IMG/VR virus record: IMGVR_UViG_3300011439_000029
Coordinates: 1-43,867 of that record
From: a virus
Lineage: Duplodnaviria; Caudoviricetes
Length of the DNA: 43,867 nt
Strand: one strand, 5' to 3'
The position numbers and the translations under genes were made by a program. Shown here in pieces: positions 1-43,867 of the stretch (positions are counted from its first letter, which is position 1; every line of letters begins with the position of its first letter). Below the pieces are notes generated by a model, which was not told the DNA's origin, made no database searches, and saw only the letters and a list, made by a program, of their open reading frames with translations.

Positions 1-141
1 GGCGTACTCCTCGCCGTCGGGATCCTCAAGAAGCGTCGTAAAGTTGGTACGACGCAGGTAGGTGGGATCATCAAGATCACCGTACTGGAACGTTACCAGC
101 AGCGCGGACTGCTTCCACGGGAAGCTCAGTTGGGCGCTCAT
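1..141 (-). CDS. 5' part of a tail tip/baseplate-hub protein (runs off window)
   Basis: ATG at 139-141 overlaps the TGA of the upstream tail gene (ATGA coupling); open frame MSAQLSFPWKQSALLVTFQYGD... to the window edge; position after distal tail genes. Confidence 0.6.
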   Translation of the reverse strand, partial: MSAQLSFPWKQSALLVTFQYGDLDDPTYLRRTNFTTLLEDPDGEEYA

Positions 142-2426
142 ACGATGGTAGTCCAGCTGGAGCCGTATTTCTGAGACAAGTACTCGCCTACCGTGTTCAT
201 CTCGGCGGGCGCGAGTGCGCGACTGAACAGCAGCAGCTCATTGTTGTACCAGCTGACCCCGTACTTGTCGTCAACTCCTGCTGCGACTGAGTGAATGCCC
301 AGTACGAGGTTCGCCTGCGAGAACGACACCGGCTCAGCAGGAATGGGGAACGGATCCAGCGGCAGGTCCGTGACTGGAGTCGCAGCCGACGCATTGAGCT
401 CGCCGTCGATGTATATCACCGACGACACGTTGGGCTCGATGCGCAGGATCATCGTGATAGGTTTGCTGACGAGCAACTTCGATTGGTCTACAGTGACGTG
501 AAGTGCCGTATCGGTGACCCCAGCTGTATCGAAGATCTGCGCTGAGTTCAACCGCCATGACAGCATCACGCCGCCACCAGCGCTCGAGCGCACCTCCAGG
601 ATGTTTCCACGAATGGAAGGCGAGATTGTGAGAACCGAGCCAGCGATGATGTGCGCTATGGCCGTGAAACCTAAGTTTTCAAAGCCCCACGGTACTTCGC
701 CTTCGCCAGATTCCAGGCCCTCGATGTTCCTGAAGTAGAACCCTGGGACTAGTGCTGGCGAGTGCAGGAAGCCGAACCCGTTGTTCAACTTCCTATTAGT
801 GAACTGCGTGAAGAAGTTCTGAGTGTTGCTGTAGCGACGCAGTCGCTTTACGCCTGTTCCCAGCGTGTCTCTGACGTCGCGAATCTCTTCCGTCGTGTAC
901 TCAGAGACGTCAGTGGTGATCGGGATGGGAACCACCAACTCGCCACCGGTGCCCTTGGCATTCTTGTGCGCTGCCACCCAGAAGTACAGATCAGCGATGG
1001 CGTCCACCGCCGTAGTCGTGTCTATCTCACCGTCATCAGTATAGAACTCGACGTCTTCCTCGGTGAGCGCGTCTAGCATGCTCACGCTGACGCGCGAAAC
1101 CTCGTCATTGGTCCACGACTCCTTCAGCGCGTCCGAGGCGAAGCGAACATGGTGAGCTGACGAACAGCGCCACGTAGACGCTGGCACCACGATGGGATCT
1201 ACGAAGATGACGCGCCACGTAGTTGTGTTGTCCGTGACCGACGCGATCCGCGCCACCGTCACTGCGCCTGCGCGGTCTTCGAACCCGATCGCTTCGATGA
1301 AGTCCTCGAGGTCCTCTATGTTTCCCACCGCCGTGATGTCAGCGAAGGTAGACGTGAGGCCTACCAGCTCGTACAGGTTGGCCGGGTTGAGGAACCAGAG
1401 GGGCCTGCCTCGCCCGCGTCGCTGATCGACGAACCGCTTGACTTCCCACAGGTCTCCGCGCGTCGGATTGACGACTTGCAGCTCGTGACGCTGCTGCGGC
1501 CTGGGACCCTCTGGCTGAACTACGTGTCCTCGTCCTAGTCCGTACGAGCGTCCTACGCGTACGACGCCGGAGCGAACTCCAGTCTCCCAGTCAGGACGCG
1601 TGACGAAGATCGGATCGCCCTCGAAGTATTGATCGCTGATCGTATCGACGAGCGTCGCGGTAGGCGGCAGCGCCGACTGTCCCGCTACTTCACTAACGTT
1701 GAGCACCAGGTTAGTCTTCTCGCGCGTGACGTGAAGGCCAGAGCTCTCGAGAGATATCTCGACGTCAATGATCGGGACTATACGATCGCCGACGCCGTAC
1801 GAGAAGACGGGCGTAGACGTCAACCGTACGTAGTTAGGCTGAACGTCGAGGATCGTATGATACTCTACGCTCGCCGGGCGGTTCGCGACCCACGTATGAA
1901 TCGCTGCGCGGGCGCCCTTGTAGAACCTGCGGTTCGTAGTATCGCAGAAGATGAACGCGCCGACTGGTGCCGCGTTCACCCGAGCGTGATCGCTGTACAG
2001 GGGCATAGGCCCGCGCGCGTGCGCGAGGCGAGTGATGTTCATCCACAGACGGTGAACTTCGTCGCGGTTCGTCGCCGTTAGCTGCACACTCATCGAGCGG
2101 TACGGCCTGTCTACTAGTGTCAACCGCTCCTCGCCCCCTGAGTCTGCCGCTGAGGTGATGTCTGTTGACCAGGCTTCTTCTACGGAGACCTCGCTCTGCC
2201 AGTTCGCCATGAAGTAGTTTGGCATCACAGCAGGCAGGTCGAGCGGTGTCACCAGCGCAGTGACGTTCTCGTCGGCGAGAACTTCTATTGCCACGCGCGT
2301 CATGCGCGTCTGTCCCGGATACGGGCGATTGCCCAGCACCTCGACAGGCTGTCTCGTGAGTCGAGTCACGAGCGGCAGCGTGCCGAGCACTTCGACTGGC
2401 TGCCTGGTGAGACGAGTGTCGACCAC
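138..2426 (-). CDS. Distal tail/tail tip protein with C-terminal LamG/concanavalin-like domain
   Basis: 762 aa; position downstream of tape measure; N-terminal region with 'EERLTLVDRPYRS' and 'FVDQRRGRGRPLW' resembling distal-tail proteins; C-terminal beta-rich region with 'IYIDGEL' and 'ELLLFSRALAPAEM..V..YLSQKYG' typical of LamG-like domains. Confidence 0.65.
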   Translation of the reverse strand: MVDTRLTRQPVEVLGTLPLVTRLTRQPVEVLGNRPYPGQTRMTRVAIEVLADENVTALVTPLDLPAVMPNYFMANWQSEVSVEEAWSTDITSAADSGGEERLTLVDRPYRSMSVQLTATNRDEVHRLWMNITRLAHARGPMPLYSDHARVNAAPVGAFIFCDTTNRRFYKGARAAIHTWVANRPASVEYHTILDVQPNYVRLTSTPVFSYGVGDRIVPIIDVEISLESSGLHVTREKTNLVLNVSEVAGQSALPPTATLVDTISDQYFEGDPIFVTRPDWETGVRSGVVRVGRSYGLGRGHVVQPEGPRPQQRHELQVVNPTRGDLWEVKRFVDQRRGRGRPLWFLNPANLYELVGLTSTFADITAVGNIEDLEDFIEAIGFEDRAGAVTVARIASVTDNTTTWRVIFVDPIVVPASTWRCSSAHHVRFASDALKESWTNDEVSRVSVSMLDALTEEDVEFYTDDGEIDTTTAVDAIADLYFWVAAHKNAKGTGGELVVPIPITTDVSEYTTEEIRDVRDTLGTGVKRLRRYSNTQNFFTQFTNRKLNNGFGFLHSPALVPGFYFRNIEGLESGEGEVPWGFENLGFTAIAHIIAGSVLTISPSIRGNILEVRSSAGGGVMLSWRLNSAQIFDTAGVTDTALHVTVDQSKLLVSKPITMILRIEPNVSSVIYIDGELNASAATPVTDLPLDPFPIPAEPVSFSQANLVLGIHSVAAGVDDKYGVSWYNNELLLFSRALAPAEMNTVGEYLSQKYGSSWTTIV
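2273..2417 (-). repeat. Three imperfect peptide repeats at N-terminus of tail protein (TRLTRQPVEVLG x2, TRMTRVAIEVLA)
   Basis: Seen directly in the translation; DNA copies differ at synonymous positions. Confidence 0.85.
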
Positions 2427-3487
2427 TAGGGAATCAGCTCCATGCCGAACTGAGAGCCATCGATCTCAGCCACTGTCCATGCCACGCTACCATCAGGGTT
2501 CACTTCCCAGATCTGATTGTAAGCCGCGTACGCAGTCGTATTGACCACCTTCGTGGCGCCGTTGCTGACGTTGCCCGCCACAGAGCGATGCAGTGTCTGC
2601 ACGTTACGCGAGCCCGCTGCGTCGTTCTTCAGGCGAGACTTGACCATCACGCCGTTGATGGTGCCTGACAGCTGAGCGAGAGGCGTGAACTCGAACAGCT
2701 CCTCGTCGTTGTCCACTGAGGCGAACACGTAGCTGGTGTCGTCGTCATCGACAGTCAGTTCGTCAACCTCTAGGTAGTGGTCTCCTGCGCCGAGAGCAGT
2801 CCAGTCTGACACGGCTCCGTCGGCGTTTGGGTACACTGCCTCGACGGACTGGTTGCCGAGGAACGTAGCCTTGACGCCTCCAGCCTGGTCGAGGACGTAG
2901 ATGTCGTCGACGATGACCTTGCTTGCCGCGTTGCCGCTGTGACCCAAGTGGAACTGCACCTTGTTGAGGGTCGTCGCTGCGACGTTCGTCGTTTGCACGC
3001 CTGTGATCAGGATGTACGGCGCGCCGTCCACGATGACTTCCACCTGGCCAGTGATGGCGTTAGTCATTCGCACGCGCACCTCGACGTAGCGATGCACGTC
3101 GTTGGCTAGAGCCACCCCTTCCACTACAGCGGCGCCGTTTGCGCGCAGGTACCGCAACCTGACGCCCACGTTGGGGTTCTGAGTACGCCACTGCAGGAAT
3201 CCAAGCAAAGTCGTACCGGTGTAGAACGCGATGAGCGTTTTCGAGGTGTTGATCGCCACCTCGTCTAAGCACACGCGCATGCCGACGATCCAATCGTCGT
3301 CTGCTATTTCGAGATCTGGCGTCCTGAAGATCGTGTCGACGCCGCTGGCGGCCGACTGCAGCGCGGTACCGTGAACGTGACCCGCCACGAAGGACGTACC
3401 CGCAGTCCAAGTGACGTTCTCATAGTAGTCCTCGATTGCCGCCTGAGAACCAGTGGCCTCGAACCCCTCTACCCAGCGAAGCGTCAT
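2426..3487 (-). CDS. Minor tail protein, beta-sandwich/lectin-like
   Basis: Start re-called at ATG 3485-3487 (TAATG overlap with tape measure stop), MTLRWVEGFE...; beta-rich 'YVEVRV..GQVEVIVDG', 'IVDDIYVLD'; immediately after tape measure. Confidence 0.65.
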   Translation of the reverse strand: MTLRWVEGFEATGSQAAIEDYYENVTWTAGTSFVAGHVHGTALQSAASGVDTIFRTPDLEIADDDWIVGMRVCLDEVAINTSKTLIAFYTGTTLLGFLQWRTQNPNVGVRLRYLRANGAAVVEGVALANDVHRYVEVRVRMTNAITGQVEVIVDGAPYILITGVQTTNVAATTLNKVQFHLGHSGNAASKVIVDDIYVLDQAGGVKATFLGNQSVEAVYPNADGAVSDWTALGAGDHYLEVDELTVDDDDTSYVFASVDNDEELFEFTPLAQLSGTINGVMVKSRLKNDAAGSRNVQTLHRSVAGNVSNGATKVVNTTAYAAYNQIWEVNPDGSVAWTVAEIDGSQFGMELIP

Positions 3488-6400
3488 TACGTGGGTCTCC
3501 TCTGCAGCGTCGCGTTGATGCGACCAGTATGTCTGTCCATCATCCTGAAGAACGATTCCTGTCCTGCGTTGAGTTGCCGCTCGAGTGACTGTTCGTCGGA
3601 GAAGACGTACGCGGGCTGCGGCGTTCCGCTGCCTCCGCTGCCGTTGCTTCCTGCGAGTGCTAAGCCGGCTGCCTCTCCGCCCTCTGCGAACATCGATCGA
3701 AGATTCGCGAACGTGTGCCCCTTGCCGGCGTACGGTGCTAGCACCTCGCGCGGTATCAGCATTCTGTTGATCGCGCTCATGATACCTCGACCGTAGTATC
3801 CAGTAGACCTCTTGCGGATGACCCACTCTTTGGGCATCAGCTTAGCATTGATCACGTCGCGATTGACATTCGGTCCGTGTACCTCACCGCCTCCAGCAAG
3901 CTCTTGAATCCCTTCTGAAGTTACCTCGCCGCCCTCACTGCCGCCAAAAGATCCGAAGGCCGCCGAGACTGCCCTCAGAATGGCGATGCGAGCAAGCATC
4001 ACTGCGATGCCCTGAAGGAAGTTGCCTAAGAACTCAGAGAAGGACTGATTGCCCTTGATGAATACGTCTATCAGGCCTTCAGTGAAGCTGGTAACTAGCT
4101 CCTTGCCTACACCGACTCCTGCCGCTCCAAGGTCGTTGAACTGAGCTGCTGCCTCTTTGGCGCCGTCGCTGATGCCTGTGAAAAAATCCCCAGCAGAGGT
4201 GCCCACAGGTCCACCCTCGCCGAGGTTCTCTCCAAGCTCATCAAGCTTCACGTCAAATTCAGCGAACTGGGCCACACTCTCAGGAGCAGTGGCAGCGAGC
4301 TCCAAGAGCTTCAAGCGCGCCAACTCCAGCTGAACAACGAAGTCGGCGACCGCCTGCTTGCTCTGAGACGTTGCCTCAGTAGGGAACAGCTCACCTACGT
4401 TCAAGAGGTCGGCGATCTCCGCCTGCTTGCTGGCCAGCACCTCACGCGCTTCCTGAACTTCAGCGACGATCGCCTCTCCGAGACCGATCTTGACCTCGCC
4501 CTGCGTGCGTTCCGCTGCGATAGTCTGAAGTAGGACCGCCTGTCGCTGCTCTTCTAGAGCAAGAAGAGTTCTAGCCTCCTCGCTGACGCGACCGTTCAGC
4601 TCTACCAGTGCTTGGTTGTTCTGTAGGTTGTCGCCGCCGCTCTCGACGATAGCTACTATCGCGTCACGCTCTGCCTGCAGTTGAGCTACTAGCTCCTTCT
4701 GCGACTCAACGCGCTCCGTGTTCTTCTGCAGCGACTCCTCTAGGAGACCGATCTCAATATCGCGACGCAGCGACAGGAACTCGTTCAGCGACAGCTGCTC
4801 GCGCGCCAGCTGGTCTTGAATCTCGTCCAGCAGCAGCTGGCGCACCGGTTCCTGCGCATCAGCGCTGAGACCGTCTAGCAGCTCCTTTACCTGCGACGGA
4901 CTGATGTCGATGAGGTCGTCAGCAGTGATGAGAGCGCGATCAAGCGCACGAAGCTGGTCTAGCTGATCGAACGTAGCCTGCGCATCCGCGACTATCTTCT
5001 CGTTCTTGGCCTTCTCATTCAGGACGGCGGCGTCCGCGGCACGCTTCTCGTCCTGCGCCACCTCGAACAGGCGGTCTTGAAGGGCCTGTGATCCCTCCTT
5101 GTTGATGGCGATGACAGCCTCGTCGGCCTCAATGATGCCCGCCTTGATGTCGGCCAGCGCGCTCGTGAAGGCGTTCTGTATGCCTTCCAGTGCCGCCACC
5201 GAGTCGGCCTTCGCCTTATCGACATCGTCGCCAATGTCGATGAAGCTCTCTGGGATCGCTCCAGCCAAGTTAGTGCGAATGGAGTTCGCTACGTCGGCGC
5301 CGATGCCGGGAATCTTCTCGAAGGCCGACGCGACGCTGTCTAGCAGTCCATCTATCAGACCCGCGATCAGACGAACCACCCCCAGGAAGCTAGTCTGAGT
5401 CAGGTCGACGAGCCCTAGGATCGCGAAACTGACACCGCTGGTAAGCAGGTCAATGATGCCATTGATCCCGTCGATGACGAGGAAGAACACCGTGCGAATT
5501 GGGTTCAGTACGAACCCCTCAATCTGAGTAGCGATCTTCGCGAACAATCGCTGGACGGCGTTCCCTAGGTCCTCGACCGTCAGCTTGCCCTGCAGTACTA
5601 GCCCAATGACCTTCCTCAGGTTCTCCGTGCCAGCCGCCACGGACTCCACGATGCCATCGATGAACAGAAGCGTGTCGTCGAGGAGACCGTGGATATCGAG
5701 AACTATAGCCACGATGGCGGCGACAGCTGCCCCTACGAACACTACTTGACCGGCTACTAGGGCAGCGGTACTGAGGATGCTCCCTAAGATTATCGCGGCG
5801 CCCTTCAGCGCCAACCCAATCTTGATCGCAGTGAGTGCCGCTCCCACAGCGGTGAATGCTGAGGCGACGGCGATCAGCACTGGCAAGAAGGAAGCCAGCA
5901 CCTTGAGGCCGTTACGCACCTCCGAACTCTCAAGGAACGCCGCAAATCGTTCAGCGGCGGGTAGAGCCGCGTCAAGGAAACCAGATTTCAGCTCGACGAG
6001 GACCTTTCCAATCCTCTCACTAGTGTCCTCGATCTGATTCAACCGCTGGTTGACACGACCGAATGAGGTCTCTGCCTCCGATAGTGCCGCCCCGCCAAAC
6101 GCGTCCAGCAGCGCTTGGACCCCCTGCTCTGCCAGTTTACCGTCCTCTTGCAGCTTCTTGAGGAACGGAACCTGCTGACCGAGTCGACCAGCACCCTCAG
6201 TACTGAACTGCGCTATCGCTCGACCTACTTGCTCAACCTCGATATTCAGCGCAGCGGCAGTATCTACGGTCGCTTGCAAGTTGCGCGGAAGGTCCGCACT
6301 CGACACGCCGGCAGCCAGTAGCCTACTGGCGAGCAAATTCAAGTCATCGGAATCGACGACCGACGCGTCCTGGATGTCCTCAGTTACCTTGAGAATCCTC

Positions 6401-6669
6401 TGCAAGGACTCTTCACGGCCGCGGAGAGCGAAGGACAGCGCCTTTTCTGCCTGTACTTGCTGCTCCGCGGCCTCTAGAGCTGCCTGAAAGCCGCGAACAG
6501 ACGCGAACCCCGCCACGGCGAGCGACAGCTGGTTGAAGATCGGACTTACCTGCTGCCCTAGCCGCTGAAAGTCAGTACGTAGCTTACCGAGGTTGCTTCG
6601 GATCGACCCCAGTCGACCTGTCAGCTGGTCCTTCAGTGTCGCTACTATGGTGACTGTCTGCTCTGCCAT
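3487..6669 (-). CDS. Tail tape measure protein
   Basis: 1060 aa, Ala/Leu-rich helical, hydrophobic central segment, coiled-coil region, C-terminal 'LAGGGEVHGP..DVINAKLMPKEWVIR'; follows tail assembly chaperone. Confidence 0.92.
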   Translation of the reverse strand: MAEQTVTIVATLKDQLTGRLGSIRSNLGKLRTDFQRLGQQVSPIFNQLSLAVAGFASVRGFQAALEAAEQQVQAEKALSFALRGREESLQRILKVTEDIQDASVVDSDDLNLLASRLLAAGVSSADLPRNLQATVDTAAALNIEVEQVGRAIAQFSTEGAGRLGQQVPFLKKLQEDGKLAEQGVQALLDAFGGAALSEAETSFGRVNQRLNQIEDTSERIGKVLVELKSGFLDAALPAAERFAAFLESSEVRNGLKVLASFLPVLIAVASAFTAVGAALTAIKIGLALKGAAIILGSILSTAALVAGQVVFVGAAVAAIVAIVLDIHGLLDDTLLFIDGIVESVAAGTENLRKVIGLVLQGKLTVEDLGNAVQRLFAKIATQIEGFVLNPIRTVFFLVIDGINGIIDLLTSGVSFAILGLVDLTQTSFLGVVRLIAGLIDGLLDSVASAFEKIPGIGADVANSIRTNLAGAIPESFIDIGDDVDKAKADSVAALEGIQNAFTSALADIKAGIIEADEAVIAINKEGSQALQDRLFEVAQDEKRAADAAVLNEKAKNEKIVADAQATFDQLDQLRALDRALITADDLIDISPSQVKELLDGLSADAQEPVRQLLLDEIQDQLAREQLSLNEFLSLRRDIEIGLLEESLQKNTERVESQKELVAQLQAERDAIVAIVESGGDNLQNNQALVELNGRVSEEARTLLALEEQRQAVLLQTIAAERTQGEVKIGLGEAIVAEVQEAREVLASKQAEIADLLNVGELFPTEATSQSKQAVADFVVQLELARLKLLELAATAPESVAQFAEFDVKLDELGENLGEGGPVGTSAGDFFTGISDGAKEAAAQFNDLGAAGVGVGKELVTSFTEGLIDVFIKGNQSFSEFLGNFLQGIAVMLARIAILRAVSAAFGSFGGSEGGEVTSEGIQELAGGGEVHGPNVNRDVINAKLMPKEWVIRKRSTGYYGRGIMSAINRMLIPREVLAPYAGKGHTFANLRSMFAEGGEAAGLALAGSNGSGGSGTPQPAYVFSDEQSLERQLNAGQESFFRMMDRHTGRINATLQRRPT

Positions 6670-6988
6670 GACTTAGCGATCTTACGATGCGCTTGAGGTC
6701 TCTGTGGGCCTTCTTGTCTAAAGACCCCGCTATAGAGATGCTGAGGGCGTCTATCGTCTCCGCCTTAGTTCGACGCTGAGTGCGAAGAGTTCTCTCTGAC
6801 CACAGCCTGAGCTGCGGCGCGGACCACCCGCGGTACGGCAGCTCAGGCTGTTGAAGATCTAGGATGTCTGCTCTTGTGTGGCCTGCTGCGATGAGGGCTT
6901 GGAGAGCATCTCCAAGGTCGAAAACTTGGTCCCCGTCACCTTGGTCATCGCGACGTCGATCGCTGTCACCCAAGGCCTCCACTTTTTT
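6584..6988 (-). CDS. -1 frameshift extension of tail assembly chaperone (gpGT-like)
   Basis: The -1 frame after GAA AAA AAG (6990-6982) reads KKVEALGDSD...DLGDALQALIAAGHTRADILDL...WSAPQLRLW and runs into the tape measure start. Confidence 0.75.
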   Translation of the reverse strand, partial: KKVEALGDSDRRRDDQGDGDQVFDLGDALQALIAAGHTRADILDLQQPELPYRGWSAPQLRLWSERTLRTQRRTKAETIDALSISIAGSLDKKAHRDLKRIVRSLSHGRADSHHSSDTEGPADRSTGVDPKQPR

Positions 6989-7335
6989 TCGTCGCCAAAC
7001 GACGCCTCTAGCCACATTTGGACGACGACAGGAACGTCCCAGTGCGGAAGCTCCTGGAACTTCACCTCTGAAGGGTCGATCTTGACGCACGCCTCGAGCA
7101 GATCCATGGCCTCCGAGATCAAAAACGGCGCGATAGCAGCTGCTATCTGTGCTCCGATCTCCTTCTGACTTGCACCCTTTCGGTACTGCGTCTTGCCGAT
7201 GATGGACAGCGCGGTAGCTATTTGTCCTGCGAACCTCTTGAGGTGCACCACGCCCATCGGATAGACGGTGACCGTCGCTCCGACGTCGCTCTTGAATGAC
7301 TCTCCTGGCAGCAGGATGTTGAGGGCCTCTGACAC
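6859..7335 (-). CDS. Tail assembly chaperone (lambda gpG-like)
   Basis: 158 aa between major tail protein and tape measure; GGAGG RBS upstream of GTG; contains in-frame slippery heptamer. Confidence 0.8.
   Translation of the reverse strand: MSEALNILLPGESFKSDVGATVTVYPMGVVHLKRFAGQIATALSIIGKTQYRKGASQKEIGAQIAAAIAPFLISEAMDLLEACVKIDPSEVKFQELPHWDVPVVVQMWLEASFGDEKKWRPWVTAIDVAMTKVTGTKFSTLEMLSKPSSQQATQEQTS
6982..6988 (-). promoter_or_regulatory. Programmed -1 ribosomal frameshift heptamer A_AAA_AAG
   Basis: Canonical X_XXY_YYZ heptamer in the correct phase; long A-runs are otherwise rare in this GC-rich sequence. Confidence 0.85.
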
Positions 7336-7455
7336 GTGTTTCCTCCGGAACTAGGAAAGGTGATACCAGCTGGCGGAACCGTGTACCAGCTGGCTGTTCC
7401 TGGAAACGCGGCTCCGGGTCGCGTTACGGTTCCCAGGTCTCCTCGAACGAGGGGA

Positions 7456-8517
7456 TCAGGACTTCGCGGGCACCGCGCCCTTGAAGTGAAGCATGCGACC
7501 AGCCGGCACATCGGAGGTCAGGACGCTGATGACTCGGAACGTGAGCGTCACCGAGCTGAAGTCGTCGATCTGGATGTTGCCGGCACTGGGCGTCACGGAC
7601 ACGCGAGCCTCGCGGACAGTCTGCTCCGCGTTGTTGCTGCGACCCCAGACCAGGAGCATCGTTCCCTGCACCTCGCCGCCGTCCTGCGGGTTGAAGATGC
7701 GGGTGCCGGTGAGAGCAGCAGTGGAAAACGCCACCACGGCGCTGGCAGCGACGATCGCTCCGCCGTCGATGATGCGCAGCAGGCCGCGATCGGTAGACAC
7801 GACTTCCCAGTCCACATCCTGCTCGAACACGGTGCCTGTGTCGGCAGCCGCCTTGTAGATCAGCGTGCCGGTGATGGCCACCTCGTCCGTGAGGATGTCC
7901 TCGTTGACGGTGATCACGGTCGCGACCACGCTTGCCACCGTGTAGGTGCGAGCGTTGAGAATGTTGGCCAGTCCGTCGCCTGTCACGACGATGGGCTCGC
8001 CGGGAGTCAAACCCGCGCTGATGTCCACGCTCGTAGTGATGGTCTTCGAGCTGGCGTCCATCGCGGTGATCACGGCCGTGCTGAGAACGCCTGCCGATAC
8101 CGGCGCGCTGAGGACGCCAGAGATGGCGCTCAGTGCGAAGAGGTTCGTCTCGTCCGCGTCGTCGTCGTGCACCTTGACGAGGTGACCCTCGAAGGTCTCG
8201 TGCAGAACCGCCTTGTGCTCGACGGTCTGAGTGAACTCCACGGGTGCTTTGCCCTTGAAGAACAGCGCGAGGTTCGACAGGCTGAGGTTGCGCACCTCCA
8301 CGTCGTACGACTCGTTGATCTCCGTCACTCGCTCGTCGACGAGGACCTTCACTCCGCCGTCGCCGTCGAACAGCTCGATCTTGGTCGTCTCCTGTGTGGG
8401 GTTGGCCGTCTCGATGACGCCGATGTCGGTCCACGGCTGTGAGACTGTCTCGATCGCGTCTCGCTTGAGGTAGATCCGGGAGCCGGCTACCCAGAAGTCT
8501 TGGAAACCCTGTACCAT
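7456..8517 (-). CDS. Major tail tube protein
   Basis: 353 aa; strongly GC3-biased codon usage like the capsid gene; 'GSRIYLKR..WTDIG', 'IQIDDFSSVTLTFRV'; position before chaperone/tape measure. Confidence 0.8.
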   Translation of the reverse strand: MVQGFQDFWVAGSRIYLKRDAIETVSQPWTDIGVIETANPTQETTKIELFDGDGGVKVLVDERVTEINESYDVEVRNLSLSNLALFFKGKAPVEFTQTVEHKAVLHETFEGHLVKVHDDDADETNLFALSAISGVLSAPVSAGVLSTAVITAMDASSKTITTSVDISAGLTPGEPIVVTGDGLANILNARTYTVASVVATVITVNEDILTDEVAITGTLIYKAAADTGTVFEQDVDWEVVSTDRGLLRIIDGGAIVAASAVVAFSTAALTGTRIFNPQDGGEVQGTMLLVWGRSNNAEQTVREARVSVTPSAGNIQIDDFSSVTLTFRVISVLTSDVPAGRMLHFKGAVPAKS

Positions 8518-8532
8518 GCCTTTCTACTCCGT

Positions 8533-8967
8533 CTAGTAGGTGACTCTGATGATAGCCACGATCCCTTGTACCCCCAACGTGGCGTCATGTGACTCCACGA
8601 GGTTGGAGGCGTGCTTGTCGATCTTGAGGGCGACGTTCTCACCCTGCTTGTTCTTCGCCTGCTCGAGCTGGTTGACGATCCAGCGCGCGTCCTCGATCAG
8701 CTCGTCCATGACACCGTCGTCAATCATGACGGGCTCAGTGGACTTCGAGATGCTCGTGAAGATCTCCATCGAGATCCTCGCGTTCTCCATCCCTCGCTTG
8801 TCAGGAAACAGTCCTTCCTCGTCGACCAGGATCGATATTGCTCTCTTGTTGGTCTCGAAGTCGAACTCTGCCCAGTTGATAAAGCCGCGCTTCACGAAGT
8901 AGGCGCCGTTACGAGCCTGCTTCGCGAACTGCTTCATCTTATCTGTGACGTCTCGCCTGGAGCTCAT
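8533..8967 (-). CDS. Tail completion/terminator protein
   Basis: 144 aa directly before the major tail gene; C-terminal 'IIRVTY' strand typical of such proteins; synteny. Confidence 0.6.
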   Translation of the reverse strand: MSSRRDVTDKMKQFAKQARNGAYFVKRGFINWAEFDFETNKRAISILVDEEGLFPDKRGMENARISMEIFTSISKSTEPVMIDDGVMDELIEDARWIVNQLEQAKNKQGENVALKIDKHASNLVESHDATLGVQGIVAIIRVTY

Positions 8968-8968
8968 G

Positions 8969-9613
8969 CTAGTTCCCTGACAGGTACTTCGCTAGGAAGT
9001 CAGCCATCTTGGTGGTCAGCTCAGGTAGGCTCTCGAGGAAGCCGTCCCTGAGGTAGAATCGAGGTGCGATGTCCACTGACCGCAGCAGCAAGTACGCTGT
9101 CTCATCGTCGTCGGTCTGCAGTAGCCCTATGACTCGTCCCCTTAGAACAGGAACAAAGTGCAGCTCGCCTGGGAAACTTCGCGGACCGTCATACCTGTGC
9201 ACTCCTGCAGCAGTCACGGCCGGACCGTCCTCGGCAGGAATAGCGAGAGCCTTTGCCTTCTTCGGTACGATGGTAGGGTACGGTGATTGTGGGTTCTTTC
9301 CCCTGGTGCCGTATTCGACTACCCCCGCGTACCTAAGCGCAGGCCCGCGGAAGACGCCTACTCGCAGTGCTGGCAGACCGCCTACTAGTTCACCTCGTCC
9401 GATGATGCTGCGAGCGAGGTTACCTGTGCGCCTGCGAACTGGGTCTCCGCTGAGGAAGCTCTTCGAGATGCGACCAGCGATGATAGACGATTGACGGTCG
9501 AAGAACCCTACGATTCGCTCGTAGACAGCGTCTTGTCCCCAGCGAAACGTCAAATCTCTGAGCAGCTTCTCACTCTGAGGCGTTAGCTCGAAAAGTACAG
9601 GCTGTTCTGCCAT
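8969..9613 (-). CDS. HK97 gp10-like neck/tail-completion protein
   Basis: Start re-called at ATG 9611-9613 (TGATG overlap); motifs 'PVRRRTGNLARSI', 'YAGVVEYGT', 'IVPKKAKALAIP', 'PRFYL'. Confidence 0.8.
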   Translation of the reverse strand: MAEQPVLFELTPQSEKLLRDLTFRWGQDAVYERIVGFFDRQSSIIAGRISKSFLSGDPVRRRTGNLARSIIGRGELVGGLPALRVGVFRGPALRYAGVVEYGTRGKNPQSPYPTIVPKKAKALAIPAEDGPAVTAAGVHRYDGPRSFPGELHFVPVLRGRVIGLLQTDDDETAYLLLRSVDIAPRFYLRDGFLESLPELTTKMADFLAKYLSGN

Positions 9614-10188
9614 CAGACTTTCCTCGCCCTTCTTCGTGCCAGCGCCTTGAACATGGGGTGCAGGTACGCGTCCTCGAAGACTCCCTGTCCTCCCTCGAAG
9701 TTCTGCGACTTCGTAATGATCTTGTCGTCGGCGAACCGAGACAGCATGAACCTGATCTGAGTTTCGAGTGCGCGTCGAACATCTCCAGGCGTAGTAGCGG
9801 ATGTGTAGCCGCCCGTGTACGTCACCCTCACTGCATGATCCCACCACTGTCCAGTAGCGCCCTCGAAGGACGACGCTTTGAGCTTCATCAAAACATTGCC
9901 GTTCTGCACGCTGTAGTCTGACGTCTCCAGCGTCTCCCACTCTCCCACTGACGACTGCGAGTTCTCTTCTACGAGCGACACCGACTGCACCGGCCACAGC
10001 TCCAAGAACAGTACGTGCGACTGCTCAGTCTGCGGCACCAGCAGCTGCATGTGATTCTCTCTGTACGCCCACAGCCTTCCCGTGCTCGTCTCCCATAGGT
10101 CGACTACCTCACTGATTAGCGACTCTAGCTTCTCGTCGTCCTTAGGCGCCAACTTCAGCGCTGCCCTGAGGTGCTCTACTGTTATCAC
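9613..10188 (-). CDS. Head-tail connector/adaptor (gp6-like)
   Basis: 'ITVEHLRAALKL..DDEKLESLI..ETSTGR', 'PVQSV', 'VRVTYTGGY..PGDVRRA' are typical adaptor motifs. Confidence 0.85.
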   Translation of the reverse strand: MITVEHLRAALKLAPKDDEKLESLISEVVDLWETSTGRLWAYRENHMQLLVPQTEQSHVLFLELWPVQSVSLVEENSQSSVGEWETLETSDYSVQNGNVLMKLKASSFEGATGQWWDHAVRVTYTGGYTSATTPGDVRRALETQIRFMLSRFADDKIITKSQNFEGGQGVFEDAYLHPMFKALARRRARKV

Positions 10189-10613
10189 GATTGCACCACC
10201 GTCGGCGTACCGAACGCCTCTGCACTGGAAATGCCGCTGTCTTGCGCGAACAGAACAGGCACATCAGCGACTGAAGCTCGTATGATTACGAAGAATGGGT
10301 CCGCGGTCTGCCATGAGTCGTCATTGCCGAAGCGAAGCAACGCAGTCCCGATGAACGTTCCAGTAGGCAGATCAGCGGCCTCGACGCCGCTCATAGTGGC
10401 CGTCAGCTTTCCATCTGCGACGACGACTACTAGGTTGCCTGCAGTCGTATCTCTGGACAGGATGATCTCGCCGGATACTGACCGTCTCACCTGCACGATG
10501 GCGCGATCGACGTCCGAGAGATCCTCCATGACCTCGTTCTCGTCGAAGATCAGCACGTCGAAGGGCTTCGTAGACCCCTTGATCAGCTCCAGCGTCGATG
10601 CTGCTGCCGTCAT
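10185..10613 (-). CDS. Virion protein, Ig/BppU-like N-terminus with C-terminal 'SGISSAEAFGTPTV' motif
   Basis: 142 aa; 'IKGST..F.V...E..DLS...A..QVR' pattern; shares the repeat motif of 16551..18257. Confidence 0.55.
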   Translation of the reverse strand: MTAAASTLELIKGSTKPFDVLIFDENEVMEDLSDVDRAIVQVRRSVSGEIILSRDTTAGNLVVVVADGKLTATMSGVEAADLPTGTFIGTALLRFGNDDSWQTADPFFVIIRASVADVPVLFAQDSGISSAEAFGTPTVVQS

Positions 10614-10759
10614 GGTGTTCCCTTCTTCTTATGACTCAGTCTAGTGCGCACGGTGGGTCTAGTGATCACGGCCCGGACCGAAGGATTACCGGCCGGCTTC
10701 TTACCAGAAACCGGGTCCTTCGGTCCGTCGCCGATCTTCGTGTCGCGTACGCTCGACAC
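10610..10759 (-). CDS. Small basic hypothetical protein (49 aa)
   Basis: GTG after AGGAG; TGA overlaps ATG of the next gene; not in ORF track; overlaps a hairpin so may be non-coding. Confidence 0.35.
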   Translation of the reverse strand: MSSVRDTKIGDGPKDPVSGKKPAGNPSVRAVITRPTVRTRLSHKKKGTP

Positions 10760-10781
10760 TTTAGTTAGCCGCTCCTAGTAA

Positions 10782-11282
10782 CTAGGGACGGCCAGGATGG
10801 AGCTTGTCGAACAGGTCTGCCGAGCCTTCGCCGTCGGTGAGACGGTAGCAGTCGCTGATGACGTAGGCGGCACCCGCCACCACCGCCGGCGTGCCGTCAT
10901 TGACCAGCACCAGGCGGACCGCGGAGTAAGTGATTCCGTCGATGTGGTTCAGGTCCATGGTACCCAGCAGGTACCCGTCCGTCTCCAGCTGTCCCGCGTC
11001 GTCCATGTTCGCCGGCGTGAAGGCGAGGTTGGTGATACCGTCGCTCTCCTTCAGCGCCTCCCACGTCGTACCATCGTCGCGACGCAGGCCCTGGATGGTG
11101 GCCGTGAGCGACGAGCTGCCGCCCATGGCCCCGGCCAGGAGAATGAAGGACAGCTGGCGACCACGACGCCACGGCTCCGAGATCGTGGTGCCGGTGCCGG
11201 TGCCCGCAGCCGCGATGCTGGCAGGAAGCAGCGCGTTGCCCACCTTGTTGTGGTGGAAGAAGTTGTTACCCCTGAGGGCCAT
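10782..11282 (-). CDS. Putative capsid decoration/cement protein
   Basis: 166 aa beta-rich protein directly after the capsid gene, same high-expression codon bias, GGAG RBS. Confidence 0.6.
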   Translation of the reverse strand: MALRGNNFFHHNKVGNALLPASIAAAGTGTGTTISEPWRRGRQLSFILLAGAMGGSSSLTATIQGLRRDDGTTWEALKESDGITNLAFTPANMDDAGQLETDGYLLGTMDLNHIDGITYSAVRLVLVNDGTPAVVAGAAYVISDCYRLTDGEGSADLFDKLHPGRP

Positions 11283-11347
11283 GATAGTTTCTCCGTGAAA
11301 TGTCTGTGTTGTGTTAGGTCGTTGGTTGTGTTGATCTACTCCTCGAC

Positions 11348-12769
11348 CTAGTCGAGGACGCGGACGTCGGGAACGACGATGATCGCGCGCGGCTGGCGGA
11401 TGGCCAGGTCGGCGAACAGGCGGAGCTTCATGAAGATGGCATCGGTGCCGAAGCCCATGCCCTTGCCGGCGTCGTCGTCGATCTCGATGCCCGCCCAGCG
11501 ACCCAGCACCACCGTACCCAGGTTGCCGGCGATGACGGTGTTGAACTTCAGCTCGTCCTCCGTGGTGGGCGCGCCGACCGTAGCACCGGGAATGTGGTTA
11601 GCGAACTGCGTGGACTTCGCGAAGGGACCGATCAGCTCCGTCAGGCGACTGTCGGGCACGATGGGAATGCCGATCAAGTAGGCCTGATTGGTCGTCTGAC
11701 CGGTGTAGGAGTCCACCTTGATCTGCTTGAGGCGCGTGAAGTAGCGCGGCGAGCCGATCGTGACGAACGTGTCGTCGAGGTCGATGTCGTCCTCCTCCAG
11801 GGCGAGGTGAACGTCGTTGAGGCTGTCGAAGTTGAGGTCGGCGCCTGCCCAGTCGGCCTGGAACAGCGCGCCGCCCAAGTCGTCGGTACCCAGGACTCCG
11901 TAGTTGCCCGACTGCGCGGAGTAGACCTTGATGCCGTTGGTGTTGAGAATGCCGCGAGGCATCTTGTTGGTGCCGGTGCCGAAGGCGATGGTGTGGTCGA
12001 GCTTCTTCGCCGCCGCGCGGATCATGTCCGTGCGGAGAAGGGCCTCGAAGCCGAACCCCGCGAAGCGCCGCATCTCCTCGGTGATCTTGACGAGGATACC
12101 CAATTTCTTGGGATTCATCGTCACGTCGTCCGTGTTGACGAGCGACTCGACGTACTGGTCTTCTTCCCCGATCCAGTAGGCGATCAGGCCGCCGTCGAAC
12201 TTCGGAATCGTGACGTTGCCGCCAACCAGGCCCTCGAGCAGCGACACTCGAGACGTGTCGCCCTCGCCGGCGAGGTTGATGAAGACAGACTTCGTGTAGA
12301 TCGCGCCGATGACGTCCGGGATGACCTGGTCGGGGATGAAGGAGCCCGCGACCTTGTCCTCGCCCATCTGGATGCCGGCCTTCGAGTACATCTCGACGGC
12401 CTTCGCCGTGGCCTGCGTCAGCACCTCGTGCTCGAACTGAGCACCGGCCTCCTTCCACCCGATGCGCTTGCCCACCATGGCTCGAACCATGGAGAACTGC
12501 TGGGTGTAGTCCTCGAGGCCGGAGACGTGCAGGCCCTTGGTCGACCGACGGATCTGGTCTGTCAGCGTCGCCGTCTTGGCCTTGACGCGCTCGAACTCGT
12601 CGAACGTCGCCTTGAGATCGATGTCCTTGATGGGACCGATGACGTCCTCGCACGCCTTCAGGCGGCTCAGCATCGTCTTGAGGCCGCCGTCGCCGAGCAG
12701 CTCGTCGAGCTCCTGAAGAAGCTTGGCGACCTGCTTCTCCTTGTTCTTGGGATCTGTTACTGCGGGCAT
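11348..12769 (-). CDS. Major capsid protein, HK97 fold
   Basis: Start re-called at ATG 12767-12769 (MPAVTDPK); 'GSFIPDQVIPDVI', 'AYWIGEE', 'VTMNPKKLGILVKITEEM', 'LDHTIAFGTGTNKMPRGILN', 'RQPRAI'; N-terminal coiled-coil delta-like region. Confidence 0.95.
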   Translation of the reverse strand: MPAVTDPKNKEKQVAKLLQELDELLGDGGLKTMLSRLKACEDVIGPIKDIDLKATFDEFERVKAKTATLTDQIRRSTKGLHVSGLEDYTQQFSMVRAMVGKRIGWKEAGAQFEHEVLTQATAKAVEMYSKAGIQMGEDKVAGSFIPDQVIPDVIGAIYTKSVFINLAGEGDTSRVSLLEGLVGGNVTIPKFDGGLIAYWIGEEDQYVESLVNTDDVTMNPKKLGILVKITEEMRRFAGFGFEALLRTDMIRAAAKKLDHTIAFGTGTNKMPRGILNTNGIKVYSAQSGNYGVLGTDDLGGALFQADWAGADLNFDSLNDVHLALEEDDIDLDDTFVTIGSPRYFTRLKQIKVDSYTGQTTNQAYLIGIPIVPDSRLTELIGPFAKSTQFANHIPGATVGAPTTEDELKFNTVIAGNLGTVVLGRWAGIEIDDDAGKGMGFGTDAIFMKLRLFADLAIRQPRAIIVVPDVRVLD

Positions 12770-12770
12770 G

Positions 12771-14144
12771 TCAGGAAACCTTCCTTTCACGAAGGGTCTT
12801 GAAGTCGGTGTTGAGTTCTTCCAGCCTCCGGAGAAGGCCAGCGTAGTCGCTTTCGCTATCGCTATCGATCGCGGTCGCCTTGCCGGCGGGTGACTTCCCG
12901 TCGGTGTCGTCGTCCTCGTCCTCCTCGTCATCCTCCTCGTCGTCGGGATCCTCCTCGTCGGCGGCCTTCGAGTTGCTCGTCATCTGCTCCATCATGTCGC
13001 GAATGTCGGAGATCGCGCTGCTGATGCCCAGCAGGCCCTCCTCCACCATGACGGTGAGGTCGGCGACGGCGTCAGCCAGCGCCTGCGTATCGTCGCCCTC
13101 TGCCTTGGCATCGGGTTTCGCCTCTGCTTTGGAGGTCGTTCCAGGCACGTAGCCATTGAGAGGGTCGACCTCCTCCACGGTGCGCTCGTACATGGGGGTG
13201 TCCACGTCGCCGTGGCGCTTCCACTCGCTGTCAGGGAACAGCATGCGAGCCATCTGGACGTACTTCGAGTCCACGTCGCCCCACCGGTCGCGATCGCCGG
13301 ACTCGACGATGGACTCGCGCTCCAACTCGCGCACCACGGCCAGGTCCTTCGGCGCGAGGAGGCCCTTGGACTTGGCGCGAGACAGGATGGCGAACGCGCC
13401 GGAGTTGGCGCCCAGGAGAGTGGGACTGAACTCGAGAAGGTGATTATCGTCGAGCACGAAGCCCCAGCGTCCGAGACCGAGCTTCTGGCGCTCGTCCTCG
13501 TCCTTGATGTCGATGACCTTGTCGGCCGAGAAGCCGACGCTGCCGCCGACCATGAAACCAGCTCTCACGAGCCGGTGAGCGGTGTCCGCCTCCGAGAATT
13601 GCTCCTTGGTGGCGAACAGCGACAGTAGCTGCAGCGCAGGCCCCATGTACTTGGCCGATGAACGCTGCACCACCTGCCACGCGATCACCGAGCCGATGGG
13701 GAACCCGCCCCAGTCGTGGCTGTTGGCGAGAGGGTGATTGTCCTCGAACTCGTCGAACAACCAGTTCTGGAGGACGATGTCACCGTGCGCGTCGGGTCGC
13801 TGGTCACTTGCCCAGTAGGGGACCGCGCGCGAGGCGAGTGCTGACTCCCACTGGATACCGCGCTCGGTGGCGATTCGCTGGAGTTCGCTCGCCTGGCCCG
13901 CTACTGCGGAGAAGTCCATCTGCTTGTCCAGCAGCTTCGCGTCCGCGCGCGCGCCAGCGATTACGCAACCGCCGCGCTTGCCGACGATGGAGCGTCCGTC
14001 CTCGGACTTCCGCACGCTGGTATGCGCTGCGTAGGTGCCGAGTCTCGACTTCTCCTTCTCGACCGCCTCGTTGAGCCGCTGGAATACGACCTCGGGATCC
14101 GTGATCAGCTCCGCCGACTTGAACTCTGTTCCTGCGATGAGCAT
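12771..14144 (-). CDS. Prohead maturation protease with acidic/coiled-coil C-terminal (scaffold-like) tail
   Basis: 'WASDQRPDAHGDIV', 'LANSHDW..PIG', 'GGSVGF', 'LLEFSPTLLGAN' match HK97-type serine protease; poly-D/E tract near the C-terminus. Confidence 0.9.
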   Translation of the reverse strand: MLIAGTEFKSAELITDPEVVFQRLNEAVEKEKSRLGTYAAHTSVRKSEDGRSIVGKRGGCVIAGARADAKLLDKQMDFSAVAGQASELQRIATERGIQWESALASRAVPYWASDQRPDAHGDIVLQNWLFDEFEDNHPLANSHDWGGFPIGSVIAWQVVQRSSAKYMGPALQLLSLFATKEQFSEADTAHRLVRAGFMVGGSVGFSADKVIDIKDEDERQKLGLGRWGFVLDDNHLLEFSPTLLGANSGAFAILSRAKSKGLLAPKDLAVVRELERESIVESGDRDRWGDVDSKYVQMARMLFPDSEWKRHGDVDTPMYERTVEEVDPLNGYVPGTTSKAEAKPDAKAEGDDTQALADAVADLTVMVEEGLLGISSAISDIRDMMEQMTSNSKAADEEDPDDEEDDEEDEDDDTDGKSPAGKATAIDSDSESDYAGLLRRLEELNTDFKTLRERKVS

Positions 14145-14147
14145 GTG

Positions 14148-16541
14148 CTACTCCGTGGGAATCATCATGCACCGGCAGTTGATAACCTGGCCTGGCGGTG
14201 CGCTCAGGTCTCCAGGATATTGAAGCGCCCCGCCGGTGCCGTTCACCAGACCCGGGAGAGTGAGGTAGTTGAAGCCCCTGTCCTTGGGACCCTCATCGCC
14301 GAACAGGATGTGGTCGGGCCGAGTCGCCTCGTCGCCCGCTGATACCCATTCCTGCGTAGAGAATCCCTGAGCTCCGAACATCTGATCTCGGACGCCGTTC
14401 ATCAGGTTCGCGGTCTCAGTACGCGCGATCTGCAGCGCCTTCGCCGACGACGACGAGATGTTGAATACCTGAGAAATGCGAGCCCTGAGCTGCGAGATGC
14501 TCTCTCCGGCCTGCACTCCCTGAGTCATAGTCCTTCGAAGATTGTCGATGAGCGTCTTCGGCGTCGAGTCGATGAACTTCTTCTCGCGCAAGTCGAAGTA
14601 GTTCATCAGTCGCGGATCGTCTATCTCGAACGTCGGGATGCCGATGTCGTCGAGCGTGAAGTTGTACGTCTCCTGCATCGTGCCCGTCATGGTGGGGCGC
14701 GACTTCGCCTTCAGCTGGTTGCTGGTCTCGAACAAGTCAGGCAGTATCACGGACAGGTTCACGTCTTTAGTGATTCGGCGCCTGAAGCTCTTCGCGCTCT
14801 GATCGAAGCGAGCCATCGTCTCGCGCTGCACCTGCGCGACCCACGATCGGTACGCCTTCTTCATCGCCGTCTCGAGAACAGTCTCCAGCGACGCGAACTG
14901 GCGCCAGCGCCTACCAGACGACGCTTTCCTCTGCGCCGAGGACCTCCGCACCCACGGCCCTCTAGCGGCGGCAACGGCGACATCCTCCTCGTCTTCGTCT
15001 TCTTCTTCCTCCTCGGGATCCTCTTCGAGATCCTCCTCGTCGTCGACCGCTGGTGACTCTGTAGGATCCCCAGGCACTCCCGTCTGCTCAGGAGCAGGAG
15101 GGTTGACTACATCTTTAGCTGGCATGGAGAATCCTGCCACCAGCGCCACGTGGTCACCCTCGTACTCCGGTACCTCAAGGTCCACCACTTCGAACGCGAC
15201 CCTGGGAGGGACGTGCAACTTGTCACTCGCGAGTTGAGTGGCGATGGCGACTTTTTCCGTCAATCCCGCCCTCAGAGCTTCGACGCTCGAGAGGTCGAAC
15301 CCGCCGAACACGCTGTCTGTCTCCTCGAAGAACACGCTCTTGTCAAGGGCGGTCTCGATCAGGTTCTGCGTCGGCAGGATATTCTTGTCCCAGAAGTTCT
15401 TATCCTGCCCGAGCTGCGTGGCGTAGTTGACGAAGTCCGTCACGCCTACGACCGAGGGCGGCACTCCCATGACGGCTAGCACCTCCTCGCGGTTCATCTT
15501 CCGCGACTCGATGAAGTCCATGTCCTCGGGCGTCAGTGCGATGCTGTCGTACTCGAAGCCTCCGCTCAGCAGCGCGATGCGAGCGGCGTTGTTCACGCCC
15601 TCGTGCTTGTCCTTCCACTTCGCGAGGTATGCCTGCTCCTCGTCCGAGCTAAGAGGCTCCTTGGATGTGATGACTCCCTTTGGAACGCCGCTGTTAGCAA
15701 GCAGTGACCGATTGTGAGCCTGCACCATCAAGTCCGTCTCGATGCCAAGGGCCACAGCGGTCAGCCTGCTCATGCCCCTGACTGGATCTAGAGGGTTAGC
15801 GAACTTGAACTGCACTACCTCTGACAGGTCCAGCTGTATCCGTATTCCAGCGTTCGAGTTGGGCATCCAGCGAGGCGGACGGTAGTACCATCCCAGCAGG
15901 TCACCGTGGTCGCCCTTCGAGTACCACGGCTCGAAGCAGTCAGGTCCGATGGGCCAGATCCTAGTCGCAGCGCCAGGAAAAGTGCTGCCACCCTCGTCGT
16001 CTGTGAGTACCCAGAATATCTCACCTCTTACAGCAAGCCACAAGTACGTCAGCTGAAACAGCTGCTCCTTCGACAGGAACGGGTTTGGATCCTGGAAGAG
16101 GTCCATGATGGGGTGATCGAAGTCCACCATGATGCCCTTGCGCATCACGCGTTTCGCCCACCTCTTCACGTCGTGCCGCATCATCGCGCGACGCTGATGC
16201 CCAGACTTCGCCCCAGTCCACTTCCTTCCAGCGTCCGCGGCACTCTTGACTCGCGTGCGCAACTGCGCGTCCGTCTCCCTGAACACCACGTACTCCGCCT
16301 GTGACGCCACCATGGACGTCACCATCGCCGCGGCGAAGACCCACGAATGGTTCGAGAACGGGTCCATCGCTCTCAGCTTCGCAGGCGCGTGAGAGCGCTG
16401 AAGGTTGGTGATGTACGTGTTGACTGACGAGAACAGGCTCTTAGCGTGAACCCCGTTACTGTTGCCGTTGATCCTCGACATGTCCAGCGGCAGACCGTCG
16501 GGACCCAGCAGCACTCTGCGCTTTTCTAGCTCCTTCACCAT
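14148..16541 (-). CDS. Portal protein fused to MuF/SPP1 gp7-like head morphogenesis domain
   Basis: Portal motifs 'HPIMDLFQDPNPFLS', 'RGEIFW', 'EVVQFKFANPLDPVRGMS', 'DMDFIESRK..EEVLAVMGVPP'; acidic linker; C-terminal 'IARTET', 'EWVSAGDEATRPDH', 'YPGD..AP..QVINCRC'. Confidence 0.92.
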   Translation of the reverse strand: MVKELEKRRVLLGPDGLPLDMSRINGNSNGVHAKSLFSSVNTYITNLQRSHAPAKLRAMDPFSNHSWVFAAAMVTSMVASQAEYVVFRETDAQLRTRVKSAADAGRKWTGAKSGHQRRAMMRHDVKRWAKRVMRKGIMVDFDHPIMDLFQDPNPFLSKEQLFQLTYLWLAVRGEIFWVLTDDEGGSTFPGAATRIWPIGPDCFEPWYSKGDHGDLLGWYYRPPRWMPNSNAGIRIQLDLSEVVQFKFANPLDPVRGMSRLTAVALGIETDLMVQAHNRSLLANSGVPKGVITSKEPLSSDEEQAYLAKWKDKHEGVNNAARIALLSGGFEYDSIALTPEDMDFIESRKMNREEVLAVMGVPPSVVGVTDFVNYATQLGQDKNFWDKNILPTQNLIETALDKSVFFEETDSVFGGFDLSSVEALRAGLTEKVAIATQLASDKLHVPPRVAFEVVDLEVPEYEGDHVALVAGFSMPAKDVVNPPAPEQTGVPGDPTESPAVDDEEDLEEDPEEEEEDEDEEDVAVAAARGPWVRRSSAQRKASSGRRWRQFASLETVLETAMKKAYRSWVAQVQRETMARFDQSAKSFRRRITKDVNLSVILPDLFETSNQLKAKSRPTMTGTMQETYNFTLDDIGIPTFEIDDPRLMNYFDLREKKFIDSTPKTLIDNLRRTMTQGVQAGESISQLRARISQVFNISSSSAKALQIARTETANLMNGVRDQMFGAQGFSTQEWVSAGDEATRPDHILFGDEGPKDRGFNYLTLPGLVNGTGGALQYPGDLSAPPGQVINCRCMMIPTE

Positions 16542-16550
16542 GTCAGCTCT

Positions 16551-18257
16551 CTACTTCTTGATGAAGGGCGCCGCGGGAAGGACAGTAGACGGCTCGCCGA
16601 ATGGGTCGTCCTGGATGAAGCTCACTGGCGGCAAGAAGAAGATGATCGACCTCGGCGGCCTCGCGAATCGACGGCGCTCTCTCCACTTCCTCTTGACTTC
16701 CTCTAGGTCGAGGTGCCCCTCTCCTTCGGCAATGACTACCAGGTCGCCGCCGAACTCCTCGTCACTGGCGATGGATGATGGCGACACGAACTGAGTGCTA
16801 TTAGTCACGATCACTGGCACGCCGAACTCCTCGGCCGTCGCAATCGCGAGAGGCAGCAAGTCGTACACGGCGAGAAGGAACGCTGCACCGAACGCCTCTC
16901 CGCTGGCGATCGCTGCTGGGAGGATCGTCACCCCTCCGGGTGCCACTACATGAACCCCGAACGCCTCACCTGACGCCGTCCCTGGTGGCAGGAGAGTGGG
17001 CCCTGAAGGGGTGACGATGTCGGTACCGAAGGCCTCGTTCGACGTGATGCCCGTCGGGAGCAGTGTCTTCGTGATGGGCTTGATAGCCAGGACTGAGAAA
17101 TAGCACTTGACAGAGTCGACGTTGGTGTATTGTATCTCGAAACCCAGCGACGTGAACTGCGTAATCGTCCCGATTATGGCTGTAGTCAGCCCGCCATCAT
17201 GGTCCGGCAAGTACGGGAATGAGTTGTCGTTGTCGCTCTGAGTATCAGTAACGGCTGACAAATCCTCGACGGCGACAGAACTGTTGTACTGCGAACTTGG
17301 ACCAGTGGACTGCCAAAGGCCGAACGCTCCAGCGCGCCCATCCTGGAAGTTGGTACTCAGAGTGTTGATCTTGCTATTCCAACCGAACACGGTCTGCGGC
17401 CTGAAGCCCGGGGCCCCGTGTTCGTGTGTCATCACTGAATCGCGCGACTGGACCAAGTCGAGCGTAGTCTCATTATCACACTTCACGGCCATGTAGTAAA
17501 ACTCGAACCCCGCGCCGTTAACTTGATTCGCAGTGAACCCAGACGAGTCGAAGTTACTAATCTCCACCGCTCCGAGGACGCTGGCATTTTCAATGTCGCG
17601 CAGAAAATACTGACTATCCACTCGTGCTGAAGGAGCGCCATCCGTTACGTTGTGCGCCTCGAAGTAACTGAACGCATTCTGCGTCTGACCAAAAATGCCT
17701 TCGTTATTGGCGAGGCCCATCAAGAATTTGGCGCCGGTCTGGGCGGCGCCTACTGACGACTGCACTGTCGAGATTCCCTCTAGGAAGCTGGCAAGAAATG
17801 GAACTGCCGTGATGACGTGATCACCTGCTGAGGTGTCGCCAGTCCCTACGAAGCACTCATCGTTGCCCTCATCGAAGTAGAGTCTCGCTTCCACGAAGAA
17901 CGAGTTGGCCCATGCATTGTCGACGTTCAGGCGTATTCCATCCGTGATGAAGCTATCGAAGGCCGCACTACCGTTGACCGTCCCGCCGACATCGACGAGC
18001 ATCGCACAATAAGCGATGCTCTTGATCCTCCGCGTGACGGTCAGAACTGATACGTTGCCTGACACAAATGAGACGCAGCGATTGCTGACCCCATCCGTAA
18101 ACCCTAGGCCCAAGCGCGCCCCGTTGGTCGGCGTCACGTCGGCAAGCCCGCCAGAGACCTTGAAGGTGGCACCGATGCAGGTACCCATGCCAGTAGCAGT
18201 GAAGTCCCACGCCCCTGTCGCGAGAGCGGCCGTGGTTCTTACGATTGCCTCTCGCAT
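16551..18257 (-). CDS. Putative virion structural protein with five C-terminal 'PxxIxSxExFG' repeats
   Basis: 568 aa, Gly/Thr/Ser-rich beta-type composition; repeats seen directly; lies in morphogenesis block. Confidence 0.55.
   Translation of the reverse strand: MREAIVRTTAALATGAWDFTATGMGTCIGATFKVSGGLADVTPTNGARLGLGFTDGVSNRCVSFVSGNVSVLTVTRRIKSIAYCAMLVDVGGTVNGSAAFDSFITDGIRLNVDNAWANSFFVEARLYFDEGNDECFVGTGDTSAGDHVITAVPFLASFLEGISTVQSSVGAAQTGAKFLMGLANNEGIFGQTQNAFSYFEAHNVTDGAPSARVDSQYFLRDIENASVLGAVEISNFDSSGFTANQVNGAGFEFYYMAVKCDNETTLDLVQSRDSVMTHEHGAPGFRPQTVFGWNSKINTLSTNFQDGRAGAFGLWQSTGPSSQYNSSVAVEDLSAVTDTQSDNDNSFPYLPDHDGGLTTAIIGTITQFTSLGFEIQYTNVDSVKCYFSVLAIKPITKTLLPTGITSNEAFGTDIVTPSGPTLLPPGTASGEAFGVHVVAPGGVTILPAAIASGEAFGAAFLLAVYDLLPLAIATAEEFGVPVIVTNSTQFVSPSSIASDEEFGGDLVVIAEGEGHLDLEEVKRKWRERRRFARPPRSIIFFLPPVSFIQDDPFGEPSTVLPAAPFIKK
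16745..17070 (-). repeat. Five ~21-23-aa repeats (PTGITSNEAFG, PPGTASGEAFG, PAAIASGEAFG, PLAIATAEEFG, PSSIASDEEFG)
   Basis: Seen in translation of 16551..18257. Confidence 0.9.
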
Positions 18258-18265
18258 GACTCGAT

Positions 18266-19567
18266 CTACTGCGGAAGGTTGGCCAGCAGCAACGCGTGCG
18301 CGATGCTGGCTTCGCTGGAGAGAGGGGCGTCGAGCAGGTTCACCAACTCGCTGGGATCGCCGTCCAAGTCGTGCAGCGCCTCGATCTTGTTACCCGAAGT
18401 GCCGGAAGGCAGCATTTTCTGGTCGACGTACTTCCAGCGCGCGTCACGAATCATACGCGACCACGGCGTCGTTGGACTCGGCGGTGCGCCAACCGCGTGA
18501 TACCAGTCGAGCGTGAGGAACTGGCGCGGCGTGGCGATCGACGACCAGCCGACCAGGTCATCACAGAAGTCCACACTGTCGGGAGCGAGCGTGACCTCAT
18601 CTCCACGCAGCCTGCGAACCGTCGCCCACAGGTCCGTGGCGGCGATCAGCCTGTCGGACACGCCGGGCACGACGCCCGTTCCACACGCGAAGAGCGGCGT
18701 GTTGTTGCCCGTCTCCTTGTAGCTGTTCTTGCCTGCGTCGCTCGAACCGTTGTCACACGCGACGATGACGACGTAGCCCTTCGCGACGGCGTCTTGGATC
18801 ACCACACCCAGCCAGTAGTCCAGGTGGAAGAGCATGTCGGAGCGGATGCGCACGTCCGTCGTACCCTGGTATACCTTGCCCAGCGGCTCATCGTTAGGCG
18901 GGAGCTCGAACGGCGAGTGGATGGCGGAGAAGCTGGCGTGGATCAACTCTGTTCCTGCCGCCAACTCACTCAGCGTCAGGTAGGCAACACGCGAGGTATT
19001 GTGCTGCGTCTGCTGGGTGATGACGACACCGGCGGAATCGGCATCGTACTCCTTCCAGTTGTAGTAACCGGTTCCGCCGATCAGCAAGCCACTCAGTAGC
19101 CCGACGAAGCGATCCCAGCCCTGCGTGATCAAGTGCACAGGGAACGTTGGACTGTTGCTGGTGTGCCACTTTCCGATCTTGACCTTCTGGCCAGGGAGCC
19201 CACTCGGAAGCCACGCACCGGCAGGACCGTCGAAGTTGTCAGCCGGCACCACAAGCCGACCGACATAGTTCTCAGGGCGATACGCGTCCGCACCGCTGAG
19301 CGCGCGCGCTCTGAAGAGCGAACAGTTGGGCGCCGCCCAGAAGGTGTTCCAGCTGCGGCCGCTGGCGATCAACGCTGCGATGTTCGAAGCGCCGCCGCTC
19401 GACATCGCGTTGCTCAACTGGTCTCGACCCAAGTCGTCAAGGTCGATGAGCAGTACTTTCCTGGCGACGCTCTCTTTGCCACCTGATGAGCTCACGTGAC
19501 TCCGCCCCGCCACTGATTGCGCCGTGACTCCTGCTGCTATTTTCATTAGCTGTCTCCTGTTCAGCAT
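18266..19567 (-). CDS. Sulfatase-family (alkaline phosphatase superfamily) hydrolase with twin-arginine signal peptide
   Basis: N-terminal 'NRRQLMK' Tat motif; 'VLLIDLDDLG' metal ligands; 'NCSLFRARALSG' at the formylglycine motif position; 'IGKWH', 'SAIHSPF', 'CDNG', 'RDARWKY', 'LHDLDGDPSELVNL'. Confidence 0.85.
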   Translation of the reverse strand: MLNRRQLMKIAAGVTAQSVAGRSHVSSSGGKESVARKVLLIDLDDLGRDQLSNAMSSGGASNIAALIASGRSWNTFWAAPNCSLFRARALSGADAYRPENYVGRLVVPADNFDGPAGAWLPSGLPGQKVKIGKWHTSNSPTFPVHLITQGWDRFVGLLSGLLIGGTGYYNWKEYDADSAGVVITQQTQHNTSRVAYLTLSELAAGTELIHASFSAIHSPFELPPNDEPLGKVYQGTTDVRIRSDMLFHLDYWLGVVIQDAVAKGYVVIVACDNGSSDAGKNSYKETGNNTPLFACGTGVVPGVSDRLIAATDLWATVRRLRGDEVTLAPDSVDFCDDLVGWSSIATPRQFLTLDWYHAVGAPPSPTTPWSRMIRDARWKYVDQKMLPSGTSGNKIEALHDLDGDPSELVNLLDAPLSSEASIAHALLLANLPQ

Positions 19568-19581
19568 GGTTTGCTAGCGGT

Positions 19582-19989
19582 CTACAGCTTGAAGATCTTG
19601 TTCGCCCCGTTGTCCCACTGGATGGTGATGTCGCCACCGTTGGGCGTCACAGGCAAGCCTGTAGCAGTATCGATGTTCGCGATCAGCCGCGACGTCGCCT
19701 GCACGCCCGTGTCCTGCCAGATCACGAGCTCCTCCGACGGATCACCCGTGACGCCAGTGAACGTGGCGTCTGCGGCGTCGGCCACTCCCAGCGTAGCTGT
19801 CTTGCTGGCAAGGTTGCTGGTCGTGGCTACTTTCGCAGCGCCGGGGATGTCGTCTGCGAACTGGTCGACGTCGATGTCCACCGTGTAGTCGGCGGCATCG
19901 ATGAGGTAGACCTTGATGTCGTCGACTGTCCAGTCGATGTCCCCCTCGAGGAACGCCTGCCGACCAAGTCCGTAGAGTGCGTTTGCCAT
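19582..19989 (-). CDS. Small virion structural protein (minor-tail-like family)
   Basis: 'MANALY..GRQAFLEGDIDW..DDIKVYLID' and 'LPVTPNGGDITIQWD' resemble a widespread phage structural family; high-expression codon bias. Confidence 0.65.
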   Translation of the reverse strand: MANALYGLGRQAFLEGDIDWTVDDIKVYLIDAADYTVDIDVDQFADDIPGAAKVATTSNLASKTATLGVADAADATFTGVTGDPSEELVIWQDTGVQATSRLIANIDTATGLPVTPNGGDITIQWDNGANKIFKL

Positions 19990-20015
19990 GTGATCTCTGT
20001 CCCGATACTAGGTTG

Positions 20016-20237
20016 CTAAACGTTGAGGCTGAGGAGCGTCTCTAGCATCAGACGCTCGTCGGTGAACATGACACGAACCTTCTGCTGCGCCAAGAAGCTC
20101 ACGCCCATGGCACTCAGAGAATCGTCCTCTCCACTTCTCGCCAGCTGCCTCAGCCACGAGATCGACTTACCGTCAGCGGGCTTCGTACTCCTCGGCTTGA
20201 CGTACGTTTCCGAGTCCGATTCACTTGATCGCCACAC
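20016..20237 (-). CDS. Hypothetical protein
   Basis: 73 aa; AGGAG RBS upstream of GTG; fills the gap after terminase. Confidence 0.55.
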   Translation of the reverse strand: MWRSSESDSETYVKPRSTKPADGKSISWLRQLARSGEDDSLSAMGVSFLAQQKVRVMFTDERLMLETLLSLNV

Positions 20238-20262
20238 GTTCAGCTCCTATTTCTGACTGCGC

Positions 20263-22467
20263 TCATGAGAAGATATCTCCCTCGAGAGTCGCGATGCTGG
20301 GTTTCGGTCTGCGGTGCTTGCGCATCTGGTAGGCGACTGCCCACTTCATGACGCTGTCGTCGTGCGAGCCGCTGTCCGCTTCGAACTTTCCGCTACCCTG
20401 AAGCCTGAAGCTGAGGCACTCTCCCAGGAAGTCGCGATCAGTGGCGATGAGTGCTCCGTCTTCTAACGCGTTCGCGAGATCGTCGATCATCATAGGACGA
20501 GTTACGCCGTTGGTCGACCAGCCTGCCTTGGACAGCTTCTTGTTGGCGTCCCGCTTGTCTTCGTCGCTCACCTTCGTGAAGTAGAACAGCGAACCACCGG
20601 AGTGGTGCGGGCGGCCGTATCCCAGCTCGATCACCTTCTGCAGGACCGCGTGACCGTGATTCTCTCGCTCGATGCCGAGGAGCGCGCTGTTGTACTCCTT
20701 CGACAGGCGGACTGCGTGATCAGCTAGGACAGTCGGCTTGAACAGGCCGTGGACCCACGCAACCTGCTTGCCATTGTCGCGCCTCAGTACGCCGACTCCG
20801 TTTGGGTCGCACCCAGGCAGGCCCTCGCTGGTGTCGCAGCCCGCCACGTACTCTACTCCTGGTTGCGGCTCCTCGATCCTTGTCTCGAAGCCGCCAGGTA
20901 GGTGCTTGCGTACTGGCTCAGGCACATTCTCGAGCAGCGACAGTACCACGTCGACGTCGAAGAAGCAAGTACCGCTGGTAAGGAAGCACGTCTCGTCGTC
21001 CTCAGGATATTCCTGCATGGCGAGACGCTTTAGCGACCTCCGCTTCTGCCGGCGGAAGGCGATCTGAGCGACCGAGAGGTCGTACTTCTTGAAGAGCGCT
21101 TTCTCTTCGTCGCTTAGGGTATCGACGACCTCTTCGGGATCGAACGATCCCCGCACAGCGACGTTCAGCGGGTCAAGCCACCACGGCAGGAATATCGGCC
21201 ACCAGTCGTTGAGACCCTTCTTCGCGTCTGTGTAGCAGTGGTAGAACCACTCCCTGCCGTTAGGCGTCCCTTCGAACACCACTTCGCCGTTGCTCGCCGC
21301 CTCTTGGATGCCCGCTACTAGGGCGTCCATGTCGGTCATGTGGTTGGGACCGTCGAGCCAGTACGGCACCTCTGATCCGTGCACCCGCTGGAGGGTGTCA
21401 CCGCGGCTGAAGCCGTGTGTGGACGCAGTACCGATGAAGAAGTAGGAGCCGTTAGCAAACTCGAGCGCCGACTTCGAGTCTCCTATCAGTCGCTCTCTCT
21501 GAGGATCTCGCTCCGCGAACATCGTCGCCATGCGGAAGATCCGCTGCGTGCTCTCCATCTTGTGAGCGAGCGTCGCGCAGTATGTCATCGGCCTCTGCAC
21601 GCAGGCCGAGTAACTCTCTCCCTGTTCCAGCGTGGTGAAGCCGCCACGGCGATACTTCAGCAGAAGCATCTTCGAGTATCCGCGCCCACGCGCGAGTCTC
21701 TTGATGGCGAGATAGCGCCTCTGCATGCGCATCATCTCAAACGATACGATGGGGGCCCATCCCACCCTGTACTCGCCGAACTGCTCCAGCGCCTGCGTCC
21801 GCTGCCTGGTGGACAGCGCCTCAGGCCTCTTGTCTGTGCGCACGTACAGGCGAGATTTCGCGAACGCCCTGAACGGCTTCTGCTCAGGCTCCACGTCCTC
21901 GAGCATCATCAGCCGAGAGTAGCGAGGATCGTCCTCCGGCAGCACTCTCGCTCGCTGGTCGGGGAAGGCGGCTACCAGTTGCGGAGCCCTCACTCTCAGG
22001 AGGCTCGAATCCTGGCGCGACCTACAGAAGTCGTAGAACCAGTGGCCACGGTCGGCGATCTGGCCCGCTACTACAGCGTCACCTACGAGCTTAGTTCCCA
22101 GCGCCAGCACCGGGTCTAACTTCAACTGGTGGGCGTCGACGGCGTACAGTGCGTCGACGGCAGGAAAATGCAGCGACGAGATCGACTTCTCATCCCTCAA
22201 TACGAGAAGAGACAGCCCTCCCACCTCGTACAGCCACCCAGTAGTGAGAGCAATCGGCTTCTCTCGCAGCCACCGGCCTAGGACCATTCTAGCGCTGTCG
22301 GGCGTTGGACTGAGGAAGGCTATCCTCGATCCTCGCTCTCTTGACAGCGCAAACGCGAGGAGCGCCTGAGACGACCTGCAGTCCAGAGCGGCGTGTTCCA
22401 GCGCTGACAGGCCCGTCATTCCCTTCATGGGACGAAGGACCTCGGGCATCTGAACGCTCAGTACCAC
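20263..22467 (-). CDS. terL: Terminase large subunit with N-terminal extra domain
   Basis: Walker A 'LLKYRRGGFTT', Walker B 'VHGSEVPYW', motif III 'EGTPNG..WFY', 'QEYP', RNase H-like nuclease 'YVAGCDTSEG', 'IERENHG', 'HDDSVM'. Confidence 0.93.
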   Translation of the reverse strand: MVLSVQMPEVLRPMKGMTGLSALEHAALDCRSSQALLAFALSRERGSRIAFLSPTPDSARMVLGRWLREKPIALTTGWLYEVGGLSLLVLRDEKSISSLHFPAVDALYAVDAHQLKLDPVLALGTKLVGDAVVAGQIADRGHWFYDFCRSRQDSSLLRVRAPQLVAAFPDQRARVLPEDDPRYSRLMMLEDVEPEQKPFRAFAKSRLYVRTDKRPEALSTRQRTQALEQFGEYRVGWAPIVSFEMMRMQRRYLAIKRLARGRGYSKMLLLKYRRGGFTTLEQGESYSACVQRPMTYCATLAHKMESTQRIFRMATMFAERDPQRERLIGDSKSALEFANGSYFFIGTASTHGFSRGDTLQRVHGSEVPYWLDGPNHMTDMDALVAGIQEAASNGEVVFEGTPNGREWFYHCYTDAKKGLNDWWPIFLPWWLDPLNVAVRGSFDPEEVVDTLSDEEKALFKKYDLSVAQIAFRRQKRRSLKRLAMQEYPEDDETCFLTSGTCFFDVDVVLSLLENVPEPVRKHLPGGFETRIEEPQPGVEYVAGCDTSEGLPGCDPNGVGVLRRDNGKQVAWVHGLFKPTVLADHAVRLSKEYNSALLGIERENHGHAVLQKVIELGYGRPHHSGGSLFYFTKVSDEDKRDANKKLSKAGWSTNGVTRPMMIDDLANALEDGALIATDRDFLGECLSFRLQGSGKFEADSGSHDDSVMKWAVAYQMRKHRRPKPSIATLEGDIFS

Positions 22468-22590
22468 TTGGCGGCTCGGTGGGTCGCTCGTATTCGCTCT
22501 GGTGTTCCTCGCTACTGCCTGCTATCTCCTATCTCTATTATCTATGTCTACTGCTGTTACCAGGTCCGCTGATGGGCGGACGCTGCCTCG

Positions 22591-23004
22591 CTAGTCAGCA
22601 GGCGGATCGTTGTACACGGCCCTGAGCGAGTCGGTGCTGCGTAGGTACACGGATCGCTCGAGGTCGCTGAGGGCGACGTCGTTGAGCACGTACATGTCGT
22701 GCCTGTCGCAGACGGGAACTGCATGCGATTTGAGCGTCAACCTGGGCAGCAGCTCACCTTCTGAGGCGCTCACGAGGGTGGCGGACTGCTGAAGCGCGAT
22801 GTCCCTCATCGAGGCACTGAGATTCACGTCGCTGGAGACGTACGCATCGTGCCTGCCGGCGACGATCACAATCGTCTCCCTGACTTGGTCGACCTTGACG
22901 TCGCCCTTCGACTTGAACAGGGAACACGAGGAGCAGGAGGCGAGCAGGCCGACGATGAGGACGAGGCCGATGCTGAAGCCGTGGGACTTGCTTGTGTGTG
23001 TCAT
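22591..23004 (-). CDS. Lipoprotein with internal duplication
   Basis: Start re-called at ATG 23002-23004 (GAGG RBS); hydrophobic signal then lipobox 'LLASC'; two copies of RHDxYVxxDVxLS. Confidence 0.7.
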   Translation of the reverse strand: MTHTSKSHGFSIGLVLIVGLLASCSSCSLFKSKGDVKVDQVRETIVIVAGRHDAYVSSDVNLSASMRDIALQQSATLVSASEGELLPRLTLKSHAVPVCDRHDMYVLNDVALSDLERSVYLRSTDSLRAVYNDPPAD

Positions 23005-23015
23005 GTTCTGGTTCC

Positions 23016-23336
23016 TCACTTCACCGAGCTCAGGGCGACGAGAGCGGACTTGACGGCGACGGTCATCAGGCCGCCCACCACGTCCCACGTCGAGTCCACG
23101 ATGCGCAGCCGGTTGGCTTCCGCCACCGTCCTGGCCTGCGCGCCGATCTCGTTGACCAGGTCTTCGCGACCGGTCGACATGGCCTGCACGAGGTCGGCAG
23201 TCATGGCCTCTGCGAACTTGACGAGGTCCTCCTTGGCGCCGACGAGGACCGTCGACAGCTCCTTCTTCAGCATGTCCTTGAGGCCCTCGGCCATGACTTG
23301 CCAGTCCACGCTCGTCTTCATCTTGTCTGCGTTCAT
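23016..23336 (-). CDS. Hypothetical helical protein
   Basis: 106 aa; ATGA coupling with upstream gene; strong codon bias. Confidence 0.7.
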   Translation of the reverse strand: MNADKMKTSVDWQVMAEGLKDMLKKELSTVLVGAKEDLVKFAEAMTADLVQAMSTGREDLVNEIGAQARTVAEANRLRIVDSTWDVVGGLMTVAVKSALVALSSVK

Positions 23337-23647
23337 GCCGGATCTCCGTCCTCGATAGTAGTTTGAGTGGTGCGGCGATTGCGAGATCCGAAGACCTCGC
23401 GACTGTCGATTCCTCCGACGTCTGTCACGGCCTGCGACCGCGGCTTGACGTTGGTGATCTTCTTGTTGGCGATCACGACGAGCATATTCGCCAGCTCGAG
23501 CACCGCCACTCGCACTTCCTCGTCCTCTTGCTTGGCAGCGTGGTCGACGACGAAGCGCGCGAATTCCACGACCTGGGACACCGTCATGCCCTTCAGTGCA
23601 CTCACCAGCTCGACCCCTACCTTCTCAGCGAACCTGTCCATGCTCAC
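23333..23647 (-). CDS. Hypothetical protein
   Basis: 104 aa; overlapping stop/start on both sides. Confidence 0.65.
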   Translation of the reverse strand: MSMDRFAEKVGVELVSALKGMTVSQVVEFARFVVDHAAKQEDEEVRVAVLELANMLVVIANKKITNVKPRSQAVTDVGGIDSREVFGSRNRRTTQTTIEDGDPA

Positions 23648-24327
23648 GTGATCACCACCACTCTGCTGTCTGCCTCTGACGTAGGAAGGTGGATGTCATT
23701 GAGTCTTGCGATCAGGCGGTCTGCGAGGTCCTTGTCCACCGTCGCCACTTCCTGCTCCACCGCCTTCACCATCTGCTGCACTACCAGGTCCACCGCCGGG
23801 GCGATCGCCGAGTTGGCGTCCAGTGCGCGGATCTTCGCGGCTCGCATCACGAGGTCGGCGACGTGACTCATGGCGTTGCGAGCGCCAGCGATCGCGGCCG
23901 CCTTGATGTCGGTGCTCGTCTTCTGGCTGTTGCTCTCGTCCAGGCATGCGGCCTCGAAAAGCTGTATCGACCTCAGTGCAAGGATCCTCGACAGGTCGAT
24001 CTCCTCATCGAGGACCATCCTCTCGTTGCCGCTCTCCTCGGCCTGCTTCAACAGGTCCTTGAGTCGCGACGCTGCGTGCTTCGAATAGAAAGCTGACATG
24101 TCCTTCTGCCTGAACAGGACAGACCGCCCTCCGTGGTGCTTACAGTAGTCTCTTCCCGGCTCTGACCAGTGTCCGCACTGAGAACGCTGCTTATTGGGGG
24201 ATTGGCACCTTCGAGGATGGTTGGGCGGTGGACAGCCGCCCTTCTTGAAGTCGAACTTTACGGCGGGGTCCTTGAACCACGTCCTCGGCGTCTCGTAGTC
24301 TTCTGCAAGGCGTCGACGCTTGTACAC
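23644..24327 (-). CDS. Putative terminase small subunit (C-x-C-x-C-x-HGG zinc motif)
   Basis: 'RRCQSPNKQRSQCGHW...YCKHHGG' followed by helical 'LDEEIDLSR' region; upstream of TerL. Confidence 0.6.
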   Translation of the reverse strand: MYKRRRLAEDYETPRTWFKDPAVKFDFKKGGCPPPNHPRRCQSPNKQRSQCGHWSEPGRDYCKHHGGRSVLFRQKDMSAFYSKHAASRLKDLLKQAEESGNERMVLDEEIDLSRILALRSIQLFEAACLDESNSQKTSTDIKAAAIAGARNAMSHVADLVMRAAKIRALDANSAIAPAVDLVVQQMVKAVEQEVATVDKDLADRLIARLNDIHLPTSEADSRVVVIT

Positions 24328-24348
24328 CTGCGAGCTCGCGCCCGCCGC

Positions 24349-24606
24349 TCACAGGCCGGCGATGATCCTGCGCTTTTTCGTCCGCAGGTCCTGGCACTCC
24401 GTCTCGAGCGCCTGCAACTTCGTGTTGATGGCGGAGATCTCCGACTCTCGGTCCTTGTCGATGACTAGCCGCTTCTCGACGTCGCCTGATGCCACGATCG
24501 TGCGCACTCCGGCGACCACTACTGTGACGTCGCCCACCTTGTCGCACTCGACGTAGCCTGGTGCGCCGTCGAGACGCACCAGCTGGCTTGAGAAGAAGCG
24601 AGCCAT
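24349..24606 (-). CDS. Hypothetical protein (SH3-like strands plus coiled coil)
   Basis: 85 aa; GAGG RBS; fits operon. Confidence 0.6.
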   Translation of the reverse strand: MARFFSSQLVRLDGAPGYVECDKVGDVTVVVAGVRTIVASGDVEKRLVIDKDRESEISAINTKLQALETECQDLRTKKRRIIAGL

Positions 24607-24611
24607 GGACG

Positions 24612-25067
24612 TCAGCCTCGAGGCTCGTGGCGCTCTTCCACGGTGTCGGCGTCGTCGTCGGCCTGAGGCTCGAGGCGCAGAGGATGACCGAGAGGCAGCG
24701 TACGACGGTCGCGCACTTCGCCGTGGCCCTCGTGGCGCTCCTCGACCTTGTCGGCGTCGTCGTCGAGCATCTCCGAGCGACTACGTTGGCCTTCGTTGGG
24801 CAGGCGACGAGCGGGATCCGTCGGCGACGGCGTCTCAGGATTCGACTCCAGAACCACGATGTCCTTCGCGTTGAACCCTCGCTTGGTGCCGCCGACGTCG
24901 ACGATCCAGTCGCCTCCGCCGCCGTTGCCGACGACTACGCCGGTAGCTCCGCGCGCTCTGACGCGTGCTCCGATCGAGATCCGCTTCGGCTCCACGATCG
25001 GTCTCGACTCCGTGCTGCGTCTCGCGAACGGTCTCGGCTCACCACTGAGTTCGTCTCTAGGTTCCAT
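24612..25067 (-). CDS. First late gene; KOW/SH3-like segment and duplicated DDDADxVEERHE motif
   Basis: Start re-called at ATG 25065-25067 after AGGAG; 'IGARVRARGATGVVVG..WIVDV'; DNA repeats at ~24624-24660 and ~24730-24765. Confidence 0.55.
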   Translation of the reverse strand: MEPRDELSGEPRPFARRSTESRPIVEPKRISIGARVRARGATGVVVGNGGGGDWIVDVGGTKRGFNAKDIVVLESNPETPSPTDPARRLPNEGQRSRSEMLDDDADKVEERHEGHGEVRDRRTLPLGHPLRLEPQADDDADTVEERHEPRG

Positions 25068-25121
25068 GTGCACTCCTGATGTGAATCCTGCTGTGATGTG
25101 TGTCACAGATGTGAGAGTCGT

Positions 25122-25159
25122 ATCTTAGCACGTGCATGAGCGCGCGTACACTATAAAGT
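25122..25159 (-). promoter_or_regulatory. Putative promoter for late (packaging/structural) operon
   Basis: ACTTTATAGTGTAC - 18 nt - TAAGAT with TGn extended -10; near-identical upstream element at 37422-37435. Confidence 0.6.
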
Positions 25160-25197
25160 GATAAAAGCCCTAAGTTGTTGCACCATCAACGCTTGCA

Positions 25198-25767
25198 TCA
25201 ACCAGCGTCAATAGATATGTCATCGTTGGTCATCACTCCCTGGCTAGAAAGCACCTGAAGTACGCGTGCTGCGACCCTAGACTCGAGCTCTCTCACTAGG
25301 CCGCCCTCCAGCTTCGACTGATAAGAACGAGACCAGTCCATCCTGCGCGCAAACTCACCCGCGCTCATCTTCGACGCCTCTCTAGCCCTTACGAACGCGC
25401 GAGCATCGAACGACCAGCGAGATGGTCTCATGATCTCGACGTCGATCATCACCTCCTCCTCGAGTACCTCGCTTGCCGGCGTGGCCCAGCACGACCTGCA
25501 CACCGCGCTACCGACAGTGAGCACCCACTGCTTGGAGTTCGTCTTGATTCCTCCGCACTTAGGACACCTCCTGTCTCTCGGCAATCTAGCCTCTCGCCTC
25601 CGCCTTCTCACCTCTGCTCGCCACTCACTCACGTCGCGAGGATCCGACCAGTCGCACTTGCGTTGCAGCTTCCGCTGGAACCACGCCTCTGCCTGCCGCC
25701 GACCTTCTATCGACCAGAAGGCGCGCTCGAACTGCTGGTCCGACTTCTTTGAGTCTCTGGATTCCAA
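25198..25767 (-). CDS. Zn-ribbon plus XRE-type HTH DNA-binding protein
   Basis: 'CPKC...CRSC'; C-terminal 'AREASKMSAGEFARRMDWSRSYQSKLEGG' matches XRE HTH. Confidence 0.75.
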   Translation of the reverse strand: MESRDSKKSDQQFERAFWSIEGRRQAEAWFQRKLQRKCDWSDPRDVSEWRAEVRRRRREARLPRDRRCPKCGGIKTNSKQWVLTVGSAVCRSCWATPASEVLEEEVMIDVEIMRPSRWSFDARAFVRAREASKMSAGEFARRMDWSRSYQSKLEGGLVRELESRVAARVLQVLSSQGVMTNDDISIDAG

Positions 25768-25786
25768 TCGACTTCTCCACTGTTTC

Positions 25787-25978
25787 CTAGTTGGTTAACA
25801 TCACACCGTGCAATAGTACCACCCGGATCGGACCAGGTACCGTCAATGCGTATAAGTAGTAGTAGTATGCTGGACTTTATGTAAAGGTAGTATATAAGTA
25901 TAGCTAGATGAAGCACTTAGGGCTACGATGCTCGGTGAAACTCACAACTGATTGCACGTTGTAGTGTTAACCACTTAG
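25787..25978. repeat. 28-bp imperfect inverted repeats (23/28) bracketing a 136-bp AT-rich core
   Basis: + strand 25787-25814 CTAGTTGGTTAACATCACACCGTGCAAT vs - strand 25978-25951 CTAAGTGGTTAACACTACAACGTGCAAT. Confidence 0.85.
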
Positions 25979-26037
25979 TTCACCCGAGGAATTGGTCTAT
26001 AGCGGGCGCCCAATCCGATAGCCACTGACGTATCCGC

Positions 26038-26460
26038 TCAGAATCCGCAGTACTGACTGAACGGGTAGCACTCACTCGACAGCGACGCGAGGTGATCAAG
26101 TATCGTGATGCCGTGAGGAAGCCCGCCGGGCCACGACATCAGCACCCCCTGGTCGACATCCTCGACCAGCACCGCTGACTGAGTCCTCTGCGCCACGACG
26201 AAGAACGGCACCCTCGCCTCTACCAGCTTTCTGGCGGTATCTCGCTGCTTGTCGCTTAGGTCGTTGTCCCCAGCCTTCAGTTCCAACCACCCGGCCCACC
26301 TCCTGTGCGCCACGTACCTGTCCGGCAGGTATCGCTGGTAGAGCGACCCGTGCAGCTTCTTGTAGAAGGCGCCTATAGACGCCATTCTCTGCGCGAACTC
26401 GCGCTCGAGGTCCGCCTCCAGCAGCCTCCCCGCCCTAGGCCCCGACCGCCTACCAACCAC
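26038..26460 (-). CDS. VRR-NUC / PD-(D/E)xK nuclease (Holliday junction resolvase-like)
   Basis: 'LEADLEREF', 'YKKLHG..YLPDRYV', 'WLELKAG..LSDKQ', 'VPFFVV'; exact start uncertain. Confidence 0.8.
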   Translation of the reverse strand: MVGRRSGPRAGRLLEADLEREFAQRMASIGAFYKKLHGSLYQRYLPDRYVAHRRWAGWLELKAGDNDLSDKQRDTARKLVEARVPFFVVAQRTQSAVLVEDVDQGVLMSWPGGLPHGITILDHLASLSSECYPFSQYCGF

Positions 26461-26478
26461 TGAGCACCACTCTCAGTC

Positions 26479-26592
26479 TCATAGCAGGCCCTTGAGCTTC
26501 TTCTGCAGCCAGCACGCTGGACACGGCTCGATTTGGTGAGTTCCCACTAGCATGAAAAGTGGGTACGCTACGAGCATGAGGTAGAACGTCAC
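26479..26592 (-). CDS. Small hydrophobic protein with CPAC motif (37 aa)
   Basis: GTGA overlap with upstream stop; MTFYLMLVAYPLFMLVGTHQIEPCPACWLQKKLKGLL. Confidence 0.45.
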   Translation of the reverse strand: MTFYLMLVAYPLFMLVGTHQIEPCPACWLQKKLKGLL

Positions 26593-26975
26593 GCCTTCAC
26601 CTGCCTCTGCAGCCTGTCGACTTGCGCTCGTTCCTGCTCCAGCGCGAAGCGAAGGCTGCGGTTGTTCTCTGTCGTCTCCACTACTTGCGCGTGAAGGATG
26701 GCGATCTCGGCGCTGAGATTGGTGATCTGTGCAGGAGCGTTCGCGATGAACTCGGCGTTGGCAGCTGACGTAGGTCCATTACCAGTATGGCACACGTCGG
26801 CTGTACCGTCGTCCTTCTCGCAAAGAACGGCATAGAAGTCCAGTGATCCAGTTTCTCCGTAGCTGCGCCTGATGACGCCTTCCACGTAAGCGACTAGCGC
26901 CTCTATGGACTGATATGGGCGACCTTCAGCGTCAACGAGTCTAGCAGCGTACCACTTGCTGGGATCGAGGTTCAC
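26589..26975 (-). CDS. Hypothetical protein with 'ANAEFIANAP' motif and coiled coil
   Basis: Start re-called at GTG 26973-26975 after AAGGAG; motif resembles Ead/Ea22-like phage proteins. Confidence 0.6.
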   Translation of the reverse strand: MNLDPSKWYAARLVDAEGRPYQSIEALVAYVEGVIRRSYGETGSLDFYAVLCEKDDGTADVCHTGNGPTSAANAEFIANAPAQITNLSAEIAILHAQVVETTENNRSLRFALEQERAQVDRLQRQVKA

Positions 26976-27321
26976 GTCACCATCTCCTTGATGAAGTACC
27001 CTATCACCGCCGCGCCGCCCGCGATCAGCGCTAACCACTGCATGACGCGCCAGCTGTCTTCGCCGTCGCTCTCCAGCCCGCCCTCAGTGAGGTCGTCCTC
27101 ATAGTCCTGATCGTCATCGTCGAGGCCACCCAATCCCACTCGTCGATAAGGTACTGCATGGCAGAGACCTCACGCTTCGTCGGCCTGTGGTTCGGCGTCG
27201 GCTTGGTCCACGACCAGCTTCCGTCGCGCGAGTACGTGTAGCCTTTGGACTCGAGATAGGCGATAGCCTCGGAATCCCAGCCCGGCCATTCTGCTCTGAG
27301 TTCGTCGCTAGCTGTAGGCAT
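26972..27321 (-). CDS. Hypothetical protein interrupted by a -1 frame break at ~27129 (acidic tract plus C-terminal TM helix in second frame)
   Basis: Frame 1 ...YLIDEWDW; -1 frame continues GGLDDDDQDYEDD...WLALIAGGAAVIGYFIKEMVT and its TGA overlaps the next GTG. Confidence 0.55.
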
Positions 27322-27608
27322 CACCACGTCTCCATTGACATCGGCGCTGCGGGCTGCACCGCGGGAGGCGGGTCAGAGACGAATATGAATCCGTGCTCGC
27401 GAGCCTCAACTGAGAGGCCCGCCTCACGATATTTCTTTGCGATGACCTCAGACTGATCCTTACTGTACTGATCCGCAAGGAACGGATCTTCAGTGAACTG
27501 AAATGCTGGATTGTCGCCGCACAATCGATGATGCCCGCGAAGGTATTTCGGGGGCTGAACTAGCAGCTCGACGAACCAATAGAACTGCGTGCTACGGTCG
27601 GTGGACAT
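27321..27608 (-). CDS. Hypothetical protein
   Basis: 95 aa; TGATG coupling to next gene. Confidence 0.65.
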   Translation of the reverse strand: MSTDRSTQFYWFVELLVQPPKYLRGHHRLCGDNPAFQFTEDPFLADQYSKDQSEVIAKKYREAGLSVEAREHGFIFVSDPPPAVQPAAPMSMETW

Positions 27609-27609
27609 G

Positions 27610-27717
27610 TTAGAAGACTCTCAGTGCGTGGACGATGATCGCGAACGCGAGGATAGCGACGACGATCAGTAAGAGCTGGTCGTCGCTGCTGCCGTTATCG
27701 TGAGGACTGCGACCCAC
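27610..27717 (-). CDS. Small single-TM protein (35 aa)
   Basis: MGRSPHDNGSSDDQLLLIVVAILAFAIIVHALRVF; weak RBS. Confidence 0.35.
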   Translation of the reverse strand: MGRSPHDNGSSDDQLLLIVVAILAFAIIVHALRVF

Positions 27718-27747
27718 GGCTAGCTAGATAGCTGGTTAGTTAGCGCT

Positions 27748-27921
27748 CTAGCCTTGGATGATCGAGCCGAACACCTTCCAGCCGAGAAGGGCAACGCACG
27801 CCCAGACGAGGAGTGCTGACCCCAAGCCCGACCAGTTGCGATCGCCGCCGCGGGCGTAGGGCACCGCACCTAGGACGAACCAAAGGATCATCAGAATCCA
27901 GAACAGAAGTGAAGCGCTCAT
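27748..27921 (-). CDS. Small two-TM membrane protein (57 aa), holin candidate
   Basis: MSASLLFWILMILWFVLGAVPYARGGDRNWSGLGSALLVWACVALLGWKVFGSIIQG; AAGGAGG RBS; ATGA overlap; below ORF-track cutoff. Confidence 0.7.
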   Translation of the reverse strand: MSASLLFWILMILWFVLGAVPYARGGDRNWSGLGSALLVWACVALLGWKVFGSIIQG

Positions 27922-29242
27922 GTGTTACCCTCCTTGGGACCGGTCATCTGGAAGCCGTCGCGCAGGTAGCGATTGACTGCCTGCGCCGTGAACTCGGGGC
28001 GCCACCTGGCGCGGGACTGTTGGCGAGCTTCGAGCATGAACTCGTCGAAGCCGCCGACGCTGCGGCGGGGCATGGGATACTTCTTAGTAGACACGTAATC
28101 CGCATCCTCGAGATCGTAGTTATCGAACTGCTGGACGAGGTCCGACGTATTGCCGAAGACCTCGACACCGGGCCAGTCGAAGATCACGTTGCCCTCCGAG
28201 TAGACGGCATGCACGCCGTGGTCAAGCACTCCGTCGTCGCCCTTGTGATCGCCGTTGATGTTCAGCGCGACAAGCTGAGTGCCCTTGGCGGAGTGGGCGA
28301 TGAGGTTGCGGATCATCTGGCCACTCTTGATGTTGCGCAGCAGATCCCCCCATCCGCGAGGATCCGCGTCATTGATGTCTGCGCCCTCAACAACTACGTT
28401 GCCGATGGCCTTGAACTTCACGCCTCCCGGCTCAGGCGTGTTACCACCTCCCAGTTGCAGGCCAATCGGACAGCGCACGAAGAGGTTGTTATAGGCGACG
28501 CCGCCCGACCGCATCTGAGCCCCGTGCGAGCCTGGTCGAGAGATGATATTGCCTCGCAGCACGCAGCCCGTATTGCCATTGTCGAAGTAGACATCGTGGC
28601 TGTAGATGTTGGCGTCGCCGTTATTGTCCAGCACGCACTGTTCGACCAGCAGGTCGTCGACGCCGTAGGCATAGATGCCCTGGCTGCGCCCGCCGACGAT
28701 GGGTGAGGTGGCGTCGACGATCACGCAGCGTCTCAGTATCACGTCGCTAATCCGGCCCTCCACTCCTAGGAGGGCGACGTTGATTCCGTAGCCCTCGACG
28801 AGGCAGTCCTCGATGAGCAAACCCGCACCCTTTCTCAGGAAGCTCATGCCGGTTTCAGCGTGACCGTTGAAGTGCAGGCCGATGACGGCGAGGTGGTCCA
28901 CGCTGTCGGGCGCGTCTCCACCTCCCTGCGTTAAGACGCCACCCGGTCGCCAGTCATGAGCTTCGGCCTGTCGGGCTGCGTGCCGTAGGAGCCGATGATC
29001 ATGGGCTCCAGCACTGAGCGACCGGACATCTTCCAGTGGCCGAGGCTCTCTGTCCACGTGTCGCCCTTTCGGAGGAACATGGCATCGGGGAAGCGATTCC
29101 TCATCAGAGACTTGGCCCTCTCCAGAGTTTTCACTGGAGTCTGATACCTGAGGCCGTCATTGCCGTCAGAGCCCATCGACGACGACACGAAGATGTATCG
29201 CGCATCGTCGAAGTGCGGGAAGTGGGTCCACTTGGTTCGCAT
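27918..29242 (-). CDS. Right-handed parallel beta-helix (pectin-lyase-like) protein, split by a -1 frame break at ~28942
   Basis: N-part 'FVSSSMGSDGNDGL..PVKTLERA..PDAMFLRKGDTW..SGRS..EPMIIGSYG..RP'; C-part 'LLIEDCLVEGY', 'SQGIYAYGVDDLLVEQCVLDNNG', 'HDVYFDN', 'HGAQMRSGG..NNLF' beta-helix coils. Confidence 0.75.
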
Positions 29243-29262
29243 GTTAGCCTTTACTCGTCTAG

Positions 29263-29661
29263 TTACGAGAATACCTGAGCAGCGGCGACGCCGGCTGCCG
29301 TTCCTGCCGCTGCGGAGACGCCCATCAGCCAGTAGACGCGCGAGCTCACATCGTCTAGACGCTTGTTGATGGAGTTGAGTTCCACCTTGCGAGGGAAGTC
29401 AGTGGACTGTTCGCGCATCATATCCAGGATTCCGTTGTGATGCTTGAGTCGCTCAGCCGTACTAGTTTCCGCGATCTTGACGGCCTTCTCGACCTCCACG
29501 TAGCGAACCTGAGTCTTGGACTCCAGTTCGCGTATCAGCGCTTCCATGTAGTCTCTGAGCGAGACGCGCGTGTCGGTGTCCCTCGACGCCCTCTCAAGGG
29601 CGTCGAGTCGAGCCTGTAGTGCTGCGGTAGCGGTCACAGTAGGATCGTCGAGTTGGGGCAT
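29263..29661 (-). CDS. Coiled-coil protein with C-terminal membrane anchor
   Basis: 132 aa; heptad-rich then 'VYWLMGVSAAAGTAAGVAAA'. Confidence 0.65.
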   Translation of the reverse strand: MPQLDDPTVTATAALQARLDALERASRDTDTRVSLRDYMEALIRELESKTQVRYVEVEKAVKIAETSTAERLKHHNGILDMMREQSTDFPRKVELNSINKRLDDVSSRVYWLMGVSAAAGTAAGVAAAQVFS

Positions 29662-29662
29662 G

Positions 29663-29911
29663 TCACCAGTCCACAGGTTCCAGGGGCCGCAGGCGCCGAT
29701 GATCGGGTTCAGGGTACAGGTCCCGGAGCGTATCTAGTTCGAACTCGCGTAGCGCGCTTTTCATTCGGCACGGAAGGCACCATTCGTCTCTGTCGAGTAC
29801 TAGCGAGACCTTCGCGCATTCGTCACCAGGCTGATCGTTGAAGTACTCGCAGCCGCGGTCGATTAGCTCCTTGCATGCCTCGATGATTGCTTGGGCCTCT
29901 CGCTGGCTCAT
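29663..29911 (-). CDS. Hypothetical Cys-containing protein
   Basis: Start re-called at ATG 29909-29911 (MSQREAQ); 'WCLPC'. Confidence 0.55.
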   Translation of the reverse strand: MSQREAQAIIEACKELIDRGCEYFNDQPGDECAKVSLVLDRDEWCLPCRMKSALREFELDTLRDLYPEPDHRRLRPLEPVDW

Positions 29912-30051
29912 AGTATCAGGTCCAGCGTGAACATCAGCACCATGAACGCGATCAGCACGACTGCGCGCGTCCACTCCCTGCTGTTTCGGTCCTCGTCGGC
30001 ACTCGACGCGGCTCTGAGAACCTCTAGCTCATCCAGCCCGTGCCTACACAC
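29908..30051 (-). CDS. Small protein with C-terminal TM segment (47 aa)
   Basis: GTG after GAGGAG; ...WTRAVVLIAFMVLMFTLDLIL; TGA overlaps next ATG. Confidence 0.45.
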   Translation of the reverse strand: MCRHGLDELEVLRAASSADEDRNSREWTRAVVLIAFMVLMFTLDLIL

Positions 30052-30322
30052 GCGGCGTCTCCTCGAACGTCTGTGAAGTCGCCTCTGGCGGGAAGAGCGT
30101 AGTCAACATCGTGACTTTGTCGGTCCACCACGTCTTGTCCTTGTCTGCGTATTCCAAGCAGCGATTTATTATTCCTGCGGCCCACGAGGCGATGTACTGA
30201 ACGCATGAGTCGCTGATGAGCGAGCCGTGATGTCTCTTCAGCGTGATAGTAGTAATCTTGGCCTCTATGACCGCGCTGTCGTGAATCAGGTACACAGAGT
30301 CGTTGAGCATCAGGTGTTCCAT
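30044..30322 (-). CDS. Hypothetical protein
   Basis: Start re-called at MEHLMLND after GAGGAG. Confidence 0.6.
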   Translation of the reverse strand: MEHLMLNDSVYLIHDSAVIEAKITTITLKRHHGSLISDSCVQYIASWAAGIINRCLEYADKDKTWWTDKVTMLTTLFPPEATSQTFEETPRV

Positions 30323-30663
30323 TCCGTCTCCTCGTTCCTCTCCAGGATCCTGCGCGCGAGGGCGACCCACACTTCCCACGGCTGCGCCTTCACGGTGCGG
30401 CCGTCGTCCATCTTCTGAGGATCGACGATGATCCAGCCGCCTCCTCGCCCCTTCCTCAGCGCCACCCTTCCCGACCTGCACTCGTCGGGGAGCTCGATGC
30501 CTGCGCAGCGGTGGCACTGGCCAAGAAGGCGGTGATCGTCGCATGCCAGTGCGCCGCAGGTCCTGCACGGTCTCATGTCGCCCTTCGGCTCAAGCCTGCT
30601 GGTACAGATGCGGCACTTGAGCCGCCTCCTGTTGTACGCGCCCTTCGTAGTAGCCTTCGTCAT
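30310..30663 (-). CDS. Zn-finger hypothetical protein
   Basis: CxxC, CxxC, CxxH, CxxC motifs. Confidence 0.65.
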   Translation of the reverse strand: MTKATTKGAYNRRRLKCRICTSRLEPKGDMRPCRTCGALACDDHRLLGQCHRCAGIELPDECRSGRVALRKGRGGGWIIVDPQKMDDGRTVKAQPWEVWVALARRILERNEETEWNT

Positions 30664-30664
30664 G

Positions 30665-30889
30665 CTAGTCCTTTTTGCTTCCTGTCCTCTTCCTCTCCCT
30701 AGCGAGTTGGACCTCTATTCGCTCGCGAGCGAACTGCAGGTCCTTCTTGAGCGACTCGACTTCCGAGATCTTCATCGCGCAGCAGTCGTGGCACCAGTCG
30801 GCGTCGAGTGCACGTACCGTCAGCCTCAGCGGCAGCCTCTTCTGGCAGCGGTGACACGAGACTGTATGACCTCGCTGGTCTCCGCTCAC
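30665..30889 (-). CDS. Zn-ribbon plus coiled-coil hypothetical protein
   Basis: CHRC...CHDC; GTGA coupling. Confidence 0.6.
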   Translation of the reverse strand: MSGDQRGHTVSCHRCQKRLPLRLTVRALDADWCHDCCAMKISEVESLKKDLQFARERIEVQLARERKRTGSKKD

Positions 30890-31224
30890 GATTCGCCCTT
30901 CATTGTTTCGGCCCTCATAGCCTCGATGACGATCTCTGTAGAGCGGTGGGCCAACTTCACCGCGAGCAGAAGCGCCTCCTCACTCTCGTCGTCATGTATC
31001 GAGCAGTGGTGGACTTGGCAGAACTCCTTAGCCTTCAAGAACTCGAGGTAGGCGCCTACGGCTGGGTGCTCCACTGCGAGCAGCACGCCCACTTGGTCGA
31101 GCCTCCTGATGTCGCTGTTGGACAGCTCAGGCTGGCTGTCCATCGACGCTACCAGCTCGTCTCTGACTCGAAGCACCTTCTGACGGTCTACGTCGTCTAG
31201 CATGTCATCTTCGTAGTCGCTCAT
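30886..31224 (-). CDS. Hypothetical protein
   Basis: Start re-called at MSDYEDD (ATGA overlap). Confidence 0.6.
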   Translation of the reverse strand: MSDYEDDMLDDVDRQKVLRVRDELVASMDSQPELSNSDIRRLDQVGVLLAVEHPAVGAYLEFLKAKEFCQVHHCSIHDDESEEALLLAVKLAHRSTEIVIEAMRAETMKGES

Positions 31225-31601
31225 GCTCCGTACCTCATGTCGTGGTAGATGGCCACCATTCCGCAGACGGAGCACGTGGCAGACGACATGTTCTCCGACT
31301 CGAAGTCAGGACCATCCCACTTGTGATCGCAGTCCTTGACGTAGTGCAGCTTCAGGCACTCGAGGATGGGCAGCCCACAGCGGCGATCGCACGTGTAGCC
31401 GCATGCGCAGCGGCACTCGCCAGTACTCGAGTCACTCTGTTTCTCAGGTGGCTCGCAGTACGCGCACGTCGACCCGCCGCCTGAGACTGCTACCAGCTTG
31501 AGGCCGCAGGAGGGGCACACGGCCGGCCCACCTGACTTGGACCTCACGCTGTCATCCTCGCCGTATGACATGTCTTGGCAGTCGGGGAAGGGACCAGTCA
31601 T
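31221..31601 (-). CDS. Cys-rich multi-Zn-finger protein
   Basis: CPSC..CAYC; CRCACGYTCDRRCGL..C..LHY..C.H; CSVC. Confidence 0.7.
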   Translation of the reverse strand: MTGPFPDCQDMSYGEDDSVRSKSGGPAVCPSCGLKLVAVSGGGSTCAYCEPPEKQSDSSTGECRCACGYTCDRRCGLPILECLKLHYVKDCDHKWDGPDFESENMSSATCSVCGMVAIYHDMRYGA

Positions 31602-31819
31602 GACTTTTTCCTGTCGGCGCGCGCCTTCGTCATCGCACCGTCACACCGCTTCCTGTACGCGAAGAGGGCGTCGAGCACAGGTCCTTCTAACGCGATACGC
31701 GTAGTGCGATCTTGCCCGCGCAAGTCGAGCGTGATGTGGTATCCATCGAAGCTGGCATACACGCCGTCCCCGAGATACTCGTCGTTCACGATGGCCTTGG
31801 GTGTGTCCTGATGCTCCAT
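31598..31819 (-). CDS. Small phage protein with 'YLGDGVYASFDG' motif
   Basis: 73 aa; AGGA RBS; ATGA coupling. Confidence 0.7.
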   Translation of the reverse strand: MEHQDTPKAIVNDEYLGDGVYASFDGYHITLDLRGQDRTTRIALEGPVLDALFAYRKRCDGAMTKARADRKKS

Positions 31820-31919
31820 GATGCTAGTCCTAGTTGGGTGTATAGTAGACCTCCCAGTCCGCCCTGGTGTTCCTGGGTGTGACTGGGAGGCCCCTGCAGT
31901 TCTCAGGCTCTGTATCGGC

Positions 31920-34250
31920 CTACTGACCTACCATGATCTGGTACAGCGCGATAAGGCCCGCCTTGTTGTCGAGCTGGAACGTCGGTTTCTCGAGCATCTT
32001 GGCTAGCGGATTCCCGCCGAACGCGTCCATGATGAGGGCATCCACGCCTGTAGACCCTGCCCTCTTCGCAGACGCGAGCAGCGACCACGTCTGCCAGTTG
32101 TCGAGATCGAGCACGACTGGTTGCGGCTTGTTGGTAAGCGTGTAGGCAGGCAGCGCAGGATTCTTGGGCCGCGGCGTCGAGCGCGTATACGGCGAGCCCT
32201 TGCCCATAGCCCAGTGGAACGCGTACCTATCGCCGACGTTGCGCAGCAGCACCGCGTACCGAGGATCTCCAGTCGCAGCGTAGCACGCAGCTACGCCGGC
32301 GCCCACGTTGATCCCGTCCTCGATGGCCTGCGTAGCGGCGTCGTCTCCGAATCCGTCTGTAGGCTTGCCCGACTCGTGCGCCAACCAGCACCCGGATGGG
32401 AGCTGCGAGCGCTCTAGCACGGTGATGTTCGCCTCCATCCACGGCTTCAGCCTGTCGCGGTTCGGCGTCACCTGGTACCACGCCGCTACGGCGAAGCGGA
32501 CCCAGCCCGCGTCGCGCCCGCCGAAGGCTCCCTTGCCTGGGAACTGTGCGGACTTCGCCAGCGCCGCGGCTAGCTCGCCCTCGCCAGTCTCGTATGAGTA
32601 CATGCGAGCCTGTTCTGCCTCGACCTCCAGCGACCAGCGGCCGATAGAGTCGTTACAGAGCCACACCAGCGAGCACGATGCTGCGGTCTTGCGACCGTGG
32701 TGTTGAAAGTCCAGCGGCTCATACGACGCGAGGTAGCTCTCGTAGGAGGGTCGAAGTCCTAAGGCTTCGACCTGGTCGCGGCGCCACTGGCTCGCAGCCT
32801 TCCAGTTCAGCTGGCCCTCCTTGCCGTTCCACATGACGCCTGGATAGGCCGATAGTTTCCAGCCAGGTGCGAGCTGCTCCGCTCGCTGAACGCCGCCCTG
32901 CATGTCGAAAATGCCAGTGCGGTGTCGGTCTGTGATAGTGCGGTGGTACGCCATCACTTCGTGCAGCTTGTCCGCGCGGCCAGTGAGAAGAACTCCCAGC
33001 CCGTCGTACTGCCAGATGCCAATGCCGCCTGTCACGCCGCCGTAGGAGCTGCCCCACGGGTGGTATGGACCCGCGGCGCCGCTGTTGCCGCCGCCTCCTG
33101 CGGGTAGCGACGTGCCGTTGGCCAGCGCGTTGCGCATACCGACCACAGTCATCTCGTAGGGATAGGCGTCTAGGTTCATCCCAGCGACGTACGTCGGCAT
33201 GGGCATCGCCTGCGGGAAGTACCACGGCGTGTTGGGGTTCTGCGGCGACCACAGCCCCTTGCCGGGAACACAGACCCCAAAGCCGTCCATGCGCAGCGCA
33301 GACAGCGCGCGTGCTGAGTCCTGCGGTTCGTACACGACAAAGCGGAACTCCGTGCACTGCTTCTGCAGCATCACATGCATGGTGCCGTCGACGTTCGCTT
33401 TGATCAGCGCGCCATTGGGATCTGCCCACGGATGAGGCAGCAGGTGCGCGACGACCTGGCCTGCCGGTATGTCGATCAAGCGCAGATCAGTGAAGTAGGA
33501 GTCGCCCTGGACGGGCACTGGTCCGTTGTGCACTACCAGTTCGCAAAGAGTGAAGTCCTCACCTGCGATTTGGGTCTCAGCGATGATGAACCCGAGCAAC
33601 GCGTCGCCTGCCTGTGAGCGCAGGTAGCCGCGCCGCTCCTCCGTCATGGCGACTGGGCCAGAGCGCGTCATGACCGAAGTCGCGTCAGTCGAGACGTACG
33701 TAGTTCCAGCGTGGTCGACGGCACGCAGCTTCAAGTCCACGTCGGTGGAAACAGCTGGCCCTGGGATGGACGCACCTGCGACGAGGCCGAACTCCTGCGT
33801 GCCTGCATTGGTCTGGGCGAGCGCCATGATCTCGACCATGCGCGCCTCGTCTTGTGGTCCGCGAGTGACGACAGTGGCCTGCGTCGCGAGTGCTCGACCG
33901 TCGCGGTCGACGAGGTGCATCGGCCCCAACTGTGCCACTGGGACGTTGACCCGTATGACGAGTTGGCCAGAGTCGGGAGGCGAGACGCGGACGCGAGCAA
34001 GCACTCCACTCGGGTCCACGGGCGGCGGGCGAGTACCAGGGTCGACGGGAGGCGGCCTCACCGGCGGCGGCCTGGTCGGCTCGTCGGGCCGCACGTACGG
34101 CGGGCGGTCGGGCCTCGTGACGACGATGACACCGCCGCCAGCTCCGCCGAGGGCGAGCAGCGCGAGCCACACCTTTCGAGCGCGTGGTGACATGCGTCGC
34201 AGAATCTCCGGCGTGATGCGCGACAGGAAGGACGTTCGATCTTGAGGCAT
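31920..34250 (-). CDS. Membrane-anchored 776-aa protein, putative PcRGLX/YetA-like polysaccharide lyase architecture
   Basis: GGAG RBS; N-terminal basic + hydrophobic anchor; Pro-rich linker (RPPPVRPPPVDP); 'VNVP...LVDRDGRALATQATVV.R', 'SGPV' then an aromatic-rich helical C-terminal region ('GRDAGW..A..A.Y', 'YAATGDPRY') like an alpha/alpha toroid. Confidence 0.5.
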   Translation of the reverse strand: MPQDRTSFLSRITPEILRRMSPRARKVWLALLALGGAGGGVIVVTRPDRPPYVRPDEPTRPPPVRPPPVDPGTRPPPVDPSGVLARVRVSPPDSGQLVIRVNVPVAQLGPMHLVDRDGRALATQATVVTRGPQDEARMVEIMALAQTNAGTQEFGLVAGASIPGPAVSTDVDLKLRAVDHAGTTYVSTDATSVMTRSGPVAMTEERRGYLRSQAGDALLGFIIAETQIAGEDFTLCELVVHNGPVPVQGDSYFTDLRLIDIPAGQVVAHLLPHPWADPNGALIKANVDGTMHVMLQKQCTEFRFVVYEPQDSARALSALRMDGFGVCVPGKGLWSPQNPNTPWYFPQAMPMPTYVAGMNLDAYPYEMTVVGMRNALANGTSLPAGGGGNSGAAGPYHPWGSSYGGVTGGIGIWQYDGLGVLLTGRADKLHEVMAYHRTITDRHRTGIFDMQGGVQRAEQLAPGWKLSAYPGVMWNGKEGQLNWKAASQWRRDQVEALGLRPSYESYLASYEPLDFQHHGRKTAASCSLVWLCNDSIGRWSLEVEAEQARMYSYETGEGELAAALAKSAQFPGKGAFGGRDAGWVRFAVAAWYQVTPNRDRLKPWMEANITVLERSQLPSGCWLAHESGKPTDGFGDDAATQAIEDGINVGAGVAACYAATGDPRYAVLLRNVGDRYAFHWAMGKGSPYTRSTPRPKNPALPAYTLTNKPQPVVLDLDNWQTWSLLASAKRAGSTGVDALIMDAFGGNPLAKMLEKPTFQLDNKAGLIALYQIMVGQ

Positions 34251-34265
34251 TGTGATCTCCTAATG

Positions 34266-34709
34266 CTACTCGTTCCAGCAAGCCGCACAGTACGGCTGCC
34301 TGGGAAGTGGCTTAGTCGCTACGTCGAGGTGTCTCGAGTCGTGACCGCAGGGGAGCGTGCCGGAGATCACGCCGCCTCCCCTGCTTACCTTGATACCGCT
34401 CTCGGCGACGACGCCGACGAACCCGCCTTCGCACGTAGAGCCGGTGACACGACCGTTGCTATGAAGGGTCGCTTGCCACTCTCCATCGTCGTGCCTATCG
34501 ATGACATCGGCGTGCGTGAGATCGAGGCGGAAGATGCGCTTGAACGCGTGTACCGCCTTCTCGTGACCGTCGCGCTCATAGTCCTGACCGCGAGTAGCAT
34601 CGTCCTCCTCCCAGATGATCACGACGCGGCGATGCCAGTTGTGCCAGTGGTCAACATCGAGTACTCCATGGTCGAAGTTAGGCTTCTGCCGCTTGACGAT
34701 GAAACTCAC
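34266..34709 (-). CDS. Hypothetical protein with C-terminal Zn-binding motif
   Basis: 'LPCGH...YCAAC'; GTGA coupling. Confidence 0.55.
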   Translation of the reverse strand: MSFIVKRQKPNFDHGVLDVDHWHNWHRRVVIIWEEDDATRGQDYERDGHEKAVHAFKRIFRLDLTHADVIDRHDDGEWQATLHSNGRVTGSTCEGGFVGVVAESGIKVSRGGGVISGTLPCGHDSRHLDVATKPLPRQPYCAACWNE

Positions 34710-34924
34710 AGCTCGAACCTCCGCCTGCGGCGCTTTGGGCCGATGGGCTTGCGTGTCCTCGCGCCGGGTGCGCTGATATTGGGCTTCCTCGCGTCGAACC
34801 TGCTAGCCAGCACGTGGGTCCTGCAGCGCGAGTAGTGTAGTAGCATACATGCCTCCACCTCCAGGCCGCAGGACTCGCCCTCCTGCCTGGAGCACGTGTA
34901 CCTGCAATCGCACGCACTCTTCAT
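34706..34924 (-). CDS. Cys-rich basic protein related to part of 31221..31601
   Basis: Start re-called at MKSACDCRYTC (ATGA overlap); CDCRYTCSR..CGL..C..LHY..C..H. Confidence 0.6.
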   Translation of the reverse strand: MKSACDCRYTCSRQEGESCGLEVEACMLLHYSRCRTHVLASRFDARKPNISAPGARTRKPIGPKRRRRRFEL

Positions 34925-35199
34925 CTTGACGACGCCCTCACGTCGTAGCCGCAGACGCCGAGGATGGCGATCACAGTGCGCATGCGCGGATCCCTCGTGT
35001 AGACGAGTGCGTGGTGCTGCACCGTCTGCCAACAGATGCCTGCCTTGTCGGCGATCTCGGAGTACGACATGCCGTCCCTCTTGGCGGCACGAATGACCTG
35101 GCCGTAGTAGACGCGCCACTTGTCGCCCGAGAGCTCGAACGACTTGGGCGCTGACTTCGTAGCTGACTTCGTAGCTGACTTAGTAGCTGACTGTGACAT
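34921..35199 (-). CDS. HTH DNA-binding protein with N-terminal SATK repeats
   Basis: 'GMSYSEIADKAGICWQTV...PRMRTVIAIL..CGY' XRE-like HTH. Confidence 0.75.
   Translation of the reverse strand: MSQSATKSATKSATKSAPKSFELSGDKWRVYYGQVIRAAKRDGMSYSEIADKAGICWQTVQHHALVYTRDPRMRTVIAILGVCGYDVRASSR
35143..35192. repeat. 12-bp tandem repeat (GTAGCTGACTTC-like, ~3.5 copies)
   Basis: ctgacttcgtag ctgacttcgtag ctgacttagtag ctgact; encodes SATK SATK SATK SAPK. Confidence 0.9.
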
Positions 35200-35200
35200 G

Positions 35201-35647
35201 CTATCCCTTTCTTGGCCGCACTGCGGCCTCGACGTTTACGACGTGACCCAAGAAGAAAGTCCTGAGTATCGTAGTGGCGACAGACACCGCGTTCTGCGCG
35301 CTCGTGGCTTCTACGTCGAGACGCACGCCGCCGGTGACTGTGATCTCTCCGTGGACGTGTATCACGTCGAAGGTCACGATGTACTGACGCAGGCCATCTT
35401 TGACTGAGTAGTAGAGGTAGAGGTCTCTTACAGCCCTGTACAGCATATCGAGCCTAGACTCGACGTACACTGCCTGGTTCCTGGGCAGAACGCACAAGAC
35501 TCCAGCTGTGGCATACGGCCGGTCGGGCGTCGATGGAAGCGCTACGAGTCTCATGGTCTTGGTGTCCCAGAGTCCCTTATCGGCGAGCTCCGAGAACGCG
35601 CCAGTAGCGTCGGACACGACCTCTATCTTGTGCTCCGTGGCGGTCAC
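35201..35647 (-). CDS. Hypothetical protein
   Basis: 148 aa; GTGA coupling. Confidence 0.6.
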   Translation of the reverse strand: MTATEHKIEVVSDATGAFSELADKGLWDTKTMRLVALPSTPDRPYATAGVLCVLPRNQAVYVESRLDMLYRAVRDLYLYYSVKDGLRQYIVTFDVIHVHGEITVTGGVRLDVEATSAQNAVSVATTILRTFFLGHVVNVEAAVRPRKG

Positions 35648-35901
35648 GACAGCATCACTGCTCTCTTGGCCTCGAGGCGGTAGCCCGCCCGCCTCAGAGC
35701 GACGCGACCCTTCCTCGTCGGCACCATGCGACCAAAGGCGCCATCGCCCCTCTGGCCCTCAGGGAGTGGAACCATCTTGATGAAGTTCCTCTCCATGAGC
35801 CACGACAGCGAGCGCTTCTCATAGCGTCGCAGCCTCGAGTTCCATGCCGTCGGGTTCGCGAGCATTCGAAGGTACATGAGCTTCTCTCCGTCCATCATCA
35901 T
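35644..35901 (-). CDS. Hypothetical protein, winged-helix-like
   Basis: Start re-called at MMMDGEK (ATGA overlap); 'LSWLMERNFI...PTRKGRVAL'. Confidence 0.55.
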   Translation of the reverse strand: MMMDGEKLMYLRMLANPTAWNSRLRRYEKRSLSWLMERNFIKMVPLPEGQRGDGAFGRMVPTRKGRVALRRAGYRLEAKRAVMLS

Positions 35902-36248
35902 GGTACCCACACTCCCTTGACGTCCTCTCCGATGAACGGCCACAGCGGCTCGTACCCCGCCCGCCTGACCTCCCTGTCCAAGTCCTTTACGATGAACGAC
36001 CTGCTTGAGCTCCTCGCCCTCGCCACCTCCATGCCCTGGTAGCTCACGGCGAAGGCGGTGACACCAGCGCCAGCTGAGTACTCGCAGATGCAGTAGGCTA
36101 CTGGCTTGATACGCTCCAGCTTCAGCATTCGGCAGTCGTATCGCTCGGTGATCTGTCCCTCGATCACCTTATCTACGAATACCTTCGAGTCATCCAGATA
36201 TGGGATGGTGTAGAAGTCGTCCTTCCTGAACGTCGATCGAGCTCTCAC
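35898..36248 (-). CDS. Hypothetical protein
   Basis: 116 aa; GAGGA RBS; GTGA coupling. Confidence 0.6.
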   Translation of the reverse strand: MRARSTFRKDDFYTIPYLDDSKVFVDKVIEGQITERYDCRMLKLERIKPVAYCICEYSAGAGVTAFAVSYQGMEVARARSSSRSFIVKDLDREVRRAGYEPLWPFIGEDVKGVWVP

Positions 36249-36691
36249 GCGTTCTTCCTCGCGCTAGGATGGATCCATACTGTCGCAGTCTTCCACTGCG
36301 GATTGACCTCACCGCTCAACGCCCTGTCGACGCTGACCATGAACGCCCTACCAGACGTCCAGAATGTTCTGATACATGAGTCGACGATCTCGCCTTCTGG
36401 GTCAGCGGCAAATTCCGCTCTGACGTCCGTCTCGAAGTGGTGGCGGCACATAGTTACAGCGAGCTGCCAGTAGTCCGTATCGCCGTCTAGCGCGTCCTCC
36501 TTGTCGACGATGCACCACCTGCCGTCGTCCTCGCTCGGCACTCCTCGCTCATGGTCTTCTAGAGTGACGACGACTGGGGCACTTCGCGCTGGCTGCAACC
36601 TTCGAAGGACTAGCCAAGCCGCAGCAGCGCCCACCGCTCCTACGACTAGGCTCACTGCTGCTCCCACTGAGACCTCAACTAGGTTCACCAT
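36245..36691 (-). CDS. Membrane-anchored hypothetical protein
   Basis: N-terminal hydrophobic helix 'VSVGAAVSLVVGAVGAAAAWLVL'. Confidence 0.65.
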   Translation of the reverse strand: MVNLVEVSVGAAVSLVVGAVGAAAAWLVLRRLQPARSAPVVVTLEDHERGVPSEDDGRWCIVDKEDALDGDTDYWQLAVTMCRHHFETDVRAEFAADPEGEIVDSCIRTFWTSGRAFMVSVDRALSGEVNPQWKTATVWIHPSARKNA

Positions 36692-36698
36692 CGTGATG

Positions 36699-36890
36699 TC
36701 AGTGTAGGTCGCCTTCCCACGACGCCTCGAAGTCTGTACATCCGCAGTATCGGCACGCCTTCGCGACCATGACCATCGCCGCCTCAGCGACCTTAGACCA
36801 CTGGTCAGCTGCGAAGAAGTCTGTCTGGCCAGCCTTACGTCGGCACGACGAGCACCTTACTACCAGCTTCTTGAGGGTGGCGGCGACCAC
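36699..36890 (-). CDS. Small Zn-ribbon protein
   Basis: CSSC...CRYCGC. Confidence 0.6.
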   Translation of the reverse strand: MVAATLKKLVVRCSSCRRKAGQTDFFAADQWSKVAEAAMVMVAKACRYCGCTDFEASWEGDLH

Positions 36891-36893
36891 AGC

Positions 36894-37289
36894 TTAGGGC
36901 TCCTGCTCCATCTTCTTGATGATACGCAGTAGTGCCTTCTTAGTGGACAGCGCCACTAGGTCCCTGAACATCTGCTCAATCTCGTCAGGCGCCTCGTCGT
37001 CGCGCATGACGGCGACCATCGTCGAGCGTGAGTTGAAGTGGCGCGGAGGCTCAACGCTATCGAATCCCTTCAAGTGCCGAGACGCGAGATACAGCGTAGG
37101 CTTCGGGCCGCCTGGTTCGCTGTGAACCTTGACTAGACCCTCGCCAACGAGAGCCTTCACTGCTCGATCGACGGTGGAATACGCGGGCTGCCTGCGACCC
37201 CGCTTCAGGCGCTTCTGGACGCCCTTGATGCTCATCGGCTTCTCCCTGAGAGCCGAGAGCGCGACGGACTTGATGCTTACTCTGGTCAC
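36894..37289 (-). CDS. Winged-helix DNA-binding protein
   Basis: Start re-called at GTG 37287-37289 after AAGGA; 'PMSIKGVQKRL..AYSTVDRAVKALVGEGLV..PKPTLY'. Confidence 0.75.
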   Translation of the reverse strand: MTRVSIKSVALSALREKPMSIKGVQKRLKRGRRQPAYSTVDRAVKALVGEGLVKVHSEPGGPKPTLYLASRHLKGFDSVEPPRHFNSRSTMVAVMRDDEAPDEIEQMFRDLVALSTKKALLRIIKKMEQEP

Positions 37290-37307
37290 TGCTATTCCTT
37301 TCAGTAG

Positions 37308-37392
37308 GAGCGCGACGGCAGGACGCCTCACCGCGTACCCTGATGACGTGATGACGCGGTGAGGCGTACCCAGCGTACCAGCCGTCGCGCTC
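37308..37392 (-). promoter_or_regulatory. Long nested hairpin in 5' leader (12-bp outer and 14-bp inner perfect stems)
   Basis: GAGCGCGACGGC 37308-37319 pairs 37381-37392; ACGCCTCACCGCGT 37323-37336 pairs 37354-37367. Confidence 0.8.
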
Positions 37393-37398
37393 ATTACT

Positions 37399-37435
37399 AG
37401 TATATAACGAGACCGCCCGTTGTACACTAAAAAGT
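37399..37435 (-). promoter_or_regulatory. Putative sigma70-like promoter of accessory-gene operon
   Basis: ACTTTTTAGTGTAC - 17 nt - TATACT in an AT-rich intergenic gap. Confidence 0.65.
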
Positions 37436-37447
37436 TGGAAAAGTTCG

Positions 37448-39379
37448 CTACTTGCTGGCGCTCGCTTTCACCTTCTTCTTGTCCGCCTCCTTCGCCTCAC
37501 TCCAGGAGACGCTGCTGACGCCTACTGACCAGCGGATGGGGACGCGGAACTTCAGCTCCGTCTCGCACAGCACCTCGCGGAAGCGCGCTTGTATAGCAGG
37601 ATCCATGATGAACTCCCTGGGTCCCTCCCATCCTAGCTCGTCGTGAACGTTCAGGATGAGGTGAGTATCGTTGTCTCTCAGCCACTGGCAGTAGCGAGGA
37701 CTCAGCGCGAGCATCCTCTCCTTGATCACATCTCCAGCCCACGACTGTATGACGGAGTTGAACGCGATCTGAGAGCGGTTGGCTGGAACATGCCGCCTCC
37801 TGCCGAACTCGTTGTAGACGTAGCCTCTGGTCTCGGCTGTCTTGGCGGCCAGCCGAGAGTACTTCCTGATTCCAGGGAAGGTGTCATGGTACGTGTCATA
37901 GATCTCGTTGGCGCGACGGGCACACAGCTCGTGGTACCTGTTCGCCCTATCCGCGTGAGCAGTCATCCCCCTCTCGATCTCGTCCTGCACCTGGGCCTGC
38001 ACCTCCTTCATGACAGAAGGATCGCTCATCAGCTGGCCCGTCACGTTCCTTCTTCCAGCTCCGTAGCCGATGGAGAAGTTGACCGTCTTGGCGGGGTCCC
38101 TCTCCATGTGACACAGCTCTGACACCCACAGGTGGAAGTCCATGTCGGGATCGCGCTCGTAGGCGGCGATGGCGTCTTCGTCCTCTATGTAGTGAACGAT
38201 TCCCCTGAACTCGATCTGAGCCGCGTCGCCTACCAGGAGGGCGTACCCGTCCCTGGGCTGTATCATCTTCTTCGCGCGATCATTGAACTGTTGGCTGTTG
38301 GGATCAGAACACGAGGTGCGCGACGTACGTATGAGCTGGTTGTATCTCGGGTGTAGCACCCCTCCATCAGTCATCTTGTCAGGCCACGAGTCGCAGAACA
38401 GCGATTTGAATGTCGCCTGCTTGGAGTACTCGAGCATGAGAGACACGAGCTCAGACAGCTCGTAGCTGGTGACTACTTCGGGTAGGCCGCGGTACACCTT
38501 CAGCGCGTCCTTGTCGAAGCTGGCGTTGCCGGCCTCCGTGCGAGCGACGATAGGCAGTCCGTACTGAGTCACGAGCAGCTCGAACTTACCAGCAGGAGAG
38601 TTGACGTACTCCTGTCCGGTGATCTCCCTCATTCGATCCTGTATCTGCAGCATTGAGACCGCGCTGGTCCACGTCTCGAGCTTGAGGGCAGTGGTGTTCA
38701 CCTGCATTCCTCTCTGCTCCATGTCGTAGAACACTGGAGTGAGACGCGTTTCCATGCTCCACACCCTGTCAAGCTGCGCAGGCTTGTTGCGCACTAGGTA
38801 TCGCCACAGCTCCCTATTTCCAAGTACGTCTTCGCACGCGTACTCGCCGCATATGTCAGCAGGAACGTCGCCGAAGTCTTTAGTCTTCGCTCCTCTCAGC
38901 CACGCATCTAGCTTGTGCTGGCCCTCCATTGGCATGTCGCACCACTCTCGGCACAGAGGCTTCAGCTCGTGCGTGAAGCGGTCCGTGTCGAGCGTCTTGC
39001 AGAGCGTAAGGGTGTCTACCAGTTCGCACAGGAAGTCTACGCCGTCTGCCTTCGCGAAGTGGGCATCGAACTTGACGTTATGGTTGATCCACTTCCTGCG
39101 CGTAGGAGAGACTGCAGCTCTGAGCCACTTGATCACTGGCTCCAGTGGAACGTTGCTGATCGACCCTCTGTGCCGAATCGGCACGTAGTACGCGCTCGAA
39201 TGGTCGTCCCACGTGACTGCGATGCCCGCTATGCGGTGACCGCGGTACGCGTAGAACGCCTCCTGCTTCGGGTCGAATGACGTCGTCTCGAAGTCCGCGA
39301 ACAGCTCAATGCATGAGTCTAGATTAGGTAGCTCTGACTCGCTCTGCACCAGGAACTTGTTAGGTCCTAGGCGGATCAT
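37448..39379 (-). CDS. polA: DNA polymerase family A (3'-5' exonuclease plus polymerase)
   Basis: ExoI 'DFETT', ExoII 'HNVKFD', ExoIII 'YACEDV'; motif A 'DAAQIEFR', motif B 'RDPAKTVNFSIGYG', motif C 'NVHDEL'. Confidence 0.96.
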   Translation of the reverse strand: MIRLGPNKFLVQSESELPNLDSCIELFADFETTSFDPKQEAFYAYRGHRIAGIAVTWDDHSSAYYVPIRHRGSISNVPLEPVIKWLRAAVSPTRRKWINHNVKFDAHFAKADGVDFLCELVDTLTLCKTLDTDRFTHELKPLCREWCDMPMEGQHKLDAWLRGAKTKDFGDVPADICGEYACEDVLGNRELWRYLVRNKPAQLDRVWSMETRLTPVFYDMEQRGMQVNTTALKLETWTSAVSMLQIQDRMREITGQEYVNSPAGKFELLVTQYGLPIVARTEAGNASFDKDALKVYRGLPEVVTSYELSELVSLMLEYSKQATFKSLFCDSWPDKMTDGGVLHPRYNQLIRTSRTSCSDPNSQQFNDRAKKMIQPRDGYALLVGDAAQIEFRGIVHYIEDEDAIAAYERDPDMDFHLWVSELCHMERDPAKTVNFSIGYGAGRRNVTGQLMSDPSVMKEVQAQVQDEIERGMTAHADRANRYHELCARRANEIYDTYHDTFPGIRKYSRLAAKTAETRGYVYNEFGRRRHVPANRSQIAFNSVIQSWAGDVIKERMLALSPRYCQWLRDNDTHLILNVHDELGWEGPREFIMDPAIQARFREVLCETELKFRVPIRWSVGVSSVSWSEAKEADKKKVKASASK

Positions 39380-39590
39380 CGACAGGTTCTTCTACTTGTA
39401 CAGACCTGAGATCCTCGACACGCTCCATGTTTATGGTGCGCACCATGTAGTGGCCGATCTTCTTGTGAAGGATCGCGCCAGCTATCACTGCGGCCTTTAT
39501 GGGGTCGGTCGTTACGATGAGGACTGACACCTTGAATCGCACCGTTTCAGGCGGAGGAGTAAGTCCGTCGATGTCGACTCGATAGCTCAT
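39360..39590 (-). CDS. Hypothetical protein
   Basis: 76 aa; ATGA coupling. Confidence 0.55.
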   Translation of the reverse strand: MSYRVDIDGLTPPPETVRFKVSVLIVTTDPIKAAVIAGAILHKKIGHYMVRTINMERVEDLRSVQVEEPVDDPPRT

Positions 39591-39979
39591 GCCTCGTCTC
39601 CCTTCACGACCTCGATGCCAGCTAACCTCAGGATGTCTATGCCCCTGAGGTCATGCTCGAGAGGCCTGAGATACACTACGCGCTTGAACAACTTGCTACT
39701 CACGCACAGGTTGGCGCATGCAGTACAGGGTGACAGGGTGACCCACAGTTCACACTGGCCTTGAGGCGCCCCATCACGAAGCGCAGACAGAACGGCACGA
39801 ACCTCGGCGTGAAGGCATCCGCAGTTGCCTTTTATTCCGTTGCACCACGCGCTGCCGTTGATGCTGGCAGCGCGCATCTCATTGCCATGCGAGACTCTCG
39901 CAGCAGTTCCACGTCGGTGACACTCAGTCATAGACTCAGCGATACCGGCGTCGCTGATGAGTTGACTCAGAACATCCAT
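39587..39979 (-). CDS. dCMP deaminase (cytidine deaminase fold)
   Basis: Zn motifs 'LHAE' and 'TLSPCTAC'; 'RVVY', 'GIDILRLAGIEV'; start re-called after GGAGG. Confidence 0.88.
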   Translation of the reverse strand: MDVLSQLISDAGIAESMTECHRRGTAARVSHGNEMRAASINGSAWCNGIKGNCGCLHAEVRAVLSALRDGAPQGQCELWVTLSPCTACANLCVSSKLFKRVVYLRPLEHDLRGIDILRLAGIEVVKGDEA

Positions 39980-40509
39980 CGGTCCCTCCACGTCGACACC
40001 AGCTGGTCGACCATCGCGTCGTCAGGGAACTTCCCGTCAGTAACGTCGTGCTCGAAGTCGCAGTACTTCTCGCCGTGGTTCGCTGACTTCGACAGCATGC
40101 GGAAGATGTCATTGGCGTCGAGGATGATGTCGTGCGAGTACATCTCTTCGCGCGTCTTATTCAGGTGCTCTTTCAGCCACCACCGGTCGGCGTGCATGAT
40201 CAGTACGATGGCACCCTGCCACCGAAGGTATCGCTGCACCCACAGCATCTGCTTCGGAGTAGGGCAGCCGCCATTACCAAGCATTCGACCATACGAGATG
40301 GCGCCGAGGTGGAAGCGGTCCCACACATGCGGACCAACTCGCTCGACGTAGCCGTTGAAGTGGTCGAACTCCTTCGGCGGCCTGCTGAGGTGTCGATACA
40401 CCCTGTCGTACATGCCATCGTTCGCGTACAGCTCGGTTGCCAGCCTCCTCGATAGCTTGTGCGCGAGCGTCGTCTTGCCTACCTGGTCTGAACCTTCGAT
40501 GATGATCAA
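39967..40509 (-). CDS. dNMP kinase (thymidylate-kinase-like P-loop)
   Basis: 'IIIEGSDQVGKTT' P-loop; 'WDRFHLG..YG'. Confidence 0.88.
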   Translation of the reverse strand: MIIIEGSDQVGKTTLAHKLSRRLATELYANDGMYDRVYRHLSRPPKEFDHFNGYVERVGPHVWDRFHLGAISYGRMLGNGGCPTPKQMLWVQRYLRWQGAIVLIMHADRWWLKEHLNKTREEMYSHDIILDANDIFRMLSKSANHGEKYCDFEHDVTDGKFPDDAMVDQLVSTWRDRWMF

Positions 40510-41435
40510 GTGAGCTTACTCCGGAGCTTGGGACAGTGGTTCATGATGAGGACAGGATCTACAGTCTCGCACAGGTTTACGACGTCGTCGTAACCGTGCT
40601 GCACCGCGCACAGGTGCGAGAGAGTCGTAATGATGTGACGATTGCCGTAATATAGGGGCTCAGACTTGCCGCGTCTAACGTTGACCTCGTTGATGACGAG
40701 ACGCTGGACGGCGTCCCACATGTCATCGACGTTCTGGAACGAGAAGTCGATGTCGAGAGCGTCGGCATGAGTTCTGAACTCAAGCGCAGTCGTCACCTTC
40801 GCGTAGTCTTTCTCGTAGGCATGCATTGATCCTACTTGGTGCTGATAGAACCCGCACTCGAGGTGAAGCGCACCCGCGATCATGCGCTGCATCGTCGTGA
40901 AGCACCACACATCATACGGCATTCCCAGCCACAGGTCGTTGGATCGCATGGTAGTGATGAGGTGCAGTTTGCCCTCGCGACGTATGAACTGCAGTGACAG
41001 CGTGCAAGGGACGTCTGGTGTGACTCCTTTAGCGGCATGTACGATGTCATGTGCTATGATTATCGGAACTACCGCCTGTCGAGAGCCGTCACGCGACAGC
41101 ATGAACAGTACGGAACCTAGGGCGTCTTGAATTCGCGGACCGTAGGCGCCAGGGGCGACACCATCGACCAGGTACTTCTTGTACGACGGCGCGTAGGCGC
41201 AGATCTGTTCGCCGCTTCCTCTGCCCGAGAGGTACCACACTAGCTCTCCAGCAGCGTACTGTGCCGACAGCGCGCGACCTGGGTTGTGAAGCCAGTTGTG
41301 ACTCACGTCGTCGAGTCGTGATCTCAGGCCCAGTACTTCCCTGGTCAGACCGACGCGAGACTCGACGCTCTCACCGTGACTCATCACCCGAGTGGCAGCG
41401 TCCTCCCACACTGTGTCAAAGTTCTTGAACCCCAC
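40506..41435 (-). CDS. Thymidylate-synthase-fold enzyme, probable dCMP hydroxymethylase/methylase
   Basis: Start re-called at GTG 41433-41435; 'ELVWYLSG', 'YGPR', 'SRQA', catalytic 'DVPCT', 'MRSNDLWLGMPYD' (Asp where ThyA has Asn), 'GSMHAY'. Confidence 0.85.
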   Translation of the reverse strand: MGFKNFDTVWEDAATRVMSHGESVESRVGLTREVLGLRSRLDDVSHNWLHNPGRALSAQYAAGELVWYLSGRGSGEQICAYAPSYKKYLVDGVAPGAYGPRIQDALGSVLFMLSRDGSRQAVVPIIIAHDIVHAAKGVTPDVPCTLSLQFIRREGKLHLITTMRSNDLWLGMPYDVWCFTTMQRMIAGALHLECGFYQHQVGSMHAYEKDYAKVTTALEFRTHADALDIDFSFQNVDDMWDAVQRLVINEVNVRRGKSEPLYYGNRHIITTLSHLCAVQHGYDDVVNLCETVDPVLIMNHCPKLRSKLT

Positions 41436-41436
41436 G

Positions 41437-41712
41437 TCAGTCCTTCTTGACGACGGCAAGTACTGCCTCGTCATGAGCCAGCAGCCAGCCGTTCTTGGCA
41501 TCGATGCCGATGACGCCAGTCGGGTTGACAATGACGATTGCTCCGATCTCGTAGTCTTCGCTGCACTTCGGTCCCTTGGCCTTGACTTGGCACATCGTCT
41601 TTGACTGCATGCGCTCTCTCACGCCTTCTGGCAGCGCGAGAGCGGTGGGAGTCTCGTCGACTCTCTTGATGACGAGCCACGGGCCGCGGGGAATCAGGTT
41701 CTCGGGTTGCAT
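41437..41712 (-). CDS. GroES/Cpn10-like co-chaperonin
   Basis: 'LIPRGPWLVIKR', mobile-loop-like 'ALALPE', 'QVKAKGP', 'IGAIVIV', 'LLAHDEAVLAVV'; AGGAG RBS. Confidence 0.8.
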   Translation of the reverse strand: MQPENLIPRGPWLVIKRVDETPTALALPEGVRERMQSKTMCQVKAKGPKCSEDYEIGAIVIVNPTGVIGIDAKNGWLLAHDEAVLAVVKKD

Positions 41713-42164
41713 CTTGCTACGATCTCCTTGAAGTTAGGAGGAGTGAACGCCGCACCCTTCTTGGGCTTGTGTTGACCGTCCACGTCCTTGCTCATGTTTG
41801 ACTCGTGCACCTCGTCGTGGATCTCGTCCATCGGCATGCCGAAAGTTACGGCAGTACCTAGCACTACGTACTGTAAGTCTCCCAGTGCGTCAGCGAGTTT
41901 CTCGTAGTCTCCATCTCGCATCGCTTCGCACATCTCCGACAGCTCCTCTGACATCAGCTGCATTCGCTGGATGCGCGCGTCGACCTTTCCGTCAACTGCG
42001 TTGCGAACGCACGACATCAGGTCTTGCGACACTTCACGCAGTCGGCGAGTGACGCCGCCCAGCATGATCTGGTCTCGGTGAGTGGCGCTGCGAGGAAGCA
42101 ACTCTTCGCCGATGCTGAACCCGTACTTCTCGTGAAACGCCCGTACGTCGTCTTGCTGTCTCAT
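41694..42164 (-). CDS. MazG-like all-alpha NTP pyrophosphohydrolase
   Basis: 'VRAFHEKYG', 'EELSEM.EA', 'LADALGDLQYV..G', 'EVHESNMSK', 'K..F.PP'. Confidence 0.9.
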   Translation of the reverse strand: MRQQDDVRAFHEKYGFSIGEELLPRSATHRDQIMLGGVTRRLREVSQDLMSCVRNAVDGKVDARIQRMQLMSEELSEMCEAMRDGDYEKLADALGDLQYVVLGTAVTFGMPMDEIHDEVHESNMSKDVDGQHKPKKGAAFTPPNFKEIVARCNPRT

Positions 42165-43867
42165 CAGAACTTCGCTCCTTCTTCAGTCTCTGCTTGGTTC
42201 GGCATGCCCTCTCCCTCCATCTTCTTGAGCAGTTCGATGAACTTGCCCGTTTTGACGTAGGAGAACCTTGATATCCTGGTGAGAGCGTGCTTGCGCACTA
42301 GGAATGACATCACTCCCTGAGCGTTATCGCGATCGAGCTGGCACCAGTCCATGATGTCTTGAAGAGATATCTCGTCTCTATATAGCAACCCCTGCACTAC
42401 GTCCGAAGGGTGTCGAAGTCCCCTTAGGTACTTGCGTACCTGCTGCGGGTTGACGAGTGTAGACGCGTGTTGCTGCGCCTTCGAGAAGTCCAAGTAGCCG
42501 AACGTCTTGCTGCTGTAGATCCTGTCGAGCGTCTGCGACACGAACTCGACATGACACCGCCTGACTACCAGCTCATACATGCTGTCAGACGAGGAGAACG
42601 TCCTCGCTGCCATGGCGGCGGCTAGTCGAGCGAGCTTGAGGCGCATCGTACCCCTGTCTACCAGCGGCATCGCCTCGCTGAACCTAGAGCACATCTTACC
42701 CGCCCACTCCAGTACCGCCTCCTGAGACCCTGGTTCGAACTGCACCTGGTCGATGGTTCGAGTCCACGCCCACAGCACAAGTCGCTTGCACAGGTCCGCT
42801 GAGAACCGATGGTCCACTATGGGACGCTGCGAGCTGTATCTGTTGACGGTGTCTGGATCGATCTCGTCTGCGCTCACTAGCAGCGCAAGGTCAAATCGCC
42901 TTACGTCCTCGAGACCGCCTATCAGCTCGCTGATGGCTTCTATTCCGAACGAGTACGACCTCATTGCGCGGTTTGATCGAGCGTTTGAGATGTAGACGCC
43001 TCGAGTTCGAGCGTGCGTCCTCCTGCGCTCTATCTTGGGAATTTCTGCTATGCCAGACGATCTCATGTCTGTCATCTTAGCGATGACTTCGATGGGCAGC
43101 CCTTTGAGTTCCTCAAGGAACAGGATCCGCCTGTCGTGCATGGGAAACATTCCCCAGCTCACGAACCACCTCGTACCTATCTGCTGAAGACCGCCCAGCA
43201 GGCCGGCTATGGTGGCGTTCTTGCAGTCTACTCGCTCTCCCAGCCCGTAGTGCTCCATCAGTCGCACGCTGGTCTCAGACTTTCCCTGCGACGAGTCACC
43301 GACTATCAGCGCGCTCAGCCAGCCGTTGACCCTCTTGTCGTCGAACCTGAACATTAGCGGAGAGTGGAACGCGAGATCAATGACGAGGTGAAGGTCACGC
43401 CTTCCGAAGATGCGCGTAACGTTCGCCTCGAAGTCCTCGTACACGTCGTCGACTCTCGACTGTATGGACTCAGCCGTCCACTCTTCGGGCCTGAACGCCT
43501 CGAGCTGCGCCAGCTGGTCGTCGTCAGGGTGGAAAGAGGTGAGACTGTCCGTCGTCTCTTCTGCGTCGTTGACTACCAGCACTGCCTGCTGGTTCCTCGG
43601 GTGTGGGTACACGACTCCGCCGAACAGCATCGGTGTGTTCATCTCAGGACGACGATTCACCAGCATGGCAGGCTGCACCACGCTGTTGTGCGACGTGTCG
43701 CTGATTTCGAGTCGCGGCACTAGCCTGACGTCTCTCACGCTGTGGTGGGTCTTCACCGAGAACTCGACCACCTTGCAGGTAGGGATCCTCAGCGCCTCCC
43801 GTATGGCATCCCTCTGCGACTGCTTGCCAGTGTTCACCATGTCCAGTATGTGAACCGTCGTCTCTGA
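42164..43867 (-). CDS. MCM-like AAA+ replicative helicase (5' end outside window)
   Basis: 'IVGDSSQGKS' Walker A, 'TIAGLLGG', 'WFVSWG..PMHDRRILFLEE' Walker B, 'IPKI..THARTR..ISN' pre-sensor/sensor 1, 'RRFDL' Arg finger; frame open to the window edge. Confidence 0.85.
   Translation of the reverse strand, partial: SETTVHILDMVNTGKQSQRDAIREALRIPTCKVVEFSVKTHHSVRDVRLVPRLEISDTSHNSVVQPAMLVNRRPEMNTPMLFGGVVYPHPRNQQAVLVVNDAEETTDSLTSFHPDDDQLAQLEAFRPEEWTAESIQSRVDDVYEDFEANVTRIFGRRDLHLVIDLAFHSPLMFRFDDKRVNGWLSALIVGDSSQGKSETSVRLMEHYGLGERVDCKNATIAGLLGGLQQIGTRWFVSWGMFPMHDRRILFLEELKGLPIEVIAKMTDMRSSGIAEIPKIERRRTHARTRGVYISNARSNRAMRSYSFGIEAISELIGGLEDVRRFDLALLVSADEIDPDTVNRYSSQRPIVDHRFSADLCKRLVLWAWTRTIDQVQFEPGSQEAVLEWAGKMCSRFSEAMPLVDRGTMRLKLARLAAAMAARTFSSSDSMYELVVRRCHVEFVSQTLDRIYSSKTFGYLDFSKAQQHASTLVNPQQVRKYLRGLRHPSDVVQGLLYRDEISLQDIMDWCQLDRDNAQGVMSFLVRKHALTRISRFSYVKTGKFIELLKKMEGEGMPNQAETEEGAKF

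Follow-up and report, generated by a model that had tools for sequence, protein, structure and literature searches.

Within the window, that is the whole analysed stretch of 43,867 nucleotides from an uncultured phage, we identified a gene block forming a replication operon that is likely to provide 5-hydroxymethyl-dCTP and to put 5hmC in the place of C in the phage DNA, probably for resistance to host nucleases. We put at roughly 0.75 the probability that its TS-fold protein is a dCMP hydroxymethylase feeding 5hm-dCTP to the family A polymerase (PolA). Gene content, coupling and active-site residues were read directly from the block, and the pathway steps are what we infer.

Gene content of the replication operon

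The TS-fold gene lies in a block of eight genes, all on the minus strand, and each of the seven junctions is either an overlap of 1-20 nt or a gap of 1 nt:

37448..39379 (-), family A DNA polymerase with 3'-5' exonuclease (PF00476, PF01612; motifs located)
39360..39590 (-), 76-aa ORF without family match, overlapping both flanking genes
39587..39979 (-), dCMP/dCTP-family Zn deaminase (PF00383, E 1e-9; HAE...PCxxC intact)
39967..40509 (-), P-loop nucleoside monophosphate kinase, Tmk/dNK-like and YorR-like (phrog_761, weak)
40506..41435 (-), TS-fold enzyme, predicted dCMP 5-hydroxymethylase (309 aa, MRSNDLWLGMPYD)
41437..41712 (-), GroES/Cpn10-like co-chaperonin (ESM Atlas Cpn10 clusters, score 0.95, TM 0.69)
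41694..42164 (-), MazG-like PRA-PH (DR2231-type) dNTP pyrophosphohydrolase (PF01503, E 5e-14)
42164..43867 (-), C-terminal part of a primase-helicase (phrog_18685, phrog_10371; 567 aa, cut by the contig end)

The close coupling of the TS-fold gene to those of the kinase, deaminase, MazG-like protein and PolA, claimed in the original prediction, is that of a single operon of overlapping genes. Two genes inside the block had been overlooked, the GroES-like ORF and the 76-aa ORF. The former gave no match in the Pfam search and has no homolog in 81 related loci, and is probably a passenger within the operon; the latter matched nothing in Pfam, PHROGs, NCBIfam or the same 81 loci. The primase-helicase is about 930-980 aa long in full-length relatives and has a homolog in 50 of the 81 loci, one of which (L016) carries CHC2 and Toprim domains. 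PolA scores 198 bits, under the DpoZ threshold of 500. Profile search of the 56 ORFs of the window detected a portal (PF04860), capsid (PF05065), tape measure and major tail protein and no tail sheath, a set that fits the HK97-type siphovirus originally proposed.

Searching viral contigs with a single protein returned no relatives, and relatives were recovered with an alignment as query. In the metagenome search, the closest long match besides the window's own contig was about 47%, and the search did not recover the contig that encodes P0002, a 55% homolog. The stretch is contained in one sequencing run, whose contigs show no differing letters; this run may be the source of the stretch and is therefore not independent. 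Among the pieces listed from it none extends past the contig end, and among the matches listed there was no RNA data set containing the stretch.

Active site and predicted product of the TS-fold enzyme

Key residues of the protein are E64, Y98, R119, D141, C144, S165, D167, D175, H205 and Y207. Catalytic Cys144 and Glu64 are present, and the TS fold is supported by an AlphaFold model (pLDDT 96.5) with MilA as the best fold match (TM about 0.8). As originally noted, codon 40911-40913 reads GAT and encodes Asp175, which aligns to Asn177 of E. coli ThyA (MG1655 sequence); it is invariant in the 80 homologs aligned, the best 80 of 120 listed and 1748 found in all. The window protein equals T4 gp42 at ThyA sites 58, 94, 143, 146, 147, 165-169, 173, 177, 207 and 209.

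The four family labels by themselves are compatible with ordinary thymidylate supply, in which a dUTPase, a dCMP deaminase, a thymidylate synthase and a dTMP kinase provide dTTP for PolA and the DNA is canonical, and DR2231, the nearest relative of the MazG-like protein with a solved structure, is presumably a dUTPase. Of 277 published deaminase-linked TS genes, 17 lie on unmodified contigs. We nevertheless consider this reading very improbable: Asp175 and Thr145 replace ThyA Asn177 and His147, the top two sites separating modified from unmodified contigs in MetaGPA, the protein scores far under every NCBIfam thymidylate synthase cut-off, and three relatives additionally encode ThyX, a separate source of dTMP.

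In the reference panel, site 143 is Asp in two hydroxymethylases, T4 gp42 and SPO1 gp29, and in the homolog from AG3, which we take to be a ViI-type enzyme; ThyA and the Xp12 enzyme, which methylate, have Leu or Asn there. Site 177, where ThyA, SPO1 gp29 and AG3 all have Asn, is Asp in the window, unlike in ThyA or a dUMP hydroxymethylase. According to published residue rules for TS-fold specificity, hydroxymethylases carry Asp or Glu three residues ahead of the catalytic Cys, at the ThyA Leu143 site (PMC13326640), and the T4 D145N mutant has lost activity (PMC6400193). The residue at the Leu143 site, Asp141, points to a hydroxymethyl rather than a methyl product. Thus the originally proposed cytosine substitution is supported, and its choice between 5-hydroxymethyl and 5-methyl is narrowed to the former.

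The alternative is methylation as in Xp12, where dCMP is methylated, C gives way to 5mC, and dTTP is formed from 5m-dCTP by a deaminase selective for 5mC. The order PRA-PH, TS(Asp), deaminase is common to Xp12 and the window, five of seven deaminase-linked TS enzymes tested in a published screen yielded 5mdCMP, each of 31 records has a single TS-family gene, and Gly96 lacks the hydroxyl of T4 Ser94. However, Asp141 stands where Xp12 has Asn162, while an Xp12-type methylase combines a non-acidic site 143 with a linked DHFR. In Xp12 the DHFR gene adjoins that of the deaminase, whereas a Pfam search found DHFR in none of the 31 records, the window's own genome being incomplete. Furthermore, the window protein is much nearer to MilA than to the Xp12 enzyme, and relatives encode partner enzymes requiring a hydroxyl. 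We therefore regard methylation as unlikely.

The top PDB matches are structures of the HY126 hydroxylase and of MilA, which would suit a flavin-dependent dCMP hydroxylase of RB69/HY126 type, making 5hoC, or a MilA-like CMP enzyme. Asn at the ThyA Asp169 site is diagnostic for the 5hodCMP synthases (PMC13326640); the window has Asp167 instead, which argues against 5-hydroxycytosine as the product. Moreover, the deoxyribose-preference pair is present, with Arg119 and Ser165 in place of MilA Lys133 and Ala176, and points to dCMP rather than CMP as substrate. Both variants appear extremely improbable.

The T4-family signature includes Ser or Thr two residues before a conserved Tyr (T4 Ser94, Tyr96) (PMC6400193). 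The window has Gly96, invariant in the best 80 of the 1748 homologs found, and for failing this signature the protein is not placed in the T4 gp42 subfamily. The position is not diagnostic, since SPO1 gp29 has Ala there and the Xp12 methylase has Ser. Our claim is thus of a predicted dCMP hydroxymethylase that would work like gp42, though outside its subfamily. The phylogeny of 40506..41435 proposed as a check was run and does not fix the substrate, because branches are long and 12 of 28 inner branches are open; T4 gp42 sits on a long branch, and dUMP hydroxymethylases share the open group of the window protein. Its nearest relatives among named phage proteins share 30-45% identity with it.

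Proposed pathway

In the proposed pathway, the PRA-PH enzyme would cleave dCTP (and dUTP) to the monophosphate, removing dCTP and supplying dCMP. The TS-fold enzyme would then use methylene-tetrahydrofolate and water to hydroxymethylate dCMP; Cys144 would be the nucleophile, Asp175 would read cytosine and Asp141 would position the water. The kinase would give 5hm-dCDP, a host kinase would finish the triphosphate, and PolA would incorporate 5hm-dCTP. The deaminase may turn some of the dC pool into dUMP, from which the host would make thymidylate. After replication, the product of a gene in the missing sequence of about 16 kb would decorate the hydroxyl, the gene being more likely of the type with a 5-hmdU-kinase helical domain (HMUDK-helical) than of the DCM-like type.

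The MazG-like protein matched only DR2231 in the PDB and is similar to the Xp12 PRA-PH (E 5e-8), and a putative dCTPase/dUTPase role is assigned to it; many phages of other kinds also encode PRA-PH homologs, and in one relative (L009) a NUDIX gene occupies its slot. The kinase matched YorR in the PDB (E 4e-5) and Tmk/dNK clusters of the Atlas (0.97) and is a putative 5hm-dCMP kinase. The T4-like set originally proposed holds in function only, as no match was detected between the MazG-like protein and gp56 or between the kinase and gp1. The deaminase has deoxycytidylate deaminase 1vq2 as its best PDB match and a homolog in only 39 of the 81 related loci. Selectivity of deaminases for 5mC/5hmC (mSCD) is reported as polyphyletic, and the accessible part of its published description gives no sequence rule for the trait.

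MetaGPA found modules of this kind enriched on contigs with modified C, and tests on VPE25 DNA indicate glycosylation at cytosine. Palindrome and dinucleotide counts gave no pattern separating modified from unmodified DNA, Xp12 itself being mixed.

Partner modules in related genomes

The window gave no match to a glycosyltransferase, whether of the T4 beta-glucosyltransferase type or another. The same remark in the original prediction stands for the window and says little about the phage, as the contig holds only about 73% of the genome: it ends within the primase-helicase gene, and the missing quarter includes the block where relatives keep glycosyltransferase-type genes. Searched with profiles for 21 families of neighbouring genes in relatives, the window gave a single match, a VRR-NUC-like gene.

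A DCM-like gene is present in 27 of 47 related contigs and an HMUDK-helical gene in 18; no contig has both, and each of the 19 that are near-complete has exactly one of the two. A Fisher test exaggerates this exclusivity, since the genomes are kin, and on the PolA tree only 3-4 switches explain the distribution. Since relatives carry one partner gene and the window neither, the missing part probably encodes an enzyme that hypermodifies the base. Sixteen of the 18 HMUDK-helical relatives have a further gene, for a TAGT glycosyltransferase in 11 and for a 5-hmdU-kinase-like protein in 5 (2 of them over the cut-off), which favours hydroxymethylation because such enzymes need a hydroxyl handle. 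Carbamoyltransferase was found in none of five records (the window and four relatives).

The relatives also raise the question of double substitution, in which 5hm-dCTP is made, the deaminase turns part of it into 5hm-dUTP, the DNA contains hmC together with hmU for T, and HMUDK-type partners decorate hmU. Phage members of this deaminase family, co-expressed with T4 gp42 and gp1, were published to give 5hmdU in DNA, although the positives of that screen were predicted to be 5mdC-linked. All 18 HMUDK-helical relatives have the deaminase, as against 12 of the 27 DCM-type ones; the 12 include a weak, distant match, and some loci are truncated. On the deaminase tree, the window protein falls in a group of mainly HMUDK-type members (16 vs 2; support 93, not starred), 5-hmdU-kinase-like genes accompany this type as given above, and in the nearest HMUDK-type relative a UDG-family gene adjoins the HMUDK-helical gene. 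Yet the association follows the deaminase tree with two changes and so rests on few events, TAGT and kinase-type enzymes could use hmC directly, no dTTPase was identified, and the partner genes are absent from the window. Double substitution therefore seems rather improbable to us. Equally doubtful is its fuller form, a deaminase selective for hydroxymethylated cytosine nucleotides through which one TS-fold enzyme would supply both 5hm-dCTP and 5hm-dUTP, an HMUDK-helical module in the missing part decorating both. If true, it would be a double pyrimidine replacement, the hydroxymethyl counterpart of the Xp12 route; our literature search found no phage described with hmC and hmU from one TS-fold enzyme. 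Replacement of cytosine by 5hmC remains our preferred reading.

Comparison with known systems

The module is already known, blocks of this type being both published and common. Its occurrence with PolA in a siphovirus is unsurprising because this is the MetaGPA neighbourhood described before, and dozens of relatives share it. The cassette is thus a further example of a phage counter-defence module, chiefly valuable as a candidate for assay: the set of predicted dCMP hydroxymethylase, kinase and deaminase is compact and could be assayed by LC-MS in an E. coli system that already exists. Of greater interest is the clade, where each near-complete relative examined has exactly one of two uncharacterised partner modules. 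The DCM-like gene and the stand-alone HMUDK helical domain (with glycosyltransferase or kinase) suggest two interchangeable, undescribed ways to decorate hydroxymethylated bases.

The MetaGPA C-modification module comprises TS(Asp177), dCMP deaminase, PRA-PH and PolA/exonuclease (PMC8670742; bioRxiv 10.1101/2024.12.05.627091). Like it, the window has five domains in a few kb, Asp at site 177 and the deaminase less than 3 kb from the TS gene together with PRA-PH, PolA and exonuclease; in contrast to it, the window lacks a carbamoyltransferase and has the GroES-like insert. With the T4 5hmC pathway (gp56, gp42, gp1, Cd and the alpha- and beta-glucosyltransferases) the window shares the predicted chemistry and, with gp42, the catalytic and specificity residues at just 23% identity over 172 aa, but it has PolA rather than PolB and its genes form one block. 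The Xanthomonas siphophage Xp12, with full 5mC substitution, has the three genes adjacent and in the window's order; its site 143 is Asn and it encodes a DHFR, whereas the window has Asp, no DHFR, and a kinase between TS and deaminase. MilA, a CMP 5-hydroxymethylase (PDB 5b6d, 5jnh), is the best sequence match (E 4e-23) and has Asp at sites 143 and 177, but reads ribose through Lys133/Ala176 where the window has the deoxyribose pair, and serves an antibiotic pathway while the window enzyme sits in a phage replication operon. In the Enterococcus siphophages VPE25 and VFW and the Lactobacillus phage ATCCB, the TS proteins are 30-39% identical, with Asp at sites 143, 169 and 177. These phages keep a beta-glucosyltransferase near the TS gene, unlike the window, and VPE25 has a Pol III alpha-type polymerase where the window encodes PolA.

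Gene layout of the cassette

The eight genes running from the primase-helicase to PolA overlap or abut at every junction. The neighbours originally listed for the TS-fold gene, namely a PRA-PH/MazG-like protein, a P-loop kinase, a dCMP deaminase and PolA with exonuclease, are all present, and two genes had been overlooked: a GroES-like ORF between MazG and TS, and a 76-aa ORF that matches no known family.

41437-41712, minus strand: GroES/Cpn10-like gene inside the nucleotide operon
41435 to 40506, minus strand: TS-fold gene, 309 aa, GTG start

The GroES-like gene has no counterpart in 81 related loci, and no matching GroEL was found within the window. Head and tail genes agree with the proposed HK97-type siphovirus; the window is the entire contig, about 73% complete, and its end falls inside the primase-helicase. 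Among 81 loci around TS homologs (80 from IMG/VR and Manatee Spring siphovirus MW202657), a kinase homolog was present in 63, one of PolA in 62, of MazG in 57, of the helicase in 50 and of the deaminase in 39, incomplete loci being scored as misses, and the genes are frequently arranged as helicase, MazG, TS, kinase, deaminase, PolA. ThyX is encoded in addition to the Asp-type TS in three relatives (loci L016, L044 and L049).

Elsewhere in the window, an S1 sulfatase-like gene (18266-19567, minus strand; PDB 9bau, E 1e-9) with a twin-arginine-like N-terminus lies between terminase and portal. The related contig G001 carries a sulfatase as well, and the window's gene might point to abundant sulfated polysaccharide in the host or its habitat. 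A 776-aa protein (31920-34250, minus strand) with a hydrophobic, proline-rich N-terminus gave no family match, and 27918-29057 (minus strand) encodes a right-handed beta-helix protein (PF13229).

Residues of the TS-fold protein

We aligned the TS-fold protein with E. coli ThyA, T4 gp42, RB69 gp48, Xp12 TS, SPO1 gp29 and a further four phage proteins, each taken from an annotated record. Codon 40911-40913 reads GAT and, as the original prediction held, encodes an Asp (Asp175) aligned on E. coli ThyA Asn177. Asp175 is invariant in an alignment of the 80 best homologs, and a pattern parse of the homologs among the matches listed gave Asp at site 177 in 120/120 and at site 143 in 119/120. By published rules, Asp at site 177 confers dCMP preference (PMC8670742; PMC13326640), hydroxymethylases are distinguished by an acid at the Leu143 site (PMC13326640), T4 D145N is inactive (PMC6400193) and 5hodCMP synthases are marked by Asn at site 169 (PMC13326640). 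The alignment places Asp141 of the window at the Leu143 site, where Xp12 has Asn and ThyA Leu, and shows Asp167 retained at site 169, in contrast to the Asn of 5hodCMP synthases. The best PDB match, both by sequence and by the fold of a confident predicted model, is MilA, whose CMP preference is attributed to Lys133 and Ala176 (PMC5175136); these positions are Arg119 and Ser165 in the window. The T4-family Ser94 position is Gly96 in the window; SPO1 gp29 carries Ala there and the methylase Xp12 carries Ser, so Gly96 does not settle the product. The protein is not placed in the T4 gp42 subfamily, Gly96 counting against a clean assignment, and the TS phylogeny suggested with the original prediction resolved too poorly to help assign the product.

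Two partner modules in relatives

We searched 47 whole contigs, obtained from 54 core loci by excluding seven near-duplicates or short pieces and still including three near-duplicate pairs. A DCM-like family, which is homologous to C5-methyltransferases, has altered motifs and is usually positioned directly before TS, occurs in 27/47 (the Manatee match is a weak one, perhaps to an ordinary methylase). The HMUDK helical domain (PF18723), as a stand-alone gene, occurs in 18/47, and both together in 0/47.

L033:7338-8597: DCM-like gene of a related locus
L016:14626-15813: DCM-like gene of a second related locus
G002:C1:42165-43076: PF18723 gene of a related contig
G003:C1:59712-60590: PF18723 gene of a second related contig

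The two contigs with neither module are 40% and 67% complete; the 19 that are at least 90% complete comprise 11 with the DCM-like gene and 8 with the HMUDK helical domain. The PolA tree requires 3-4 switches between the modules, thus their exclusivity reflects few independent events, not 47.

TAGT glycosyltransferases require a hydroxymethyl acceptor. In a search of 31 records (the window, the 18 HMUDK-type contigs and 12 of the 27 DCM-type), a TAGT glycosyltransferase was found in 11 of the 18 HMUDK-type contigs and a 5-hmdU-kinase-like gene in 5 others; the 5-hmdU-kinase-type enzyme likewise requires a hydroxymethyl acceptor (PMC8989533). All 31 records carry a single TS-family gene and lack DHFR, which Xp12 possesses; hydroxymethylation leaves folate unoxidised, and the absence of DHFR therefore agrees with it. 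The two modules are candidates for undescribed hmC decoration; the literature searched, in which subscription journals are largely uncovered, yielded no assay of the window's TS clade or of either module. At L180:3854-5387 (contig G046), a UDG-family gene directly follows the HMUDK-helical gene, with a ligase and a pyrimidine-dimer glycosylase nearby, and could serve in repair of deaminated hmC.

The missing part of the genome

Neither module was found in the window. The clade's SNF2 helicase and its ligase are likewise absent, as are three small genes that the clade conserves, and we therefore assign the helicase, the ligase and these small genes to the part that is missing. In the PolA tree, the window shares a supported group with 16 members of HMUDK type and 3 of DCM type. 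In those three, the DCM-like gene lies 3.5-8 kb after TS, a stretch that is present but empty in the window, and in the nearest HMUDK-type relative the HMUDK gene lies upstream of the helicase, adjoining a UDG-family gene and the ligase. We therefore infer that the missing DNA holds an HMUDK-type module, with a probability of about 0.6; a DCM-like gene there is unlikely, and the lack of both modules equally so.

Proposed route of cytosine modification

The most likely route is one in which dCTP would be hydrolysed to dCMP, which would be hydroxymethylated, then phosphorylated and incorporated into DNA by PolA, while the deaminase would supply dUMP for host thymidylate synthesis. Its weakest step is the putative dCTPase role of the MazG-like protein, which is DR2231-type by PDB search, gave no match to T4 gp56 and belongs to a family present in many other phages. 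In favour of this step, a MazG-like homolog adjoins the TS of Xp12, other all-alpha dUTPases hydrolyse dCTP (PMC5608427), and one relative has a NUDIX gene in the MazG slot.

L009 (L174:10604-11071): NUDIX hydrolase that takes the place of MazG, flanked by helicase and TS, in a complete relative

The kinase is Tmk/dNK-like, with no relationship to T4 gp1 by BLAST. Alternatively, the deaminase could act on 5hm-dCTP and give hmU, which would be a novel case; screened deaminases yield hmU in E. coli (bioRxiv 10.1101/2024.12.05.627091). The window's deaminase (39587-39979, minus strand) is without the Gly-Tyr before the conserved Asn-Gly, as in most HMUDK-type relatives; Gly-Tyr is present in Xp12 and most DCM-type relatives.

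C-modified siphophages are known, Xp12 and VPE25 (PMC4999554) among them. The preprint bioRxiv 10.1101/2024.12.05.627091 describes TS, deaminase, PRA-PH, PolA and exonuclease as a neighbourhood typical of C-modified contigs, with 104/149 deaminases near a TS on modified contigs versus 17/277 on unmodified ones. The gene neighbourhood is thus already published, and the window is a further example of it.
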